In this document: one piece after another, positions 1 through 64,000 of the stretch
How positions within the stretch are numbered: the stretch's first letter is position 1
Layout: every line of letters starts with the position of its first letter
Assembly: GCA_021817985.1 (NCBI GenBank)
Contig: JAKAFK010000003.1
Span: 7,136-71,135, forward strand
Reading direction: 5' to 3'
Source of the DNA: Pseudomonadota bacterium
GTDB lineage: Bacteria > Pseudomonadota > Gammaproteobacteria > Burkholderiales > JAKAFK01
Length of the DNA stretch: 64,000 nucleotides
Notes under the pieces: model-generated
The model's database searches: none
What the model was told of the DNA's origin: nothing
What the model saw: the letters and a program-made list of their open reading frames with translations, nothing else
Position numbers and translations under genes: made by a program

Positions 1-1
1 G

Positions 2-208
2 CTGGAATTCGCCGGCTGCGTCCTGGTGATCTCCCACGACCGCTGGTTCCTGGATCGCATCGCCACCCACATCCTGGCAGCGGAAGGGAATTCCCAATGG
101 ACATTCTTCAGCGGCAACTACCAGGAATACGAGGCCGACAAGAAGAAGCGGCTGGGTGATGAGGGCGCCCAACCGAAGCGGATCCGGTATAAGCCGATCA
201 ACCGGTGA
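2..208 (+). CDS. ettA: ABC-F translational throttle EttA, C-terminal fragment (5' truncated by window edge)
   Basis: Frame from nt 2 reads LEFAGCVLVISHDRWFLDRIATHILAAEGNSQWTFFSGNYQEYEADKKKRLG...RIRYKP, the characteristic EttA/ChvD C-terminus. Confidence 0.85.
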   Translation: MEFAGCVLVISHDRWFLDRIATHILAAEGNSQWTFFSGNYQEYEADKKKRLGDEGAQPKRIRYKPINR

Positions 209-662
209 CGGGGTTCACCCAAGGCGCCGATCAACACCACCCCGTCGCCGGTGGGCTCGAACGGCGTTCGGCGCCCCCCAAAAAGCGGGAAAACATTCGG
301 ATTCCACCGCCCGGGAGTGCGTCCGCAAAAGCCATGGCGAAGGCCTGCGCGCGGTTGCAGCCGTCCCGTTCCGCCAGTAGGTTTCGGACACGAGTCTTCG
401 CGGTTTCCCCGCCGCGGGCAAGCAACGCCCCGAATTCTCCTTTGGTCCTTCCCTCTCAAAGCCGCCTGTGACCCGAGCAACTTGGCCGGGCCCATCGCCC
501 GTTGGCAGCGCGGAATATTCGACCCGCTTCTGACCCAATGCGTCACGCTCCGCACCGTCAGGACGCGATCGTGCCGATGTCTGGGTAGCAGATGGCTTGT
601 AGGCGTCAGCCTCGTGTCATGTCCCGTAGGACTTCCTGAACCGACAGTATCTTCTCTGTATG

Positions 663-707
663 TTGCACACGCCGCCTTACCATGTCATAATACGAATCAT
701 TCGTATT
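663..707 (+). promoter_or_regulatory. Sigma70 promoter overlapped by a Fur-box-like 9-1-9 palindrome upstream of hemP
   Basis: TTGCAC (663-668) - 17 nt - CATAAT (686-691); perfect inverted repeat AATACGAAT-C-ATTCGTATT (689-707) with Fur-box 9-1-9 geometry, directly upstream of an iron-related operon. Confidence 0.7.
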
Positions 708-721
708 TACGTTAGATACCC

Positions 722-904
722 ATGAAGAATCCAGACAATTCGTCAACTCGCGAGAAGGAGCGGCGTGACCCGATCATGGACCGCGACGTGACGATCCGAA
801 GCGAGACGCTGTTTGCCGCCGGAGACGAAGTATTGATCGACCATCAAGGGCAGCATTACCGCCTGCGGCGCACGCGCGCAGGAAAGCTCATCCTCACGAA
901 GTAA
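722..904 (+). CDS. hemP: Hemin uptake protein HemP/HmuP family small protein
   Basis: 60 aa with SETLFAAGDEVLIDHQGQHYRLRRTRAGKLILTK, the HemP signature (YRLRxTxxGKLILTK). Confidence 0.9.
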   Translation: MKNPDNSSTREKERRDPIMDRDVTIRSETLFAAGDEVLIDHQGQHYRLRRTRAGKLILTK

Positions 905-1051
905 GGGTGATTCTTTCCATCTGCTGCACCGGCAGATGGAAACATGACCTGACCGCGCCGCTTCCCGCGGCCCGCCACCGTATCCAGCCAGCCAGCCAGC
1001 CCCGGGCAAGCCAGCCATCTTTTTTTGGGACCGACTTGCCAGGAGATCATC

Positions 1052-2521
1052 TTGCGGAACCCCTCTTCCGATCAATTCGAGGCTGGCGGATCGGCGCTCC
1101 TCACGCGACAGCCCTGGACCTTGCTCGCCGCGTTGGTCCTGTCGTGCGTGTGGGCCAGCCCAGCCTGCGCCGCGCCACCGCCCATGAGCGTGCCTGCCGG
1201 CGAAACCTTCCATGCGGGCCCGGGCGGATGCGGGCAGGAAATCCTTCGGGGCCTCGCGCACAGCACCAACGTTCTCGGCAGCCTGTGCGGACTGCGTCCT
1301 TTCCTCGGCCGATACGGCATCTCTCTCGGACTCACGGAAACCAGCGAGTTCCTCGGAAACGTGGGCGGCGGCACCCGGAAGGGGTTCGCCTACGACGGAC
1401 TCACCACCCTCGTCCTCCAGATGGATACCCAGCGCGCGTTCGGCTGGTATGGGGGGACGCTCGACGCCAGTGCGTTGCAGATCCATGGTCAGAACTTGAG
1501 CGCGCAAAATCTCCAGACCCTGCAGACCGCGAGCGGCATCGAGGCCGACCGGGGCACGCGACTTTGGGAGCTGTGGTACGACCAGCGCTTCTTCGGCGAC
1601 GGCCGGCTTGATCTGAAGCTGGGCCAGCAAAGCCTCGACCAGGAATGGATGGTGAGCCAGGACGCACTGTCCTTCGTCAACACCATGTTCGGCTGGCCCA
1701 TGCTGCCTTCGGCCGACCTGCCCGGGGGCGGTCCCGCCTATCCCCTGTCCGTCGTCGGGGCGCGGTTGCGCGCGCGGGCCAGCGACGCCTGGACGCTTCT
1801 CGCCGGGGTCTACAACGGCAGCCCCGTCGCCGACAACACCGGCGACCCGCAGCAGCAAAATGCCCACGGGACGAGCTTTCCACTGCACGGAGGCGCTCTT
1901 GCGATCCTGGAAGCGCAGTACGCCTACCCGGCACTGGGAACGATGCTCTACGCCGGTGGGTCGGAGCCGCTGGCGCGCGTCTACAAGATCGGCATGTGGT
2001 ACGACAGCGAGAATTTCAACGACCAGGCGTTCGACGACCGGGGGCTGTCGCTCGCGAACCCTGCGAGCAGCGGCAGCCCCAAGGCCCATCGCGGCAACTG
2101 GGCCCTGTATGCCGTGGCGGACCAGATGATCTGGCAAAGCGCCACGGAACCCGACCGAACCGTGAGCCTCTTCCTCCGGCCCATGTGGACGCCGCTGGCC
2201 GATCGCAACGAGATCGATCGCAGTGTCAACGCCGGCGTTACGGTCCATGAACCGTTCATCCACCGTGACGACGACACGTTCGGACTGGGACTGGGCTACG
2301 CACATGTGAGTTCCCGTCTCGTTGCGCTCGACCGCCGAGAGGGGTATCGCGCGCATCACGCCGAAACGTTCGTCGAAGCCACCTACCAGTATCAGGCCAC
2401 CCCCTGGCTCCAACTGCAGCCGGATCTTCAGTACGTGTTCCACCCAGGCGCGGGCATCACCACCGTGCGACCGGTCAACAACGAAACCGTAATAGGCCTT
2501 CGCGCCAACGTCACCTTCTAA
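1052..2521 (+). CDS. OprB-family (carbohydrate-selective porin family) outer-membrane porin
   Basis: LWELWYDQ, LDLKLGQQSLDQEW, ETFVEATYQYQATPWLQLQPDLQYVFHPG and C-terminal Phe; N-terminal signal peptide; start set at TTG 1052 behind AGGAG (1041-1045), longest ORF starts at 1025. Confidence 0.85.
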   Translation: MRNPSSDQFEAGGSALLTRQPWTLLAALVLSCVWASPACAAPPPMSVPAGETFHAGPGGCGQEILRGLAHSTNVLGSLCGLRPFLGRYGISLGLTETSEFLGNVGGGTRKGFAYDGLTTLVLQMDTQRAFGWYGGTLDASALQIHGQNLSAQNLQTLQTASGIEADRGTRLWELWYDQRFFGDGRLDLKLGQQSLDQEWMVSQDALSFVNTMFGWPMLPSADLPGGGPAYPLSVVGARLRARASDAWTLLAGVYNGSPVADNTGDPQQQNAHGTSFPLHGGALAILEAQYAYPALGTMLYAGGSEPLARVYKIGMWYDSENFNDQAFDDRGLSLANPASSGSPKAHRGNWALYAVADQMIWQSATEPDRTVSLFLRPMWTPLADRNEIDRSVNAGVTVHEPFIHRDDDTFGLGLGYAHVSSRLVALDRREGYRAHHAETFVEATYQYQATPWLQLQPDLQYVFHPGAGITTVRPVNNETVIGLRANVTF

Positions 2522-2531
2522 GGAGAACGCC

Positions 2532-3707
2532 ATGACGCCACCCCCGACCCGTGCGCCCCGCCGCGCAAGCCCAATGCAGGCCCACGCGCTCGCGGCCCTG
2601 CTGGTGCTATCGCTCCTTTCGCCAACAGGTGCGGATGCGGCCGACTCACCCTATCTCGGATCGATCCATCGACACGCGATGCTCGCCAGCACGACGCCCC
2701 CGAACGGCGACGGCAATCCCTATGCCGTGGTGGTGGCGCCCGTCTCCGCAGGAAAGATTCACAAGGACGACGTGCTGGTCACCGACTTCAACAACGTCTC
2801 GAATCTTCAGGGAACCGGAGGCACCATCGTCGACTACCGACCCGCCACCCGGCAGACCACGATTTTCGCGACCCTGCCCCAGCATCTCCCGCAATGTCCG
2901 GGCGGCATTGGGTTGAGCACCGCCATGACCATGCTCAAGAGCGGCTGGGTGATTGTTGGAAGCACCCCGAGCACGGACGGAACAACGAGCACGCTCGGCA
3001 AGGGGTGCCTGCTCGTGCTCGACCCCAACGGAAAAGTCGCGACGGTCTGGTCCGACCCAGAGATCGACGACCCGTGGGGAAACATGGCGACCATAGACAA
3101 GGGAAACCGCGCCACCCTTTTTGTCAGCATGTCCGGCTTCGGCGTCCCCGCACTTGACGTCCTCGATCCGAAGAGCGCTGTCCCGGTCACGGTCCGCAAG
3201 GCAACCGTATTGCGTATCGACCTGTCCATCCCCCGGGGCAAGCCGCCGGTGATCACCCATGAAACGGTCGTAGCCAACGGCTTCGGCCAACGCGCGGACC
3301 GCGACGCCTTTCTCATCGGGCCGACCGGTATCGCGCTGGCTTCCGAGGGCACGCTGTATGTGTCGGATGCCTTGGCGAACCGAATCGCCGCGATCGATGA
3401 CGCCGCCACGCGCACGACGAGTGCCGGCCTGGGACGCACGGTGACCGAAGGTGGGCTGCTCAGACGTCCCCTGGCCATGACCATGACCCCGGACGGCGAC
3501 CTCCTCGTCACCAACGGGAACAACGGACAAGTTGTCGAAGTCAACCCCGCGGCCGGCAAACAGCTTGCGGCTCAATGGATCGACGCCGACGAGGCGCAGT
3601 CGCCCCCAGGCAATCACGATCTGTTCGGGATCAGCATGGCGCCGGACGGCAAGGGATTTTATTACGTCGAGGACGACGTCAACACGCTCATGGAGGCGAC
3701 GCGATGA
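2532..3707 (+). CDS. Secreted hypothetical protein with NHL/beta-propeller-like repeats
   Basis: Signal peptide (ALAALLVLSLLSPTGADA); repeated blade-like motifs GNPYAVVV, DDPWGNMA, IGPTGIAL..LYVSD, RRPLAMTMTPDGDLLVTN; AAGGAG RBS; 10 nt after porin stop. Confidence 0.7.
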   Translation: MTPPPTRAPRRASPMQAHALAALLVLSLLSPTGADAADSPYLGSIHRHAMLASTTPPNGDGNPYAVVVAPVSAGKIHKDDVLVTDFNNVSNLQGTGGTIVDYRPATRQTTIFATLPQHLPQCPGGIGLSTAMTMLKSGWVIVGSTPSTDGTTSTLGKGCLLVLDPNGKVATVWSDPEIDDPWGNMATIDKGNRATLFVSMSGFGVPALDVLDPKSAVPVTVRKATVLRIDLSIPRGKPPVITHETVVANGFGQRADRDAFLIGPTGIALASEGTLYVSDALANRIAAIDDAATRTTSAGLGRTVTEGGLLRRPLAMTMTPDGDLLVTNGNNGQVVEVNPAAGKQLAAQWIDADEAQSPPGNHDLFGISMAPDGKGFYYVEDDVNTLMEATR

Positions 3708-5053
3708 ACACAGAAGACAGACGGTCCGGACGGTCACGACGGGCCTTCTTCAAGAGCACAGCCGCGTTGGCCGCGGCCACCGGCGCGGGGCTGGTCGCCG
3801 GCCCCGCAGGGCAGGCACTGGCAGCCGACCCGGCCGTGGGGGGGCATGCGGATGGTTCCGCCATCGAGCCGTTCTGGGGCGTCCATCAGGGCGGAATCGC
3901 GACGCCCCCGCAGCGCCACGTCTACTTCGCGGCCTTCGACCTGAGCACGTCCCAGCGAAGCGACGTGGCCGCGATCCTCGAGGCTTGGACGGCCGCCGCA
4001 TCCCGGATGAGCCGCGGCGAAACGGCCGAACCCCGGGAGGCGGGGTTGCGCACGGCCACTAGTCCGACCACCGAGGATTCGCGTCCCGGGTACGCGGCGC
4101 CGCCCGCCCCTGGGGCGGGCGGCGATACCGGGGAGGTCATGGGCATGACGCCCCATCGCCTCACCGTCACCTTCGGCTTCGGTCCCAGCCTGTTCGTCAA
4201 GGACGGCAAGGACCGCTATGGCCTCGCGGCGAGGCGCCCGGAGGCCCTGGCGGACCTCCCGCCCTTTCCGGGCGACCAACTGGTTGAAACCCACAGCGGC
4301 GGCGATCTTTGCGTTCAGGCCTGCGCGGACGACCCGCAAGTGGCCTTTCACGCGGTGCGACAACTCGCGCGCATCGCCTCCGGCAGCGCGCAGATCCGCT
4401 GGGCGCAGACGGGCTTTCTGCCGGATGTTCCACCCGGACAGGCGGCACGCAATCTGATGGGCTTCAAGGACGGCATCATGAATCCGGCTCCCCACCAAAT
4501 GGACCCATTCGTCTGGATCGGCGCTGGAGGGCCGGACTGGTTGCGCGGGGGCAGTTATCTCGTGGCGCGGCGCATCCGCATCGCGCTTGAGCATTGGGAC
4601 AGCATGCGGGTCGCCTTTCAGGAGCAGGTGGTCGGGCGGCACAAATTGAGCGGCGCGCCCCTGGGCCAGAACCGGGAATCGGCTCCCCTGGACCTCGACG
4701 CGAAAGACCAGGACGGAAATCCGATCATTCCGGAAAATGCCCACGTGCGCCTCTCGGCGGCCGCAGCCAATGGGGGTGCCGTGATCCTGCGGCGGGGCTA
4801 TTCCTACAACAATGGGGTCGACCTCACCGCAGAACGCTGGCCCCCCTGGCGCGAAGGTCTCGAATACGACGCGGGCCTTCTCTTCCTCGCCTTTCAGCAG
4901 GACCCGCGCACCGGCTTCATCCGAATCTTCGACAAGGTGTCGCGGTTCGATATGATGAACCAGTTCGTGACCCACGTCGGCAGCGCGCTTTTCGCCTGCC
5001 CCGGGGGTGCAACGCCAGGCGAGTTCATCGGACAACGCCTGCTGGAAGGATAG
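3704..5053 (+). CDS. efeB: Tat-exported DyP-type peroxidase, EfeB/deferrochelatase-like
   Basis: Tat motif SRRAFFK; NLMGFKDG (GxxDG), HVRL proximal His, ILRRGYSY distal Arg; ATGA overlap with upstream gene. Confidence 0.85.
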   Translation: MNTEDRRSGRSRRAFFKSTAALAAATGAGLVAGPAGQALAADPAVGGHADGSAIEPFWGVHQGGIATPPQRHVYFAAFDLSTSQRSDVAAILEAWTAAASRMSRGETAEPREAGLRTATSPTTEDSRPGYAAPPAPGAGGDTGEVMGMTPHRLTVTFGFGPSLFVKDGKDRYGLAARRPEALADLPPFPGDQLVETHSGGDLCVQACADDPQVAFHAVRQLARIASGSAQIRWAQTGFLPDVPPGQAARNLMGFKDGIMNPAPHQMDPFVWIGAGGPDWLRGGSYLVARRIRIALEHWDSMRVAFQEQVVGRHKLSGAPLGQNRESAPLDLDAKDQDGNPIIPENAHVRLSAAAANGGAVILRRGYSYNNGVDLTAERWPPWREGLEYDAGLLFLAFQQDPRTGFIRIFDKVSRFDMMNQFVTHVGSALFACPGGATPGEFIGQRLLEG

Positions 5054-5056
5054 CTT

Positions 5057-5097
5057 GGCGGACCGCCGCTCCGAACGGGGCGTGGGGCGGTCCCGCC
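5057..5097. terminator. Long GC-rich hairpin after efeB (possible terminator or stabiliser between convergent units)
   Basis: GGCGGACCGCC-GCTCCG-AA-CGGGGC-GTG-GGGCGGTCCCGCC; no clear U-tract. Confidence 0.35.
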
Positions 5098-5402
5098 CGC
5101 GAATTGACCGCTCGCATCACCATGGGGCGCGGGGAATTGGCTGGCGGCCCCGGCAGGGCGCCACAACCGGCTGCCCGATCTGCCGGGATGAAAGTCAAGC
5201 GGCCCACGTTCCCTGGAGGTCTTCGGTGATGCCACCCGCGCACGGCTCTCCGGCGGGTGCGATGGGGGAACTCCTCTTCCTCCATGGGCTGTGTCTCGAG
5301 CGTATGCGGCCGGGAGGAACGCCTGAGCCGACGCGCTCTTGACGCCCTCTCAAGGGGGCCGAGGGGACCGGCCCTGCGGTTTCCTGCGATGGGCTCGCGG
5401 CC

Positions 5403-5882
5403 TCAGTGAGCGTGGCCGTGCGGCCCATGGATGTGGCCGTGGGCCACTTCTTCGGCCGTCGCCGCGCGCACCTCTTCGACCTGACACGTGATGGCGAGCG
5501 TCTGCCCCGCCAGCGGGTGATTCGCATCCACCACGACCTGCCCGTCGGCGATGTCGGTCACCGTGTAGATCATGACGTCGTCGGAGTTTTCCGCCGCGCC
5601 CTCGAACTGCATCCCGACGCTGATGTTTTCCGGAAAAGCCTCGCGTGCCTCCACCCGGACGAGTTCCGCATCATACTCGCCGAAGGCATCCTCGGGCGGC
5701 AGTTCGACCTGCAGACTGTCCCCCACACCCTTGCCTTCCAGCGCAGCTTCCAGCGCCGGGAAGATGCCGTGATAGCCGCCATGCAGGTACGCCACCGGCT
5801 CGGCGCTTTTTTCCAGTACTTTTCCGCTCTTGTCGCTCAATTCATAGCTGATCGAGACGACGGTGTCTTTGCCAATTTGCAT
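5403..5882 (-). CDS. slyD: FKBP-type peptidyl-prolyl isomerase SlyD
   Basis: YLHGGYHGIFPALEAALEGK, DANHPLAGQTL, His-rich tail HGHIHGPHGHAH. Confidence 0.95.
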   Translation of the reverse strand: MQIGKDTVVSISYELSDKSGKVLEKSAEPVAYLHGGYHGIFPALEAALEGKGVGDSLQVELPPEDAFGEYDAELVRVEAREAFPENISVGMQFEGAAENSDDVMIYTVTDIADGQVVVDANHPLAGQTLAITCQVEEVRAATAEEVAHGHIHGPHGHAH

Positions 5883-5885
5883 GGG

Positions 5886-6353
5886 TTACCTCAATTCCTT
5901 GATCAATTTCAGGACTTCCGCCGCATGGGCCTTGGCATTCACGCCGTAGAGCGCATGACGCACCACACCTTGCTTGTCGATGATGAAGGTGGAGCGCACG
6001 ATCCCCAGGCGCTTGACCCCTTCCTTTTCCTTCTCTTGCAGCACGCCGTACAAGGTGGAGACTTCCCCCTCGGAATCGGCGAGCAGCCGCACGGCTAGCC
6101 CATGCTTGTCGCGGAAGGCCGCGTGGCTGATGCAATCATCCCGGCTGACCCCAAGCACGACCGTGTCATGCTCCGCGAATTCGTCCTCCATGTCGCTGAA
6201 CTCGATCGCCTCGAGCGTGCACCCGGGTGTATCGTCTTTTGGATAAAAATACAGCACAACGTGTTTCTTCTTCTTGAAGTCAGACAGTTGCAGCATTTCC
6301 ATATCCGCGTCCGGCAATGCGAAATCCGGCGCAACCTGCCCCGCTTGCAACAT
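5886..6353 (-). CDS. bcp: Peroxiredoxin (Bcp/PrxQ family)
   Basis: VVLYFYPKDDTPGCTLEA, RSTFIID. Confidence 0.9.
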   Translation of the reverse strand: MLQAGQVAPDFALPDADMEMLQLSDFKKKKHVVLYFYPKDDTPGCTLEAIEFSDMEDEFAEHDTVVLGVSRDDCISHAAFRDKHGLAVRLLADSEGEVSTLYGVLQEKEKEGVKRLGIVRSTFIIDKQGVVRHALYGVNAKAHAAEVLKLIKELR

Positions 6354-6456
6354 AGCCGCTCCTCAATGACCACACTGAATTTTATTCAAGTTCCAGGTCC
6401 TTTCAAGTTAAATTCTGCGCCCGCCGCGGGCCTCCAGAAAAACCCTCGCGCGCGCC

Positions 6457-7227
6457 TCACGCCGAAATCTGGCGCCAGCCGAAACCGGCTGTCTGATCGG
6501 CGCAGCCCACCCATTCCAGCGCACACCCCAGTGCGCCCGCCAGCGCGGCGCGCGCCAGCTCAGGCGTGTTGTTCTCTTCGCTCAAGTGCGCCGCGACAAC
6601 ATGCTGCAACCGGCTTTGGTCGAGACTCGCAAGCAGGCTCGCTGCGGCCGCGTTGTCGAGATGGCCGAACCGGCCCGAGATCCGCTCTTTGAGCGTGGGC
6701 GGATAGCTGCCGCCACGGAGCATGCCCAGGTCATGGTTGCACTCCAGCACGAGAGCATCGCAACGGCGCAAGACGGCCCCGATGTGAGCGGTCACGCACC
6801 CCGCATCGGTAAGAACCCCCAAGCGCCTGGCCCCATCGCCCAGGACATATTGCACGGGCTCCCGCGCGTCGTGCGGCACCGGAAACGGCTCGATCTCGAT
6901 GTCGCCGAGCCGGAAACGCTGATGAATGTCCACGAGATTGAAATCGGGAAGATCCGAATAGGCCGCCTGAAGGGCCGCCACCGTCCCATGGGTCGCCCAT
7001 ATCGGCAGCGCATATTTGCGCGCCAAGCGGATGGCGCCCGATGCATGGTCCCCGTGTTCGTGTGTGAGCAAGATCCCGGTCAGCGCCTGGGGCGTCAGAC
7101 CGAGGCGAGCGAGCCGGGCGCTCGCCTCCGCGAGGCCGAAACCGCAATCCACCAGGACGCCGCTGGCGCCGCATTGGACGACCAAAGCGTTGCCCCGGCT
7201 GCCGCTGCCGAGGCTTGCAAAACGCAT
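6457..7227 (-). CDS. MBL-fold metallo-hydrolase (YycJ/WalJ-like)
   Basis: SLGSGSRGN, THEHGDH, VPHDAREP, LECNHD, GHLDN, AHLSEENN. Confidence 0.9.
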   Translation of the reverse strand: MRFASLGSGSRGNALVVQCGASGVLVDCGFGLAEASARLARLGLTPQALTGILLTHEHGDHASGAIRLARKYALPIWATHGTVAALQAAYSDLPDFNLVDIHQRFRLGDIEIEPFPVPHDAREPVQYVLGDGARRLGVLTDAGCVTAHIGAVLRRCDALVLECNHDLGMLRGGSYPPTLKERISGRFGHLDNAAAASLLASLDQSRLQHVVAAHLSEENNTPELARAALAGALGCALEWVGCADQTAGFGWRQISA

Positions 7228-8366
7228 TATTTCAACTGTTCGTACAACAGATCGATGATACGCCTGGCCGTTGCCGGATCCGCAACCCCGCCGTCATGCC
7301 CCAGCACCTGGACGAGGCTTCCGGTTCCCGACTGGGTCACGCGAACCTGATAGCGTGTTTGCGGCGGCTTCTTCTCGCTGCGCCAGAAGGCGAGCTTGGA
7401 GAAGAAGCCCCCGCTCTTCTGCGTGCCTGCGGTCGGGTCGACGTAGCGCACGCCATAAACGCCCTTGGCGCGATCCTGGTCCACGACGGTGAAGCCCACG
7501 CGGTCGAGCGCGAGCCCGACGCGGTCCCACGCACGGTCGAAGCCGTCATCGACGGTAAGCGTCTCGGCACCATCGGCACCCGGCACAATATGGGCTCGCA
7601 CCTGCGCGGCAGGCGCGGCCAGCATGGCATTCGCCTGCGCCTTGGCGACACCGAAGCGCTCCATGAGGCGAGCCAGCATCTCGGCCTCCAGGCCGGGATC
7701 GGGCGGCATGGGCTCCCAGACGCTGGGCCCGCCGTCATCGCCATTTTCCACCACCTCATACATCCCCTGGTGGCTGATGTAGACTTCGGTCGTCCCCGGG
7801 GCCCGTCCACGCTCCAACCGGGTACGGAACTTGTCCCGCTGCGGCGTGGAGTAGACTTGGTCCAGGAATTTGCCGAGGAAGTTTCGGATCACCCCTTGCG
7901 GAATATTCGCCCGGTTCTCGGCCCAGTTCGTCACCATGATGCCGGCCGCAGGATGCTCCTCGGCGACCGTGAAACCAACGGAATGCCAGAATGCCTTGAC
8001 GACCGGCCAGACCTTCTCCGGTGGCTCGTTCACCACCAGCCAGCGCTCCGACCCCGCCCGCTCGAGGCTGACTTTCGGCTGCACGGGGAGAATCCCTGAG
8101 GCGCTGGCCGCGCTTTGTGTCTGCTCAATCTGATGCGTCTGGGCGTAGGTCGAATAGGTGGTCTGGCCCGGCGTCGCCGCGGTTCCGGGGATGGCAAAAC
8201 GCTGGTCGGCAGTTGGTGTCGTCAGATTGGGCGGCACCTCGAGCGAGGGAAGCTCCCTCGCCCCGTTGTAGTCGATCTTCTTCCCCGTGAGGGACATCGA
8301 GCCGCAACCGCCCAAGGTCAGGCTGAGAATCCCCACTGTTGCCATCAGAAATCTAGAACCTTTCAT
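7227..8366 (-). CDS. bamC: Outer-membrane assembly lipoprotein BamC (NlpB/DapX)
   Basis: Lipobox LGGC; LEVPPNLT, RDKFRTRLER, FDRAWDRVGLALDRVGFTV; downstream of dapA. Confidence 0.92.
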   Translation of the reverse strand: MKGSRFLMATVGILSLTLGGCGSMSLTGKKIDYNGARELPSLEVPPNLTTPTADQRFAIPGTAATPGQTTYSTYAQTHQIEQTQSAASASGILPVQPKVSLERAGSERWLVVNEPPEKVWPVVKAFWHSVGFTVAEEHPAAGIMVTNWAENRANIPQGVIRNFLGKFLDQVYSTPQRDKFRTRLERGRAPGTTEVYISHQGMYEVVENGDDGGPSVWEPMPPDPGLEAEMLARLMERFGVAKAQANAMLAAPAAQVRAHIVPGADGAETLTVDDGFDRAWDRVGLALDRVGFTVVDQDRAKGVYGVRYVDPTAGTQKSGGFFSKLAFWRSEKKPPQTRYQVRVTQSGTGSLVQVLGHDGGVADPATARRIIDLLYEQLK

Positions 8367-8423
8367 GCGTGTCCCTGCGTGTGAGAGTGTCTGGAGCGGC
8401 GCTGGCGATGTCGGTGCATGCGC

Positions 8424-9305
8424 TCAAAGCATCAATCCTGCGGCATGCATCGCATGCCACAGTGCGTCATGGTGAGATGCGGATAGCGGCGTCAGGGGCA
8501 GGCGGATCCCCCCCCCGATCAGGCCCATCTGTTCCAAGGCCCACTTCACCGGTATCGGATTCGCTTCCACGAAGAGCTTCTGATGGAGTTCCAGGAGACG
8601 CTCGTTGATCGCCTTGGCCGTCTCCAACTGCCCGCTGAAGGCCGCCTCGCACATCTCATGCATCAGCCGGGGGGCCACGTTGGCCGTCACCGAAACCGTG
8701 CCATGCCCGCCGAGCAGCATGAGGGCAAGGCTGCTCGCATCGTCCCCGCTGAAGACGGCAAAGTCTTGTGGCGCCCGGCGCAACAGATCCGCCCCGCGCT
8801 CCATGTTCCCCGTCGCGTCCTTGATGCCCACGACGTTCGGGATCTGCGCGAGCCTCAACACGGTCTCATTGGTCAAGTCGCATGCCGTGCGACCCGGCAC
8901 GTTGTACAGGATGAGCGGCAGATCGTGTGCTTCGGCGATCGCCTTGAAATGCCGATAAAGGCCTTCCTGGGTCGGCTTATTGTAATACGGCACCACGGAC
9001 AGGCCGAAATCAGCGCCGCGAGCTTTCGCACACCCGGTCAGCTCGATGGCTTCCCGCGTCGAATTGGCCCCGGTCCCGGCGATCACGGGAATGCGCCCGC
9101 GCGCATGTTGAACGACGACCTCGATCAACCGGCAATGTTCTTCAAAATCCACCGTCGGCGATTCGCCTGTGGTCCCCACGACGACAATGCCGTCCGTCCC
9201 CGCGTCCACGTGGAAGTCGACCAGACGGCGCATGCCCTCAAGGTCCAGGCTCCCATCCGGATGCATGGGCGTCACGACCGCTACCAAGCTGCCCTTAAGC
9301 ATCAT
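8424..9305 (-). CDS. dapA: 4-hydroxy-tetrahydrodipicolinate synthase
   Basis: [41 protein letters not shown]. Confidence 0.97.
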
Positions 9306-9624
9306 TATGCGTACACATGAAATCCGCCTGCACAGGCGGCGAGGCTGTCCTCCCGAGACGATCGCCGGGCGGACGGCCGGTTAACGATATTCCGCACGCC
9401 TTGCCCGAAGGCGCTGGCCGGTCCCCGGCACCGCCCGGGTCAAGACGATGGTATACAAGGCTGCTCGCTCGCCGCGGCCCACACCCACGGGACGAAGGCG
9501 CGCCTCCTGAGCAACGGCGTTAGTGTACAGCAAACTCACACCCCCCGAAAATACTTCGTCGCGCACCGGCCGGGCACTGTCCGTCAAGCACCCTCGATTG
9601 TCCGCCGGGGCGGCGCCGTCCGAC

Positions 9625-10416
9625 TCATCCGCGCGGGGCGGCCAGCCGCACCACCTCCAGCATCATCCCCACGGCATCCCGCCAGAAGCGCTCCACCAAC
9701 GGCAAGGCGAACGGCAGCGTGAGGTACAGGATGGCAAATCCTGCCGCCAGCGTGATCGGGAAGCCGACGGAAAAGATGTTGACTTGCGGTGCGGCCCGCG
9801 TCATGACGCCGATGGCGAGGTTGGTGATGAGGAGCGTCGCGACGACGGGCAGGGACAGCCAGGCGGCGGCCAGGAATATGTCCGCCCCCCATTGTCCGAG
9901 CAGGTGCCAGCCCTCCCCTGACAACACGGTGGCGGAGACCGGCAGCAGGTGAAAGCTCTCGGCCAGCGCGGACAGCACCATCAAGTGCCCGTTGAACGAG
10001 AAGAAGACCAGAATGGCGAAAAGATTGGTAAATTCGCCCAGCACCGGAACCTGTGCGGCGTTCTGCGGATCCATCAGGGTGGCAAAGCCCAACCCCATCT
10101 GCAGGCCGATATACTGGCCCGCGGTCTCCACGCCGGCCAGGACCACGCGCAAAACGAGCCCCATGGCCGTCCCAATCACGATCTGCTGCATCAGAATGAG
10201 AAGCCCGGCGGCCGATCCCGGGTCCACCGCCGGGAAGGGGCCCAGCGTGGGGGAAAGCACGAACGCGATGAGAAGCGAGAGGCCGATCTTCACGCGTGCC
10301 GGCACTGAGGGGCTGCCGATAATGGGGTCGGTCGAGAACAGGGCGATGATGCGGGCGAAGGGCCAAGCGTATGCGGCGAGCCACGCGGCAAGCTGCGCCG
10401 AGGTCACGGTGATCAC
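9625..10416 (-). CDS. fliR: Flagellar export protein FliR
   Basis: Hydrophobic; AGQYIGLQMGLGFATLMDP, RAAPQVNIFSVGFP. Confidence 0.95.
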   Translation of the reverse strand: MITVTSAQLAAWLAAYAWPFARIIALFSTDPIIGSPSVPARVKIGLSLLIAFVLSPTLGPFPAVDPGSAAGLLILMQQIVIGTAMGLVLRVVLAGVETAGQYIGLQMGLGFATLMDPQNAAQVPVLGEFTNLFAILVFFSFNGHLMVLSALAESFHLLPVSATVLSGEGWHLLGQWGADIFLAAAWLSLPVVATLLITNLAIGVMTRAAPQVNIFSVGFPITLAAGFAILYLTLPFALPLVERFWRDAVGMMLEVVRLAAPRG

Positions 10417-10438
10417 GTGCGTCGCCTTCAGCCCAGGA

Positions 10439-10708
10439 TTATCCCACCATGCCGGGAATACTCCGGAACAACTGCACGGTGTAGTCGACGAGTTCCTGAA
10501 TCATCCAGGGGCCCGCCAGAACGACGATCGCGAACGTGACGAGGAGCTTGGGGATGAACGTCAGGGTCATCTCGTTGATCTGTGTGGCCGCCTGGAAAAT
10601 GCTGACCAGCAGACCCGTTGCGAGCCCCCCCAGGAGCATCGGCGCAGAGACCAGGAACGCGATCCACAGGGCATGCTGGGCGATGCCTACGACCGATTCG
10701 GGCGTCAT
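10439..10708 (-). CDS. fliQ: Flagellar export protein FliQ
   Basis: GLLVSIFQAATQINEMTLTFIPK. Confidence 0.97.
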   Translation of the reverse strand: MTPESVVGIAQHALWIAFLVSAPMLLGGLATGLLVSIFQAATQINEMTLTFIPKLLVTFAIVVLAGPWMIQELVDYTVQLFRSIPGMVG

Positions 10709-10728
10709 GCGGAGTTCCTTCCTTTATT

Positions 10729-11535
10729 TTATGTATAAAAGCTGTGCACCAGGGAGCCGATCAGCAGATTCCATCCGTCCACCAGAACAAACAGCATCAG
10801 CTTGAAGGGCAGCGAAATCGTCACCGGGGACAGCATCATCATGCCCATCGACATCAGCACGCTGGCGACCACCATGTCGATGATCAGGAAGGGAATGAAG
10901 ATCACGAAGCCGATCTGGAACGCGGTCTTCAGTTCGCTGATCACGTAAGCGGGCACCAGCACCATCATGCTGATGTCCGACGGCGTATTGGGGCGCGGGC
11001 TCCGGGAGAGCTTCAGAAACAAAGCCAGGTCCTCCTGGCGCGTCTGACGGAGCATGAAGGCCTTGAGCGGGACCTCGCCTTGGGCCAACGCCTGCTGCGC
11101 GGTGATCTTATCTTGCGAGTAGGGCGCATAGGCCTGCGTGTAGATCTTGTTGAACACGGGCCCCATGACGAAGAAGGTGAGGAAAAGCGCAAGCCCGATC
11201 AACACCTGGTTGGGCGGGGTCGTGGCAGTCCCCAATGCTTGACGCAGCAAGGAAAGAACGATGATGATGCGCGTGAAGGATGTCATCATCAGGAGCACCG
11301 CCGGCAGGAAGGTGAGCCCCGTGAGGAAGAGCAGGGTCTGGATGCTGATGCTGTAGCTGTGCCCGCCCCCGGGCAGAGGCACGCTCGAGAAGGCGGGGAG
11401 GCCCGGCTGCGCCAGGGCATGCTGCGGCACCAGCGCCAAGGTAGTCAATACGCACAACAGCGCCACACGTGCGCCTGTCCTCGGAAGCCGGGCCTCAATG
11501 CGCCGCAGGATTCCTGATGATGCCTTGTCACCCAC
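10729..11535 (-). CDS. fliP: Flagellar export protein FliP
   Basis: [62 protein letters not shown]; start uncertain. Confidence 0.96.
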
Positions 11536-11986
11536 TATGCCTTCCTTGCAGGGCTCGCTTGAGCCAGGCCGGAAACGCCCCTTCTGGCTGCGCAGACGGT
11601 TCGGCCTCGAATTCCTTGGGCTTGGGCAAGGTATAGAGCGCGTTCACCCGGCCGGGAGCGACGCCCAGCACGAGCCAGGTCTCCCCGATCTCGATCAGCA
11701 CCACGCGTTCCTTCGGCCCGACCAGCAAGCCGCCGACGACCCTCAGCGCGCCGCCCGCCCATTTCTGGCCGGGCACGAAGCGCTTGAGCACCCATGCGGT
11801 TCCCACGATCGCGGCCAGGACGATGACCAGTCCCGCCAGCACTTGCAGGGCCCCTATGGCCGACACGGCCGGTGCAGCGGCGCCCACCGGAGAGGCCAGG
11901 GCGAACCGCGTCCATCCCGCGGCTGCCAGCCCTGCGCCCAGGCGTCCGGCGGTGCGGCATGCCGCCCGCTGTCGTCCGTGCATCAT
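11528..11986 (-). CDS. fliO: Flagellar protein FliO
   Basis: C-terminal part of ORF 11528-12376; one TM segment then [21 protein letters not shown]; ATGA overlap with fliN stop. Confidence 0.88.
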
Positions 11987-12459
11987 CGGTGCAGCTTGCG
12001 CAGCCGCTCCGATGGCGTAATGATGTCGGTCAAACGAATGCCAAACTTGTCGTTGACCACCACCACTTCGCCTTGGGCGATCAGGGTTCCGTTGACGAGC
12101 ACGTCCATGGGTTCGCCGGCCAAGCAGTCCAATTCCACGACCGATCCCTGGGCAAGCTGCAGCAGACTGCGAATCGCGATCTTGGTGCGTCCCAGCTCCA
12201 CGGTCAGCTGCACCGGGATGTCGAGGATCATGTCCAGGTTGTTGGGCGCCGTGCCCGGCACGGGTTCCGGCGTCAGGGGCTCGAAAATCTGCGCAGGCGC
12301 CGGATTGGCTCTCGCTTGCGGCACGTCCGCGGCCGGCTGATCGGTGGCACCTTGCTCTGCGAGGGCGGCGGCCCAATCGTCGTCCGTCGTTCCGCCCGCC
12401 TGGTCGGCCACCGCCGCCGCCCAGTCGTCAGCGCTGATCTGGCCTTTGTCGTCAGCCAT
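11983..12459 (-). CDS. fliN: Flagellar motor switch protein FliN
   Basis: LDIPVQLTVELGRTKI..LLQLAQGSVVELD..AGEPMDVLVNG. Confidence 0.97.
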   Translation of the reverse strand: MADDKGQISADDWAAAVADQAGGTTDDDWAAALAEQGATDQPAADVPQARANPAPAQIFEPLTPEPVPGTAPNNLDMILDIPVQLTVELGRTKIAIRSLLQLAQGSVVELDCLAGEPMDVLVNGTLIAQGEVVVVNDKFGIRLTDIITPSERLRKLHR

Positions 12460-13453
12460 TCTTGCCCCCCTGGATGGGCGCCTCGCTGTCCGCCGTCAGC
12501 ACTTTCTTGACCTTGAGGGCATATTGGCCGTTCATGACCCCATAGTGGCACTCGAGAAGGGGGATGCCGTCCACTTCGGCCACGATGGCCTCAGGAATAT
12601 CAAGCGAGATCACGTCGCCGACCTTGAGATTAAGAATTTGACCCAGCGTGATCGGCGCCTGGCTCAACGTCGCGACGAGGTCGACTTCGGCGCTTTGGAC
12701 CTGCCGGCCCATCAGCGTCACCCAGCGCTCGTCCACTTCGGTGCGATCCGCTTGCATCGTGCTGTTGAGAAGATCACGAACCGGCTCGATCATAGCATAG
12801 GGCATGCAGACATGGAAATCGCCCCCCCCGGTACCCAATTCGATATTGAAAGTGGTCGTGACCACCACTTCGGTCGGCGTGGCGATGTTCGCGAACTGGG
12901 TATTCATTTCCGAGCGGATGTATTCGAACTGGACGCGATAGATCGGTTCCCAGGACTTCTGATATTCCTCGAACGCCACCGCCAGCAGCCGCTGGATGAT
13001 GCGCTGCTCGGTCGGCGTGAAGTCCCGCCCCTCCACCCGCATGTGGAAGCGGCCATCGCCGCCGAACAGGCTGTCGACGACAAGGAACACCAAGTTGGGA
13101 TCAAAGATGAACAGGCCCGTACCCCGGAGCGGATGCGCGTGCACCAGGTTCAGGTTGGTCGGAACAACCAGGTTGCGCACGAAGTCGCTGTATTTCTGCA
13201 CCCGCACCGGACCCACGGAAATCTCGGCATTGCGTCGCAGGAAATTGAACAGGCCGATGCGAAACAGCCGCGCGAACCGCTCGTTGATGAGCTCGAGCGT
13301 CGGCATGCGGCCGCGAACGATGCGTTCCTGCCGGCCGATATCATAGGCACGGACGCCGGCTTGGTCCGTAGGGGCGGCGGCTTCTTCAGCCTCGCCCGTC
13401 ACGCCCCGCAGGAGGGCGTCGACTTCCTCTTGTGAAAGGATATCGTCCGACAC
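12452..13453 (-). CDS. fliM: Flagellar motor switch protein FliM
   Basis: N-terminal CheY-binding LSQEEVDALL; RGRMPTLELINERFAR. Confidence 0.97.
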   Translation of the reverse strand: MSDDILSQEEVDALLRGVTGEAEEAAAPTDQAGVRAYDIGRQERIVRGRMPTLELINERFARLFRIGLFNFLRRNAEISVGPVRVQKYSDFVRNLVVPTNLNLVHAHPLRGTGLFIFDPNLVFLVVDSLFGGDGRFHMRVEGRDFTPTEQRIIQRLLAVAFEEYQKSWEPIYRVQFEYIRSEMNTQFANIATPTEVVVTTTFNIELGTGGGDFHVCMPYAMIEPVRDLLNSTMQADRTEVDERWVTLMGRQVQSAEVDLVATLSQAPITLGQILNLKVGDVISLDIPEAIVAEVDGIPLLECHYGVMNGQYALKVKKVLTADSEAPIQGGKNG

Positions 13454-13463
13454 GACGGTGTGT

Positions 13464-13958
13464 TTACTGGATCACGAAGTTGGTGAAAAGCACGTCCGTC
13501 ACCCCTTGGGACGGACCGCGCGCCCCCAGGATCTGATTGACAGCCCCCTTGATTTGATCGGCCAGCTGTTTGGTCCCGTTCGGTGTCGCGAGGTCGGAGG
13601 CACGCTTGCTGCGCATGATCTGCAAGATGGCATTGCGCACTTCCGGCATGCGGGTCGAGATATCGTCCCCAACCTTTGCGTCCGCGATCTGCAGCGTGAT
13701 GTCCGCCTGCAGATAGTGGGCATCGGGACCCGCCAGATTGGTCGTGAAGGTATTAAGGCGCTGAAAGATGGGCGGCTGCGCCTTGGCCGCCTGCGGCTTG
13801 GCGCTTGGGTGGTAGACGAGGAAATACCAAGCCGCCGCGCCACCGCCGCCCAGCAGCAGCAGGACGATCAGCACGACAAGGAAGCCCCCTTTCTTCTTCT
13901 TCGGCGCCTGTTCGGGCTCCTTGATCTCCGGTGCCGGCTTGACATTTGCCTTCGCCAT
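13464..13958 (-). CDS. fliL: Flagellar basal-body protein FliL
   Basis: KKKK-TM-GGGG N-terminus; FTTNLAG, YLQADITL, VTDVLFTNFVIQ. Confidence 0.93.
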   Translation of the reverse strand: MAKANVKPAPEIKEPEQAPKKKKGGFLVVLIVLLLLGGGGAAAWYFLVYHPSAKPQAAKAQPPIFQRLNTFTTNLAGPDAHYLQADITLQIADAKVGDDISTRMPEVRNAILQIMRSKRASDLATPNGTKQLADQIKGAVNQILGARGPSQGVTDVLFTNFVIQ

Positions 13959-14030
13959 CTTCTCGCCCTCCCAATGACGATGTCTTATATTAAGGCAGCG
14001 CGCCGGTTCATGCCATACCCCTCATTCAGC

Positions 14031-14063
14031 CGCAGACAGCACGCCACAATCCCTGATTGTGGC
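14031..14063 (-). promoter_or_regulatory. Candidate weak sigma54 promoter and perfect 8-bp inverted repeat upstream of fliL
   Basis: Minus strand TGGCGT-GCTGT-CTGCG (GG-N10-GC, 14046-14031); GCCACAAT-CCCTG-ATTGTGGC (14043-14063) in an AT-rich gap. Confidence 0.3.
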
Positions 14064-14411
14064 TTTATAACTCAGAACAAATTTAAAAACAAGCATTTTC
14101 GCAGGACTTTTGACGTTCTTTGTGATTTGAGGAAATCACCGCCGACAGCGCGCTTCAGGCGGTGCGAAGGCGCGCTCAGGAGGGCGCGAGAAGGGCTACG
14201 GGGTAAGCGGAAGCGTCTGAGGCCGCCCTGTCGCCCCGTCGGCGCGGAGGAATCGGGGAAGCACCGGAGGTCTAAGGGCGGCCGATCGCATTCGAGCGCG
14301 GACGCCAAACGGCAGAACGACAGGCCACAGCCTGCCGATGCGGGAGGAAAGAAGCAACGCGGCGGCCGGCGGCGCAACAGGCGCGCCGCGGAGACCGCCA
14401 GGGGCCATTCG

Positions 14412-15602
14412 TCAGGCGAACAGGTCCACCATCCCCGTGCCTCCATGGACCTTCACGCCGGCGGTTTGCGCGGTCAGGCCGGCACCCTGCGGCTCGGCCC
14501 AATCGCCCGCGTGCGCGCTCCGGCCGCCATGGCCGAAGGATTGCTGCGACGAGGATTGCGAGCCAACACTCACGTTGCCGAGCGCAATGCCGCTCTGGGC
14601 CAGGGACTCCCGAAGTTGCGGAAGCGCCGACTGGATCGCCTCGCGCACCGCCGGGTGGTCGGCCACGAAAACCGCGTTCGCCTGGTCATTGGACAGGGTC
14701 AACTGGACTTCGATAGGCCCCAAATGCGGCGGATTGAGGTGCAACGAGGCACTCTGCTGGGACTGGCCCGCCATCCACACCACCCGCTCTCCCAGCGCAT
14801 TGCCCCATGCCGGGGAACTCACCGGCTGGTCGATCGTCAATGTGGCGGGCGCACCCGCCCCGTGCCCGTCCGCGCCTTTCGAGGCGCTCGCCGACACCTG
14901 CTGGGGCGGCATACCCGGGACTCCCGCGGCTGCGTTCGCGGACGCAGCCGCGGCGGCGGTGCCCGATGGGTCGCCCTGAAGCGCCTGCGGATCCATAGGG
15001 GTCGCCCCATCGGCGCGGTTCGCGACTGAGGCGAGCGTACTCGTCGCAGCCGCCTGAGCATGCTCGCCCGCATCGAACGTGCGCGAGGCGATGCGCGTGC
15101 CCAGCGGCGTCGCCGTCACGCCCAGTACCGGTGCAGCCACCGCCGACGCATCCGGCGGCGTTGCCGCAACCTGGGGCGGCAACGCATCCTTGCCGGGTGC
15201 GGCAACTTTTGCCTGCGCGCCCGCATCATGCGCCGTGCGCAGCGCATAGAGCGCGGCCACACTCTGGGGCCCCGGCGCGGCCGCCTTTGCCCCGCCTTTC
15301 GGCGTCTGGACCGCCACAAGCGGCACGCTCCCCGCAGCGGCCAGAACGGCCTGCGCGGCCGCGCCGTCACCCGGCGCCGTGCTTGCTGCCGCCTCGTTGT
15401 TCTTGCTCCCCTTTTTGGCCCCGCCCAGTTTACGCACCTGCTCGGCAAGCGCTGCGTGGAAACTCGCAGCCGGCGGCGAGGCGCCCGCATCTGCCCCCTG
15501 CGGCTGCTGCGCCGCTTCGGCGGGAACGGATTTGGCGGCCCCCCCCGCGGGCGCGGACGCAGGCGGCATACTCGGGGCGACGGGAACAGGGGGCATCGGC
15601 AT
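14412..15602 (-). CDS. fliK: Flagellar hook-length control protein FliK
   Basis: Ala/Pro-rich N-region; C-domain WGNALGERVVWM, LHLNPPHLGPIEV, LPQLRESLAQSGIALG, VDLFA; start behind AAGGA. Confidence 0.92.
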   Translation of the reverse strand: MPMPPVPVAPSMPPASAPAGGAAKSVPAEAAQQPQGADAGASPPAASFHAALAEQVRKLGGAKKGSKNNEAAASTAPGDGAAAQAVLAAAGSVPLVAVQTPKGGAKAAAPGPQSVAALYALRTAHDAGAQAKVAAPGKDALPPQVAATPPDASAVAAPVLGVTATPLGTRIASRTFDAGEHAQAAATSTLASVANRADGATPMDPQALQGDPSGTAAAAASANAAAGVPGMPPQQVSASASKGADGHGAGAPATLTIDQPVSSPAWGNALGERVVWMAGQSQQSASLHLNPPHLGPIEVQLTLSNDQANAVFVADHPAVREAIQSALPQLRESLAQSGIALGNVSVGSQSSSQQSFGHGGRSAHAGDWAEPQGAGLTAQTAGVKVHGGTGMVDLFA

Positions 15603-15657
15603 GGCGCATTCCTTATCAATGGCGGCTATCCCAACGATAAGCAAACCTTGTGCCAGA

Positions 15658-16116
15658 TCAGTCCTCCTCCTGCCGTTCACGGGTCGCGACGAAGGATTTC
15701 TCGGCGAGTTCATCGAGCATGCGCTGCTCGCGCCGCATCTCGGCCTTGAGCTGCCGCGCCGCATGGCGCCGGGCCAGCGTCTCCAGGGCGTCGAGTTGGC
15801 GTTTCTTGAGGCGCCAGTGCGCGGCACCTTCCTCCCACCGCGCCTTCGCACGCTCGGCGTCGCTTCGCTGCTGCGAAAGCGCGGTGTCCAGCTTCCCCAG
15901 GAAGGCACGGAAGTCACGCATCAGCGCGACGGGCATCCCCGCCTGGGAGAGTTGCCGCAATTTCCCCTGATATTCCGCGTGGTAAACGAGGATCTGCCCC
16001 AATTTCGCTTCCTGGGCGTCCCATTGGAGCTTGCGCGCCTGCAGATCGCGCGCGGCCGCATCCAACTGGTTGCGGGCAAGCTCGATCAGGGGGTGAAGGT
16101 GAAACTGGCCGGTCAT
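15658..16116 (-). CDS. fliJ: Flagellar export chaperone FliJ
   Basis: Coiled-coil, RREQRMLDE C-terminal motif; lies between fliI and fliK. Confidence 0.9.
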   Translation of the reverse strand: MTGQFHLHPLIELARNQLDAAARDLQARKLQWDAQEAKLGQILVYHAEYQGKLRQLSQAGMPVALMRDFRAFLGKLDTALSQQRSDAERAKARWEEGAAHWRLKKRQLDALETLARRHAARQLKAEMRREQRMLDELAEKSFVATRERQEED

Positions 16117-16154
16117 GGATCGGCATCTCCGCGCATGCCCGCTGGGGCGTCACG

Positions 16155-17549
16155 TCATCCCAGCGCTGCCTTGAGGCCGCGGCGGCTCGCCGCGTAATCC
16201 TCGCGCTCCATCATATCTTGTGCGAGAAACGCCTCCAGCCGGGGGTAAAGCGACACGGCTTCGTCGAGGGCCGGATCCGCGCCGCGCACGTAAGCCCCCA
16301 CGGAAATGAGATCGCGCGAGCGCTGGTAGCGCGCATAGAGTGCCTTGAAGCGGCGCACGAGCGCCAATTCCTCCGCCGACAACAGGTCCGTGAGGGTTCG
16401 GCTGATCGAGGCCTCGATATCGATGGCCGGATAATGCCCCTGGTCGGCCAGCTGCCGGGACAATACGATGTGTCCATCGAGGATGGCCCTCGCACTGTCC
16501 GCAATCGGATCCTGCTGATCATCCCCTTCCGTGAGGACGGTGTAGAAGGCCGTGATGGACCCTCCCCCCGCCCGCCCGTTGCCCGCCCGTTCCACCAGTT
16601 GTGGCAGCTTGGCAAAGACCGAAGGGGGATATCCCTTGGTCGCAGGCGGCTCGCCGATGGCCAGCGCGATCTCTCGTTGCGCCATGGCATACCGCGTCAG
16701 CGAATCCATGATCAAGAGCACGTGCTTGCCCTGCTCACGGAAGTATTCGGCGATGGTCGTCGCGTACGCGGCACCATGCAGCCGCAGCAGCGGCGGCGTA
16801 TCGGCCGGCGCCGCGACGACCACGGAACGCGCAAGGCCTTCCGCCCCGAGGATGTTCTCGATGAATTCCTTGACTTCCCGCCCCCGTTCGCCGATCAAGC
16901 CCACTACCACGACGTCGGCACCCGTATAACGCGCCATCATCCCGAGCAGGATACTCTTGCCCACCCCGCTGCCGGCAAAGAGCCCGACGCGTTGCCCCCG
17001 TCCGACGGTCAAAAGCGCGTTGATCGCACGCACCCCTACGTCCAGCACATGATCAATCGGCGAGCGATCGAGCGGGTTGACCGGCCGACTTTGGAGAGGC
17101 AGTCGATGCTCGAGAGTCAACGGGCCCTTCTTGTCGAGTATCCGCCCCGCGCCATCCAGCACCCGCCCCAACAGCGCATCGCCCACGCACACCTGCTTGG
17201 CATGATCCTCCGCGCGGCGCCGCGGAATGTAGGCGGATCCGAGCTGCGGCGCCGCATGGCCGGCCGCCTCGACGGGAATCACGGCCGCCCCGGGCACGAG
17301 CCCGTAGGTGTCGGTCGAGGGCATCAGGAACAACCGGTCGCCTGAAAAGCCGACCACCTCGGCCTCGACCCGCTGCGCCCCCGGCAAATAGACCACGCAG
17401 CCGGTTCCCACTGCAAGCTTGAGCCCCACCGCCTCCATCACCAGGCCCGCCACACGGGTCAGGCGCCCGCTGACCAGAAACGGGTTCGCGGTTCCAAGGG
17501 CCTTCGAACAGTCCTGCAGGTAGGCGCTTAGCCGGCGATTCGCACTCAC
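16155..17549 (-). CDS. fliI: Flagellar export ATPase FliI
   Basis: [11 protein letters not shown] Walker [27 protein letters not shown]. Confidence 0.97.
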
Positions 17550-17552
17550 GGG

Positions 17553-18182
17553 CTACTCCAGCCAGTCGACATCGAGCCCGAGGGTTGCAACGAGCTGTTT
17601 CCAGCGCGTCTCGATCGTCGCGTCGACTTCGCAATGCATCGCCTCGACGCGACACCCGCCCGGCGACAGGCGGGCATCCTCGATCACCTTGCAGCCCAAA
17701 GCGGCCAGTTCGGCCTCCAGCTGCGCCCGCACCAGCGCGGCATCGTCCGGGCGCACGAACAGGCGCAGCGAATGGCCGGCGTGCGGCAGGGCATTGAGGG
17801 CCTCCCGCACGACCGGCAGCAGGGCGTCGGGCTTGACCTTGAGGCTGCCGCGAAACAGGTGCCGCGCCAGCTCCAGGCCCAGCACCACCACGTCGCGCGC
17901 AATGTCCTCCTCCATTTGCGCCAAGGACTCTCGTGCCTGGGCCAGAATCCGGCCGAGGGCCTGCGCATCGCGGCGTCCGTTCTCGAGTCCCTCGCGGTAA
18001 CCCGCGTTCAGCCCCTCCTCGCGGGCCTGGGCATGAATGCGCTCGATCTCCTCGGCAGTCGGCAAGGACACCAGCTCCTCCGGCGCTCCGGCCACTTGCG
18101 GCCGCTCGGATTCGTTGAGCGAGCCCAGTTCCCATCGCTGGTAGGCGCTCAACTGCTCCTTGGGAATGATCTTACTCGACAA
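17553..18182 (-). CDS. fliH: Flagellar assembly protein FliH
   Basis: SKIIPKEQLSAYQRWELGSL, AREEGLNAGYREG, PGGCRVE; TTG start behind GAGGAAGG chosen (ORF extends to 18206). Confidence 0.92.
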   Translation of the reverse strand: MSSKIIPKEQLSAYQRWELGSLNESERPQVAGAPEELVSLPTAEEIERIHAQAREEGLNAGYREGLENGRRDAQALGRILAQARESLAQMEEDIARDVVVLGLELARHLFRGSLKVKPDALLPVVREALNALPHAGHSLRLFVRPDDAALVRAQLEAELAALGCKVIEDARLSPGGCRVEAMHCEVDATIETRWKQLVATLGLDVDWLE

Positions 18183-19170
18183 GACCTTCCTCTCCCCTGC
18201 CGGCAAGGATGATCTGGCCGCCCTCGGCTAGCCTGCGCACGATCTTGAGGATTTCCTTCTGCTCCGCTTCCACTTCGGACAGGCGCACCGCTCCCTTGGC
18301 CTCCAGGTCGTCGCGCAGCATCTCGGCGGCGCGCTGCGACATGTTCTTGAAGATCTTCTCCCGCAGCTCGGGACTCGTGCCCTTGAGGGCGACGATGAGC
18401 GACTCGGACTGCACCTCCCGCAGCAAGAGCTGGATCGAGCGGTCGTCCAGATCGAGGAGGTTCTCGAACACGAACATTTCGTCCTGAATGCGCTGGGCAA
18501 GGTCAGGATCATAGTCCTTGATCGCGGAGATGACCGTCCCCTCCTCGCTCGTCCCCATGAAGTTGAGGATCTCGGCCGCCGTGCGCACCCCGCCCATCGC
18601 GCTCTTCTTGACCTTGTCGCCGCCCGTCAGCAGTTTCGTCAGCACGTCGTTGAGCTCGCGCAGGGCAGCCGGCTGGACGCCTTCCAGCGTCGCGATGCGC
18701 AAAATGACATCGTTGCGCAGCCGCTCCGGGAAAAAACCCAGCACCTCGCTGGCCTGATCCCGGTCCAGATGGACGAGGATGGTGGCGATGATCTGGGGAT
18801 GCTCGCTCTTGATCAGCTCGGCCACCGACCCGGAGTCCATCCATTTGAGGCCTTCGATGCCGCTGGTGTCCCCGCCGTGCAGGATGCGATCGATCAGGTT
18901 GGCGGCCTTGTCGTTGCCCAGCGCCTTGGTCAGCACCTTGCGGATATAGTCGTCCGAGGCCATCCCCAGCGTCGTCTGCTCCTCCGCCTTGTCGCGGAAT
19001 TCCGACAGCACCTCTTCCACCTGGTCGCGCGTCACGTTGGCGAGCGCCGCCATCGCCGTCCCGAGCTTCTGCACTTCGCGCGGCCCCAGGTACTTGAAGA
19101 CCTCCACCGCCTCTTCCTCGCCCAGGGACATGAGGAGGATCGCGCTCTTTTGAATGCCGTCCTGGCTCAT
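18172..19170 (-). CDS. fliG: Flagellar motor switch protein FliG
   Basis: KSAILLMSLG, EHPQIIATIL, MFVFENL, NMSQRAAEML. Confidence 0.97.
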   Translation of the reverse strand: MSQDGIQKSAILLMSLGEEEAVEVFKYLGPREVQKLGTAMAALANVTRDQVEEVLSEFRDKAEEQTTLGMASDDYIRKVLTKALGNDKAANLIDRILHGGDTSGIEGLKWMDSGSVAELIKSEHPQIIATILVHLDRDQASEVLGFFPERLRNDVILRIATLEGVQPAALRELNDVLTKLLTGGDKVKKSAMGGVRTAAEILNFMGTSEEGTVISAIKDYDPDLAQRIQDEMFVFENLLDLDDRSIQLLLREVQSESLIVALKGTSPELREKIFKNMSQRAAEMLRDDLEAKGAVRLSEVEAEQKEILKIVRRLAEGGQIILAGRGEEGLVE

Positions 19171-20810
19171 TCGGCTTCAACCCAATCCTTGACGACCTGG
19201 GCCACCATCTTGGGATCCTGGCGAGCGATCTCCTTCGCCGCATGGAGGCTCTCCTCATAGCCGATAACCGCCCTGGCCTTCTCTCCGACATGGTGCCCTG
19301 GCAGGCCCGCATCGGCCTCGGCCTCCAGGGCCACCGCATTGCGCCGCGCAAGCTCGGTCATCAGCGGGCGGAAAACGCCAAACGCGAGATACAGGACGAC
19401 GCCGGCGACCAGCAAGTCCTTCAGGATGCTTTCGACCAGCGCCTGGTTGGCGGGATCCTTCCAGAAGGGGGTCGCCGAAGGCAACTCTGGCGTGGCCGCG
19501 CTGAACGAGGCATTCACCACGTTCACGGTATCGCCGCGCTGGGCGTTGTAGCCGATCGCCTCCTTGACGAGGTTGGTGATCTGCGCGATCTCCTGTCTCG
19601 GCAGCGGCTTGTACGACACCTTGCCGTCCTGCGCAACGACCCGCGCATCATTGACCACCACGGCCACCGAGAGCCGCTTGACCGCGCCGACGGGATCGAT
19701 CACATGGGAGACCGTCTTGTCGACCTCGTAGTTGACCGTGGACTCCTTGCTCAGATTGCTGGGCGCGGACGGCCCTGCGACGCCCCCGGGGACGGCGCCC
19801 GGCGCCGTGCCCGGGGCTGGCGCATTGAGCGGGGCGCTGGCCGCACCGGGCGGCTGATTGGACAAGGCGCCCGGGATGCCGGTCGCCGACTGCCCATTGG
19901 CGCCGACGGTCTCACTGGTCTGCTGGCTTCGCATCGTCTGATTCTGGGTCGCCGAATTCGGCTTGAAGGTCTCGGCCGTCTGTTCCACGCGCGAGAAGTC
20001 GAGATCCGCGGCCACCTGCGCGCGGACGTTCCCCGCCCCGGTGATGGGGCTCACGATGGACTCGATGGCGCCCTCGTAGTTCTTCTCGACCGTGCGCAAA
20101 TAGCCCAGTTCGCCTGCGTCCAGCCCGTCTTGAACAGAGTCCCCCGAACGCGTCAGCAGGTTGCCCGACTGGTCCACGACGGTCACGTTGGACGCCGACA
20201 AGTCGGGCACGCTGCTCGAAACGAGGTGCACGATGCCGCTGACTTGGCCCGGATCCAGCACCCGGCCCGGATAGAGTTCCAGCAAGACCGACGCGGTGGG
20301 CTTGCGCTCCTCGCGGGCGAAGACCGAGGGCTGCGGAATCGCAAGATGGACGCGCGCGGCCTGCACGGCCGAGAGCGCCTCGATCGTGTTGGCGAGCTCG
20401 CCCTCGAGCGCGCGCTGATAATTGACGTGCTCGAGAAACTGGCTGGTCCCCAGCTTCTCGTTCTCGAGCACATCGAAGCCGACGTTCCCGCCATGGGGCA
20501 AGCCTTGCGTCGCGAGCTTCAGGCGTGCGTTGTAGACTTGGGAAGCGGGCACCAGGATCGCGCGGCCGCCGGCCGCGAATTCATAGGGCACGTTCATCTG
20601 CTGCAGGGCGGCGATGATGGCGCCCCCGTCGCGATCGGACAGATTGCTGTAGAGCACGCGGTAAGTCGGCGTCTGCGACCACATCCACAGCCCGGTCACC
20701 AGCGCGATGGCGGCCGCAAGGCCCACCATCATCCCCAGCTTCTGTCCGGCGCTCAGGCGCGAGAACCCCTGCACCCACGCCTGCACCGCCTGCTGCGGCC
20801 CTACTGCCAT
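19167..20810 (-). CDS. fliF: Flagellar M-ring protein FliF
   Basis: Two TM segments; NYQRALEGELANTI, ARVHLAIP, VKRLSVAVVVN; start at ATG 20810. Confidence 0.96.
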   Translation of the reverse strand: MAVGPQQAVQAWVQGFSRLSAGQKLGMMVGLAAAIALVTGLWMWSQTPTYRVLYSNLSDRDGGAIIAALQQMNVPYEFAAGGRAILVPASQVYNARLKLATQGLPHGGNVGFDVLENEKLGTSQFLEHVNYQRALEGELANTIEALSAVQAARVHLAIPQPSVFAREERKPTASVLLELYPGRVLDPGQVSGIVHLVSSSVPDLSASNVTVVDQSGNLLTRSGDSVQDGLDAGELGYLRTVEKNYEGAIESIVSPITGAGNVRAQVAADLDFSRVEQTAETFKPNSATQNQTMRSQQTSETVGANGQSATGIPGALSNQPPGAASAPLNAPAPGTAPGAVPGGVAGPSAPSNLSKESTVNYEVDKTVSHVIDPVGAVKRLSVAVVVNDARVVAQDGKVSYKPLPRQEIAQITNLVKEAIGYNAQRGDTVNVVNASFSAATPELPSATPFWKDPANQALVESILKDLLVAGVVLYLAFGVFRPLMTELARRNAVALEAEADAGLPGHHVGEKARAVIGYEESLHAAKEIARQDPKMVAQVVKDWVEAE

Positions 20811-21083
20811 GACCACCTCGGCCGAGTGCCCGCATAAGCCCCGCAGGGAAAGGGAAGACAAGGACGCCCCGGCACCCGACGCGCCGCGGGAACCGCAGGA
20901 CGCCTCGTCGGGAAACCACAACCGTCGGCGCGCAAGAGCCAGCCGCTACTCAAAAACTTGCGCATTTTCCGCGCGTCGCCTCCCACCACCAAGCTCGGCT
21001 CTTCGGTTAGACAATCATTCTTCGCTTCGCAGTGCGCCGGGCCATGCCGCCCGGTCCGCGCGGGCTCGCGCCCGCCCATGCCG

Positions 21084-21401
21084 TCAGACCTGGATATTCA
21101 TGATGTCCTGATAGGCGGTCACGAGCTTGTCGCGCACCTGCACCATGGTCTGAAAGCTGAGGTTGGCCTTCTGCAGCGAAATCATGACATCCTGCAAGCT
21201 CGTGTTGGACCCGCCCGCCTCGAATGCCTGGGCCAGCTTGCCGGCCTCGGCCTGGGCGCCGTTCACCTGATCGATCGACGCCTTGAGGAGCGCGGCAAAG
21301 TCGGCGCCGCCGGACGCCGGCGCCTGGGCGTCCTGGCCGCTCGCCACTTGCGATGCGGCGCGCAACTGGCCCAACAACTGGTCGATGCCTTGAGTGTTCA
21401 T
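21084..21401 (-). CDS. fliE: Flagellar hook-basal body protein FliE
   Basis: LQDVMISLQKANLSFQTMVQVRDKLVTAYQDIMNIQV. Confidence 0.97.
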   Translation of the reverse strand: MNTQGIDQLLGQLRAASQVASGQDAQAPASGGADFAALLKASIDQVNGAQAEAGKLAQAFEAGGSNTSLQDVMISLQKANLSFQTMVQVRDKLVTAYQDIMNIQV

Positions 21402-21468
21402 CCGCGTTCCCCTTCCCCGGCTATGGGGGCTTGACCGTGCACCCGAGCCCCCTTACCACCCAATACGG

Positions 21469-21484
21469 AGCAAGACCCGTGCCA
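21469..21484 (-). promoter_or_regulatory. Sigma54 (-24/-12) promoter of the fliE operon
   Basis: Minus strand TGGCAC-GGGTC-TTGCT, exact match to TGGCAC-N5-TTGCW, 68 nt upstream of the fliE start and just after fleR. Confidence 0.85.
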
Positions 21485-21494
21485 TCAGGAACCC

Positions 21495-22853
21495 TTAGCT
21501 TTCCGTGGCCGGAAGCTCTCCGTCCGCGCCTTCCTCTTCCCGGTACTGCTGCAGCTTGTAGCGCAACGTGCGTTCGCTCATGCCGAGGCGCTGCGCCGCG
21601 AGCTTGCGCGAGCCGCCCACGGCCGCGAGCGTTTCGAGAATATGCGCCCGCTCGAGCGACTTCATGTCCATGGCGGCGCCGGCCGGATGCGCCGTCCCGC
21701 CGCTCCGCGCGGGTTCCGGCGCGCCCGCATCCGGCAAGTACAAGTGAGCGCCCTCGATCGTCTCGCCCGATCCCAGTATCGTCGCCCGCTGAATGACATT
21801 CTCTAACTCCCGGATGTTACCGGGCCAGCGATAGCGCGTCAATCGGGCCTGCGCGTCCGCCGAGAACGCCAGGCCGCTGCGCCCCGCCACCGTGCCGAAA
21901 CGCGACAGGGCCTGCCGCGCCAGCGGCAGGATATCGCCGGGCCGCTCCCGCAAGGAGGGAATCTGCAGCGGGAAGACGTTCAATCGGTAGTACAGATCCT
22001 CGCGAAAACGCCCTTTTGCGACTTCCTGCGCCATGTCCCGGTTGGATGTCGAGAGAACGCGCACATTGAGGGCGATCGGCTTGTGCGCGCCCACGCGCTC
22101 GACTTCCCGTTCCTGCAGCACGCGCAGCAGCTTGGCCTGCAGCGCGAGCGGCATCTCCGAGATCTCGTCCAGCAGCAACGTCCCGTCTTGCGCCTGCTCG
22201 AACTTCCCCGCGTGGGACTGGGCCGCACCCGTGAACGCCCCCTTCTCGAAGCCGAACATGGTGGATTCCAGCAGATTCTCGGGAATCGCGGCGCAGTTGA
22301 TCGCGATGAAAGGGCGCCCCGCCCTGGGGGAATAGCGGTGAATATAGCGTGCCAGCACTTCCTTGCCCGTCCCGCTCTCGCCGGTGATCAGTACGCTCGC
22401 CTCGCTCGCGGCGACCCGACGCGCGATGCCCAGCAACTCGAGCGTGCGGGGATCCTCCGCGACGACATCCGCATCCTCCCCCCGGGAGGAAGACAGCATA
22501 TAGCGCGCGACTTCGGCCAGCAGGCGATCCGGCTCGAAGGGCTTGACCAGATAATCGCAAGCGCCCGCGCGCATGGCCTCCACTGCCTTCTCGATCATGC
22601 CGTAGGCGGTCATCATGAGCACCGGCACGTAAGGGTGATGGGACCGGATTTCGCGCAGCAGCGCATACCCGTCCATGGGCGCCATCTGGACGTCCGTCAC
22701 GACAAGCCCGAACCGCACGCGCGCAAGGATCTCGAGAGCCTGCTCCCCGTCCGATGCCGCCGCCACGTCGTACCCCGACAAGGCCAGCGTGTCGCATAGG
22801 GCTTCGCGCAGGTCGCGATCATCCTCCACGATCAGAATGGGCCGGGTACTCAT
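21495..22853 (-). CDS. fleR: Sigma54-dependent response regulator FleR/FlrC-like
   Basis: Receiver (ILIVEDD, VVTDVQM), AAA+ (GESGTGKE, GAFTGA, LLLDEISEM, RFREDLYYRLNV), Fis HTH; ATGA overlap with fleS. Confidence 0.9.
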   Translation of the reverse strand: MSTRPILIVEDDRDLREALCDTLALSGYDVAAASDGEQALEILARVRFGLVVTDVQMAPMDGYALLREIRSHHPYVPVLMMTAYGMIEKAVEAMRAGACDYLVKPFEPDRLLAEVARYMLSSSRGEDADVVAEDPRTLELLGIARRVAASEASVLITGESGTGKEVLARYIHRYSPRAGRPFIAINCAAIPENLLESTMFGFEKGAFTGAAQSHAGKFEQAQDGTLLLDEISEMPLALQAKLLRVLQEREVERVGAHKPIALNVRVLSTSNRDMAQEVAKGRFREDLYYRLNVFPLQIPSLRERPGDILPLARQALSRFGTVAGRSGLAFSADAQARLTRYRWPGNIRELENVIQRATILGSGETIEGAHLYLPDAGAPEPARSGGTAHPAGAAMDMKSLERAHILETLAAVGGSRKLAAQRLGMSERTLRYKLQQYREEEGADGELPATES

Positions 22854-24043
22854 GGCGAGCTCCTGGGCGAGTCCGCCCGTGCCTCGAAGCGCGGCAGGCG
22901 GATGACGAATTCGGCCCCGCCCCCGGCGGGCGAGAGCGCCTCCACCTCGCCTCCATGCGCGGAAATGACGCCGCGCACGATCGCAAGGCCCAAACCCGTA
23001 CCGTCCGCGCGCGTCGTGAAGAAAGGCTCGAAGAGTCGCGCTCGGTGTTCCGGCGCGATGCCGCAGCCCGTATCGAGGATGCTCAGCGTCACGTGCACCG
23101 GATCGGCGCGCGCACGCAGGCGCACGGACGCGCCGGGCGCGGAGGCCTGCAGCGCATTCTCCAGAATATTCAGCAACGCCCCCACGATCGCCTTGCGAGC
23201 CCCCACGATCGCCGCTCCGTCGCTTTGATCCTCCAGATCGAGCGTGACGAAGCGCTGGCTCATCTGAGGTTCGATCGTCTGCGCGAGCTCGCTCAGGAGG
23301 GATGGGATCGAGATCGGCTCTTCGCCCACCGACTCGCCTCGGACGAACAGCAGCATGTCCTGGATCAGCCGCTCCAGATGACGAAGTCTGTCCAAAGCCT
23401 TCTCGGCAAACCGGATGCGGTCGGCATCGAAAAGCTGGGGCTTCGCCAGATTGGCGGTGTACAGCAAGGCCGTGGCAAGGGGCGTGCGCAACTGGTGGGC
23501 CAGGCTGGCCGCCATCTGCCCCATGGAGGACAGGCGCTGGTGGCGTTCGAGCTGTTCCGAGAGGCGATGCGATTCGGTGATGTCCTGCACGAGCAGAACG
23601 GTGCCGCCATCGTCCCAGGCGGCGTCCCCGATGTTGAGCCGGCGCGCGCCGTCCGCGCCGGCTTCGGCAAGCACATATTCGGAGGGGGTTTCGGTCCCTT
23701 GCAGACGGTCGGCCATCACGGCTTCCCATGCACGGCCGGCGACCGTTTCGCCAAACAGCGCCTTCGCCACCGGATTGGCCTCCGCCACGCGCCCCGCCGG
23801 GTCAAGCACGAGCACTCCGCCCGGCAAAGCCTCGAGCAGGCGCGCCAACCGCCGGGACAAGGCATCCTTTTCTTCGAGCTGACGCCGCAACTCGCTATTG
23901 GCGACCGCCAACTCCTGCGTCAGCCGCGCGACCTGCGCCTGCAAATCCTGGTAGGCGCCGGCCAGCTGCAACGAGGTTTCGTTGAACAGGCTGAAGGCCT
24001 GCTCGAGATCCTGGGCGCTCAAGCGCGGCGAATTTTGCGACAA
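22850..24043 (-). CDS. fleS: PAS sensor histidine kinase FleS/FlrB-like
   Basis: LEQAFSLFNETSLQLAGAYQDL N-terminus, PAS, H-box LAHQLRTPL, FFTTR..GTGLGL; TTG start chosen (ORF extends to 24118). Confidence 0.88.
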   Translation of the reverse strand: MSQNSPRLSAQDLEQAFSLFNETSLQLAGAYQDLQAQVARLTQELAVANSELRRQLEEKDALSRRLARLLEALPGGVLVLDPAGRVAEANPVAKALFGETVAGRAWEAVMADRLQGTETPSEYVLAEAGADGARRLNIGDAAWDDGGTVLLVQDITESHRLSEQLERHQRLSSMGQMAASLAHQLRTPLATALLYTANLAKPQLFDADRIRFAEKALDRLRHLERLIQDMLLFVRGESVGEEPISIPSLLSELAQTIEPQMSQRFVTLDLEDQSDGAAIVGARKAIVGALLNILENALQASAPGASVRLRARADPVHVTLSILDTGCGIAPEHRARLFEPFFTTRADGTGLGLAIVRGVISAHGGEVEALSPAGGGAEFVIRLPRFEARADSPRSSP

Positions 24044-24272
24044 TGCACGGACTTCCTGCAGTTCACGAATGCGCCGATTGTAACGCGCACAGCAAATCGA
24101 AAGAAAGTATCCACGCAACGCGCACCATCCGGGATGGCTGAACGCTTCCCCAGGCCGCCCGGCAACCGCCGCTTTTCAACGGTTCCGGCCTTGTCGCGCG
24201 TCCCACGCGCGACCCGCTCTTCGTGCGCGCGCGGGCGGTCCCGACAGGCCCGCGGGGTGCGGCCGCGCACTA

Positions 24273-24299
24273 TCAAGTTTTGTGGGCATGCGCCGATAG
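24273..24299 (+). promoter_or_regulatory. Sigma28 (FliA) promoter upstream of the cheV-cheV-cheY-cheZ-cheA cluster
   Basis: TCAAGTTT-N11-GCCGATAG matches the TAAAGTTT-N11-GCCGATAA consensus. Confidence 0.8.
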
Positions 24300-24337
24300 A
24301 ACCGTCGAAGCCTTGGATTCAGGAAGGACCATCACGC

Positions 24338-24562
24338 ATGATCGAGCATGAACAGCTTCGCGGCCGCGGCCTGCCGCGGCCGTCCGCCATAGCGCCGGCA
24401 GAGCTGACACGGAAGGCCCGCACCGCGATGACGGCGCACGGCCTCGAACATGCCGTCAAAGATGGAATTTTCGCGTACAATCGCTTCCTGACCCGGGATG
24501 GTTGTTATTTTTCACAGCCTGAAGGCATGAACTGTTCTCACCTCTCCCTATCCGGAGCCTAG
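24338..24562 (+). CDS. Possible 74-aa small ORF in the sigma28 leader
   Basis: AGGAAGGA 9 nt before ATG; stop 3 nt before cheV start; no recognisable family. Confidence 0.25.
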   Translation: MIEHEQLRGRGLPRPSAIAPAELTRKARTAMTAHGLEHAVKDGIFAYNRFLTRDGCYFSQPEGMNCSHLSLSGA

Positions 24563-24565
24563 CAC

Positions 24566-25507
24566 ATGTCGGACCTGCTCAAGAAAATCGATGCCCGCAC
24601 CAAGCTCGCCGGCACGAACAAGCTCGAGATCCTGCTCTTCACGCTGGGCGTCGACGCGCGCTCAGGGCGCAAGGAGGTGTTCGGCATCAACGTCTTCAAG
24701 GTGCGCGAAGTCATGCGGGTACCGGAGATCACGCGGGCGCCGGACATGCCCCCGGCGGTGGAAGGCATGATCAGCCTTCGCGGCGCGCTGGTGCCGGTGG
24801 TCGACCTGGCCAAATATACGGGCATCGAGGCCGAAGGAAGCCGCGACATCATGATCGTCACCGAATACAACGGGCGCACGCAGGGCTTTCTGGTTGAGGC
24901 GGTCGATACTATTTTGCGCCTGGACTGGTCGGCGATGCGCGTGCCGCCGGACATGCTGACCGCGCAGATGGGGGGACTGGTCACCGCCGTGACGGAGTTG
25001 CCGGACAGCCGGCTCGTCATGATGATGGACGTGGAAAAGGTGCTCTCCGAGACCACCCACTACGACGACAGCCACCTGTTCGCGGGTCTGCGCCCGCTCG
25101 GGCGCACGGACCGGACCGTGTTTTTTGCCGACGACTCGTCGGTCGCGCGCAAGCAAATCGAGCGCACGCTCGACGCCATGGGGGTCAAGTACATCAGCGC
25201 GATCAACGGGCTGGCCGCCTGGAACGAACTGCAAAAGCTCGCCGCGCAGGCGGAAATGCGGCAGATGCCGGTGACGGACATGATCCAGGTCATCCTGACC
25301 GACGTGGAGATGCCGGAGATGGACGGTTACGTCCTCACCAAGAAGGTCAAGACCGATGCGCGCTTCCAGGGCATTCCCGTGATCATGCACTCGTCCTTGA
25401 GCAGCGTAGCCAATCAGAAGCTGGGGATGTCGGTCGGCGTAGACGACTACGTCCCGAAGTTCGAACCGCAGAAGCTGGCTGAGACGCTCACGCGCCTGCT
25501 CAATTGA
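24566..25507 (+). CDS. cheV: Chemotaxis protein CheV (CheW + receiver), copy 1
   Basis: FGINVFKVREV CheW domain; receiver FFADDS, ILTDVEMPEMDG, KFEP. Confidence 0.93.
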   Translation: MSDLLKKIDARTKLAGTNKLEILLFTLGVDARSGRKEVFGINVFKVREVMRVPEITRAPDMPPAVEGMISLRGALVPVVDLAKYTGIEAEGSRDIMIVTEYNGRTQGFLVEAVDTILRLDWSAMRVPPDMLTAQMGGLVTAVTELPDSRLVMMMDVEKVLSETTHYDDSHLFAGLRPLGRTDRTVFFADDSSVARKQIERTLDAMGVKYISAINGLAAWNELQKLAAQAEMRQMPVTDMIQVILTDVEMPEMDGYVLTKKVKTDARFQGIPVIMHSSLSSVANQKLGMSVGVDDYVPKFEPQKLAETLTRLLN

Positions 25508-25559
25508 AGGCGGTGTCTCCTGCGAACGGCAAAGACTTCCCTCTTAAGGTGACTGAGCT

Positions 25560-26501
25560 ATGACCAACGTATTGTCCGCAGCGCCCCTCCTCGATTCCAT
25601 CGACGTGCGAGCCAAGCTCGCCGGCTCGAACAAGATGGAGATTCTCCTGTTCTCCCTGGGGACGCGGGAGCTGTTCGGCATCAACGTCTTCAAGGTACGC
25701 GAAGTCAGTCAGACGCCGCCCATCACCAAGACGCCCAACATGCCGCATGGCGTGGAAGGCGTCATCAGCCTGCGCGGCAACATCATTCCGGTCATCGCGC
25801 TGTCGAAGCTGCTCAACCTTCAGGCAGAACCCGACGATGCCGAAAGCACGATGATCGTCACGGAATTTTCCCGCCGCACGCAGGGCTTCCTGGTCCACAG
25901 CGTCGACCGCATCGTGCGGGTGGACTGGGAGCGCGTCAAACCGCCGGAATCCATGCTGGCGGGCAACGAAAGCCTGATCACCGCGATCACCGAGCTCGAG
26001 GATGGGAAGCTCGTGTCCATCCTGGACGTGGAACAGATCTTGGCCAACGCCATCGGCGAGCCCCCCATGCCGGAGCTTCCCCCCATCCACAGCGACGAAG
26101 ACATCTCCGTCTTTTTTGCCGACGACTCGGCGGTCGCCCGCAAGGAGATCATCGGCGTGCTGGAAAAACTGGGGATCCGGTACACGCAGTCTCACGACGG
26201 CCGCGATGCCTGGGACAAGCTGCAGGCGCTCGCCAACCGCGCGGCGCTTGACAAGATGCCGCTGCATGATCACATCAAGCTGATCCTGGTCGACGCCGAG
26301 ATGCCCGAAATGGACGGTTACGTGCTCACCAAGAACATCAAGTCCGACCCGCGCTTTTCCGGCATCCCCGTGGTCATGCATTCCTCCTTGTCGTCGGAAG
26401 CCAATAAGGCCATGGGCAAGCAGGTCGGCGTGGATGCTTATGTGGCGAAATTCGATCCTGTGGTCTTGTCCGAAACCTTGCGTCCCATGCTTAGCCGTTA
26501 G
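25560..26501 (+). CDS. cheV: Chemotaxis protein CheV, copy 2
   Basis: FGINVFKVREV; FFADDS, ILVDAEMPEMDG, KFDP. Confidence 0.93.
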   Translation: MTNVLSAAPLLDSIDVRAKLAGSNKMEILLFSLGTRELFGINVFKVREVSQTPPITKTPNMPHGVEGVISLRGNIIPVIALSKLLNLQAEPDDAESTMIVTEFSRRTQGFLVHSVDRIVRVDWERVKPPESMLAGNESLITAITELEDGKLVSILDVEQILANAIGEPPMPELPPIHSDEDISVFFADDSAVARKEIIGVLEKLGIRYTQSHDGRDAWDKLQALANRAALDKMPLHDHIKLILVDAEMPEMDGYVLTKNIKSDPRFSGIPVVMHSSLSSEANKAMGKQVGVDAYVAKFDPVVLSETLRPMLSR

Positions 26502-26635
26502 GAAAAAACCGATGCGCCTCGCGCCCAGCACGCAGAACCCGCGCCTGACCCAGGCCAAGCCGCCTTGCACCGCATGCCCGCGGCTTCGCGGCTGCGTTGA
26601 TTTTCTCGATTCCCCTCATCCGTTCGGAGCGGTTC

Positions 26636-27025
26636 ATGGCCGATAAGAATATCAAGTTTCTGATTGTCGACGATTTCTCGACGATGCGGCGCATCGTGCG
26701 CAATCTGCTGAAGGAACTGGGATTCAACAACGCCGACGAGGCGGAGGACGGTGTCGCCGCCTTGCACAAGCTCCGCGGCGGCGGCTTCGAGTTCGTGGTC
26801 AGCGATTGGAACATGCCGAACATGACCGGCCTCGAACTCCTCAAGTCCATCCGGGCCGATGCCGCGCTGAAGCATCTGCCGGTGCTCATGATCACGGCCG
26901 AGGCGAAAAAGGAGAACATCATCGAGGCCGCGCAGGCCGGTGCCAGCGGCTACATCGTCAAGCCATTCACTGCCGCGACGCTCGAAGAAAAACTGAACAA
27001 GATCTTCGAGAAGGTCGGCAAGTGA
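26636..27025 (+). CDS. cheY: Chemotaxis response regulator CheY
   Basis: [33 protein letters not shown]. Confidence 0.97.
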
Positions 27026-27233
27026 CGCGCCTACCCGCAGGCACGTCGAAGGGGCCCGGTTTGAGCGGACGGCCAATCCCGCGCGCGCGCGGCGGCCCCC
27101 TCGGCCGCGGCACCGCCGAATGGGAACGTTTCATGGAGCACAAGAAGGACAGCGGCGCGATGCATCTCATAACCTATCCACCGGATTCGTTGGAGTCTCT
27201 CGCGTTGGGCAACGATAAGAAAAGGAGATCAAT

Positions 27234-27956
27234 GTGAGCAGCGAGAACGGGGACTCCACAGAACTGGAAGCGCTGTTTGACAGCATCGTCGATGCCGCGC
27301 ACGCGCCCTCGACGGAGGAAGCGCCGCCCGCGAAAGCGGCGCCTTCGGACACGCCTGAATTGGTCTATGAGCGGCTCGGGCACATGACCCGCCAGCTGCA
27401 CAACATGCTGCGCGAGCTCGGCTACGAGGAAAAGCTGCAGGAAGCGGCGCAGTATATTCCCGACGCACGCGACCGCTTGAACTACATTGCCGTGCTCACC
27501 GAGCAGGCCGCCGAACGCGCCCTCAACGCGACCGATGCCGCCAAGCCTTTGCAGGATCAGCTGTCCGCCGAGGCGACCGTGCTGGGAAGCGAATGGAAGC
27601 GCCTGTTCGATCGCGCCTTGAGCGTCGACGAGTTCAAGAAGCTGGTCGGCAAGACCCGCGACTATTTGGCGGGGGTTCCGGAGAAGACCCGCGCCACCAA
27701 CGAGCAGCTCACCGAGATCATGATGGCGCAGGATTTCCAGGATCTGACGGGACAGGTGATCAAGAAGACCATCGAGATGGCCCAGCAGCTGGAGCAGGGC
27801 CTGGTCCAGCTGTTGCTCATGACCACGCCGGCGGAGAAACGGACCGAAGTCGACCAAGGCCTCCTCAATGGCCCCGTCATCAATTCGGAAGGCCGCGCCG
27901 ACGTAGTCACGAATCAGGCGCAGGTGGACGACTTGCTCGAGAGCCTGGGATTCTAG
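27234..27956 (+). CDS. cheZ: CheY-P phosphatase CheZ
   Basis: PDARDRLNYI, EIMMAQDFQDLTGQVI, QAQVDDLLESLGF. Confidence 0.97.
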   Translation: MSSENGDSTELEALFDSIVDAAHAPSTEEAPPAKAAPSDTPELVYERLGHMTRQLHNMLRELGYEEKLQEAAQYIPDARDRLNYIAVLTEQAAERALNATDAAKPLQDQLSAEATVLGSEWKRLFDRALSVDEFKKLVGKTRDYLAGVPEKTRATNEQLTEIMMAQDFQDLTGQVIKKTIEMAQQLEQGLVQLLLMTTPAEKRTEVDQGLLNGPVINSEGRADVVTNQAQVDDLLESLGF

Positions 27957-28008
27957 GCCTCGCGACTGGCGCAAGCTCATCGCTTAATAGCTGATAGGGA
28001 AGCCGAGA

Positions 28009-29817
28009 ATGAGTGAATTTGGCGAGATGGAAGAGCTGCTGCAAGATTTCTTGCTGGAGGCCAACGAGCTGTTGTCGGAAGTCGACAACAAGCTGGTCGA
28101 GCTCGAGAAACGCCCCAACGATACGGCGCTGCTCCACGATATTTTCCGTGGCTTTCACACCATCAAGGGCGGGGCGGGCTTCCTCAACGTGCATGAGCTC
28201 GTGGCGCTATGTCACCGCACGGAAAGCCTGTTCGACAAGCTGCGCAACGGCCAGCTCAAGCTGACGCCGGAAATCATGGACACCATCATGGCGGCCACCG
28301 GGGTGGTGCGCGACATGTTCCAGGACTTGAGCGGACGCCAAATGCCCGGGCCTGCCCAAAAGCATCTGCTGGACGCCCTCGATGCCGCCATCGCCGGCCA
28401 GGCGCCCGCCGTCGCGCCAAAAGCCGCAGCCCCCGCCCGGCAGGCGGCGGCACCCGCCCCAGGCAGCGGACCCGACTGGAACGTCCTCTACCATGCCCTG
28501 CTCGGCGACGAGCCGACGCAGCCTTCCGCACCCCCTCCCGAGCCGGCCGCCGCTCCAGAAATATCCGAGCCCGCAGCCGCCTCCCCTGCGCGCCTGCCCG
28601 CCGTGCACAACCAGCCGGCCCCCAAGGAAACGACCATCCGGATCGACACCGAGCGCCTCGATCAGGTCCTTAATCTCTCCGGCGAAATCGGTCTGACCAA
28701 GAACCGCCTGACGTGCTTGCGCGCCGATATCCTGCAGGGCAAGAGCGACGGCGAAACGCTGCGAGCGTTGGATGAAGCGGTCAACCAGCTTGACCTTCTG
28801 GTCGGCGATCTGCAAAACGCGGTGATGAAGACGCGCATGCAGCCGATCGGGCGGCTCTTTCAGAAATATCCGCGGCTGGCGCGCGATCTCGCCCGTCAAC
28901 TGGGCAAGGACGTGGAACTCGTCATTTCCGGCGAAGAGACGGAACTCGACAAGACGATGATCGAGGATCTCAACGACCCGCTCGTCCACTTGGTGCGCAA
29001 CGCCGTCGACCACGGCATCGAAGATCGGGCGGAGCGCGAGGTCGCGGGCAAGCCCTCGAAGAGCGTCATCCGCCTTTCCGCGACGCAGATCGGGGACCAT
29101 ATCATCATCGAGATTTCGGACGATGGGAAGGGCATGCGGCCGGAAGTCATTCGCCAGAAGGCCGTCGAGAAGGGGATCATCGAAGCGGATACGGCCAATA
29201 CGCTCGACGATCGCCAAAGCTTGAATCTGATCTTCCTGCCGGGGTTCTCGACCAAGGACACCATCTCGAACGTCTCCGGACGGGGCGTCGGAATGGATGT
29301 CGTGAAGACCAACATCTCTCGCCTCAACGGCCGCATCGACGTGGTCTCGGTGCCCGGGGAAGGCAGCACCTTCACCATCTCCTTGCCGTTGACCCTGGCG
29401 ATCCTGCCGGTCCTGGTCGTGGGCCTGGGGCGCCAGCCCTTCGCCATCCCGCTGTCGCTGGTGAGGGAGATCATCCCGATCGACCCGCAGACGGTGCAGC
29501 GCGTTTCGGGCCGTGCAACGCTCGTGGTGCGCGAAGAGGTGCTGCCGATCCGCACGCTCGCCAGCCTGATCGGCTGGCCCGAGCAGGGTCCCGCGGCATA
29601 CGGCGTGCTCATGCAGTGCGGCGATACTGCGTTCGTCCTGGCCATCGACAACTTCATCGGGCGCGACGATGTCGTCATCAAGCCCCTGCTCGACATCAAG
29701 CCGAAGGGGATCGCAGGCGCAACGCTGTCGGGCGACGGGGCCATCGTGCTGGTGCTCGACATGGAGGAATTGCTCGCGGCCGGGGCCTCGTCAGGCGCCC
29801 AGGCCGCCTTCGCCTGA
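28009..29817 (+). CDS. cheA: Chemotaxis histidine kinase CheA (602 aa, apparently without a folded P2 domain)
   Basis: HPT IFRGFHTIKGG, TIRIDTERLD, HLVRNAVDHGIE, SGRGVGMDVV, LPLTLAI, C-terminal CheW domain. Confidence 0.96.
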   Translation: MSEFGEMEELLQDFLLEANELLSEVDNKLVELEKRPNDTALLHDIFRGFHTIKGGAGFLNVHELVALCHRTESLFDKLRNGQLKLTPEIMDTIMAATGVVRDMFQDLSGRQMPGPAQKHLLDALDAAIAGQAPAVAPKAAAPARQAAAPAPGSGPDWNVLYHALLGDEPTQPSAPPPEPAAAPEISEPAAASPARLPAVHNQPAPKETTIRIDTERLDQVLNLSGEIGLTKNRLTCLRADILQGKSDGETLRALDEAVNQLDLLVGDLQNAVMKTRMQPIGRLFQKYPRLARDLARQLGKDVELVISGEETELDKTMIEDLNDPLVHLVRNAVDHGIEDRAEREVAGKPSKSVIRLSATQIGDHIIIEISDDGKGMRPEVIRQKAVEKGIIEADTANTLDDRQSLNLIFLPGFSTKDTISNVSGRGVGMDVVKTNISRLNGRIDVVSVPGEGSTFTISLPLTLAILPVLVVGLGRQPFAIPLSLVREIIPIDPQTVQRVSGRATLVVREEVLPIRTLASLIGWPEQGPAAYGVLMQCGDTAFVLAIDNFIGRDDVVIKPLLDIKPKGIAGATLSGDGAIVLVLDMEELLAAGASSGAQAAFA

Positions 29818-29999
29818 TGGGGGCAGATGAATAACAACGACAAGCTTGCGGAAAACGGGGCCCCTCCCGGAAGCGTGGGAGAGGCCGCGGAGCCGAGATA
29901 AGGGCTGCCTTGCGTCCGTCGGCGGTCGCCATGACGCCGAGTTCGTGCAAGGCCGCTGCGGCGCCTTTCGTCAACATCGATTATTCGGAATGCAACGCC

Positions 30000-31217
30000 A
30001 TGCACGAGCATGCCTACATTGGTCGCCAGCCGATCCTGGATCGCAACCAGCGCATCATCGGCTATGAGCTGCTGTTCCGGCACCACGCCACAGCCACCAC
30101 GGCGGAGGTCACCGACGACCTCTCCGCCGGCACACAAGTCATGATCAACACCCTCAGCAATCTGGGCACCGAGTGGCTCCTCGGCGACAAGATGGCCTTC
30201 ATCAACATTGCCGAGCCCATGATGCAAAGCGACTTCCTCGAGTTGCTGCCGCCCGAGCGCGTCGTGCTGGAAATCCTCGAAAGCGTGGCGTTCACGCCCG
30301 AACTCTTCGAGCGGGCCAAGGCATTGCGCGCACAGGGGTTCAAGCTGGCCCTCGACGACTATGTCCCCGGCCCCGATACGGCCGACTGGCTGGACGTGGC
30401 CGATTTCGTCAAGCTCGACGTCCAGGACCTGGGCCCCGCCCGAACGGCGGAAATGGTCACCCTGCTGCGCCGGCACAAAGCCAAGCTGGTCGCCGAAAAG
30501 GTCGAAACGCACGGCGAGTTCAAGGCCTGCAAGAACCTCGGATTCGATTACTTCCAAGGATTCTATTTCGCGCGTCCTGAGACGCTTGCCGCCAAGGTCC
30601 TGAATCCCGCCCATGCCAATGTGCTGCAACTCCTGAACCAGGTACGCAACAATGCCGACGTGAAGGACATCGAGACCGCCTTCAAGCGCGACGTGGCGCT
30701 TGCCTTCAAGCTGCTGCGCTACATCAACTCGGTGGGTTTCGGCCTGTCGTGCGAGATCCAGTCGATCCGGCACGCCGTGGCCATCTTAGGCTACCAGCAG
30801 CTCTATCGGTGGCTGACGCTCCTGCTGGTGACCGCCGAGACCTCCGACGCCACCCCGCCCGCCCTGATGAAGACGGCCATCACCCGCGGGCGCCTGACGG
30901 AACTTCTGGGCCAGCCGTTCTTCGAGCGGCAGGACCGCGACAACTTGTTCATCGTCGGCGTCTTTTCCCTGCTCGACGCGATGCTTGAGATGCCGATGGA
31001 CAGCGTGCTCGAGAAGCTTTTGCTGCCGGAGACGATCCAGGACGCGTTGCTGACCCGCTCCGGCATGTACGGCCCCTTCCTCGGACTGGCGGAGGCATGC
31101 GAAGGCGCTCAGGAAGACGAGATCAACGCGATTGCCGAATCCTTGTCCCTCGAACCCGATGCCGTCAACCAGGCGCACATGGAGGCGCTGGCTTGGGTCG
31201 AAACGCTGGGGGTCTGA
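30000..31217 (+). CDS. EAL-HDOD domain protein (putative c-di-GMP phosphodiesterase, YuxH/CdgJ-like)
   Basis: IGRQPI..GYELLFR, LALDDY, VKLD, LVAEKVET, FQGFYF, then HDOD KRDVALAFKLLRYINS. Confidence 0.88.
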   Translation: MHEHAYIGRQPILDRNQRIIGYELLFRHHATATTAEVTDDLSAGTQVMINTLSNLGTEWLLGDKMAFINIAEPMMQSDFLELLPPERVVLEILESVAFTPELFERAKALRAQGFKLALDDYVPGPDTADWLDVADFVKLDVQDLGPARTAEMVTLLRRHKAKLVAEKVETHGEFKACKNLGFDYFQGFYFARPETLAAKVLNPAHANVLQLLNQVRNNADVKDIETAFKRDVALAFKLLRYINSVGFGLSCEIQSIRHAVAILGYQQLYRWLTLLLVTAETSDATPPALMKTAITRGRLTELLGQPFFERQDRDNLFIVGVFSLLDAMLEMPMDSVLEKLLLPETIQDALLTRSGMYGPFLGLAEACEGAQEDEINAIAESLSLEPDAVNQAHMEALAWVETLGV

Positions 31218-31223
31218 CGGCGG

Positions 31224-31676
31224 TCAGAGAAACTCGGGCGCGAGCACCAGTCGGAGCAGGGTCTGGGCCTCGTTGTCCCGGACGCGATAGGTGAGCCACC
31301 AGACGCCCGCCTTCTTGACGCCCCAGGGGGCCGCCGCGCCGGCGAGAACGAGGGAAGCCACCTCGCCGAGGGTGGGCTGATGGCCCACGACGACGACCGC
31401 CCCCTTGGCCTTGGGCCACCCTGCCGCCTTGAGGATTTCGGCAGGTCCGGCGCCCGGGCCCAGCTCAGGCCGGGTCTCGATGGGCCGCTTGAGCGCGAGC
31501 GCGGTCTCCTGCGCACGACGCGCGGGGCTGACAAGGATGCTCACCGGGACGGGCAGCCTGGGCGCCAGCCAGCGCGCCATGGCCGCCGCCTGCGCACGGC
31601 CCTTGTCGGATAGGGCGCGCTCCATATCGGGAACGCCGTCTTGCGCTTCGGCATGACGCCATAGGATCAAATCCAT
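31224..31676 (-). CDS. sixA: Phosphohistidine phosphatase SixA
   Basis: MDLILWRHAEA, SPARRAQETA, VVGHQPTLG. Confidence 0.88.
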   Translation of the reverse strand: MDLILWRHAEAQDGVPDMERALSDKGRAQAAAMARWLAPRLPVPVSILVSPARRAQETALALKRPIETRPELGPGAGPAEILKAAGWPKAKGAVVVVGHQPTLGEVASLVLAGAAAPWGVKKAGVWWLTYRVRDNEAQTLLRLVLAPEFL

Positions 31677-31680
31677 CGAA

Positions 31681-31910
31681 CCGTTCCTAATCCATCGGCG
31701 ATAATCAGTTGATGGGTCACCACGGGACATCTTCCCCGCAGTCGCAGCCCGAACAGTGCTGGCTGCTCGCGTGCCGGAGTTGCGCCGGCAGGCCCCGGTG
31801 AGCGCCCGATGCGAGGGACTCTGGAGACTGTTTTTCCAGAGGCCGCAAAGGCGCCGGTTCCCCTCGGCGCACTCCTATGCGAGTGTGAGGGATCCCGGAC
31901 CGGGAACGCG
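31681..31910 (-). ncRNA. Predicted omegaRNA/reRNA scaffold of element 1, overlapping the tnpB 3' end
   Basis: Stems at 31692-31715, 31744-31766, 31772-31790, 31819-31841 plus possible long-range CGTTCC/GGAACG pairing; position at the right end is where TnpB guide RNAs are encoded. Confidence 0.55.
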
Positions 31911-33672
31911 CTACATGCGGCGCTCTCATCACCGAGCGGATCGAGGACCATTGTGACCACACGGGCTTCGCGCGATTCCTTGCAGGTAGCGCAAAGGCGA
32001 CGTGGCCACCGTCGCGGCACGGCGATAACGCCGCACGCGCCTCGGGGGAGGTTTTGGCCTCCGATCCTTCCGGTGTTGAATTCGTTTGCGTCTTGCTTTT
32101 CTTCTTGCGCCTGAGTGGCATGGTATAGATGCCTCCTGCGCTCTTGTTCGCTTGCCGAAGCCGCTCGGCAAAGCCCAGCCCGCGCCGGGCAATGGCCATC
32201 GCGGCGGCCTGGTGCACGCTTAGCCCGAGGGGTTGGGCGTGATTCACGGCGCCGATGACCGAGGTATACGCCGGATTGACTTCCAGCACCTCGACGCCGG
32301 CACGATGGCAGGCCGCATCCAGCATCGCAAGGGCCTTACCGTAGGCAAAGCTGGAGAGCATGCGGGCGTGCCGCGGGTTGCTCCCTTCGAGATCGCTTTT
32401 CTTCTTGCCAAAGTCCAGCCTCTCGTGCACGACCGGCACACCATGGGTGCGGGCGATCCCCGCAATCTCCTTAACGGAGTCCCCCATCATCGCTTCGACC
32501 TGCTCGGACGATTTTCCGTAGGTTGGCACGTCGAAGCGCACACTGTCGACCCAGTTGCCGAAGCGATCGATCCGGGTCACCGCGAGATGATCCGCATTGA
32601 TGTCGATGCCCAGGGCGCCAGCCAGCTTGGAAGTTGTCGCCGTGGCGGTTTCCACGGCAAGGCTTGCGAACACCCGCCAGCCCTTTCCGTCGCGCATGAA
32701 GCGGTAGCTGATCGCGGTTCCGGTGCGCTTCATGACGGGCTGCCCCGTCTTCGTGAGACCCTCTATCCGGCACGACGCATTCAGGGCTTCGACGATCTTC
32801 TCGTGCCCATAGGCAAAGCGCACGCCCGGGACTTCGACATGGCTGCCGTGCGGGGGCAGGAGGCATCTCGGCAGGCGCACACGCAAGGTCAGGGAGCCAT
32901 CCGTGGCCCGTGTGGCCACGCAGCCCTGGCACCCCGCCGTCTCGTCCTTGCTTCCCAGGACGAGGAACTGAGAGGAGCGCGCCGCGCGCCAATCCACAAG
33001 CCAGGCATCCCGGCCGGCTGCAGCAAGTTCCTCCTGGCGGCGGGTGCGCCCTGACTCTTCAAGGAGGGCGCTCGCGGCATCCCATTGAGCGCCATCGACA
33101 TAGCCGTTCGCCACGAGATCGAACTGGGCGCGAAAGAGCCTCTTCGAACCGAAGCACAGGCGGATGGCGCCCGCCTCGTGATCGTTCTTGAGGTTACCGA
33201 GGCGATCTTCCCTTGTTTTGAGCCGGCGCTTCTTCTGGTGCAGCTTGTGTGCGGCTTTGGCAATGGCGCGCCGGCGCTCGGACTCGCTCATCGGCTTGAC
33301 CGCGCGTCCGGATTTGAAGGCAACCAAGGGGTCTTGCAGGTCCTGAAGGCGCTGTTCGATCTTGCCGATTGTCTTCTTGGCCCGGCCAATGCGTGCCTCC
33401 GCTTCGAGAATAAGATCCGGGCGGCGCTTCCTGATCGAATCGATCTTCCCGTCCAAGCCGATCTTGATGGCGTTGTACTGCCGGGCGGTGAGGCCAAACT
33501 CCTGGAGAAAATCGCGCTTGAGGGTATTGGTGTCGCGGCCATCGGCTTGCCTTGCGGCGAAGAGGCTACGCTCCGCGCGCCCGAACAGCGCCGCGTAGGC
33601 AGCCAGCGCCGCATCGACCGCCGGATCTGGCTCAAGGCGCGTTTGGTAGGTGAATGTCTTTGCGTCAGGCAT
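31717..33672 (-). CDS. tnpB: Large TnpB-related RuvC protein (651 aa), no Zn finger, RuvC-III His
   Basis: TYQTRL N-terminus, LCFGSKRLF, GSKDETAGCQ, RuvC-I LGIDINADH, RuvC-II VVHERLDF, VNPAYTSVIG, SVHQAAAMAIARRG; ATG overlaps tnpA stop. Confidence 0.85.
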   Translation of the reverse strand: MPDAKTFTYQTRLEPDPAVDAALAAYAALFGRAERSLFAARQADGRDTNTLKRDFLQEFGLTARQYNAIKIGLDGKIDSIRKRRPDLILEAEARIGRAKKTIGKIEQRLQDLQDPLVAFKSGRAVKPMSESERRRAIAKAAHKLHQKKRRLKTREDRLGNLKNDHEAGAIRLCFGSKRLFRAQFDLVANGYVDGAQWDAASALLEESGRTRRQEELAAAGRDAWLVDWRAARSSQFLVLGSKDETAGCQGCVATRATDGSLTLRVRLPRCLLPPHGSHVEVPGVRFAYGHEKIVEALNASCRIEGLTKTGQPVMKRTGTAISYRFMRDGKGWRVFASLAVETATATTSKLAGALGIDINADHLAVTRIDRFGNWVDSVRFDVPTYGKSSEQVEAMMGDSVKEIAGIARTHGVPVVHERLDFGKKKSDLEGSNPRHARMLSSFAYGKALAMLDAACHRAGVEVLEVNPAYTSVIGAVNHAQPLGLSVHQAAAMAIARRGLGFAERLRQANKSAGGIYTMPLRRKKKSKTQTNSTPEGSEAKTSPEARAALSPCRDGGHVAFALPARNRAKPVWSQWSSIRSVMRAPHVARSRSGIPHTRIGVRRGEPAPLRPLEKQSPESLASGAHRGLPAQLRHASSQHCSGCDCGEDVPW

Positions 33673-34164
33673 CGCTGGTAATGGCGTCGACTGCCTTCCG
33701 GGCCTTGTTCCGGGCCGACCGGCGCCCATGCAGGCGGGCACAGAAGGAGGTGAGCACTTCAATTTCGGCACCGAAGCGCATCAGGCGGTCGCGGTGCTCC
33801 ACGACGATGGCGGTGACCGCCGGGTCGGAGAGCAGCTTCATCAGCCTGGGCCTGTGACCATTGAGCCCGGAGCCGACTTCGGCTGCGGTGCGCACGACCA
33901 CGAGGCGCTGCGATGCCGCATGCGCAGCCAGCCGCCAAGCCGCGCGTCAAGGTCGTTCTTCTGGTCGGAAGACGACACCTGGGCATAAAGCGCCGCGCCG
34001 CCCGCCGGCGAGGCTTGATCGTCCAGCGTGACGAATACCGCGCCAGTCGGCGTCTGAAACGCCGGCACGGGCAGATTGCCGTCGTGCCACCATTTCCATG
34101 CCGTTTGGTAATGGACCCCCATCAGCACAGCCCATTCCTTCAGCTTCAGCGGCTTCGTTGTCAT
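33665..34164 (-). pseudogene. tnpA: IS607 serine transposase TnpA, frameshifted and internally deleted
   Basis: N-half KEWAVLMGVHYQTAWKWW..ALYAQVSSSDQKNDL; frameshift near 33932-33937; C-half EVGSGLNG..IVVEHRDRLMRFGAE/IEVLTSFCARLHGRRS lacks about 32 aa relative to the tnpA at 53575. Confidence 0.9.
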
Positions 34165-34252
34165 ACTGAATACAGCATAGCCGACCTATGCCAATTGCAA
34201 CTGACTTATTACGAACCTGCTAGAATCCCACTCCGCGCGTGAGCGACAGGGC

Positions 34253-34846
34253 CTACCAGCCGTGGCCGCGAATCTTCTCGAGCCAGAATAGGCCGATGAC
34301 GGTCTTGGTTTCCGAGATCCTGCCCGTGCGCACCCATTCCATGGCCTCTTCTTGCGACACTCGGAAGCTCTCGACGAACTCGTCCTCGTCCGGACGGGCA
34401 CCCTCGAAGGAAAGCCCTGTCGCCAGAAAGAACTCCAGCCGCTCGTCGGAGTATCCGATGCACGGATGGATGCGGGTCAGCCGGCGCCAATGGCCGGCCG
34501 AATAACCGGTCTCTTCCAGGAGCTCGCGCCGTGCACAGGCGTCGGGCGACTCATGGGCTTCGAGCTTGCCGGCGGGAAACTCGTAGAAGACGCGCCGCAG
34601 CGGATAGCGGTATTGCCGCTCGAGCAGCACATCGCCGTTGTCGAACACGGGCAGGCACACCACGGCGCCCGGGTGCACGATGTATTCGCGGGTCGCTTCA
34701 TGGCCGTTGGGAAGGCGCACCCGATCTTCCCGAACGTGGAGAAGCCGTCCATGATAGACCGTCCGCGAGGCGAGCTCCGACTCGCTCAGATCCGTTCCGT
34801 GCGCGGCCCCTCCATCGGGCTCGCCCGGGGTCGGCTCATCACTCAC
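34253..34846 (-). CDS. NUDIX hydrolase (ADP-ribose pyrophosphatase-like)
   Basis: Nudix box FPAGKLEAHESPDACARRELLEETGY; REYIVHPGAV; GTG start overlapping DUF2818 stop. Confidence 0.9.
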   Translation of the reverse strand: MSDEPTPGEPDGGAAHGTDLSESELASRTVYHGRLLHVREDRVRLPNGHEATREYIVHPGAVVCLPVFDNGDVLLERQYRYPLRRVFYEFPAGKLEAHESPDACARRELLEETGYSAGHWRRLTRIHPCIGYSDERLEFFLATGLSFEGARPDEDEFVESFRVSQEEAMEWVRTGRISETKTVIGLFWLEKIRGHGW

Positions 34847-35144
34847 CGGCGCGTCGTCGCCACAGATAACGGTAGACGAAGCCCGGGTAGGCGAACACCA
34901 GAAACAGGCAGGCAGTGACCACATAGAAGATCCATTGCTGCTTCGCCACGGCGCCTAGCTGCGCCTCAAGCAGACGGGCGACCCCGCCCACGACGAAATA
35001 CAGGGCCACCAGTTCGAGGAGTCGCCAGCCCAGCGCCTTGCGGCCCGAGCGCGGGCGACGAACGAAAAACACGCGTTCATTGAAGAACGGTAGGTTGGCG
35101 GCGAAAAGCGCCAGGGCCAGCAGCAAGGTGGTATTAGAGCTCAT
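34839..35144 (-). CDS. DUF2818 family membrane protein
   Basis: AANLPFFNER, WRLLELVALY, FAYPGFVYRYLW; usual position after nuoN in Betaproteobacteria. Confidence 0.85.
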   Translation of the reverse strand: MSSNTTLLLALALFAANLPFFNERVFFVRRPRSGRKALGWRLLELVALYFVVGGVARLLEAQLGAVAKQQWIFYVVTACLFLVFAYPGFVYRYLWRRRAGE

Positions 35145-36593
35145 TTATAATGAATGCCAGATCGAATAAGTGCACAAGGCCATCAGCGGCTGGGGCAAGA
35201 TGCCCAGCGCCAGCACGGCCAGCCCGTTTGCGCTCATGAGAACCCCCACGTCCGCGTGCGCGCGACATGCGGACGGGTCGCTGGGCGCATCGAAATACAT
35301 GAGTTTCACGATGCGCAAATAATAGAACGCGCCGACCACGGAGAACAGCACCGCCGCGACGACGAGGCCCACATACCCCGCATCGAGGGCGCTGGAGAGC
35401 ACCGCGAGCTTCGCATAGAATCCGGCCGTCGGCGGAATTCCCGCCATCGAAAACATGAGGATGAGCATCAGGAAAGCGTACCACGGGCTGCGCTGATTGA
35501 GTCCCTTGAAATCATCCAGATGTTCCGCCTCGAAACCCTGCCTTGACAGCAGCATCACCATGCCAAACGCGCCCAGGCTCATGAGCACGTAGACCAGAAC
35601 GTAGAACATGGCGGCGCCGTAGCCTTGCAGGTTACCGCTCAGGAAACCCAAGAGCACGAACCCCATGTGCGAAATCGTCGAATACGCCAGCATGCGTTTG
35701 ATGTTGGATTGCGCGATCGCCGTGATGTTCCCGATGGCGATGGACAATACCGACAGGATCACCAGCATGCCGGACCAGTCGTGCGCCAGCGGCTGCAGTC
35801 CGCCCGCCAGCAACCGGATCACGAAGCCGAACGCCGCGATCTTGGGGGCCGTGCCGATGAACAGCGTCATCGCGGTCGGGGCGCCCTGGTAGACATCGGG
35901 CACCCACATATGGAACGGCACAACCCCCAGTTTGAAGGCGAGCCCCGCGACCAGGAACACCAATCCGAACACCAGCACGGTGTGGTCCTTCACGCCATGC
36001 GCGAGAACGCCGGCAATCCCGCTCAGATCGAGATGGCCGGTCACGCCATAGACCATCGACATGCCGTACAGCAGAAGCCCGGAGGCCAGAGCCCCCAACA
36101 CGAAGTACTTGAGGGCAGCCTCGGTGGCCACCGCCGAGTCGCGCGAGAGCGCCACCAGCGCATAGAGGCACAGCGCCTGCAACTCGAGCCCCAGGTACAG
36201 CGCCAGGAAATTGCCGGCCGAGATCATGATCATCATCCCTAAGGCCGCGAACAGCACCAGCACGAAGAACTCTCCCCGGAACAGGCCGCGCACCTGCAGG
36301 TACGACTTCGAATAGACCAGCATGGCCGAGATGCTCACATAGAGCATGAGCTTGAGCACATCGGCGACGGGGTCTTCGATAAACAGGCCGTGAAAGCCCG
36401 TCACGGTTTCCCCGTGCGCGCCTTGCGCGGTCAGCAGCACGGCCCCGAGCAGCGTCAGTTGCGTCGCCGCATAGGTGACGAATCGATGGCGATCCGCGAT
36501 GAAGGCATCGACGAGGAGAATGAGCGAGCCCATGCACAGGACGAAGATTTCCGGGAGCATGGGTGCGAGATCGTGCCAGCTAACAAGGCTCAT
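35145..36593 (-). CDS. nuoN: NADH-quinone oxidoreductase subunit N
   Basis: [41 protein letters not shown]. Confidence 0.96.
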
Positions 36594-36642
36594 GAAGGTC
36601 CCTTCGTGCCGCGATGGCCATGAGAAACGCAAACTGGCGCAT

Positions 36643-38139
36643 TCAAGCCCCCTTGAGCTTGCTTTGCGCCACGTGTGACAAGAGATTCGCCACCGAGGAA
36701 TGCATGACCTCGGTAAAGGGCAAGGGGTACACGCCCATCGCGAGCACGACCACCGCCAAGCTGCCCAGGATCAGGAACTCGCGCGTCGACAGATCGCTCA
36801 AGCCTTCCACCCGGGGATTGGTGATTTTGCCGAAGATCACGCGCTTATACATCCACAAGGTATAGGCGGCGCCGAAAATCAAGGTCGTGGCGGCGGCAGC
36901 CGAGTACCAGAAATTCACCTTCATCGATCCCATGATGACCATGAATTCGCCCACGAACCCGCTCGTCGCGGGCAACCCGGAATTGGCCATGGCGAACAGC
37001 ATGAACAAGGTGGCGAACAAGGGCATGCGGTTGACCACCCCGCCATAGTCATTGATCTGCCGCGAGTGCAGGCGATCGTAGAGCACGCCAACGCACAGGA
37101 ACAGCGCGCCGGAAACGAAACCGTGAGAAATCATCTGCACCAGCGCCCCTTCCGTCCCGAAGCGGTTGAACAGGAAGATCCCCAAGGTGACGAACCCCAT
37201 GTGGGAAATGGAGGAATAGGCGATGAGCTTTTTCATGTCGCCTTGCACCAGGGCGACGAGCCCGATGTAAACCACCGCGATCAAGGAGAGCGTGATCATG
37301 AACCCGGACAGCAGGTGGCTGGCATCGGGCGCGATCGGCAGGCAAAAGCGCAGGAAGCCGTAGGCGCCGAGCTTCAGCATGATCGCCGCCAGCACCACCG
37401 AGCCCCCGGTGGGCGCCTCCACGTGCGCGTCCGGGAGCCACGTATGGACCGGCCACATCGGCACTTTCACCGCAAAGGCCATGAAGAACGCGAGGAAGAT
37501 CAGGACTTGCGCCTCCAGGCCTAACGGCAGTTGCTGGTAATCCAGGATGTCGAAGCTGCCGCCTGAGCGCTGATAGAGGTAGATGAAGGCCACCAGCATG
37601 AGCAGCGACCCCAGCAGGGTGTACAGGAAGAATTTGACCGCCGCGTAGACGCGATTAGGCCCCCCCCATACGCCGATCACCAGGAACATGGGGATCAGCA
37701 TGGCCTCCCAGAAGACATAGAACAAGATGGCATCGAGCGAGGCGAACACGCCGTTCATCAAGCCCGACATGATCAGGAAGGCGGCCATGTACTGGGCGAC
37801 ACGCTTTTCGATGACCTTCCAGCCGGCCGCCACCACCACCACGGTGGTGAAACTCGTCAGCAGGATGAAGAGCACCGATATCCCGTCCACGCCCAGATGG
37901 TAATTGACGTGCAGCGCCTCGATCCAGGGATGCAGTTCCGTGAACTGCATCCCTGCGGTCTGCACATTGAACTGCGTGTAGAGCGGGATCGAAGCCAGGA
38001 AGCCCGCCACCGCGCCGACCAGGGCGACCCACCGCGCCAGCCGGGCATTGCGGTCCGAGCCGGTAGCGAGCACCAGCACGCCAAAGAGGATCGGAACCCA
38101 GATCACCAAGCTAAGCCATGGAGTCGAAGCCATCATCAC
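36643..38139 (-). CDS. nuoM: NADH-quinone oxidoreductase subunit M
   Basis: [42 protein letters not shown]. Confidence 0.97.
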
Positions 38140-38185
38140 CTTCCTGTGTTGTATGCGCCCGTAGAATATTCATCCGGTCTTGGTC

Positions 38186-40147
38186 TCAGCCCTTCGCAAA
38201 CCAGATGAGCGCGGCGACGCCGATGATCATGGCAAAGGCGTAGTGGGAAATCAGCCCGGACTGAAGCCGCCGGGTGAAGCGCGCGGAGAGGGCCACCATG
38301 CGGGCCACCCCGTTGACGAAAAACCCGTCGATGACGCGCACGTCGCCCCAGCGCCAGAGCACGCCGCCAAGCCGCCTCGCCCCCCCGGCAAAAAACCAGT
38401 CGTTGAACTCGTCGAAGCCATACTTGTGCTCGAGGATCGCATAGATCAGCGAAAAACGGTCCTTGATGCGCGCCGGCAAGTCGGTCCTCTTGAGGTACAG
38501 GAACCACGCCGTGCCGATGCCGGCGAGCGCCAGCCACAACGGGGCCGAAAAGAAACCCTGGGCAATCGCCCCGAGCGTGCCGCCGTGCGCCTGGAAGGCC
38601 TCGCCCATCTGCGCGGCCCAGGCATGCGGCGCCTGCACCATGATCGCGGACCCAAAATAGTTGCCGTAGAGCATCGGCTGCACAAACAGGAAACCGGACG
38701 CAAAGGCGGGAACCGCAAGCGCCACGAGGGGCACCCACACGACCCAGGGCGATTCCTTGAGATGGGCGCGCGTATGTTCGTCCATGCGCGGACTCCCGTG
38801 GAAGGTCATGAACAGCATGCGAAAGGTATACAGTGCCGTCACGAACACGCCCGAAAGCACGGCAAAGTGCGCGAAGCCCGCCCCGGGGAGCGTCGAGTGC
38901 CCGATGGCCTCGATGATGGCGTCCTTGGAGAAGAATCCGGCGAACGGCGGAATGCCGGCAAGCGCAAGCGAGCCGATCAGGGCGGTCCCATAGGTGATCG
39001 GCATGTACTTCCTGAGGCCCCCCATCTTGCGCATGTCCTGCTCGTGATGCATGGCCATGATGACGGAACCGGCCGCCAAAAACAGCAGCGCCTTGAAGAA
39101 GGCATGGGTCATGAGGTGGAAGATCGCCGCGCTGTAGGCCGATGCGCCCAGGGCCGCCGTCATGTAGCCCAACTGCGAGAGGGTCGAATAGGCCACCACC
39201 CGCTTGATGTCGTTCTGGATCACCCCCAGGAAGGCCATGAACAGTGCCGTAATCCCGCCGATCACCATGACCACCGACAAGGCGGTGTCCGACCACTCGA
39301 AGATGGGCGACATGCGCGCCACCATGAAGATCCCGGCCGTGACCATGGTGGCGGCGTGGATGAGCGCCGAGATGGGCGTCGGGCCTTCCATCGAGTCCGG
39401 CAGCCACACGTGCAGGGGGAACTGGGCGGACTTCCCCATCGCCCCGACGAACAGGAGCAGGCTGATCACCGTGAGCAGCATCCAGGGGTGCCCGGGAAAC
39501 AGCGTGACCGCAACATGCGTCGCCGCGGGGACCTGCGCGAACACGGCGCTGTAATCGAGGGTGCCGAACTGACGAAGGACGAGCGCCACACCCAAGAGGA
39601 AGCCCAAATCGCCGACGCGATTCACCAGGAAGGCCTTCAGATTGGCGTAGATCGCGCTCGGACGCGTGTACCAGAAACCGATCAGCAGGTACGATACCAG
39701 CCCCACCCCCTCCCAGCCGAAGAAGAGCTGCAGAAAGTTGTTCGCCATGACCAGCATCAGCATGGCGAAGGTAAAGAGCGATATGTAGCTGAAGAAGCGC
39801 TTGTAGCCGGGATCGTCGTGCATGTAGCCGATGGTGTAGACATGCACCATCAGCGAGACGAACGTCACCACCACCATCATGAGCGCGCTCAGACGGTCGA
39901 TCAGGAAGCCGATGTGAAGGGGGGTGGCTCCGGCGACGAGCCAGGTGTAGACCGTCCCGTTGTAGGTATGGCCGGCCAGGACATCCAGGAATATGACCAG
40001 CGATGCGACGAAGGAGAAGGCGACCCCCAGGATGGTCACGCTGTGGGCGAGCCGCCTGCTGATCCAGTGTCCCAGGAGTCCTGCCACCGCCGCACCGATC
40101 AGCGGGCTGAGCGGCACCCACAAGTAAAGCATCTGCATGGTCGTCAT
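38186..40147 (-). CDS. nuoL: NADH-quinone oxidoreductase subunit L
   Basis: GKSAQFPLHVWLPDSMEGPTPISALIHAATMV, HLMTHAFFKALLFL. Confidence 0.97.
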   Translation of the reverse strand: MTTMQMLYLWVPLSPLIGAAVAGLLGHWISRRLAHSVTILGVAFSFVASLVIFLDVLAGHTYNGTVYTWLVAGATPLHIGFLIDRLSALMMVVVTFVSLMVHVYTIGYMHDDPGYKRFFSYISLFTFAMLMLVMANNFLQLFFGWEGVGLVSYLLIGFWYTRPSAIYANLKAFLVNRVGDLGFLLGVALVLRQFGTLDYSAVFAQVPAATHVAVTLFPGHPWMLLTVISLLLFVGAMGKSAQFPLHVWLPDSMEGPTPISALIHAATMVTAGIFMVARMSPIFEWSDTALSVVMVIGGITALFMAFLGVIQNDIKRVVAYSTLSQLGYMTAALGASAYSAAIFHLMTHAFFKALLFLAAGSVIMAMHHEQDMRKMGGLRKYMPITYGTALIGSLALAGIPPFAGFFSKDAIIEAIGHSTLPGAGFAHFAVLSGVFVTALYTFRMLFMTFHGSPRMDEHTRAHLKESPWVVWVPLVALAVPAFASGFLFVQPMLYGNYFGSAIMVQAPHAWAAQMGEAFQAHGGTLGAIAQGFFSAPLWLALAGIGTAWFLYLKRTDLPARIKDRFSLIYAILEHKYGFDEFNDWFFAGGARRLGGVLWRWGDVRVIDGFFVNGVARMVALSARFTRRLQSGLISHYAFAMIIGVAALIWFAKG

Positions 40148-40186
40148 AAGAGTGTCCGAATCGGTGTCGTGATGGAGAACGCCCGT

Positions 40187-40492
40187 CTAGCCGCGCAACT
40201 GATCGAGGTCATCCACGTCGATGGTCTTGAGGTTGCGGAAAAGCACCACCAGGATGGCCAGACCGATGGCCGCCTCTGCGGCGGCAACCGTGAGGATAAA
40301 GAAGACGAACACCTGCCCGGCCATGTCGTTCAGATAATGGGAGAAAGTGATGAAGTTCAGATTGACGGCGAGCAGCATGAGCTCGATCGACATGAGAAGG
40401 ATGATCACGTTGCGGCGGTTGAGGAATATCCCCAGCACGCTGATGCAGAACAAAATGGCCGCCAGGACCAGATAATGCGAGATAGTGAGCAA
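40187..40492 (-). CDS. nuoK: NADH-quinone oxidoreductase subunit K
   Basis: [26 protein letters not shown]. Confidence 0.97.
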
Positions 40493-40508
40493 CGGTGTCT
40501 CCCTGGAT

Positions 40509-41123
40509 TTATTCCTGCGACTCGAGCGTCTCCGCGCGCGGCGTAGCCTTCATCTTGACCATACGCACGCGGTCTTGCCGCTTCACCGAGACCTGGGCCG
40601 CCGGATTCTGGTATTTGGTGTCCTTGCGGTGGCGCATGGTGAGCGCGATCGCCGCCACGATCGCCACCAGCAGGATCACCGCCGCGACCTCGAAAGGATA
40701 GAGGTATTGGGTATAGAGGAGACTTCCGAGGGCCTTGGTGTTGCTGTAGCCCGCGGGCTCGGTCGCCCCCTGGGATCCGAACGAGCGTCCATAGAGGACG
40801 GTGGTCATCTCGAAGCCCATGAGGGCGGCGACCGTCACGGCCACCGGCAGATAGCTCCAGAAGCCCTCGCGCAGCTTGGTGAGATTGAGGTCCAGCATCA
40901 TCACGACGAACAGGAACAGCACCATGACCGCGCCGACGTAGACGAGCACCAGCGTGATCGCGAGGAACTCGGCCTCCAGGAGAATCCACAGGCCGGCCGC
41001 GGTGAAGAAGGCCAGCACCAGCGCCAGGGCGGCGTGCACCGGATTTCGGGCAGTCACCACCCGCAGGCCCGAAGCGACCAGGATCGCGCCGAAGCTATAG
41101 AATACAAAGGTCTCAAAATCCAT
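40509..41123 (-). CDS. nuoJ: NADH-quinone oxidoreductase subunit J
   Basis: [40 protein letters not shown]. Confidence 0.96.
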
Positions 41124-41166
41124 TTAGGGCGCCCAAAAAGTTCCGTACGGTTGCAAGGCCCACATC

Positions 41167-41655
41167 TTAGCGGTATTTGGCATCACAGGCTCGATCCTTG
41201 GCGATCTGGCTTTCGTACCGCTCGCCCAGCTCAAGCAGCATGGGCTTGGTATACAGCAAGTCGCCGCGTTTCTCGCCGCAGTATTCGAAGATGCGCGTCT
41301 CGACAATGGAATCCACCGGGCACGATTCCTCGCAAAAGCCGCAAAAGATGCATTTGGTGAGGTCGATGTCGTAGCGCGTCGTGCGCCGCGTCCCGTCGGC
41401 GCGCGCGGCCGACTCGATGGTGATCGCCAGGGCCGGGCACACGGCCTCGCACAGCTTGCAGGCGATGCAGCGCTCCTCGCCATTGGGATAGCGGCGCAGC
41501 GCGTGCAAGCCCCGGAAGCGCGGCGACTGCGGCGTGCGTTCCTCCGGATACAGCACGGTGATCTTGCGCGCGAACAGCTGGCGCCCCGTCAGTGCCATGC
41601 CCTTCAGCAGCTCGATCAGCAGGAAGCTCGAAAAGAAGTTCTTGATGCGGTTCAT
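41167..41655 (-). CDS. nuoI: NADH-quinone oxidoreductase subunit I
   Basis: [12 protein letters not shown] and [12 protein letters not shown] ferredoxin motifs. Confidence 0.97.
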
Positions 41656-41672
41656 GGCAGGCCTTCGTATCC

Positions 41673-42704
41673 TCAATGGACCAGGTAGCGGTAAGGCGTC
41701 TGCAGGACCAGCCCGACGGCCACGATCCAGACGAGGGTCACGGGAATGAACACTTTCCAGCCCAGCCGCATGATCTGGTCGTAGCGGTAGCGCGGAAAGG
41801 TCGCGCGCGCCCACAGGAACAGGAGCAGCATGAAAGCGACCTTGCCCAGCAGCCAGAGGAAGCCCGGGATCCAGGTGAAGGGGGCGACGGGAAACAGCGG
41901 CTCCCATCCGCCCAGGAACAGGAGGCTCGCAAGCATGGCCACCAGGATCATGTTGGCGTACTCAGCCAGGAAAAACACGGCGAAGGCCATGCCGGAGTAT
42001 TCCACGTGAAAGCCCGCGACGATCTCGGATTCCCCCTCCGCCACGTCGAAGGGCGCCCGGTTGGTCTCCGCCACGCCGCTGATGAAGTAGACGACGAACA
42101 GGGGCGCGAGCGGCAGCCAGTACCAGTGAAACACGCCTCCTCGCTGGGCCTGCACGATGTCGATCAGATTGAGGCTATGCGCGGCCATCAGAACGCCCAC
42201 CAGGGCAAACCCCATGGCGATCTCATAGGAGACGATCTGTGCGGCCGAGCGCATGGCGCCCAGGAAAGCATACTTGGAATTGGACGCCCACCCGGCGATG
42301 ATCACCCCGTACACGCCCATGGAGGTCATCGCGAGGATATAGAGCAGCCCGGCATCGATGTTGGCGAGCACCATGCGCGGGCTGAAGGGAACCACCGCCC
42401 AGGCCGCAAGTGCCGGCGCGATCATGAGCATGGGCGCCACGACAAACAATCCCTTCGAGGCCCCGGAGGGCACGACAATTTCCTTCATCAGGAGCTTCAG
42501 ACCATCCGCGATGGGTTGAAGCAAGCCCTTGAAACCCACGCGGTTCGGTCCGATGCGCACTTGCATGTAGCCGATCACCTTGCGTTCGGCATACGTCAGG
42601 TAGGCCACGCCGATCATCAGCGGCGCGATGATCGCGATGATCTTGACGAGCGCCCAGACCGGCGTCCATGCAATCCCGAGGATCCCTTGCCAAAATGCCA
42701 TCAT
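41673..42704 (-). CDS. nuoH: NADH-quinone oxidoreductase subunit H
   Basis: [43 protein letters not shown]. Confidence 0.97.
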
Positions 42705-42714
42705 GTCTTCTCTA

Positions 42715-45093
42715 TCAGGCGGAAACAGGTGAAATGCCCGGTCGGACGCCCAGGGCCTCGACCGTGACCTCGCCAAACATGGCGTCCAGGCCGGCGGTCG
42801 CCGGATGCCCGGCGGCCAGCCGCACGCAGCCGTCCGGCAGCCGATCGTCCGCACGCACCCGCACCTCGGCCGCACCCTGCCCCTGGCGGATGCGCACCCG
42901 ATCATCACTCGCGACGCCCAGCCGCGCCATCAGCCGAGAGGTCATCCAGGCCACCGGCTCGGTCGCGCCCTTCGTCGCCTGCAACGCGCGCGCGCGGCGC
43001 ACGATCGCATCGGCATAGTAGGGAGGGATCTCCCCGATGCGCTCGAGTTCGGTCGCCGGCATGTCGGGCACGTCGTCCTCGCACGCGACCCGGTTCTCGA
43101 GCATCGCGGGGACCAGCGTGCCCATGGCCATGCGCACGTCATTGACCGTCTCGTAATCGAAGCCGGCGAGCGACAACAAGTTCCCCAACACGCGCAGCAC
43201 CTTCCACGCCGGACGCGCCTCGCCTTGCGGCGTGACCGCCGCCTGGAAGCTTTGGAGCCGTCCCTCGGTGCTGATGAAACTCCCGGCGGTTTCGCTGAAG
43301 GGCGCGATGGGCAGAATCACGTCGGCATACTCGGGGGCACGCGTCTTGAAGGCGGTGAACGCCACCACGAACTCGGCTTCGTGCATGGCGGCCAGCGCAC
43401 CCGCGGGATCGCGGCAGTCGAGCTCCGGCTCCACGCCCAGCAGCACATAGGCCCGTCGGGGGGTCGCGAGCATCTCCCCGGCATTGCGGCCATGCAGCGC
43501 GTCGGCACCTATGGGGTTGGGCACGGCCCCCGCGACGTAGGCTCCCACGCTGTTGGCCGCTTCCCCCAGCACGCCGAAGGTGCTGCCGGTGACCCGCGCG
43601 AGATCCTGCGCCAGCAGGGCAAGGCGCCCATAGGCGGGGTGATGTTGAGCCAGATTGCCGAGCAGCACGCTGGTCGCCTGACCTTCGATCAAGGAGCGCG
43701 CAGTGGCCCGGGCGGCTTCGCGCACCTCGATGGCCGCCCGTTTCCAGCGGGCCGGCACCTCGACGCCTTGATGCTCGCAGGCGGCGTGCACGATTTCCAG
43801 AATCGTATCCGCCAGCGCGGAGGGCCGTACGATGAACCGGTTGGCGATGGGGACCAGGAGATCATCGTCGGTCGGATTCACGACATGCAATTCGGCGCCC
43901 CGCTTCACCGCCTGTCGCAGCCGCTGCGCAATCAAGGGGTGATCCTTGCGCAAGGTGCTGCCGATGACCAGGACGGCGTCGAGCGCCGAGAGCGAGGCGA
44001 CGCTCTGGCCCAGCCAGGGCGCGCCCGACCGCGCAAGGTCAAGGCTGAAGTCGGCCTGCCGAAGGCGGTGGTCGACGTTGCCGCTGCCCAGTCCGCGCAT
44101 CAGCTTCTGCAACAGATAGAGCTCTTCCAACGTGGCGTACGGCACCGCCAGCGCGCCGATCGCGTCCGGCCCGTGGTCGGCGCGGATGCGCGCCAATGCC
44201 GCGGCGACGTGTTCCAGCGCCTCCTGCCACTCGCACTCGCGCAGGTGCCCGTCGCGGGAGATCATCGGACGCGTCAGCCGTTCCTCGGAGTTGAGCGCCT
44301 CGTAGGAGAAGCGATCCTTGTCGGACAGCCAGCACTCGTTGATCGCCTCGTTTTCCAGGGGGAGCACCCGCATGACGCGGTTTTGCTTGACCTGCAGCCG
44401 CAGGTTGGAGCCCAGGGCGTCGTGCGGGCTCACGGATGGCCTCGACGAGAGCTCCCAGTTGCGCGCGGTGTAACGGAACGGCTTGCTGGTGAGCGCGCCC
44501 ACCGGGCACAGGTCGATGATGTTGCCGGACAGCTCCGAATCCACCGTGCGCGCGACGAACGGGGTAATCTCCGCATGCTCGCCGCGTCCGATCATCCCCA
44601 GTTCCTGGATGCCGGCGATCTCTTGTCCGAAGCGCACGCAGCGCGTGCAATGAATGCAGCGCGTCATGTCAGTGGCGACCAGGGGCCCCAGGTCCTTGTT
44701 GAGCACCACCCGCTTGGCCTCCCCGTAGCGCGAGCTGCTCGCCCCATAGCCCACCGCGAGGTCCTGCAATTGGCACTCGCCCCCCTGGTCGCAGATGGGG
44801 CAGTCCAGGGGGTGATTGATCAGGAGAAACTCCATGACCCCTTTTTGGGCTCGAACGGCGCTCTCCGAATGGGTGAACACGCGCATCCCCTCGGTCACGG
44901 GCGTCGCGCAGGCCGGGAGCGGCTTGGCGGCTTTCTCCACCTGGACGAGGCACATCCGGCAGTTGGCCGCGATGGACAGCTTCTTGTGGTAGCAGAAATG
45001 CGGAATATAGATCCCGGCCTCGCGTGCGGCATCCATGATGGTGCTGCCGTCCGCCACCGTTACGTCCTTGCCGTCGATCTCAAGTTCAATCAT
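42715..45093 (-). CDS. nuoG: NADH-quinone oxidoreductase subunit G
   Basis: [43 protein letters not shown]. Confidence 0.97.
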
Positions 45094-45126
45094 AGGAATT
45101 CCCGATCGTTCCTCGCGCCGCCCGCC

Positions 45127-46392
45127 TTACACCATGCACGTGCCATGCTGGATGTGGTGCTCGAATTCGGCCCGGTAATGCTTGAGGAAGCTCTTGACCG
45201 GCGTGGCCGCCGCATCGCCCAGCCCGCAGATCGTGCGCCCGCCGATGTTGCTCGCCGCCTGCTCGAGGAGAACCAGGTCCTCGGGACGTCCCTGCCCGTG
45301 CTCGATGCGATGGATGATCCGGTACAGCCATCCGGTACCTTCCCGGCACGGCGTGCACTGCCCGCACGATTCCTCGAAATAGAAGTAGGACAACCGCTCC
45401 AGCGCGCGCACCATGCACACCGTCTCATCCATGACGATCACGGACCCCGCGCCGAGGGACGAACCCGCCTTGGCGATCGCGTCGTAGTCCATGGTCAGAT
45501 CCATCATCACCTCACCCGGCACCACGGGGACCGAGGATCCGCCCGGGATGCACGCCTTGAGGCGGCGCCCGCCGCGCATGCCCCCCGCCAGATCGAGAAG
45601 CTCCCGGAAGGGCGTGCCGAGCGGCACCTCGTAGTTGCCCGGCCGATTGACGTGCCCCGACACGGAAAAGATCTTGGTGCCGCCGTTGTTGGGCTTGCCC
45701 AGTTCGAGAAACGTCTGGCCGCCGTGCCGGACGATGTACGGGATGCAGGCGTAAGTCTCTGTGTTGTTGACGTTGGTGGGTTTGCCGTACAGGCCGAAGC
45801 TCGCGGGAAAGGGCGGCTTGAAGCGCGGCTGCCCCTTCTTCCCCTCGATGGACTCGAGCAACGCCGTTTCCTCGCCGCAGATATAGGCGCCATACCCGTG
45901 ATGATTATGCAGGTGGAAACAAAAATCCGTGCCGAATAGGCGATCGCCGAGGAACCCGCCCGCATAGGCCTCGGCCACCGCCTCCTCGCAGCGTTCATAG
46001 ACCTCGAAGATCTCGCCGTGGATGTAGTTGTAGCCCGTCCGGATGTTCATCGTGTAGGCGGCGATCGCCATCCCCTCGATCACGACATGGGGATTGAAGC
46101 GCAGGATATCGCGGTCCTTGAAGGTGCCCGGCTCGCCCTCGTCGGAATTGCACACGAGATACTTGTCGCCCGGCAGATGGCGCGGCATGAAGCTCCATTT
46201 GAGCCCGGTCGGAAAACCGGCTCCGCCGCGCCCCCGCAAGCCCGACTTCTTGACCTCGTTGATGATCACCTCGGGCGGCACCTGTTCTGTCACCAGGCGG
46301 CGCAAGGTCTCATAGCCGCCGGCGCTGCGATACGTCTCGAGGGTCCACGGGCGATCCAGATGCCGGGTATTGAAGATGACTTCGTTGGCCAT
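45127..46392 (-). CDS. nuoF: NADH-quinone oxidoreductase subunit F
   Basis: [34 protein letters not shown]. Confidence 0.97.
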
Positions 46393-46399
46393 ATCGGGT

Positions 46400-46873
46400 C
46401 TATTCCAGCTCGGAGAGGAGGCGGTCGAGTTTCTCCGGCGTGAGGAAGCCCTCCATGCGATGATTGTTGATGGTGCACAGCGGGGCGTCCCCGCAGGCGC
46501 CCATGCATTCGGCGGCCCGCAGCGTGAATTTGCCGTCGGCGGTGGTTTGTCCCACCTCGATGTTGAGGCGCTTCTTCAGATGCTCGACGATATCCAGGGC
46601 GCCCGTGAGGGTACACGAGAGATTGGTGCATACCGTGATCTTGTACTTGCCCACGGGCGCGAGCTCATACATGTTGTAGAAGGTGGCGACCTCGCGCACC
46701 GCGATCGGCGGCATGTCGAGATACTGGGCCACGAACGCCATGGTCTCGTCGGACAGCCAGCCCTTCTCGACCTGGGCAAGCCGCAGTGCCGACATCACTG
46801 CCGAGCGGCGCTGCTCGGGCGGATACTTGGCGATTTCCTTGTCGATGGCGGCGAGTGTTTCGCTGGATAGCAT
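46400..46873 (-). CDS. nuoE: NADH-quinone oxidoreductase subunit E
   Basis: [18 protein letters not shown]. Confidence 0.96.
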
Positions 46874-48127
46874 TTAGCGGTCGATCTCCCCAAACACGAT
46901 GTCCTGCGTTCCGATGATGGCGACGACGTCGGCGATCATATGCCCGCGCGCCATCTCATCCATGGCGGCCAGATGCGCGAAGCCCGGCGCGCGGATCTTC
47001 ATGCGATAGGGCTTGTTCGCCCCGTCGGAAACGAGGTAGATGCCGAACTCGCCCTTGGGATGCTCCACGGCCGCATAGACCTCCCCCTCGGGGACGTGCA
47101 TGCCCTCCGTGAAGAGCTTGAAATGGTGAATCAGCTCTTCCATGCTCTCCTTCATCGCCACGCGCGAGGGCGGCGCCACTTTGTGGTTGTCCGCCATCAC
47201 CGGCCCCGGATGCGTGCGCAGCCAGTCGACGCACTGCCGGATGATGCGGTTGGACTGGCGCATCTCCTCGATGCGCACGAGGTAGCGGTCATAGCAGTCG
47301 CCGTTGACCCCGACCGGGATATCGAACTCGACGTCCCGGTACACTTCGTAAGGCTGCTTCTTGCGCAAATCCCACTCGACCCCGGAGCCGCGCAGCATCG
47401 GCCCGGTGAAGCCCAGCGCCAAGGCCCGCTCGGGCGATACGACCCCGATGCTGACCGTGCGCTGCTTCCAGATGCGATTGTCGGTCAGCAGCGTCTCGTA
47501 CTCGTCGACATAGCCGGGAAAGCGCCGGGTGAAGTCCTCGATGAAGTCGAGCAGCGAGCCGGTGCGGTTCTCGTTGAGCGCCTTGACGGCCGGGGCATGG
47601 TGATAACGGCTCGCCTCATACTGCGGCATGCTGTCCGGCAGATCGCGGTAGACGCCGCCGGGCCGGTAGTAAGCCGCATGCAGCCGGGCCCCGGATACCG
47701 CTTCGTAGCAATCCATCAAATCCTCACGCTCGCGGAAGGCGTAGAGGAAGACGGTCATCGCGCCCACGTCGAGCGCATGCGCGCCGAGCCAGAGCAGATG
47801 GTTGAGCAGGCGCGTGATCTCGTCGAACAACACTCGGATGTACTGCGCGCGGACGGGCACTTCGAGTCCGAGGAGCTTCTCCACCGCCATGACGTAGGCG
47901 TGCTCGTTGCACATCATCGAAACGTAGTCCAGGCGGTCCATATAGGGCAGCGTCTGGAGGAAGGTCTTGCTCTCGGCGAGCTTCTCGGTGGCCCGGTGCA
48001 GGAGGCCGATATGGGGATCCGCGCGCTCGATCACCTCCCCATCCAGTTCGAGGACGAGGCGAAGCACGCCGTGGGCCGCCGGATGCTGCGGCCCGAAGTT
48101 CATGGTGTAGTTGCGGATTTCAGCCAC
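46874..48127 (-). CDS. nuoD: NADH-quinone oxidoreductase subunit D
   Basis: [31 protein letters not shown]; GTG start at 48127. Confidence 0.97.
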
Positions 48128-48713
48128 CGTAGTTCTCCTCGCGGACGATGCGCGGCACGAGCTCACGGGGTTCGATGCTGACCGGCTGATAGACGACCCG
48201 CCGCTCATCGGGGTCATAGCGCATCTCGACGTGGCCTGAAAGCGGGAAGTCCTTGCGGAAAGGATGTCCCACGAAGCCATAATCGGTCAGAAGGCGGCGC
48301 AGATCGGGGTGGTTTTCGAACAGGATCCCATACAGGTCGAACGCCTCCCGTTCGTACCAGTTGGCGGCAGGCCAGAGAGGAAGCACCGAGGGCACCACCG
48401 GCCATGCGTCATCGGCGGCGAACACCCGCACCCGCAGCCGCCAGTTGTGCGTCACCGACAGCAGGTGATAGACCGCGGCAAAGCGCGGTCCCTGCCATCT
48501 GCCGTCGCCGTGCTGGGCGTAGTCGATGCCCGCCAGGTCAATCAGCTGCTCGAAGCGAAGGCGCGAATCGTCCCTCAGGGTCTGCGCGACCTCCAGCCAG
48601 GCGCTCGCGCCCACCACCAGTGTGAGTTCCTCAAGCCTTTCAGTGAGAGAGACAACCTTTCCCTCCAGGGTCTCGGCGATCGCCGCAGCCAGTCTGTCCA
48701 GTGAGGACGCCAT
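48120..48713 (-). CDS. nuoC: NADH-quinone oxidoreductase subunit C
   Basis: [34 protein letters not shown]. Confidence 0.97.
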
Positions 48714-48840
48714 TCACATCCCGGTGCCGGCGCCGCGTCTCAGGGTCTGGTGACCCGGACGCGCAGCGTGGCTCCGCTCCTTTGCAAGAATTGATTCGTT
48801 CGCCGGAGCCAAAAATCGCCCCGCGCCTTCCGCCTACCCC

Positions 48841-49317
48841 TTAGCGCGCAATTGTGTTGGTCCGCCTGATCTTGTTCTGCAGCTGCAAGATGCCGTAGAG
48901 CAACGCTTCCGCCGTCGGCGGACAGCCGGGAACATAGATGTCTACCGGCACGATGCGATCGCACCCGCGCACGACCGAGTACGAGTAGTGGTAATAGCCC
49001 CCGCCGTTGGCACACGACCCCATGGAAATCACCCAGCGCGGCTCGGCCATCTGGTCGTACACCTTGCGCAAGGCGGGCGCCATCTTGTTGGTCAGGGTGC
49101 CGGCCACGATCATCACGTCGGACTGCCTGGGACTCGGCCGGAAGACCACCCCGAAACGATCCAGGTCGTAGCGCGAGGCCCCCGCTTGCATCATCTCCAC
49201 CGCACAGCAGGCGAGCCCGAAGGTCATCGGCCAGAGCGAGCCCGTGCGGGTCCAGTTGATGAGCTTGTCCGCGGTGGTGGTCACGAACCCCTTGTCGAGA
49301 ACGCCTTCTATTCCCAT
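48841..49317 (-). CDS. nuoB: NADH-quinone oxidoreductase subunit B
   Basis: [27 protein letters not shown]. Confidence 0.97.
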
Positions 49318-49664
49318 TCCAAGGCTCCCTTCGTCCATTCGTACACGAAGCCCACCAGCAGGATGCCCAGAAAGACCATCATGGCGACGAAGCCGGTCCA
49401 GCCGAGCTTGTCGAGCACTACCGCCCAGGGAAACAGGAACGCGATCTCGAGATCGAACAGGATGAAAAGGATCGCCACCAGGTAGTAGCGGACATCGAAT
49501 TTCATGCGGGCGTCTTCGAAGGCCTCGAAGCCGCACTCGTAAGGAGAGAGTTTCTCGCTATCCGGACGGTGGGGCGCCAGCAAGCGGCCCATGAGCACGG
49601 GCACCAGACCGAACGCCAAGCCGACAAGGATGAACAACAAGATGGGAAAATAACCCGCAAGCAT
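49308..49664 (-). CDS. nuoA: NADH-quinone oxidoreductase subunit A
   Basis: [27 protein letters not shown]. Confidence 0.97.
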
Positions 49665-49712
49665 GTCCAATTGGCTCCTGCACACGCGTCCAATGCGATC
49701 GCAAAACGCCCC

Positions 49713-49742
49713 AGTTTAGTTTTGCAGCGAAACCACTGTCAA
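49713..49742 (-). promoter_or_regulatory. Sigma70 promoter of the nuo operon
   Basis: Minus strand TTGACA-N18-TAAACT about 50 nt upstream of nuoA. Confidence 0.65.
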
Positions 49743-49907
49743 GCGCGCCTGACACACACGCCCGCCGCGGATGCAGCGGTGGGCAGGCCCCCGTGGACGC
49801 GCGCGGTTGACCTCCCACTTGGCGCGGCGAGCCCGACCGTCTCGCACTCGGTGTCGCGAGCGGCGGCCCAGCAAAAACGCGTCTTCCGTCGATCCTGCAG
49901 ACCGAAA

Positions 49908-50273
49908 TTACTTCGGAATGTCCTTGGGCTTGGGTGCGGCATTGGCCGGGCTCGCCGGCGACGGCATGGCGGGGCCGTTCGGAGCAGGCAAGCTCTTCGG
50001 CATGATCGTGTTCTGCGACGTCATCACGCCCCCGGGCTTGGCTGTTTGCGCCGATAAATAGGTCAGCCCCAGGCTGGTCATGAAGAACACGGCGGCCAGG
50101 ATCGCGGTGGTGCGGCTCAGGAAGTTGGCGGATCCGGTCGCGCCAAACAGGCTGCCCGAGGCGCCGCTGCCGAAGGCGGCCCCCATGTCGGCACCCTTCC
50201 CGTGCTGCAGCAGCACCAGGCCGATAATGGCCAGGGCAGCCAGCACATGTACAATCCAGACAAGAATTTCCAT
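49908..50273 (-). CDS. secG: Preprotein translocase subunit SecG
   Basis: LLQHGKGADMGAAFGSGASGSLFG..NFLSRTT. Confidence 0.97.
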   Translation of the reverse strand: MEILVWIVHVLAALAIIGLVLLQHGKGADMGAAFGSGASGSLFGATGSANFLSRTTAILAAVFFMTSLGLTYLSAQTAKPGGVMTSQNTIMPKSLPAPNGPAMPSPASPANAAPKPKDIPK

Positions 50274-50346
50274 TTCAACCCATCATTGCGTTGACGAACA
50301 CCCGAGCGCGGACGCCTCAGGGCCTCACCCTCGGCGCCCGATCCCT

Positions 50347-51111
50347 TCAGGCGGCGCGCTGCTCCGCAGCCATGCAGATGGCCACGAAGTCTTCCACGAC
50401 CAGGGAAGCCCCGCCAATCAATCCGCCGTCGATATCGGGCATAGCAAATAATTGTGCCGCATTCGCCGCCTTTACGCTACCCCCGTATTGGATCGTCAGG
50501 CGTTCGCCCAGTTCGCGGCTCGCCTGCGCAACCCGTCCCCGGATGAAGGCATGCACGGCCTGCGCCTGTTCCGGCGTCGCAGTCTTGCCCGTGCCGATTG
50601 CCCAGACAGGCTCGTAGGCCACCACTGCCCGAGAGAAAAGATCCAGGCCGGCCGCCTCGATGACGGCGTCCAGCTGGCGTGCCACCACGGTCTCGGTCAC
50701 GCCGCCCTCCCGCTCGCCCAAGGATTCGCCGACGCACAGGATGGGGGTCAAACCGGCGCGAGCCGCGGCGACAAACTTCTTGGCGACCCATGCATCGTCT
50801 TCGCCGTACAGGGCACGGCGCTCGGAATGCCCGACAATCGCATAGCGCGAGCCAAAATCGTTCAGCATCGCCGCCGAGACCTCGCCGGTATAGGCCCCCT
50901 GGACATGCTCGCTCACATCCTGCGCCCCCCACGAAAGGTGCGTGCCGGACAGCGCGGCCTGCGCCTGGAAGAGGTAGGGAAAGGGCACACACACGCCGAA
51001 GTCCGCGCCCGTGCGGTCATTCAAAGCGGCCGCCAAGGCATCCAGAAGCGCCTGATTCTGCGCCAAATTGCCATGCATCTTCCAATTGCCGACCACGAGC
51101 TTTTTTCGCAT
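50347..51111 (-). CDS. tpiA: Triosephosphate isomerase
   Basis: [34 protein letters not shown]. Confidence 0.98.
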
Positions 51112-51233
51112 CGCCCACCCCCAAAAAAAAGAGAGCAGATACTACCGGCGATGCCCCTCGGGGTCAATCCCAAGGCCGCTCATCACGTTGGCGGCACCGC
51201 TCCTCGCTCGCTCAATGCGACAAGGAAGTCCCG

Positions 51234-51242
51234 ATTATAGCA
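51234..51242 (-). promoter_or_regulatory. Extended -10 promoter for tpiA-secG
   Basis: Minus strand TG-C-TATAAT about 125 nt upstream of tpiA. Confidence 0.5.
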
Positions 51243-51404
51243 CCAGTGAGTGCCGTTGCGGCGCCCGGGCAAACACGAAAACGCATGGAACATTCCAATC
51301 GCGCCGCTTTTGCCGCCACGACTGCCGGCACCGACCCAGCCGCAACCGACCGGGGATCTGCCGGAAAAGCCGATTCAGCCGGGCCCCCCGGCCGGGTCAC
51401 CCGG

Positions 51405-52799
51405 CTAATCAAGTCGCGAAATGATCTGATTCGTTCCAGGCTGCGGCGCTCTGCTCACCTGATCCAGATAAAGCGAGACGAGCAGCCCCACCAACCCCAG
51501 GCTCACCACTGCCGCAATCCAGAATCCAGCGGCGCCGCGGGCGGGCCCCAGCCGATTGGTCAAGCCCAGGACCACGCCGCCCCCGATGCCCAGGGACCAG
51601 AGCGCACTCGTGTAGATCAGCATCGGGACGCCGGATTTCTTGTAGCCCCTCAGGGCGTTGACTGCAGTCGCCTGCAGTGCGTCCGCCAGATGGTAAAAAC
51701 CGACCAGCACGATCAGATGGGCCGCCACGGCCCGCACCGCCGGCTGTGAGGTATAGAGTGCCGCAATGCGTTGCGAATTGGTCCACAAGAGCAGGCTAAG
51801 ACCCAGCGCAATGGCCAGCCCCAGGCGAATGCCCGTCCAGCTCAGGTGCCGGGCGCTGGCAGGCCGGTCCGCCCCGATCGCCTGCCCCACAAGCACCGCG
51901 GCGGCGTTGCCGAGCGCCAGCGGGATCATGTAGGCGAAGACCGCAATGTTTGCCGCGATTTGGTGGGCGGCCGAATAAACCGGGCCGAGCCGGGCGATGA
52001 AAAGCGCCATGAACGTGAACGCCGTCACGTCGGCGAAAAAGGTCAATCCGATGGGCACGCCGAGCCTCATGAAGGACAGGATGGCCTTCCAGTCAGGCCA
52101 GGGGAACCGGGCATGAAGATTGAATTGCGCATAGTCGTGTCGACCCAGGCACCAACCCCAGGCCAGAACGGCCACCAGATTCGCGTCGATGGCGGTTGCG
52201 ACGGCGCACCCGGGCGCCCCCATGGCAGGGGCACCGTAGAGGCCATACATGAACAGATAGTTCAAGGGAACCTTCAGGGCGAGGGCCAGAAGGTTGAACG
52301 TCGTCACCGGCCACGGACGGCCGATCCCGGTCGAAAAGCCAAAAAAAAGCCGGAATGCGAGCGTGCCCGGCACGCCCCACGCCGACGCTGCCAGGTAGCT
52401 GCGCACTTTGTCCTCCACCCCGGGCTGCAACCGTGATACCGCGATGAAGGGTCCAGGATGCGTCAGCGCGAGGATCGAAATGAGCGCCAACGCGAGCGAT
52501 ATCCACAGGCTTTGGTGGATCTCCCGGCCGATCGCCTCGCGGCGACCCGCCCCGTAAAGCTGTCCGACGAGTGGGGGCAACGCCAGCAAGACACCGAGCA
52601 AAGACATGAATACGGTGGCCTGGATAGACGCCCCGATGCCCACCGCAGCGAGGTCAACCGTGGACAGATGCCCTGCCATCGCGGTATCGATGACGGCATT
52701 CGCAAGGACCGCGATCTGGGCGACATAAATGGGCCACGCCAGTCGAAGGATATCAAGCGCGTGCGAGCGTGACGGATGGTGGTCTGCGGCGGCGGTCAA
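51405..52799 (-). CDS. MATE-family efflux pump (NorM-like)
   Basis: LAWPI, DTAMAG, 12-TM pattern, LGVPIG, AAHQIA, DALQ..ALRGYK. Confidence 0.9.
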   Translation of the reverse strand: MTAAADHHPSRSHALDILRLAWPIYVAQIAVLANAVIDTAMAGHLSTVDLAAVGIGASIQATVFMSLLGVLLALPPLVGQLYGAGRREAIGREIHQSLWISLALALISILALTHPGPFIAVSRLQPGVEDKVRSYLAASAWGVPGTLAFRLFFGFSTGIGRPWPVTTFNLLALALKVPLNYLFMYGLYGAPAMGAPGCAVATAIDANLVAVLAWGWCLGRHDYAQFNLHARFPWPDWKAILSFMRLGVPIGLTFFADVTAFTFMALFIARLGPVYSAAHQIAANIAVFAYMIPLALGNAAAVLVGQAIGADRPASARHLSWTGIRLGLAIALGLSLLLWTNSQRIAALYTSQPAVRAVAAHLIVLVGFYHLADALQATAVNALRGYKKSGVPMLIYTSALWSLGIGGGVVLGLTNRLGPARGAAGFWIAAVVSLGLVGLLVSLYLDQVSRAPQPGTNQIISRLD

Positions 52800-53061
52800 G
52801 ACGGTTTTCGCTTTATCGAACGGATGATTTTATCGCGCGGGATCTCGACATGCCGGGGGGGGCGCCATGCGAGTCCGAATGGGCGTCTTTACCACAATCC
52901 GGATCCTGACGCCACCGTATGCCCCAGGAGCGATCAGCCAGGGCGCTTGGCGCACGGGTTGGCGCAACCCGGTCGCGAGACCGTCTGTTTGGGGCGCGCC
53001 AGATGGGAGCGGCCGGTCGAGGCGGAAGCATCCCCGCCCTGGGCGCATGACGAGGGCGGCG

Positions 53062-53478
53062 TCATTTCAGGTACGGGTGTTCTAACTGCTGCTGCTCGAG
53101 TCGGAATTCCTGTAGCTGCCGCTGCTGTTCAATGCGGAACTGCTGCCGCTGAGTCTCCAGCCTTTGACGCCGAATCGCGTCGGGTTGCGGGATCCCGGCT
53201 TGGCGCAATTGCTGGAATTGACGAATCTGCCGTTGTTGCAGCTCTTGTTGCCGCAGCCGCTGATTGAGCTGAAGGCTCTCCAGCCGCCGCCGTTGGTCCG
53301 GCGACAACTGCGGATTGGCGAGCTGCTGAGCCTGCTGTTCGCGCAGTCGCAGCTCTTCTTGCTGCTGATCGCGCATGAGCAGGCCGCGCTGAATCGCCGG
53401 ATTCAGGTTCTGGGCAATTGCCGAACCGCACCAAAGGAGCCCCATCGCCGGCAAGAACCACCGAATCAGCCTCCGCAC
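53062..53478 (-). CDS. Small secreted Gln/Arg-rich helical hypothetical protein (138 aa)
   Basis: GTG start, signal peptide RRLIRWFLPAMGLLWCGSAIA, then QQQEELRLREQQAQQ..LSPDQRRRL..RQQFRIEQQRQLQEFRLEQQQ. Confidence 0.6.
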   Translation of the reverse strand: MRRLIRWFLPAMGLLWCGSAIAQNLNPAIQRGLLMRDQQQEELRLREQQAQQLANPQLSPDQRRRLESLQLNQRLRQQELQQRQIRQFQQLRQAGIPQPDAIRRQRLETQRQQFRIEQQRQLQEFRLEQQQLEHPYLK

Positions 53479-53574
53479 CCGCCCCCGAAGGCATCGCTTC
53501 GCCAAGCTGGCCTCAGGGTTTGAACAGTTACATGAATAATTGCGCGTTCTTGCGCAATGATGTATATCCTGAAC

Positions 53575-54204
53575 ATGCCACGCAGGAGGGTCAGCATCCA
53601 TGAAGCCGCCGAGTTCCTGGGCGTTGCAGCGCAAACACTGCGGCGATGGGAGCGCGAAGGCAAACTCATTCCCGACGAGCGCACGCCGGGCGGGCGGCAG
53701 CGTTACGACCTTGCGCGGCTGCGTCCCGACCAATTCCACGCGGAGGAAGCGTCGCGTCGCACCATCGCCTACGCTCGCGTGTCCAGCCACGACCAGAAGG
53801 ACGACCTGGAACGGCAGAAGCAGGTGCTCGAACGCTACTGCGCCCGTCAGGGCTGGACGTTCGAGGTCATCGCCGATCTCGGCTCTGGCATGAATTACCA
53901 CAAGAAGGGACTCACGCGACTGCTCGATGCCGTCATCGACGGCGAGAGCGGGCGGCTGGTCATCACGCACAGGGACCGGCTGCTGCGTTTCGGCGCGGAA
54001 CTGGTGTTCGCCATCTGCGAGGCCAAGAACGTCGAGGTGGTGATTCTCAACCAAGGCGAGGACACGACCTTCGAGGAAGACCTCGCCAAGGACGTGCTGG
54101 AGATCATCACCGTGTTCAGCGCCCGGCTGTACGGCAGCCGCTCGCGCAAGAACCGGAAGCTGCTCGAGGGCGTGCGGGCCGCCGTGGAGAATGCCGCATG
54201 CTGA
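53575..54204 (+). CDS. tnpA: IS607 serine transposase TnpA
   Basis: MerR-like HTH (SIHEAAEFLGVAAQTLRRWE..TPGGRQRY), IAYARVSS catalytic motif, THRDRLLRFG, FSARLYGSRS. Confidence 0.95.
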   Translation: MPRRRVSIHEAAEFLGVAAQTLRRWEREGKLIPDERTPGGRQRYDLARLRPDQFHAEEASRRTIAYARVSSHDQKDDLERQKQVLERYCARQGWTFEVIADLGSGMNYHKKGLTRLLDAVIDGESGRLVITHRDRLLRFGAELVFAICEAKNVEVVILNQGEDTTFEEDLAKDVLEIITVFSARLYGSRSRKNRKLLEGVRAAVENAAC

Positions 54205-55394
54205 TCGCCCATCGCATCGCGCTCGACCCGAACAATGTCCAGGCGACATACCTTGCTCGTGCGGCGGGCACGGCGCGGTTCGCTTACAACTGGGCATTGG
54301 CCGAGTGGAAGCGCCAGTACGGGGCGTGGAAGGCCGACAACGCTTTGCCCAAGCCCTCGCAGGCCGCGCTGCGGCGGCAGTTGAACGCGATCAAGCGCGA
54401 GCGGTTCCCGTGGATGCTGGAAGTGACAAAGAACGCGCCGCAGATGGCGATCATCCAGTTGGGACAGGCGTTCCAGAATTTCTTCGCGGGCCGCGCCCGC
54501 TATCCCGCCTTTCGCAAGAAAGGCGTGCACGACCGCTTCACGCTCACCAACGACCAGTTCGACATCGACGGTTCGCGCATTCGCATCCCCAACCTTGGCT
54601 GGGTGCGCATGCGCGAGACGTTGCGCTTCCAGGCCAAGATCATGTCGGCCACGCTCTCCCGTGTGGCCGACCGCTGGTTCGTCAGCATCGCCGTGGACAC
54701 ACCCGATAGCTCGCATCTGCCCAAAGCCAAAAACCAAGGCGAGGCCGGTGTCGATCTGGGGGTGTCGGCGCTGGCGACGCTCTCGACGGGAGAAACGATC
54801 CCTGGGCCGAAACCCCACAAGGCGCTGCTGGACCGCTTGCGCAGGCTCTCGCGGAGTCTGTCGCGCAAGGTTAAGGGATCGGCCAACCGCCGCAAGGCCA
54901 AGGCCAAACTGGCGAAGCTGCACGCCCGTATCGCCGCAGTCCGCTCGGACGCCCTGCACAAGCTCACCACAGACCTCACGCGCCGGTTCCACACCATCGG
55001 CATCGAGGACCTGAACGTGCGCGGCATGGTGAAGAACCGCCACCTGGCCCGCTCCATCGCCGACATGGGCTTCTTCGAGTGCAGGCGGCAACTGGAGTAC
55101 AAGGCGGCGATGCGCGGCGGGCGGGTCGTGGTCGCTGATCGCTTCTTTGCGAGCAGCAAGACGTGCTCGACGTGCGGGCACAAGCTGGGCGATCTGCCGC
55201 TGTCGGTGCGCGAATGGACGTGCCCGGCCTGTGGTGTGATCCACGACCGTGATGTGAATGCGGCGGTGAACCTCAAGACCATGGCCGTGAGTTCCACGGT
55301 CCCAGCCTGTGGAGAGGATGGCTCTGGCTCGGGTCGCAAGACCCGAGTGAAACCAGCCTCGGCGAAGCAGGAAGTCAGCTTTGTTCCTGTTTAG
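54198..55394 (+). CDS. tnpB: RNA-guided endonuclease TnpB (398 aa, canonical)
   Basis: GTARFAYNW, RuvC GVDLGV / IGIEDLNV / HDRDVNAAVNL, Zn finger CSTC..CPAC. Confidence 0.95.
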   Translation: MLIAHRIALDPNNVQATYLARAAGTARFAYNWALAEWKRQYGAWKADNALPKPSQAALRRQLNAIKRERFPWMLEVTKNAPQMAIIQLGQAFQNFFAGRARYPAFRKKGVHDRFTLTNDQFDIDGSRIRIPNLGWVRMRETLRFQAKIMSATLSRVADRWFVSIAVDTPDSSHLPKAKNQGEAGVDLGVSALATLSTGETIPGPKPHKALLDRLRRLSRSLSRKVKGSANRRKAKAKLAKLHARIAAVRSDALHKLTTDLTRRFHTIGIEDLNVRGMVKNRHLARSIADMGFFECRRQLEYKAAMRGGRVVVADRFFASSKTCSTCGHKLGDLPLSVREWTCPACGVIHDRDVNAAVNLKTMAVSSTVPACGEDGSGSGRKTRVKPASAKQEVSFVPV

Positions 55395-55422
55395 GCAGGA
55401 ATGAGTAAGTCTGATGGAACGG
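55281..55422 (+). ncRNA. Predicted omegaRNA scaffold of element 2
   Basis: TCCAC/GTGGA stem (55293-55313), CTCGGGTC-GCAA-GACCCGAG GNRA hairpin (55328-55347), TTCCTG/CAGGAA stem (55384-55401), GTTCC (55291) complementary to terminal GGAAC. Confidence 0.7.
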
Positions 55423-55794
55423 TGCCTGCGCCTGCGTGTGGTGTCCATCTAAGCCCCCTCAAACAGTTCACGCCTTTTCATCATGCACCATTTGGAGCAC
55501 AGCCTGGATCTGATGCGGATGATCCGCCGTTTGGCGTCCAGGCCAGCATGTCCCTCACTGTCCGGCGATCGGCTGCCCGGTGGCCAAGAGCGGCGCCCAA
55601 TCGAACGGGATACGCGCGCGAAGGTGCCCGCCGCGGCGCCGGGCGCCTGCGCCTTGAGCAGCGCCGGAACGCTTCATGCGGCAAGGCGGGCGAGCCCGCG
55701 CCGGCATCCGCCGGTGACTGTTTTCGACTCATTTGAGGGTGCGGATCCCCTCGGTCGCCGGCACGCGAAGCGGCTTGACATCGAATTGTCACAG

Positions 55795-55828
55795 TTGTCA
55801 CATTTCGGTCATCTTCGTCCTTTAGAAT
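55795..55828 (+). promoter_or_regulatory. PhoB box and -10 element upstream of pstC
   Basis: TTGTCAC-ATTT-CGGTCAT (11-bp periodicity) then exactly 10 nt to TAGAAT, the classical Pho promoter geometry. Confidence 0.75.
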
Positions 55829-55981
55829 AGCAGGCAGTTCGTGCCGAAACGCCTGTTGGGCGTGGGGCCGCAAGGCAGCGCATCGACGCCGCCGGCACAC
55901 CCGGTAACAAATATTGTCCCATTGCGACTATAATAGGGGGCCTTTTTTTTGCTGCCATCAGACTTCCCCAACCAGGCCACG

Positions 55982-56944
55982 ATGTCCAAAACTTTCACCG
56001 ACGTCCATCTCAGCCGACAACGCCTGCTTGACCGCGGTTTCCGGGGTGCCACCCGATTCTTTGCCTTTTCGGTCCTGGCCGTGCTGCTCGGCATCATCGG
56101 GTCGCTGATCGTGGGCAGCCTGCCCGCCATCAAAGCCTTCGGCCTGCATTTCCTGGTCAGCTCGCATTGGAATCCGGTCACCAACAACTTCGGCGCGGCC
56201 GTCGCCGTGTATGGCACGCTGGTCACCTCCGCGATCGCCATGCTGATCGGCATACCGGTCAGCTTCGGCATTGCCTTGTTTCTGACGGAACTCTCGCCGC
56301 GCTGGCTCAAGCAGCCGCTCGGGATCGCCGTCGAACTGCTGGCGGGAATCCCCAGCATCATCTATGGCATGTGGGGCCTGTTCGTCTTCGCTCCCGCATT
56401 CGCCGACAAGGTTGAACCCTGGATCAGCGACAAAATGGGCGGTTGGCCCGTGGTCGGCCCCATCTTCAACGGCCCCCCCATGGGCATCGGGATGCTGGCC
56501 GCCGGCCTCATCCTCTCGATCATGGTCATCCCCTTCATCGCATCGGTCATGCGCGACGTCTTCGAGGTCGTCCCCGCCATGCTCAAGGAGTCGGCCTACG
56601 GGCTCGGCGCCACGACCTGGGAGGTGGTATGGCATGTCGTTCTCCCCTACACCAAGGCGGGGGTCGTCGGCGGCATCATGCTGGGCCTCGGACGCGCGCT
56701 GGGCGAGACGATGGCCGTCACCTTCGTCATCGGCAATGCCCATGACTTCAGCGCATCGCTCCTCATGCCGGGGACAAGCATTGCCTCCTCGATCGCGAAC
56801 GAATTCACCGAGGCCTATGGCAAGCGCTATGCGGGTTCCCTGATCGAACTCGGCCTCATCTTGTTCGTCATCACCTTCATCGTGCTTTCCTTGGCCAAGC
56901 TCCTGCTCATCCAGTTGACCAGGAAGGAAGGCCAACTGTCCTAA
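55982..56944 (+). CDS. pstC: Phosphate ABC transporter permease PstC
   Basis: [35 protein letters not shown]. Confidence 0.96.
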
Positions 56945-56952
56945 TAGAGGCT

Positions 56953-57801
56953 ATGATGTGGTCACTTTACACCCGTAGGCGCCTCGTGAACGGCGTCAAC
57001 CTGGCCATTTCCATGCTCGCGATGGGCTTCGGCCTGTTCTGGTTGGGCTGGATACTTTGGACCCTCGTGCTGAAAGGGGCCGTGGCCATGAAGCCTTCGC
57101 TCTTCACGATGGTCACGCCGCCGCCCGGCATGCCCGGCGGCCTGTCCAACGCGATCGTGGGCAGTCTCTATCTCACCGTTTTCGCGACGGCCCTGGGTAC
57201 GCCCGTCGGCATCCTTGCCGGCGTCTACCTGGCGGAATTCGGGCAACGCGGCTGGCTGGCACCCGCCACCCGCTTCATCAACGACGTGCTGTTGAGCGCG
57301 CCGTCGATCATTCTTGGCCTGTTCGTCTATGAAATCTATGTGGTGCATACCCGCCACTTCTCTGGCTGGGCCGGCGTCTTCGCCCTGGCCCTCTTGGTCA
57401 TCCCGGTCGTCGTGCGCACCACCGAGAACATGCTGCGCCTGGTCCCCCACACCCTGCGTGAGGCGGCGGCCGCGCTCGGCGCCCCCCACTGGAAGATCAT
57501 TACCCTGGTGACCCTGAAATCGGCGCGCGCCGGCATTCTCACCGGCATGCTGCTCGCGGTCGCGCGCATTACCGGCGAGACGGCGCCCCTCCTGTTCACG
57601 GCGCTCAACAATCAGTTCTGGAGCCTGGACATGAACAAGCCCATGGCCAACCTGCCCATGGTCATCTTCAATTTCGCCCTGAGTCCCTATGACGACTGGC
57701 ATGTCCTGGCCTGGGGCGGGGCGTTGCTCACCACGATTGGCGTCCTGGGCCTCAACATCCTTGCCCGCGTCCTATTCCGTCAGAAATCCCATCCGCTATG
57801 A
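56953..57801 (+). CDS. pstA: Phosphate ABC transporter permease PstA
   Basis: [40 protein letters not shown]. Confidence 0.96.
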
Positions 57802-58601
57802 GCATCCAGACCAGCAAAGAACAACTCAGCCCGATCTCGCAACCGCCGGTCGCCAAGATCACGGTGCGCGACCTGAATTTCTATTACGGCAATTTTCACG
57901 CCCTCAAGAATATCAACCTCGACATTCCCGAGCGGCGCGTCACCGCCTTCATTGGCCCCTCCGGCTGCGGCAAGTCGACGCTGCTGCGCATCTTCAACCG
58001 CATGTACGAACTCTACCCCAAACACCGCGCGGAAGGCGAAGTCATCCTGGACCACGAGAATATTCTCGATCCCGGGCAGGACCTCTATAAGCTGCGCGCG
58101 CGCGTGGGCATGGTGTTCCAGAAGCCGACGCCATTTCCGATGTCGATCTACGACAACATCGCATTCGGGGTCAAGCTCTATGAAAGCCTCAGTCGACGCG
58201 ACATGGCCGACCGTGTGGAGTGGGCGCTTCGCAAGGCCGCATTGTGGGGAGAGGTGAAGGACAAGCTCAAGCAAAGCGGCACGAGTTTGTCAGGGGGGCA
58301 GCAGCAGCGCCTGTGCATCGCGCGCGCCATCGCCGTGCGGCCGGAAGTGGTGCTGCTGGACGAGCCCGCCTCCGCGCTCGACCCGATTTCGACCGCCCAT
58401 ATCGAGGAGCTCATCCACGAGCTCAAGACGGACTACACCATCGTCATCGTCACCCATAACATGCAACAAGCCGCCCGGGTCTCGGACTACACCGCCTACA
58501 TGTATTTAGGCGAACTCATCGAGTTCGGCGATACGGACGTCGTGTTCACCACGCCGAAGAAGAAGGCCACCGAAGACTATATCACCGGGAAGTTCGGCTG
58601 A
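57798..58601 (+). CDS. pstB: Phosphate ABC transporter ATPase PstB
   Basis: [46 protein letters not shown]. Confidence 0.97.
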
Positions 58602-58619
58602 CCGCGCGGCATGGGCGTC

Positions 58620-59981
58620 TCATGCGCCGGCTGCAGCCCGCACCGTCTCGGCGATGGAGTTGGCCCAGTGCTGTACCTTCTCCAATGACCGTCCCTCGAC
58701 CATCACGCGCACCACGGGCTCGGTACCGGACGAGCGCAGCAGCAGACGTCCCGTCCCGTTGAGCTCGCACTCGGCTTCGACCAGCGCGGCCTGGACGGCG
58801 ATATTGGCCCGCGCATCGAACTCCTTGGGCACCCGTACGTTGACGAGGACCTGCGGATAGAGCGTGAGATCCCGTGTCGCCTCCGCGAGCGTGGCCTTGG
58901 CGGCGCGCAATGCGTGCATGACCTGCAGCGCCGAGATGATCCCGTCACCGGTACTGTGCTTGTCCAGGCAGATGAGATGCCCGGAACCCTCACCCCCGAG
59001 CTGCCAGCCCTGGGCCTTCATCATCTCGAGGACGTAGCGATCGCCCACGTTGGCGCGCGCGAAAGGGACCTTCAGTTTCTCGAAGGCATGTTCCACGCCA
59101 AGATTGGTCATCAGCGTACCCACCACGCCCCCGCGCAGCGTTCCTGACTTCAGCCGGTGGCGGGCGATGACATAAAGGAGCTGGTCCCCGTCGTAAAGGC
59201 GTCCCTCGGCATCGACCATCAGCACCCGGTCGCCATCCCCGTCAAAGGCCACACCGATATCGGCGCCATGCTCGCGAACGGCCGCCCGCAGCGTTTCCGC
59301 ATGGGTCGAGCCGCAGTCCTCGTTGATGTTGAGCCCGCTGGGCTGCACGCCGATGGGCACCACTTCGGCCCCCAGTTCATGAAAGACGTGCGGCGCGATG
59401 TGGTAGGTTGCGCCATGCGCGCAATCGACCACGATCTTCTGCCCGCGCAGGTCCATCTCATTGGGAAACGCGCTCTTGCAGAACTCGATGTAGCGCCCGG
59501 CGGCATCGTCGATGCGCCGCGCCTTGCCGAGCCGCGCCGATGGCTGGCATTGGAGCGGCCCCCCCATGGCCGCCTCCATGGCGCGCTCCACCTTGTCCGG
59601 GAGCTTGGTGCCCATGCTCGAGAAGAGCTTGATGCCGTTATCCTCGAACGGATTGTGCGAGGCGCTGATCACCGCACCGGCCTGCAGCCTCAGGGCCCTC
59701 GTCAGATACGCCACCGCCGGCGTCGGCATCGGTCCCACGAGGTAGACATCCACGCCGGCCGCCGACAGCCCTGCCTGCAACGCCGATTCGAGCATGTAGC
59801 CGGAAATCCGGGTATCCTTGCCGATGATGACGCCGGGACGATCATGGGGCTCTCCCGCGCCTGCCTGCGCCAGCACCGTCCCTGCGGCATAGCCTAAGCG
59901 CATGACGAGCTCGGGCGTAATCGGCTCCTGCCCCACCCGGCCACGCACACCGTCCGTCCCGAAGTATCTCTTAGTCATCAA
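58620..59981 (-). CDS. glmM: Phosphoglucosamine mutase
   Basis: [30 protein letters not shown]. Confidence 0.97.
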
Positions 59982-60811
59982 ACCGTCTCCTGAAAAGCGG
60001 CCACGACCGCCAACGCATCGCGCGTGGCCCGCACATCATGCACCCGCACGATGCGCGCGCCCTCCACGACCGCGAGCACGGCAGCCGCGACAGAGCCGGA
60101 CACCCGTTCGCCCACCGGACGTCCGGTCAGTTGCCCAATCATCGATTTCCTGGACAGCCCGACCAGGATCGGCACGCCGAGGTCCGAGAACCGCCCAAGA
60201 TGACGCAAGAGCACGAGGTTGTGTTCAAGGCCCTTGCCGAAGCCGAACCCCGGATCGACCGTCAACCGTTCGCGGGCGATGCCCGCCTGCCGGGCCGCCG
60301 CAACCCGCCGCGCAAGAAACGCATGCACCTCGCCCACTACGTCATGATAGCTCGGCGCACGCTGCATGGTGCGCGGCTCGCCCTGCATATGCATCAGGCA
60401 TACCGCCGCAGGCAGCGCCGCCGCCGCCGCCACCGCGCCTTCCGCCTGAAGGGCGTTGATGTCATTAATGAAGCCCACTCCCGCACGCACCGCCTCCCGC
60501 ATCACCACAGGCTTGTAGGTATCGATGGACAGCGGGATGCCGATCCCCTTGAGACCTTCGATGACGGGCATGATTCGGGCCAGTTCCTCCTCGGCCCCCA
60601 CGGGCGGCGCCCCTGGGCGCGTGGACTCTCCCCCCAGGTCGAGGATGTCCGCCCCATCCTCCTTGAGGCGCCATGCGCGCTCGATGGCCCGCGCCGGGTC
60701 GAACGCTTCCCCTCCGTCGGAAAAGGAATCAGGCGTCACGTTGACGATCCCCATGATGCGGGGAACGTCGAGCGAAAGTCGAAAGGCACCACATTGGAGG
60801 AAAGGCAGCAT
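59978..60811 (-). CDS. folP: Dihydropteroate synthase
   Basis: [39 protein letters not shown]. Confidence 0.97.
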
Positions 60812-60846
60812 CCACGAAGCCCCGGGGCAGGTGGAAGAAGCAACAC

Positions 60847-60877
60847 GGCTCGCGAGGCGTCGGGCGCCTCGCGAGCC
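60847..60877 (-). terminator. Rho-independent terminator-like hairpin after ftsH
   Basis: Perfect 13-bp stem GGCTCGCGAGGCG-TCGGG-CGCCTCGCGAGCC followed on the minus strand by GTGTTGCTTCTT. Confidence 0.55.
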
Positions 60878-60892
60878 GCATCCTTGACGGCG

Positions 60893-62788
60893 TCAGGCTT
60901 CTTGGACGGGATTGGTGGTGGCGGCGGGCGGCGCGGCAGCCGCGCGGTCCTGCGGCGGGAAGTTCGCCGGCCCCTGCGTCGGTCTCGGCGGACGCGGAGG
61001 CCGCCCTTCCATGATGTCGTCGATCTGCTCGGCATCGATGGTTTCCCACTCGAGCAAGGCCTTGGCCATCGTCTCGACCTGGGCGCGATGCTCCTCGATC
61101 AGCCGACGCGCCAGTCCATACTGCTCGTCGATGATGCGCCGGATCTCGCCGTCGACCTTCTGCATGGTGGCTTCGCTCACGTTCTTGTGGGTCGTGATCG
61201 TGCGCCCGAGAAAGACCTCCCCTTCATTCTCTCCGTAGACCATGGGTCCCAGCGCGGAACTCATGCCCCATTGAGTGACCATGCGCCGGGCCATTTCAGT
61301 CGCACGCTCGAAGTCGTTCGCCGCACCGGTGGTCATGTGGTTCATGAACACCTCCTCGGCGATCCGGCCGCCGAACAGCACGGCGATGGTTTGCAGAATC
61401 TGCTCGCTGTCCATGCTGTAGCGGTCTTCCAGCGGCAGCTGCATGGTCACCCCCAGTGCGCGTCCGCGCGGGATGATCGTCACCTTGTGCACCGGATCGG
61501 TCTTGGGCAGAAGCTTCGCCACCACCGCGTGGCCCGCTTCATGATAAGCCGTGTTGCGGCGCTCCTCCTCGGGCATGACGATGGAGCGGCGCTCCGCGCC
61601 CATGATGATTTTGTCCTTCGCCCGCTCGAAGTCGTCCATGCCGACCAGGCGCTTGTTCACGCGCGCGGCAATCAGTGCGGCCTCGTTCACAAGGTTGGCG
61701 AGATCGGCCCCCGAGAAGCCCGGGGTCCCGCGCGCCAGGATGTCGGCGCGCACGTCCGGCGCGATCGGCACCTTGCGCATATGCACGAGCAGGATCTGCT
61801 CGCGCCCGCGGATGTCCGGCAGCGGCACCACCACCTGGCGGTCGAAACGACCGGGCCGCAAGAGCGCCGGGTCGAGCACGTCCGGGCGGTTGGTCGCGGC
61901 GATCACGATGACGCCCGAGGTTGCCTCGAAACCATCCATCTCGACGAGCAGCTGGTTCAGCGTCTGCTCGCGCTCGTCGTTGCCGCCCCCTAGTCCCGCG
62001 CCGCGTTGGCGGCCCACCGCGTCGATTTCGTCGATGAAGATGATGCACGGCGCATTCTTCTTGGCTTGTTCGAACATGTCGCGAACGCGCGCCGCGCCCA
62101 CGCCGACGAACATTTCGACGAAGTCGGAACCGGAAATGCTGAAGAAGGGAACCTTCGCCTCGCCGGCAATCGCTTTGGCCAACAACGTCTTCCCGGTGCC
62201 CGGGCTGCCGACCATCAAGACGCCGCGCGGAATCCGCCCGCCCAGCTTCTGAAATTTGCTGGGGTCGCGCAGGAACTCCACCAGTTCGCCCACCTCCTCC
62301 TTCGCCTCGTCGCACCCGGCGACATCCTGGAAGGTGATCTGGTTGGTGCTCTCGTCGAGCATCCGCGCGCGGCTCTTGCCGAAGGAGAAGGCACCGCCAC
62401 GCCCGCCGCCTTGCATCTGGCGCATGAAGAAGATCCACAGCCCGATGATGAGCAGCATGGGGAACCAGTTCACGAAGACGCTCATCAGGAAGGACGGCTC
62501 TTGCTGCGGCTTGGCCTGGATCGTCACCCCATACTTGAGAAGATCGCTCACCATCCAGGGATCGTCGGGGGCATAACTGGAGAACGCCTTGCCATCCTTC
62601 TTCGTGCCCTTGAGCACGTGGCCCTGGATCGTGACGCGGTCGATGTCACCCTGATGGACTTCCTGGATGAACTGCGAATAATCCATCTGGTTGAGATCGA
62701 CATGGCGGCCGCTGAACTGGTTGAATACAGTCATCAGGACCAGGGCGATCACCAACCAAACGGCAATGTTCTTGATCAGGTTGTTCAA
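60893..62788 (-). CDS. ftsH: ATP-dependent zinc protease FtsH
   Basis: [34 protein letters not shown]. Confidence 0.98.
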
Positions 62789-62896
62789 GTCGACTCCTTA
62801 ACCGAGGGTGCGTGGGGCACCGCGGAAACCATTCTAAACACATTTTCCCCTTAATGTTAGGCCTTGACGGGAAAATACAAGGCCTCGCGCTCCGAT

Positions 62897-63592
62897 TCAG
62901 GAGACCGGCGCCGCGCCGGCATCCTCTTCAGGGGTACCCGTCTCGCCCCCGGCGGTCCCGAACGCGGCCTGCCCGCCCAGAAACCCTTTTCCCAACAGAT
63001 AGATCTCGCTCGAGCGCTCGCGCGATGACTTGGGCTTTCTGCTGACCACTTGTCGAAAGCTTCGCCGCAGGGCCGCCAGAAAATCCGGAAAACCTTCCCC
63101 CTGGAAGGCCTTGATCAGGAAATGGCCCCCTATTCTCAGATTAGCGCACGCGAAGTCCAGCGCGAGCTCCGCAAGGTGCAGGTGTCTGGCCTGGTCGGAG
63201 GCTGCGATCCCGCTCAGGTTCGGCGCCATGTCGGAGAGCACGAGATCGACGCGCGCCCCTGCCAGGGTCCGCTCCAGCGCCTGGAGCACCTCGGGGGCGC
63301 GGAAATCGCCGCAAATGAAGTCCACGCCGGGAATCGGCGTCATCTCGAGGCAGTCCAGGGCCACCGCCCGCCCGCGTCCGGCGAGACGCTGCGCCACGAG
63401 CTGCGACCAGCCCCCCGGCGCCGCCCCGAGGTCGACCACCGACATCCCCGGCCGCAGGAGCCGGTCGCGCGCATCGATTTCCTCCAGCTTGTACGCGGCC
63501 CGCGAGCGGTAGCCCTCGCGCCTGGCGCGCTGCACGTAGGGGTCGCTGACATGCTCCCGCATCCAGGCTTTGCTGGTCTTACTGCGTTTCAT
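62897..63592 (-). CDS. rlmE: 23S rRNA Um2552 methyltransferase RlmE
   Basis: YRSRAAYKL, DLGAAPGGW, SDMAPN, KPKSSR..SSEIY; start MKRSKTSKAWM. Confidence 0.96.
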   Translation of the reverse strand: MKRSKTSKAWMREHVSDPYVQRARREGYRSRAAYKLEEIDARDRLLRPGMSVVDLGAAPGGWSQLVAQRLAGRGRAVALDCLEMTPIPGVDFICGDFRAPEVLQALERTLAGARVDLVLSDMAPNLSGIAASDQARHLHLAELALDFACANLRIGGHFLIKAFQGEGFPDFLAALRRSFRQVVSRKPKSSRERSSEIYLLGKGFLGGQAAFGTAGGETGTPEEDAGAAPVS

Positions 63593-63624
63593 CGGATAAA
63601 ATAGGCAATTTTCGGGGTCTCGAA

Positions 63625-63957
63625 GTGATATCGCTTTCCAGCGCCCAGCGCCGCTATCTGCGCGCGGCGGCACACCGCCTGCATCCGCTCGTCCTGGTCG
63701 GCGAAGCCGGCCTGACCGATGCCGTGCTCCATGAGGCGGATCGCGCACTTGAGAGCCATGAGCTCATCAAGATCCGCATCGCCGCGGCGACGCACGAGAT
63801 GCGCACCCGCTGGCTTGAGGCCGCCTGCGAACGGCTGTCGGCGGCCCCCGTGCAGCATATCGGGAGAACGCTGGTCATCTATCGCCCGGCCAAGGAACCC
63901 AAGCTCAAGCTGCCCGGCGAAACGAAGCCCATCGCCCGCAAGCGGCCCTTGCGCTAG
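63625..63957 (+). CDS. yhbY: YhbY-family (CRM domain) RNA-binding protein
   Basis: LRAAAHRLHP..VG..G, HELIKIRI, VQHIGRTLVIYRP; divergent from rlmE. Confidence 0.92.
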   Translation: MISLSSAQRRYLRAAAHRLHPLVLVGEAGLTDAVLHEADRALESHELIKIRIAAATHEMRTRWLEAACERLSAAPVQHIGRTLVIYRPAKEPKLKLPGETKPIARKRPLR

Positions 63958-64000
63958 ACGTAGCGCACATCCAGCACTTCATACTCGCGCACGCCCCCGG
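63954..64000 (-). CDS. greA: Transcription elongation factor GreA, C-terminal fragment
   Basis: Minus strand reads GGVREYEVLDVRYV-stop; greA commonly neighbours yhbY. Confidence 0.7.
   Translation of the reverse strand, partial: GGVREYEVLDVRYV

Follow-up and report, generated by a model that had tools for sequence, protein, structure and literature searches.

The window analysed here, a stretch of 64,000 nucleotides from a bacterial genome obtained from mine drainage, carries an operon in which a palindrome at 689-707 is followed by hemP and by the genes for an OprB-family porin, a secreted NHL propeller, and a Tat-exported EfeB-like DyP. All sequence features named in a previous reading of this DNA from its letters (the sequence-only reading), i.e., the palindrome, the four genes, the gap, and the overlap, were found in place. 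The following features were assigned:

664-691, plus strand: sigma-70-like promoter, TGCACA-16 nt-CATAAT and a TG in front of the -10 (9 of 12 positions matched in a consensus scan)
689-707, no strand: predicted Fur-box-type operator AATACGAAT-C-ATTCGTATT (whole: AATACGAATCATTCGTATT), a perfect 9-1-9 inverted repeat read directly
722-904, plus strand: hemP/hmuP-family small protein of 60 aa (PF10636, E 1.1e-18, 67.2 bits against a cut-off of 25)
914-942, plus strand: hairpin with a 13-bp stem and no U-run behind it, in the hemP-porin spacer (dG -24.3 kcal/mol, z -5.45)
1052-2521 (ORF open from 1025), plus strand: OprB-family outer-membrane porin (PF04966, E 9e-85)
2532-3707, plus strand: secreted, predicted six-bladed NHL/SGL beta-propeller with signal peptide (NHL repeat E 2.5e-8)
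3704-5053, plus strand: Tat-exported, predicted A-type (EfeB-like) DyP haem peroxidase (PF04261 and PF20628)
5053-5100, plus strand: G+C-rich hairpin after the DyP stop codon, a weak terminator candidate (dG -30.7 kcal/mol, z only -1.35)
5403-5882 and 5886-6353, minus strand: convergent ORFs downstream of the operon

Translation of the porin likely starts at the TTG codon at 1052, which is located behind the motif AGGAGA. A gap of 10 nt containing GGAGAA separates the porin gene from the propeller gene, and the latter is joined to the DyP gene by an ATGA overlap (3704-3707). The operon had been proposed to end at the DyP gene, which was borne out by the convergent orientation of the next genes on the opposite strand. 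A consensus scan returned no terminator after the DyP gene, and no RNA families of Rfam were matched over the window. The stem in the hemP-porin spacer is retained with different letters in the orthologous locus L001. The three metatranscriptomes of the source study contained no reads over positions 218-6500 and are uninformative either way on the expression of the operon.

The porin matched PF04966 with 285.8 bits over the complete profile (positions 1-372 of 372), representing a full-length barrel, and its N-terminus consists of a signal peptide and an APPP...GPGGCGQE extension. Its score against OprB of Pseudomonas (PDB 4gey) amounted to only 52 bits. The DyP yielded 418.2 bits against TIGR01412, just below the equivalog cut-off of 428, and aligned with 322 bits to PDB entry 7pkx ("deferrochelatase/peroxidase") and with 167 bits to E. 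coli EfeB/YcdB (2y4f). It contains the twin-arginine motif SRRAFFK, the distal GXXDG motif in the form GFKDG, and the conserved histidine of NAHV, the latter two being seen in the alignment to 7pkx. By its predicted two ferredoxin-like domains, the GXXDG motif, the proximal histidine, and the Tat signal, it fits the A-type (class I) of DyPs.

The propeller reached no NCBIfam family at its cut-off and scored 20.1 bits against the SGL profile, under the cut-off of 26.3. Its homologues number more than 4800; the 120 best ones are 65-85% identical, and none of these has a functional annotation. An AF2 model of the protein (pLDDT 79.6, pTM 0.81) matched only generic NHL, SMP30, and strictosidine-synthase folds in Foldseek, with target-normalised TM-scores of 0.65-0.79. 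Neither Foldseek nor a PDB profile search gave a functional lead beyond generic NHL/SGL propellers; no recognisable metal site was seen, and many of the fold matches are enzymes. According to the model, the protein is a six-bladed NHL propeller; its family is uncurated and highly conserved.

Conservation of the triad and of its regulatory site

Among 80 related loci, the porin, propeller, and DyP genes form an adjacent, syntenic triad in 71, and the propeller-DyP pair is adjacent in 78; these adjacency counts rest on tblastn, and the GC3-filtered clustering of neighbouring ORFs is still imperfect because of antisense shadow ORFs. The fixed association in 71 of the 80 loci supports the proposed partnership of the three proteins. 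The module was found in at least 391 species genomes belonging to six or more phyla, among which it was apparently spread by horizontal transfer. With identities of 50-85%, it is shared by Alpha-, Beta-, and Gammaproteobacteria, Verrucomicrobia, Acidobacteria, Planctomycetota, and Eremiobacterota. Peat, bogs, and acid soil are the sources of the relatives. The gene hemP is located beside the triad in the window and in loci L001 and L004, i.e., in at most 3 of the 80 related loci, and a 38-aa remnant is present on contig C106 of the own genome. As judged from these loci, the conserved unit is the triad rather than all four genes, and hemP is a lineage-specific add-on with a probably regulatory role. 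The membership of hemP in the module, as assumed in the sequence-only reading, was therefore not borne out.

A cupredoxin of the Cupredoxin_1 type, sometimes together with an FTR1 permease, adjoins the triad in 30 of the 80 loci, and neither of them adjoins it in the other 50. The iron-linked neighbours also include bfd-bfr. No sugar genes were found beside the triad in the 80 loci, the neighbours being the propeller, the DyP, cupredoxin/FTR1, and bfd-bfr. FbpABC-like genes adjoin the triad in none of the 80 loci, and the loci without FTR1 showed no conserved inner-membrane partner. At the genome level, 38 of 50 carriers (76%) possess FTR1, often beside the triad, and 12 lack it, whereas an M75/EfeO protein is present in only 4 of the 50. 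An adjacent FTR1 or EfeO is thus no constant companion of the homologues, as it would be if the locus were simply decayed.

The operator overlaps the -10 hexamer CATAAT (686-691), and L001 and the copy on C106 likewise have a CATAAT -10 ahead of their operators. Alignment with the operators in the hemP promoters of L001 (AATGCGACTCATTCGCATT), C106 (AATGCGACTCATTCCGATT), and L004 (AACGCGAATGGGTCGTATT) revealed that it is kept in position with symmetric letter changes across these four paralogous and orthologous promoters. Perfect 9-1-9 palindromes as such are no rarity, occurring twice in the window and 65 times in the 3.97-Mb genome, but only 3 of the 65 are A/T-rich. Similar boxes with up to 3 mismatches are present upstream of the porin gene in 39 of the 71 loci, where their density of 1.43 per kb represents a 35-fold enrichment over the background of 0.041 per kb. 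Further boxes were found in related loci between porin and propeller and ahead of bfd, cupredoxin-FTR1, and a receptor gene. Because position and symmetric changes are conserved and the box recurs at 39 related loci, the operator is far beyond a chance match.

It resembles the Fur sites of Caulobacter verified by EMSA, which are of the type ATTGCGAAT-N-ATTCGCAAT, e.g., ATTGCGAATAATTATCATT and ATTGCGACGCACTCGCAAT (PMC2724300), and deviates from the register AATGnnAATnATTnnCATT by 2 mismatches. A search of the own genome with the classical E. coli Fur consensus GATAATGATAATCATTATC (up to 6 mismatches) gave no meaningful regulon, and AATGnnAATnATTnnCATT was recognised as the correct register. The proposed Fur-type operator is therefore supported as a predicted Fur-type box by its match to the Caulobacter sites and by the enrichment upstream of the porin genes.

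Iron-related genes of the own genome

The own genome contains two triads with all six genes intact, and their dN/dS values of 0.12-0.31 indicate purifying selection. The second copy is located on contig C106 between transposase fragments and is preceded by the remnant hemP and a Fur-type operator. Operator scans of the genome identified strong sites only at the two triad promoters; weaker ones were a half-site at one NRAMP promoter and sites before acnB-like and Rrf2-like genes, and no large Fur regulon could be defined by these scans. The genome contains two Fur-family genes. Since convincing operator copies are limited to the two triad promoters, a dedicated regulator is conceivable here.

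In this 96%-complete genome, we found no match to PF03239 (FTR1; control genomes were positive), no match to PF09375 (M75/EfeO), and no FeoB, and a tblastn search with the FTR1-cupredoxin protein of locus L037 remained empty. The absence of efeU and efeO noticed at the operon thus extends to the whole genome. Across the carriers, however, only part of this statement can be generalised: the absence of M75/EfeO is systematic, while the lack of EfeU is lineage-specific. In a similar way, the absence of a TonB receptor holds for the operon but not for the genome, which codes for two TonB-dependent receptors, both located away from the operon and one of them behind a cobalamin (B12) riboswitch. Candidates for an inner-membrane importer are three NRAMP transporters and an ABC transporter resembling FbpABC, which is encoded on contig C175. 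The genes of the FbpABC-like transporter adjoin that of a phosphodiesterase, and it may carry something else.

Interpretation of the locus

As the most likely reading, to which we give about even chances, the locus codes for an Efe-like front end of iron acquisition that is repressed by Fur and fed by the porin, and the triad looks like a variant of the EfeUOB system for ferrous iron uptake without the EfeO part. In iron-replete cells, Fur loaded with Fe2+ would bind to 689-707 and block RNA polymerase, whereas hemP and the triad would be expressed when iron is scarce. The carriers live in acid habitats, where Fe2+ remains dissolved and stable; it would diffuse through the porin into the periplasm without TonB energy and be oxidised to Fe3+ by the DyP with peroxide, a reaction reportedly also catalysed by EfeB of B. 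subtilis. The propeller may substitute for the missing EfeO/M75 as a periplasmic iron-binding or hand-over partner, which fits the presence of FTR1 in most carrier genomes but of M75/EfeO in very few. For about one third of the carriers, the adjacent cupredoxin, in part together with FTR1, would complete an EfeUOB-like pathway. The own genome has neither of them, and the front end would feed another inner-membrane importer there. Fe3+ as the product of the DyP could not be imported by the NRAMP transporters, which speaks against this explanation, as do the generic, often enzymatic fold matches of the propeller and the restriction of convincing operators in the own genome to the two triad promoters. 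Moreover, a high-affinity iron system is less obviously needed in mine drainage, which is usually iron-rich. A further-reaching version, which we consider possible at less than even chances, describes the propeller as a new periplasmic iron handler replacing M75/EfeO non-orthologously. Combined with the porin and the EfeB peroxidase, it would make up an entry module that is complete in itself, driven by peroxide, and independent of TonB. Horizontal transfer would have carried this module through six or more phyla of bacteria living in acid soil, peat, and mine drainage, and it may serve as the main iron route in genomes poor in siderophore receptors, such as the present one.

The same genes may be arranged into a route for extracting iron from haem, with the porin admitting haem or a small haem-like chelate, the DyP acting as periplasmic deferrochelatase, the propeller as haem or porphyrin partner, and HemP as regulator. 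Deferrochelatase activity has been proposed for EfeB/YfeX of E. coli and FepB of S. aureus, the closest solved DyPs were named accordingly by their depositors, and a gene of the PF10636 family heads the operon. Proteins of the HemP/HmuP/ChuP type are regulators of genes for haem uptake (PMC9241770, PMC9131926), FepAB-driven use of haem iron has been reported, and the role of EfeB as a ferroxidase is debated against that of a deferrochelatase (PMC3577903). Nevertheless, we judge this route to be rather unlikely, because hemP stands outside the conserved logic of the triad and the frequent partners cupredoxin/FTR1 and bfd-bfr handle ionic iron. Further arguments against it are that free haem is no obvious resource for free-living carriers in acid soil and peat, that OprB-type channels are narrow, sugar-size pores, and that haem normally requires a TonB-dependent receptor. 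Peat, bog, and humic acid soils would suit a release of iron from phenolic, humic, or carboxylate complexes of Fe(III), which would enter via the porin and lose their ligand by the action of the DyP, with or without a lactonase- or lyase-like propeller. DyPs oxidise phenolic and lignin-derived compounds, the nearest folds of the propeller include SMP30 lactonase, strictosidine synthase, streptogramin lyase, and xylonolactonase, and the predicted iron regulation fits equally well as with the Efe-like front end. However, no ligand-related genes are conserved beside the triad, within the DyPs, the A-type/EfeB clade is the class associated with the transport of iron, not with lignin chemistry, and the propeller shows no above-noise sequence match to those catalytic families, leaving only a minor chance for this function.

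Some features may also be read as envelope protection by the joint removal of peroxide and Fe2+ from the periplasm, which would keep Fenton damage low in acid water rich in Fe2+: the habitat is iron-rich, the DyP consumes H2O2, katG adjoins the triad in 3 loci, and bfr, coding for iron storage, in several. We consider this improbable since a Fur box over the -10 predicts repression at high iron, the opposite of what detoxification needs, a dedicated porin admitting the toxic ion would be senseless for defence, and the link to the FTR1 importer indicates uptake. Finally, the sequence-only reading had offered a truncated efe-like operon as an alternative, i.e., a remnant of an efeUOB-like operon, decaying and without own function after the loss of the permease. 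The missing FTR1 and M75 and the transposase fragments flanking the second copy agree with such a history. On the other side, the closest relative also lacks FTR1 yet retains operon and operator, and 50 of the 80 related loci have no adjacent cupredoxin or FTR1. Because two intact triads are kept under purifying selection in a genome without FTR1, EfeO, and FeoB, simple decay can be excluded as an explanation; a decayed efe operon was rejected on the dN/dS values and the distribution among relatives, and we assign it hardly any probability.

Relation to known systems and significance

EfeUOB-type systems are the main known bacterial systems for ferrous iron uptake at low pH. The EfeUOB systems of E. 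coli O157/Nissle and B. subtilis (YwbLMN) and EfeUOB/M of Pseudomonas syringae (PMC9174327) share with the triad the Tat-exported A-type DyP, the predicted Fur control, and the link to acidic, Fe2+-stable conditions, and the Cupredoxin_1 protein, sometimes with FTR1, beside about one third of the related triads adds to this likeness. In contrast, triad carriers mostly lack the M75/imelysin EfeO part (none in the own genome, 4 of 50 carriers), and their fixed partners are instead an NHL propeller and a dedicated OprB-type porin. The permease is optional, since the own genome and 12 of the 50 carriers do without it, and the triad-associated cupredoxin is a separate small protein unfused to M75.

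The FtrABCD systems of Bordetella, Brucella, and Burkholderia (PMC11966278, PMC5681537) are likewise directed at Fe2+, as proposed for the triad, and contain an FTR1-family permease and an FtrB-like periplasmic cupredoxin, as found beside many triads. However, P19/FtrA and FtrD were not seen beside the triad, the own genome is without any Ftr part, oxidation would fall to a haem-containing DyP instead of a copper protein, and the porin and propeller have no counterpart in FtrABCD. The hemP/hmuP haem operons of Yersinia (hemPRSTUV), Burkholderia, and Stenotrophomonas (hemP-hemA; PMC9241770) share with our locus a Fur-box promoter, predicted in our case, followed by a HemP-family gene heading an outer-membrane uptake operon, but the genes after hemP code here for a diffusion porin, the propeller, and the DyP instead of a TonB-dependent haem receptor or HmuSTUV cluster. 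Cyanobacterial OprB-type porins have been implicated in iron uptake, the OprB barrels of Slr1908 and Slr1841 of Synechocystis being proposed as entry for inorganic iron (bioRxiv 10.1101/2021.01.14.426630; PMC9705863); they differ in containing SLH domains, in being major structural outer-membrane proteins, and in not being encoded with a DyP or propeller. We found no description of the module in the literature on EfeB/DyP with OprB porins or NHL propellers, suggesting that it is undescribed so far.

With EfeB kept, EfeO replaced by an unrelated propeller, and a porin added, the triad would represent a "swap" experiment made by nature on the tasks that EfeB requires of its periplasmic partner, and its porin is a candidate for the outer-membrane entry of Fe2+. 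It also provides a context for a propeller family of several thousand proteins without functional annotation, and annotations as "OprB carbohydrate porin" may conceal metal-uptake porins. In communities of peat, bogs, and mine drainage, where the storage of carbon is affected by iron cycling, the module may further serve as a testable marker of iron acquisition.

Operon and operator

The arrangement that had been read from the sequence alone, a palindrome over the -10 element followed by hemP and the genes for an OprB-family porin, a propeller protein and a DyP peroxidase, was borne out fully in the window, including the 10-nt gap between the porin and propeller genes and the ATGA overlap behind them. 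Because the genes that follow are convergent and lie on the minus strand, the operon ends with the DyP gene, as had been claimed.

Features of the operon (window positions)
209-721: intergenic region 3' of the end of an upstream ORF
664-669 and 686-691, plus strand: sigma-70-like promoter, TGCACA and CATAAT with a 16-nt spacer and TG before the latter (consensus scan)
689-707: operator, perfect inverted repeat AATACGAAT-C-ATTCGTATT, overlying the -10 element (direct reading)
722-904, plus strand: hemP, 60 aa (PF10636, E 1e-18)
ORF open from 1025, plus strand: OprB-family porin, likely start TTG 1052 behind AGGAGA (PF04966, 286 bits)
2532-3707, plus strand: propeller, 391 aa, with signal peptide and NHL repeats
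3704-5053, plus strand: DyP peroxidase, 449 aa, with twin-arginine motif SRRAFFK

We aligned the operators of four hemP-type promoters, namely those of the window (CATAATACGAATCATTCGTATT), the closest related locus L001 (CATAATGCGACTCATTCGCATT), the second copy on contig C106 of the same genome (CATAATGCGACTCATTCCGATT) and the related locus L004 (..CAACGCGAATGGGTCGTATT). The flanking DNA is unconserved among the four. Where the left arm changes between A and G, the right arm changes correspondingly between T and C, a symmetry to be expected if a dimeric protein binds there. Read in the register AATGnnAATnATTnnCATT, the operator and the Fur palindrome of the E. coli type differ only at the symmetric dinucleotides. 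Scanning the related loci for this pattern with up to 3 mismatches yielded 51 matches in 39 of 71 loci within the 500-nt regions surrounding porin starts (1.43 per kb), typical porin-upstream sites being AATGCGAATCATTTGCATT, AATGCGAGTCATTCGCATT and ATTGCGAGTTATTCGCAAT; elsewhere in the loci the density was 35-fold lower (0.041 per kb). Many of the latter "background" matches are located between the porin and propeller genes or before bfd, cupredoxin/FTR1 genes or one 700-aa gene, and do not represent true background. The motif also matches the 19-bp 9-1-9 Fur box of Caulobacter crescentus, which was defined and verified by gel shift (e.g., ATTGCGAATAATTATCATT, ATTGCGACGCACTCGCAAT and CATGCGAATGGCTCGCAAC; PMC2724300), and a "CG core" is therefore normal for a Fur box of this type. 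The operator is predicted to be an ordinary Fur-type box without any departure at its core. Within its own genome, which encodes two Fur-family proteins, the operator is strong only at the two triad promoters (triad denoting the porin, propeller and DyP genes). The predicted iron-dependent repression of the triad promoter is well supported by these comparisons. Metatranscriptomes from the source study contain no reads of the locus, which speaks neither for nor against such repression.

Many relatives contain another near-perfect Fur box (e.g., AATGCGAATTATTCGCATT) 40-80 nt 5' of the propeller gene, as in L032, L034, L037, L048, L053, L059, L076, L079 and others, whereas the window provides only its short gap at this place. 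The propeller-DyP pair may thus have a second, iron-regulated promoter in loci with a long porin-propeller gap. Directly past the hemP stop codon, the window contains a hairpin with a perfect 13-bp stem (914-942; dG -24.3 kcal/mol, z -5.45) and no U-run after it, and the orthologous hairpin in L001 (about 6377-6403) keeps the stem with changed letters. This hairpin could function as an attenuator between cistrons, or as an element of RNA stability or processing, and thereby set the expression ratio of hemP to the triad. Relatives of HemP/ChuP have been reported as post-transcriptional regulators (PMC9131926). A leader (AGCCAGCCAGCC ... C(C/T)CGGGC(A/G)AGCCAGC ... T-run) just 5' of the porin ribosome-binding site is conserved in the window (about 985-1035), the C106 copy (L081, about 2350-2400) and L001 (about 6440-6480), despite different upstream genes (hemP in the window, bfr on C106).

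Conservation of the triad and its proteins

A pattern scan with one genome per species recovered relatives in 391 species, from which we fetched 80 loci. These span Alpha-, Beta- and Gammaproteobacteria, Verrucomicrobia, Acidobacteria, Planctomycetota and Ca. Baltobacteraceae, and nearly all derive from MAGs of peat, bog, acid soil, lichen or mine drainage. Using the four window proteins as tblastn queries, we found porin, propeller and DyP adjoining with conserved order in 71 of the 80 loci and the propeller-DyP pair in 78; four of the nine other loci are cut at a contig end or mis-parsed. hemP precedes the triad only in L001 and L004. The comparison shows a fixed partnership of porin, propeller and DyP, and a conserved unit of three genes rather than of the operon's four, hemP being peripheral. 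All three proteins share 50-85% identity across phyla, and the distribution is patchy: among 60 sampled relatives (one of the same genus and 59 of other families of the order), only the genus-mate and one other family encode the propeller. These identities and this distribution therefore point to horizontal spread under strong constraint.

On contig C106, the operator is followed by a 38-aa hemP remnant (...HPVRLTRDGKLVVTKK), bfd, bfr, porin, propeller and DyP, with identities to the window of 82%, 81% and 72% for the last three. This diverged copy (1-7100) is flanked by fragments of a DDE_5 transposase and an IS110-family transposase and looks like an acquired island.

The window DyP belongs to the A-type, EfeB-like enzymes. 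It scored 322 bits against PDB 7pkx ("deferrochelatase/peroxidase"), about 255 against Streptomyces DtpA and 167 against E. coli EfeB/YcdB, and its GFKDG motif and proximal-His region are conserved; with TIGR01412 ("iron uptake transporter deferrochelatase/peroxidase subunit") it reached 418 bits at a cut-off of 428. The porin represents a complete barrel of the OprB family, remote from Pseudomonas OprB (52 bits). An N-terminal APPP...GPGGCGQE extension is common to the inspected triad porins (both own copies and several relatives) and may be where the propeller or DyP docks in the periplasm. Its APPPxxVP motif precedes the barrel in the window porin (at about residues 50-80 in an ORF of 498 aa), the C106 copy, L040, L047, L058, L075 and L077, and in both own-genome porins it is followed by the Cys-containing GPGGCGQE stretch.

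Homologues of the propeller number more than 4800, and the 120 best share 65-85% identity. None of these 120 carries a functional annotation, most being called "hypothetical protein" and four bearing generic propeller names, and no curated NCBIfam family exists for it. The structural model (pLDDT 79.6, pTM 0.81) is a six-bladed NHL/SGL propeller, whose nearest solved folds are generic (NHL domains of TRIM71 and Brat, SMP30, strictosidine synthase, streptogramin lyase and xylonolactonase). About 110 positions are invariant in a 20-sequence cross-phylum alignment, among them an H-R-H at the N terminus, QCPGG, a TAMTM stretch rich in Met and numerous Asp, Asn and Glu residues. H46, H48, C122, M132, D256, D258, D279, N328, E336, D363, E380 and D381 belong to this invariant set.

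Efe components and iron supply

A small cupredoxin (PF13473) adjoins the triad in 30 of the 80 loci, and in at least 13 of these it is accompanied by an FTR1 permease (PF03239; L015, for example), directly upstream or downstream and in one locus fused to it, so that homologues by no means always carry adjacent Efe components. Rarer neighbours are bfd-bfr (7 loci), TonB-dependent receptors (5) and katG (3). Among 50 carrier genomes, all of which contain an EfeB-like DyP and the propeller, FTR1 is present in 38 and an M75/EfeO protein in only 4. The EfeU-EfeO-EfeB trio is systematically without its M75 part in these genomes, a pattern expected if the propeller had taken over the M75 role. No other inner-membrane transporter consistently adjoins the triad in loci or genomes without FTR1. 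The carriers in which FTR1 was not found include the cultured Novosphingobium sp. Fuku2-ISO-50 (L077).

The own genome (3.97 Mb, 96% complete) was searched for efeU and efeO, and we found neither, nor a cupredoxin partner or a true FeoB. Both of its triads are plainly independent of EfeU. The absence of EfeU and EfeO claimed from the window is thereby extended to its genome; among carriers, the lack of EfeO is general and that of FTR1 lineage-specific. Only two TonB-dependent receptors are encoded. Because one of them is preceded by a cobalamin riboswitch (RF00174, 106.7 bits; C52 6478-6734, L087 279-535), the genome is very poor in siderophore-type receptors. Considering this inventory, the two Fur-boxed triads are likely to represent a major part of its iron acquisition.

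An operon on contig C175 (16100-26130, L084) codes for the other TonB-dependent receptor, ExbB, TonB, a type I phosphodiesterase, an FbpA-like binding protein, a fused double permease and an ABC ATPase; ferric iron and an organophosphorus compound are both candidate substrates of this FbpABC-like importer. Of the three NRAMP genes, one (C31 19301-20480, L085) has a promoter TTGACA-17-CATAAT followed by AATGAGACGTATTCTTATA, a half-site (AATGAGA) of a Fur or Mur box, and is a candidate for a co-regulated inner-membrane Fe2+/Mn2+ route.

Proposed function and alternatives

The comparison shows a module preceded by predicted Fur-type boxes, set among iron genes and often joined to cupredoxin-FTR1, which is almost never found with M75 and is kept without FTR1. 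In the mechanism we propose, Fur would shut off the promoter by covering its -10 element. At low iron, Fe2+ would enter through the porin by diffusion and be oxidised by the DyP with peroxide, and the propeller would bind the oxidised product and pass it on to cupredoxin-FTR1 where present, or to another importer in the own genome. A ferroxidase role of an EfeB-type peroxidase, with peroxide oxidising Fe2+, has reportedly emerged from work on B. subtilis. We consider this mechanism as a whole to be evenly poised between right and wrong, while the wider statement that the triad is an envelope module which is regulated by iron and serves iron acquisition is probably correct.

The competing role of EfeB is that of a haem deferrochelatase (PMC3577903), the name also borne by the best-scoring structure, and extraction of haem iron is an unlikely alternative; hemP itself is peripheral to the module. 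Release of iron from organic complexes by oxidation of their ligands appears equally improbable, and protection from Fenton chemistry even more so. Decay of an efe-like operon, the truncation considered in the sequence-only reading, is very improbable: in each of the two copies the triad is intact (six genes in all), and pairwise dN/dS values of 0.12-0.31, L001 comparisons included, indicate purifying selection on both.

The iron-acquisition interpretation offered initially thus largely stands, with hemP, FTR1, M75 and the nature of the operator corrected as described. EfeUOB or EfeUOB/M (PMC9174327) is the closest known system, but two of its defining parts, EfeU and EfeO, are absent here. 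The most apt description of the module is that of an architecturally new variant within the Efe/Ftr class. A full-text search found no description of the triad, and the literature recovered ties OprB-type porins to iron only in cyanobacteria. The module would represent a widespread, experimentally tractable and uncharacterised form of this class of iron uptake, centred on an orphan protein family.

Follow-up and report, generated by a model that had tools for sequence, protein, structure and literature searches.

Insertion sequence ends can alter the expression of adjacent genes, for example through outward or hybrid promoters. The locus analyzed here raises a related question, namely whether the end of a transposon has come to serve as the ribosome-binding site of a host gene and whether the dependence of that gene on the transposon explains why the transposon is still in place. 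In the 64,000-nucleotide stretch of contig JAKAFK010000003.1 that we analyzed (referred to below as the window), the right end of an IS607-type element lies 4 nt upstream of the ATG of a sixA-like gene. A first reading, made from the sequence alone, proposed that this right end provides the ribosome-binding site, that the 5' end of sixA is the guide of a TnpB-associated omegaRNA, and that expression of sixA is now tied to the element in a way that could favor its retention. We consider it probable that the locus instead arose by an ordinary IS607 insertion in front of sixA, that the element was subsequently immobilized, and that its conserved tail supplies an AGGA motif to sixA by an accident of position.

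The element and its junctions

In the 5' to 3' direction along the minus strand, nuo genes and a small open reading frame (ORF) are followed by a NUDIX hydrolase gene, a 35-nt spacer, the element, the tetranucleotide TTCG and the sixA-like gene, with the element in the same orientation as the NUDIX gene and sixA. The NUDIX gene (NudE-like; 34253..34924, minus strand, stop codon 34255-34253) scores 58.8 bits with Pfam NUDIX PF00293 and 76.6 bits with NCBIfam NudE, which is below the 169-bit cut-off of the latter, and its nucleotide sequence is 89% identical to that of genome G001 from the same genus. The left flank (34218..34252, minus strand), 35 nt of the original NUDIX-sixA spacer, ends with ...TCTAGCA before the GG core. 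On the other side of the element the histidine phosphatase gene (31224..31676, minus strand) is intact at 150 aa (453 nt) and matches Pfam His_Phos_1 with 37.9 bits (cut-off 21.7). It has the N-terminal RH motif and scores 54.2 bits with TIGR00249 sixA, below the 74.5-bit cut-off; on these profile scores "sixA-like" is the safe name, shortened to sixA below.

The element extends over 34217-31681 on the minus strand, and removal of 2,535 bp, with the flanks joined by coordinates, leaves 41 nt between the NUDIX stop codon and the sixA ATG. Its left end (34165..34217, minus strand) opens with the GG core (34217-34216) and TTCG and includes TAATAAGTCAGTTG (34211-34198), which matches CAACTGATTAT in the right end imperfectly and in inverted orientation. 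The right end reads ...GATTAGGAACGG, with the last base at 31681, and is followed by TTCG and the sixA ATG (31676-31674). The terminal TTAGGAACGG (31681..31690, minus strand), which we call the tail, holds both the Shine-Dalgarno-like AGGA (31688-31685), 8 nt before the sixA ATG, and the GG core (31682-31681). Consequently, the hexamer GGTTCG is found on the minus strand at the left junction (34217-34212) as well as at the right junction (31682-31677). The repeated hexamer, the 41-nt empty spacer and the position of AGGA had all been described in the sequence-only reading and are accurate in each detail checked, and its view of an IS607-type element placed in the NUDIX-sixA spacer with a GG core at each junction also holds.

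The genome assembly consists of 184 contigs and contains two further traces of the element: a second full copy on contig C136, diverged to 77-83% identity and carrying an intact 195-aa tnpA, and a solo right-end fragment of 86 nt on contig C32 with 97% identity. The right end of the window element can be fixed at 31681 because the homology to both of these copies stops there. The intact tnpA scores 196.5 bits with NF033518, the IS607 family transposase (cut-off 110). Aligned to it, the window tnpA (33665..34164, minus strand) appears as a pseudogene of an IS607-type serine recombinase, with 83% nucleotide identity, a 1-nt deletion that shifts the frame near 33934 and an 87-nt deletion at 33764/33765; the remaining fragment scores 21.7 bits with Resolvase, below the 23.3-bit cut-off. 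In the window and in the C136 copy alike, tnpA precedes tnpB on the same strand. Each junction of the window element shows the GG core, with no duplication of the target site, and the C136 copy has GG at both ends within unrelated flanks. On the basis of this arrangement we assign the element to the IS607 family and regard its tnpA as decayed. The TnpB-like ORF carries no lesion and tnpA carries two, which is suggestive, but by length alone two lesions would both land in tnpA, and none in the TnpB-like ORF, with a probability of (588/2544)^2, or ~0.05, and we give this contrast little weight.

The repeated GGTTCG is, by comparison of the copies, composed of two parts: GG is the expected IS607 core, and the four bases TTCG are the start of the left end in this sub-lineage. 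GGTTCG likewise opens the C136 copy, yet the right flank of that copy is CGCAAG, which indicates that the TTCG past the right end of the window element is target sequence that chances to repeat the beginning of the left end. Such repeats are rare in the related loci described below: among 30 loci with both ends defined, the flank repeats the left end over at least 4 bases in one (L065, probably a tandem copy), over 3 bases in one, and over at most 2 bases in 28. The chance expectation of the TTCG repeat is ~0.014 from the base frequencies in the flanks (T 36/60, T 30/60, C 7/60, G 24/60), and the repeat could be fortuitous or could reflect a slight bias toward targets similar to the left end. 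Because of it the crossover can be placed only to within 6 bp, but the rebuilt empty site is unaffected.

The empty arrangement in a related genome

The sequence-only reading had suggested a search for the empty allele in relatives, and G001 has the corresponding arrangement: the NUDIX stop codon, 40 nt and the sixA ATG, with no element. Among the 40 relatives searched (including one unpublished genome, G027), the NUDIX gene is next to sixA only in G001. Loci L006-L016 were considered as empty-site comparators and set aside, since of these only G001 has sixA beside the NUDIX gene. A relative of the TnpB-like protein was found in 1 of 41 genomes, the window's own, and in neither G001 nor the other 39 relatives. 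The comparison supports the insertion and its place. The two spacers, however, have diverged (...CTGGGGGACACC-ATG versus ...CTAGCAGGTTCG-ATG, at ~90% identity in the flanking genes), so that the joint is confirmed within a few bases rather than base by base. Four DNA runs from one study of the source population, analyzed as contigs, which drop rare variants, yielded only the filled allele and no empty joint. No RNA run was found to cover the region. Exact-match scans of metagenome contigs with 22-nt left-flank and 26-nt sixA stretches gave 0 matches each.

Conserved ends and insertion motif of the element family

We collected 183 related loci in reference genomes and kept 80, which come from Betaproteobacteria, Gammaproteobacteria, Verrucomicrobia, Nitrospirota, Chlamydiota and others; several of the genomes contain more than one copy. 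In 61 of the 80 loci the ORF is followed shortly by a tail of the form TTAGGA[A/G]CGG, with one mismatch allowed, and the final GG columns of the family right ends are invariant. The 19 loci without a tail match include several truncated by contig ends and two with matches only at unrelated places. We presume that the tail TTAGGAACGG is conserved throughout the family as the scaffold-guide junction, as a recombinase site, or as both.

Beyond the right end, 60 loci (all distinct) have enough flank for comparison. All 60 flanks start with a pyrimidine (T 36, C 24); at the second position 30 of them have T, and at the fourth position 44 have a purine. Left ends were located with a weight matrix built from nine seeds; 49 loci were scanned and 34 left ends were kept, consisting of 31 that scored above 13 and three with lower scores that were judged right, while the 15 dropped were low-scoring and several of them lack tnpA. 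The kept left ends begin with GG-TT(G/C) and have the consensus GG-TTGCCAACAGCTG. The base before the left GG core, which lies outside the matrix, is G in 33 of 34, and the base preceding it is a purine in 30 of 34. The invariable pyrimidine on one side and the nearly invariable G on the other suggest that the family inserts at about RGGG|Y. The window site, C-A-GG|TTCG, fits this motif on the right side and departs from it at the two left positions (CA versus RG). The earlier placement of the target-adjacent motif (TAM) within TAGCAGG is weakened on this point: such a TAM would have A, a non-consensus base, at the most conserved position.

The family could in principle target Shine-Dalgarno sites, as its G-rich insertion motif would allow, and restore them with its own end. 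We counted an insertion as lying before a gene start if a start codon opening an ORF of at least 80 codons occurs within 30 nt of the right flank. By this measure 18 of 60 insertions precede gene starts, compared with 32% of the control GGY sites of those loci (2727 of 8534); insertions are not enriched before gene starts, and we reject such targeting.

The TnpB-like protein

Downstream of tnpA the element encodes an intact TnpB-like ORF of 651 aa (31717..33672, minus strand, stop codon TGA at 31719-31717). It scores 35.4 bits with NCBIfam TIGR01766, the TnpB-related domain (cut-off 32), and 46 bits with NF040570 guided_TnpB, below the 100-bit cut-off. Its family comprises 1646 proteins at E <= 0.001 among 8000 scored candidates, typically of ~542 aa, and some members carry the source name "IS200/IS605 family accessory protein TnpB-related protein". 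Alignment of 22 members reveals an unusual active site: D357 of RuvC-I and E417 of RuvC-II are invariant in 22 of 22, as is H487 at the position where the Asp of RuvC-III is expected, and the third residue of the D-E-D catalytic triad is thus replaced by an invariant His. The C4 zinc finger is also absent from all 22, with 14 residues and no Cys between the AYTS and SVHQ motifs, and the Pfam Cas12f1-like_TNB profile is matched over positions 1-28 of its 60, with a score of 21.5 bits that stays under the cut-off of 26.3. We modeled the protein with AlphaFold2 from the alignment of 22 sequences; the model has a mean pLDDT of 73, with residues 1-507 confident and the C-terminal 144 residues (508-651) below 50. 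The best PDB matches of the model in Foldseek are Cas12k, Cas12f and Cas12m (E 4e-8 to 1e-7), and ISDra2 TnpB (8exa) is matched with E 1.3e-4; the protein as modeled has the Cas12/TnpB fold.

Both departures, a His in place of the RuvC-III Asp and the missing C4 zinc finger, characterize clade RIIIr-4 in the available portion of the report by Altae-Tran et al. 2023 (PMC10691335), whose authors argue there that conservation of D, E and H implies activity. We infer that the TnpB-like protein is a member of RIIIr-4 by its match to the published description of the clade, as distinct from its sequences. We found no activity data and no demonstration of RNA-guided cleavage for D-E-H TnpB proteins in the literature searched, which included some sources in part.

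The RNA scaffold and the predicted guide

In most family members the ORF passes through the region of the predicted omegaRNA scaffold and reaches within ~30-45 nt of the element end. We aligned the 260 nt upstream of the right end from 36 members. RNAalifold predicts 24 base pairs in six helices, 21 of them with compensatory changes. The proportion of alignment cells that are paired is 96.4%, compared with 74.8% in shuffles, and the covariation score is 0.631; shuffles give 0.212, with none of 500 reaching the observed score, and sliding the partners by 1-3 columns gives no more than 0.141. Because the structure was derived from the alignment used for scoring, these measures favor it somewhat. 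Individual positions combine many types of pairs (for example, UA 13, GC 8, CG 6 and AU 3 at one of them), which is hard to explain except by a real structure. Of the 24 pairs, 22 are retained in the window copy, over 31923-31745. The predicted omegaRNA-like scaffold of this copy (31681..31923, minus strand) shares the final ~68 codons of the TnpB-like ORF and extends as far as the right end. The synonymous divergence between the window and C136 copies drops from 0.67 over codons 1-500 to 0.31 in the scaffold overlap, as expected under a double constraint. Conservation across the family stops at the right-end GG. An omegaRNA-like scaffold that ends exactly at the transposon end is in our view well supported for this family. 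An Rfam scan of 31000-35000 with E up to 1 gave 0 matches, and the fold of the single sequence 31930-31645 has an uninformative z-score of -1.71.

In IS605 and IS607 TnpB systems the guide is located beyond the right end (bioRxiv 10.1101/2023.11.20.567912, in the part available to us), and by analogy the guide of the window element is predicted to be TTCGATGGATTTGATCCTAT (31661..31680, minus strand), a 20-mer that occurs once in the genome and contains the sixA start codon. Because a conserved and covarying scaffold runs up to the right end, it is a reasonable prediction that the flank just past that end, namely the 5' end of sixA, would act as the guide. The sequence-only reading had predicted the same guide, and the scaffold supports this prediction.

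Translation and transcription of sixA

The sixA proteins of the window and of G001 share 91% amino acid identity over residues 1-150, and the dN/dS ratio is 0.107, a value that covers the whole divergence of the two lineages and not just the time since the insertion. The gene is single-copy in the genome. By these measures sixA has probably stayed in use.

We compared potential ribosome-binding sites by the energy of their duplex with the anti-Shine-Dalgarno sequence, which we take to be ACCUCCUUA. In the filled allele the best Shine-Dalgarno-like site is AGGAACGGU, with a duplex energy of -5.0 to -5.5 kcal/mol, and AGGA is the best-placed motif of this kind. The best site in the rebuilt empty allele is 16 nt from the ATG, with -4.8 kcal/mol within the last 22 nt, which bears out the earlier statement that this allele offers no site as well placed as AGGA. 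The natural allele of G001 has GGGGGA 4 nt before the ATG with -8.4 kcal/mol. AGGA is a weak Shine-Dalgarno sequence at ~-5 kcal/mol, and that of G001 is stronger. Because the tail is conserved across phyla, at 61 of 80 loci, we read AGGA as an intrinsic feature of the element end and not as an adaptation shaped for sixA. A search of the literature on IS607 right ends and Shine-Dalgarno sequences found nothing.

A scan of the region for sigma-70-like promoters returned 0 sites, and on the minus strand no terminator-like site was found from the NUDIX gene to sixA, the single such site lying upstream of the NUDIX gene. Since the genes are co-oriented, with no terminator-like or promoter-like site between the NUDIX gene and sixA, sixA transcripts would most likely come from read-through of the upstream genes and the element.

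Origin of the locus and alternative explanations

The course of events that we favor begins with serine recombination, which would have placed the 2,535-bp element at a GG in the short NUDIX-sixA spacer. The element would later have lost its own transposase through the frameshift and the 87-nt deletion in tnpA, and would have kept an open gene for a D-E-H TnpB-like protein without zinc finger together with the omegaRNA-like scaffold over the 3' end of that gene. The conserved right-end tail may then, by positional accident, give sixA an AGGA 8 nt upstream of its start, and read-through transcripts would be translated from the ATG at 31676 with help from this motif. If an omegaRNA is made at the locus, its guide would be the first 16-20 nt of the sixA region. 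The element probably stays mainly since its own excision is no longer possible; because tnpA is broken, retention needs no selection through sixA.

A stronger version of the sequence-only reading would treat the right end as selected for its role as the ribosome-binding site of sixA, the element as retained by the dependence of sixA on it, and the TnpB-omegaRNA complex as cutting the empty site by a TAM within TAGCAGG. The good spacing of AGGA and its standing as the best-placed motif in the filled allele are in keeping with this, as are the lesion-free TnpB-like ORF next to a twice-damaged tnpA and the intact scaffold of the window copy. Yet the tail is family-wide and insertions are not enriched before gene starts, a dead tnpA accounts for retention without selection, the CAGG flank departs from RGGG where G is present in 33 of 34 loci, and the natural sequence of G001 is the stronger one; the distribution of lesions, at a chance of ~0.05, is weak evidence. 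We regard this stronger version as improbable. The opposite effect, a polar insertion that leaves sixA poorly expressed or silent and intact either from too little time or because low expression is enough, is slightly less doubtful but still unlikely. It would agree with the 2.5 kb now lying between sixA and its former upstream genes, with the lack of a promoter-like site in the scan, with a Shine-Dalgarno sequence weaker than in G001, and with the location of that sequence and the start codon in or beside a structured, probably protein-bound RNA segment. It accords poorly with two disabling lesions having accumulated in tnpA and none in the 453 nt of sixA, and with the dN/dS ratio over the whole divergence from G001 in a single-copy gene. 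AGGA would go unused altogether if sixA started at the in-frame ATG 31730 inside the element, adding 18 N-terminal residues. The frame is open back to this codon (a 168-aa ORF), with GGGGAAG directly upstream at -5.7 kcal/mol; however, just 3 nt separate the G-run from the ATG, the codon lies inside the TnpB-like ORF in another frame, and the G001 protein begins with MDLILW and aligns over 1-150. We consider this start very improbable.

A separate matter is whether the protein and RNA form a guide-dependent nuclease at all. The protein could be an inactive or repurposed RuvC-like protein, with no guide and no TAM, as might be expected from the His in place of the RuvC-III Asp, the absent zinc finger, the score under the guided_TnpB cut-off, and the lack of activity data in the literature searched. 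Arguing the other way, all 22 aligned members share D, E and H, a kind of conservation that, according to the authors of PMC10691335, implies activity; several genomes contain multiple copies of the elements; the end of the scaffold coincides with that of the transposon, a property of the omegaRNAs studied so far; and the base before GG in the right end (C) differs from that in the left-end flank (G), as self/non-self discrimination by a TAM would require. On balance we hold a guide-independent protein to be unlikely, with roughly one chance in several. Far more speculative is a reading in which the family-wide tail UUAGGAACGG doubles as a portable outward ribosome-binding site, the ribosome and the TnpB-like protein compete for the transcript, and sixA is controlled by the immobilized D-E-H TnpB; we give it very little credence. 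If true, a phosphorelay phosphatase would be under the control of an immobilized D-E-H TnpB with an ORF that is maintained as tnpA deteriorates, and the Shine-Dalgarno sequence and start codon of sixA would lie in the scaffold-guide junction of an omegaRNA. The preferred account remains an ordinary insertion, subsequent immobilization and an AGGA acquired by position.

Comparison with known systems

An IS607 element and a rearranged D-E-H TnpB are both of known kinds, and the insertion in front of sixA is one ordinary event. The stakes at the locus itself are small, involving one host gene whose translation signals appear to have been replaced by a transposon end. More useful are the by-products at the level of the family, namely the sharp right end TTAGGA[A/G]CGG, the strongly covarying scaffold and the clear RGGG|Y motif, which lead to a concrete hypothesis on the guide boundary and the TAM for a clade whose activity has so far just been inferred in the literature searched, part of which was partially accessible. 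In that literature we found no description of the invariant tail, the RGGG|Y motif or the covarying scaffold for RIIIr-4, and the supporting information of PMC10691335, which is said to hold alignments of the scaffold-guide boundary, may already cover them.

The closest parallel in organization is the IS607-family IStron of C. botulinum, for which the portion of the report by Zedaveinyte et al. (bioRxiv 10.1101/2023.11.20.567912) available to us describes a target with a strict GG and an upstream TG (TGGG) that coincides with the predicted TAM; the RGGG|Y motif resembles it. Both carry tnpA, the serine recombinase gene, ahead of a co-oriented tnpB and have GG cores with no target duplication; in both the target motif has a G before the core (TGGG in the IStron, RGGG in the element family) and doubles as the predicted TAM; and in both the guide RNA overlaps the right end and takes its guide from the flank, a feature that is predicted in the window element. 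Unlike the IStron, the window element contains no group I intron and has a tnpA pseudogene, and the TnpB-like proteins of its family are larger (542-651 aa), with His for the RuvC-III Asp and no zinc finger. The latter two features agree with RIIIr-4 in 22 of 22 aligned family members, whereas the clade members described in the available part of PMC10691335 include some associated with RHH/MazE and the family loci are IS607-type transposons.

As with insertion sequence ends that supply promoters, a transposon end here would give a neighboring gene an expression signal, the signal in this case being a Shine-Dalgarno-like motif and not a promoter element. ISDra2 has a Y1 transposase and a TTGAT TAM. 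Its TnpB-omegaRNA (IS200/IS605; PDB 8exa) resembles the window system in the Cas12/TnpB fold and in a structured RNA that extends over the 3' end of the gene to the right end, and differs from it in the D-E-D active site, the zinc finger and the ~400-aa length of the protein.

C-terminal region of the TnpB-like protein

In the TnpB-like protein encoded by the window copy, the C-terminal ~145 residues (508–651; window 31717–32150, minus strand) show family-wide sequence conservation, with the patterns GGHVTF..RNR.KHVW..AAH.AH and ..QHCS..DVPW, and the same residues have pLDDT values below 50 in the predicted model. The stretch that encodes them coincides with the covarying RNA scaffold, and the AAHVAH codons of the ORF correspond to one helix of that predicted scaffold. 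Because of this coincidence, part of what appears as protein conservation in this region may be due to constraint on the RNA.

Related copies and fragments

The diverged second copy in the same genome (L002, contig C136) carries two in-frame insertions in its TnpB-like ORF, at 1519–1562 and 2720–2763, which are absent from the window copy. The two insertions are mutually reverse-complementary, forming 44-nt arms with 84% complementarity and a perfect core of 22 nt, at a spacing of 1157 nt between the arms; the 22-mer core has no further occurrence elsewhere in this genome.

A lone 86-nt right-end fragment is also found in this genome (L004, contig C32, about 1586–1492, minus strand), with 97% identity to the window copy and with the remainder of the element absent. 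The last 9 nt of the fragment are doubled, the second copy following directly after the first (…CAGGAACGG CAGGAACGG…), and the fragment may be the remnant of an insertion into or beside an older right end.

At L065, which like L066 is located on contig CAVQMM010000001.1 of a Chlamydiota MAG, the right end is immediately followed by TTGGCA, the first six bases of the family's left end. A second copy of the element lies within a few kb, and together these features suggest a tandem or head-to-tail arrangement.

Genes downstream of sixA

Downstream of the window element and sixA, the ORF list for 26597–31217 contains chemotaxis-type genes, namely a CheY-like receiver, a CheZ-like ORF and a CheA-like kinase of 602 aa, as well as a 435-aa ORF that is convergent with sixA.

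Follow-up and report, generated by a model that had tools for sequence, protein, structure and literature searches.

The 651-aa open reading frame at 31717..33672 (minus strand) of the 64,000-nucleotide stretch of DNA that was analysed (the window) is probably the tnpB gene of a tnpA-defective copy of an IS607-family element, which encodes a TnpB protein of clade RIIIr-4 together with its omegaRNA, and not a gene domesticated by the host. Judged by its sequence, the protein is a member of this described major clade and not a new kind of TnpB. The copy is best described as a non-autonomous element, still under or just released from element-level selection; the intact TnpA of a paralogue may be able to mobilise it.

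The protein and its clade

The frame is open over 31717..33771 (minus strand) and the ATG at 33672 yields the protein of 651 aa (MPDAKTFTYQT...), in agreement with the start found within the family. A GTG start at 33771 (684 aa) was considered and dropped, as the homologues begin at the position of the ATG. The three RuvC residues that had been proposed from the sequence alone were all found: i) D357 in RuvC-I (GIDINADH; codon at 32602..32604, minus strand), on strand one of the RNase H fold in the model; ii) E417 in RuvC-II (VVHERLDF; 32422..32424, minus strand), at the end of model strand E414-417 and inside the match to the NCBIfam model NF040570 (aa 387-487); and iii) H487 at the RuvC-III position (SVHQAAAMAIARRG; 32212..32214, minus strand), where the model starts helix 486-498 after beta-5. 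Within a set of 115 diverse representatives these residues are kept in 113 (D357), 113 (E417) and 111 (H487) cases, N359 in 114 and E503, a candidate fourth residue, in 107; the window protein itself retains 45 of the 45 residues that are conserved in at least 90% of the representatives. That D, N, E and H are kept throughout the clade speaks for a site that does chemistry, which at a minimum would be RNA processing. The zinc finger is absent, as had been noted: the CxxC..CxxC pattern is missing from the protein and occurs in 0/114 representatives, and the zinc-finger half of the Pfam Cas12f1-like TNB model is lacking, because the match covers only model positions 1-28 of 60. A His4 metal site in the tail (549-595) was also tried and dropped, as only H570 is broadly conserved (86/115 representatives) and the window copy has Pro at that position.

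The protein exceeds the canonical TnpB of the same window (398 aa; 54198-55394) by 253 aa, in line with the ~250 aa given in the sequence-only reading, but the norm of its own family is itself already ~542 aa. The extra length over this norm comes from three lineage-specific insertions of ~38, 27 and 48 aa, which are also present in the paralogue, and 7 aa are unique to the window copy. Matches to TnpB-type profiles are confined to the RuvC region. The NF040570 score was 46 bits (cut-off 100) versus 315 bits for the canonical copy, a sub-threshold value that results from the divergence of the clade, and the domain model TIGR01766 was the only one passed (35.4 versus 32). The AF2 model (pLDDT 79, confident for aa 1-505) has the order WED-REC-WED-RuvC and its best Foldseek matches were Cas12f, Cas12m, Cas12g and Cas12e (E = 1e-7 to 1e-6), with further matches to Fanzor2, TnpB and RuvC (TnpB 8H1J, E = 1e-2); the predicted Cas12/TnpB-type WED-REC-RuvC fold thereby backs the earlier description of the protein as a TnpB relative. 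A PDB sequence search with the 651-aa protein returned chance coiled-coil matches only, and hhalign against a single canonical TnpB sequence gave a low-probability alignment, in which RuvC-I was correctly aligned and RuvC-II misplaced. For the comparison with canonical TnpB, the order of the predicted strands and the HMMER match were used instead. In beta-5 the protein has NPAYTS, the counterpart of the canonical xPxxTSQ.

Of the five major TnpB clades, RIIIr-4 is the one defined by the replacement of the RuvC-III Asp by His and the loss of the C4 zinc finger (Altae-Tran 2023, PNAS, PMC10691335), so the family was indeed already known, as had been supposed, and carries a name. Its size is 4117 clusters at 50% identity. 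A tested and labelled member is orthologue 39 of Nocardiopsis dassonvillei (Nety 2023, CRISPR J, PMC10278001), the omegaRNA of which was processed, but which was negative in an IVTT dsDNA TAM screen (PMC10278001). BLASTP of the window protein against the first 399 aa of orthologue 39 gave 27% identity over ~300 aa (E = 9e-15). No RIIIr-4 member is known to cleave DNA; with the one tested member of the clade negative in the dsDNA TAM screen, guided dsDNA cutting by the window protein is a candidate activity only.

The probable omegaRNA and its predicted guide

The structured RNA that had been noted as overlapping the C-terminal tail proved to be real: the last 240 nt of the window copy fold with a z-score of -3.0 and covariation within the family is strong. 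RNAalifold, applied to 23 loci, yielded 35 pairs, with compensatory changes in 26; 92.9% of the cells were paired versus 34-45% in slid controls, and the observed values were reached by 0/500 shuffles. The scaffold region of tnpB also has a lower dS and more conserved third codon positions. On the basis of covariation and fold z-score, the 3' part of the omegaRNA-like scaffold was located at 31681..31900 (minus strand), in and just past the ORF; the full scaffold probably extends upstream to ~32350, as estimated from the scaffold of orthologue 39, which measures 466 nt (PMC10278001).

Several hairpins could be delineated. Helix 6 (UGCCGG-loop-CCGGCA; 31772..31790, minus strand) has 100% of its cells paired and 5/6 pairs covary. 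In helix 7 (GCAGCC-AGCACUGUUCG-GGCUGC; 31744..31766, minus strand) 6/7 pairs covary; this hairpin codes for a 'conserved' SQHCSGC peptide and is located after the stop codon in loci with shorter ORFs, and is therefore an RNA element and not a protein motif. A terminal hairpin (CCAUC...GAUGG; 31692..31715, minus strand) is found in the MFE fold just before the end motif and shows weak covariation with the paralogue (CUAUC...GAUAG), two sequences being compared. The tail is conserved family-wide and is no read-through unique to the window copy; its far C-terminal part owes its conservation mainly to the omegaRNA hairpins embedded in it, and the 'conserved' C-terminal peptide is largely a translation of these hairpins.

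The omegaRNA 3' end AGGAACGG is common to the window copy and orthologue 39. The reverse complement of the reverse-transcription primer of orthologue 39 reads ...CACTGTTCAGGAACGGT, so that its omegaRNA terminus according to the primer is ...CAGGAACGG, the same as in the window copy, which ends ...GGATTAGGAACGG at 31681. Conservation of the end motif AGGAACGG extends across phyla. A permissive Rfam scan of 30500-35500 gave no match.

The omegaRNA guide is the DNA immediately past the right end of the transposon (PMC10278001, PMC13565253). From this rule and the drop in conservation, the predicted guide corresponds to the flank TTCGATGGATTTGATCCTAT (31661..31680, minus strand) and would cover the start codon of sixA (31676-31674). 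The sixA gene most likely starts at 31676, outside the tnpB ORF, so that the two frames would not overlap.

The element, its ends and its broken tnpA

The whole IS607-family element spans ~2.55 kb (31681..34229, minus strand) and has a NUDIX hydrolase gene on one side and sixA on the other. The right end at 31681 was set by the family-wide terminal motif ...TTAGGAACGG, beyond which the copies diverge, and it is precisely there that the DNA contigs from run X1 break off. The left end (34226-34229, ~3 nt uncertainty) was placed by similarity to the family start GGGTTGCCAACAG and to the paralogue (L008), and both ends look intact; an empty site that would prove the boundaries was sought in metagenome contigs and none was found. 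IS607 elements terminate in GG, beside GG in the target (PMC13565253), and the window copy follows this rule, with ...AACGG at the right end and a left flank that ends in GGG in every locus examined. Three positions ahead of the junction, every left flank carries G and the right end C, a contrast that could let the complex tell target from self.

The tnpA pseudogene (IS607 serine recombinase, a type with an N-terminal HTH; 33665..34164, minus strand) was compared by tblastn and nucleotide alignment with the intact 195-aa tnpA of L008, which revealed a 1-nt deletion near 33934 (a -1 frameshift) and the in-frame loss of 87 nt at 33764/33765; in addition, the YARVSS catalytic motif carries R->Q. 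The sequence-only reading was right in calling tnpA broken, but in place of its three lesions, two structural ones are counted against the intact paralogous gene, with the R->Q substitution in addition. The NCBIfam model NF033518 matches both tnpA fragments, each below the cut-off. The ATG of tnpB overlaps the stop of tnpA (ATGCCTGA) and translation of tnpB looks coupled to that of tnpA via this overlap; with the tnpA frame broken, expression of tnpB may therefore be reduced.

The copy had been called immobilised, a label that is too strong given that the paralogue, which is 72% identical and has an intact tnpA, resides at a different locus in the same assemblies and could act in trans. The dN/dS of tnpB versus this paralogue is 0.27. 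Several genomes hold multiple copies of the family, tnpA lies directly upstream of tnpB in most family loci and is intact in 37 of 73 related loci, and the neighbours differ in every family locus.

The sequence-only reading suggested, as one option, a nuclease-attenuated, RNA-guided binder retained by the host, analogous to the TldR repressors. In this scenario the host would have kept TnpB and its RNA after the decay of tnpA, with sixA as the obvious candidate target. The combination of an intact tnpB with two indels in tnpA, the predicted guide spanning the sixA ATG, the AGGA that the right end supplies 8 nt upstream of this ATG, and the failure of orthologue 39 to cut dsDNA could all be cited for such a role. 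However, a guide over a flanking gene follows automatically from the insertion site, the locus occurs in one organism only with the nearest relative (72%) elsewhere and with its tnpA intact, the family is multi-copy and mobile, and both transposon ends are retained. Moreover, D, E and H are kept clade-wide, unlike the decayed sites of TldRs, and binding to the element's own right end would need a TAM there, where a C is present at the position that holds G in all left flanks. We therefore consider retention by the host most improbable. A broader version, in which the D-N-E-H site of RIIIr-4 TnpBs only matures the long omegaRNA and the proteins are RNA-guided binders that do not cut dsDNA, so that the window copy, with its guide over the sixA start codon and a right end that supplies the ribosome-binding site of sixA, could have become a regulator of this gene, is in our estimation very unlikely.

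The intact tnpB might also be that of a functionless remnant, i.e. of an element that died so recently that tnpB has stayed intact for want of time. The chance that both indels hit the 0.59-kb tnpA and not the 1.96-kb tnpB is ~0.05, which is not compelling for selection, and relative-rate tests, although underpowered, were non-significant for tnpB (29 versus 22 changes, p = 0.40) as well as for tnpA (7 versus 2, p = 0.18); for these two reasons the argument for selection from an intact tnpB beside a lesioned tnpA is weak. Decay would also fit the substitutions H570P and A585P at well-conserved positions, and the contigs of the mine-drainage metatranscriptomes from the same study, none of which covers the locus, gave no RNA evidence. 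Against this stand the full retention of the 45 most conserved residues, a number of deviations from the family consensus (19) that is close to that of the tnpA-linked paralogue (18), and the intact right-end motif and RNA hairpins. Furthermore, 27 of the 73 loci combine an intact tnpB with a tnpA that is broken or missing, versus 6 with the reverse, in a sample that is biased toward intact tnpB. Taken together, we regard a dead remnant as rather unlikely.

Proposed explanation and significance

Under the preferred reading of a tnpA-defective IS607 copy that carries an RIIIr-4 TnpB and its omegaRNA, tnpB would provide a D-E-H RuvC protein without zinc finger and with an enlarged helical REC lobe, and the omegaRNA scaffold would be formed by the last few hundred bases of tnpB and 36 nt past the stop, ending ...UUAGGAACGG at the right end. 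By analogy with other TnpB systems, TnpB would bind and trim the omegaRNA, the flank-derived 3' extension of this RNA would, once the element has excised, direct the complex to the vacated donor site, and homologous repair would then restore the element. If the Asp-Glu-His site is active, it would extend the range of chemistry known for Cas12/TnpB-type enzymes and make zinc-finger-free editors conceivable, possibly with G-rich TAMs. The window copy is an ordinary representative of an already described group and adds little alone.

Comparison with known systems

The closest likeness is to the RIIIr-4 clade itself. The window protein shares with orthologue 39 the change from Asp to His at RuvC-III, the absence of the C4 zinc finger, the RuvC-I motif GVDxNADHLA and a very long omegaRNA over the 3' third of the gene with the same final motif; and, as in the clade at large (~530-550 aa), it has a long helical REC lobe. 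It differs in that its identity to orthologue 39 is only 27%, its sub-branch has three extra insertions (651 aa) and no functional tnpA is left in the window copy. The partner in the window is an IS607 serine recombinase, whereas members associated with RHH/MazE are also mentioned for the clade (PMC10691335).

With the canonical IS607 TnpB of the window (53557-55394) the element has in common the order of tnpA, overlapping tnpB and 3' omegaRNA, as well as the GG termini, and with both this protein and ISDra2 TnpB (PDB 8H1J) the RuvC-I Asp, the RuvC-II Glu and the WED-REC-RuvC fold. Canonical TnpBs are, in contrast, ~400 aa long and carry CxxC..CxxC and DRDxNAA, and the REC of the window protein is about twice as long as theirs. 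The TldRs are likewise TnpB-derived and, like them, the window copy has no working partner transposase; yet D357 and E417 are present and H487 is the clade state, whereas the RuvC sites of TldRs are decayed or truncated, and TldRs are non-mobile and tied to one target gene, whereas the RIIIr-4 family is multi-copy with varying neighbours.

Finally, a His serves as metal ligand at the last catalytic position in the PIWI domain of Argonaute (DEDH) and in other RNase H-fold nucleases, and sites of the Argonaute type show that D-E-H can be catalytically competent. Argonaute is an unrelated protein, in which there is a fourth acidic residue, for which E503 is the candidate in RIIIr-4.

The tnpB gene and its product

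The tnpB open reading frame was called at 33771..31717 on the reverse strand, and the ATG at 33672, which is the start position common to all homologues, yields a protein of 651 aa. The motifs quoted in the sequence-only reading were all found: GIDINADH with the RuvC-I Asp (D357), VVHERLDF with the RuvC-II Glu (E417) and SVHQAAAMAIARRG with a His at the RuvC-III position (H487). The protein indeed has no CxxC..CxxC zinc finger, and the statement that it is 250 aa longer than a canonical TnpB is correct, because the TnpB of the canonical, apparently intact IS607 element in the same window (53557-55394, forward strand; TnpA 53557-54204, TnpB 54198-55394) has 398 aa. The latter protein contains the CxxC..CxxC zinc finger and the sequence DRDVNAA (NF040570, 315 bits), and its TnpA partner comprises 215 aa (NF033518, 214 bits). 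The curated models recognise only the RuvC core of the 651-aa protein: NF040570 scores 46 bits over aa 387-487 (cut-off 100), TIGR01766 is marginally over its cut-off and the Pfam TNB model matches with the first 28 of its 60 positions alone, so that the zinc-finger half is missing.

The AlphaFold model, which had 120 homologues as input, has a pLDDT of 79 and is confident over aa 1-505. It predicts, in this order, a strand, a long helical lobe that includes a helical hairpin (63-113/130-167), a beta-barrel and an RNase H fold; within the latter, strand 1 carries D357, strand 4 ends with E417 and the helix that comes next begins with H487. The best PDB matches retrieved by Foldseek were Cas12f, Cas12m, Cas12g, Cas12e, CasLambda, Fanzor2, TnpB and bacterial RuvC. 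With respect to the 542-aa norm of its relatives, the protein carries three insertions, of ~38 aa (extending the helical hairpin), ~27 aa (in the REC lobe) and ~48 aa (after the RuvC-III helix), all of which are common to its closest relative, the paralogue P0002 (72% identity, 666 aa); beyond these, 7 aa are private to it.

The putative omegaRNA and the C-terminal tail

The structured RNA that had been proposed to overlap the tail, i.e. the putative omegaRNA that would serve as guide scaffold for TnpB, was borne out by covariation. An RNAalifold structure predicted from the aligned terminal 220 nt of 23 elements comprised 35 pairs, 26 of them with compensatory changes. In this structure 92.9% of cells were paired, versus 34-45% when the partners were slid by 1-3 columns, and the covariation score was 0.59 versus ~0.1 in the slid controls; none of 500 shuffles attained the observed values. 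The region in the window has a more stable predicted fold than shuffled controls (z = -3.0), and its hairpins at 31772-31790 and 31744-31766 (reverse strand) are intact. Rfam contains no model for the RNA. The 7-aa private insertion (IPHTRIG...; ~31855-31880, reverse strand) is matched in the RNA by a small additional hairpin (CACUCGCAUAGGAGUG) within a covarying helix.

The apparently conserved peptide ...NRxQHCS... is the translation of a hairpin with loop AGCACUGUUCG, and in relatives with a shorter reading frame (loci L041, L056, L072, L075, L080 and L089) the hairpin CGAAUCGU..CACUGUUCG..ACG lies 3' of the stop codon. The same hairpin is translated in some loci and found past the stop in others, and therefore the length of the reading frame varies over a fixed RNA element. 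Identity at codon positions 1/2/3 was about 0.61/0.64/0.40 in the protein core versus 0.66/0.66/0.54 and 0.60/0.60/0.52 in the tail, dS with respect to the paralogue was reduced to 0.3-0.4 in the tail, down from 0.6-0.8, and the pLDDT of the tail was below 50. Given these data and the position of the hairpin, we attribute the conservation of the far C-terminal tail mainly to the embedded RNA; aa 549-595 (GGHV..ARNRAK.VW..W) may matter as protein as well.

Element ends

Copies within the same genome are identical through ...TTTTAGGAACGG, ~31 nt past the stop codon, and diverge beyond it; this terminus is present in all sub-branches. In the window the terminal motif places the right end at 31681 (reverse strand), followed by the flank TTCG-ATG(sixA). 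Contigs of X1, a DNA sequencing run of the source mine-drainage metagenome, break exactly at 31681, which points to another copy with a different flank. The matches of these contigs are restricted to 31681-31727 or 31727-31766 and diverge beyond, so that this other copy in the community has terminal 47-85 nt that are at least 95% identical. The left end (34229-34216, reverse strand) reads GGGATTCTAGCAGG and is paralogue-like, other copies starting with GGGTTGCCAACAG. The GG termini agree with the IS607 rule (PMC13565253). Three positions before the junction, the left flank has a G in 13/13 loci, versus invariably a C at the right end (AACGG), which suggests to us, by inference, that target (TAM about GGG) may be told from self at this position.

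State of the copy and its relation to the host

Directly upstream of tnpB lie the fragments of tnpA, encoding an IS607 serine recombinase (33841-34164 and 33665-33901, reverse strand). With the tnpA of the paralogue (195 aa, intact) as reference, they lack 1 nt in one deletion and 87 nt in another, and they carry an R to Q change in YARVSS. The start codon of tnpB and the stop codon of tnpA overlap (ATGCCTGA), an arrangement suggestive of translational coupling, with which the tnpA frameshift may interfere.

The earlier observation was confirmed with small corrections, and its interpretation was supported in part. The dN/dS of tnpB versus the paralogue is 0.27, and tnpB in the window deviates at 19 family-conserved columns versus 18 in the tnpA-linked paralogue. 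In relative-rate tests acceleration of tnpB was not significant (29 versus 22 changes, p = 0.40), and tnpA gave 7 versus 2 changes (p = 0.18). That tnpB remained under selection once tnpA had died is suggested and not more than that, because there are only two indels and the probability that both land in tnpA is ~0.05. Of 73 related loci, 27 combine an intact tnpB with a tnpA that is broken or absent and only 6 show the reverse, in a sample that favours intact tnpB. Immobilisation is not established, because the same assemblies (GCA_028064455.1 and GCA_027349375.1) contain, between recQ and a lysR/RuBisCO cluster, a paralogous element (72% identical; loci L008-L011, e.g. L008:5436-8037) whose 195-aa tnpA is intact, which makes it conceivable that the element is mobilised by TnpA supplied in trans.

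The called start of sixA, downstream of tnpB, is at 31676, and the element was inserted 4 nt upstream of this start codon. Its right end, UUAGGAACGG (31674-31691, reverse strand), carries a Shine-Dalgarno-like AGGA 8 nt before the sixA ATG. Because of this AGGA and the position of the end, the translation signals of sixA would now be element-derived, and its transcription probably so. For a TnpB domesticated and retained by the host we found nothing in favour except the intact reading frame: the sixA start falls within the predicted guide simply as a result of the insertion 4 nt upstream of that codon, the locus is known from one organism only and the neighbours of the relatives are unrelated.

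Conservation and clade membership

A word-indexed search recovered >3333 relatives with a typical length of 542 aa, and an exhaustive profile search yielded 4117 clusters (50% identity) at E <= 1e-3 and 1234 at E <= 1e-30. Among 115 diverse representatives, D357 was kept in 113, N359 in 114, E417 in 113, H487 in 111, R496 in 113 and R497 in 111, and a search for CxxC..CxxC among them found no carriers. The window protein retains all 45 positions that are >= 90% conserved; the only broadly conserved position with a notable loss is 570 (codon 31963-31965, reverse strand), Pro here and His in 86/115 representatives and in the paralogue. E503 (codon 32164-32166, reverse strand; motif GLGxSER, 16 aa past H487) is kept in 107/115 and is a candidate for a carboxylate that would compensate for the Asp to His change. 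In most loci of the relatives an IS607 tnpA lies directly upstream of tnpB, and many copies per genome occur, for instance in Verrucomicrobium sp. 3C, Verrucomicrobia LP2A, Ca. Aalborgicola and a Chlamydiae MAG (six near-identical copies in the latter). The clade is a mobile IS607 lineage across Proteobacteria, Verrucomicrobia, Chlamydiae, Nitrospirota and Chloroflexi.

Altae-Tran et al. 2023 defined five major TnpB clades and inferred the activity of one of these, RIIIr-4 (RuvC-III Asp to His, C4 zinc finger lost), from conservation (PMC10691335). Nety et al. 2023 assayed a single orthologue of RIIIr-4, the 529-aa protein of Nocardiopsis dassonvillei, which had a clear omegaRNA processing site and a 466-nt scaffold, the longest among the 59 orthologues assayed; the TAM screen, which reads out cleavage of dsDNA, gave it the score 'N' (PMC10278001). 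The window protein is tied to this clade because it aligns with the Nocardiopsis orthologue (27% identity over ~300 aa, E = 9e-15) and with a second representative of the same study (including NPAWTSVIG...KVHEAAA...GRRGLG), and because the Nocardiopsis omegaRNA, as read from the reverse-transcription primer (PMC10278001), ends in ...CACUGUUCAGGAACGG(U), the same terminus as that of the window element. Judged from its sequence, the element is a tnpA-defective IS607 copy with a RIIIr-4 TnpB and its putative omegaRNA. RIIIr-4 as a kind is already known, and the window protein would be one further member of it.
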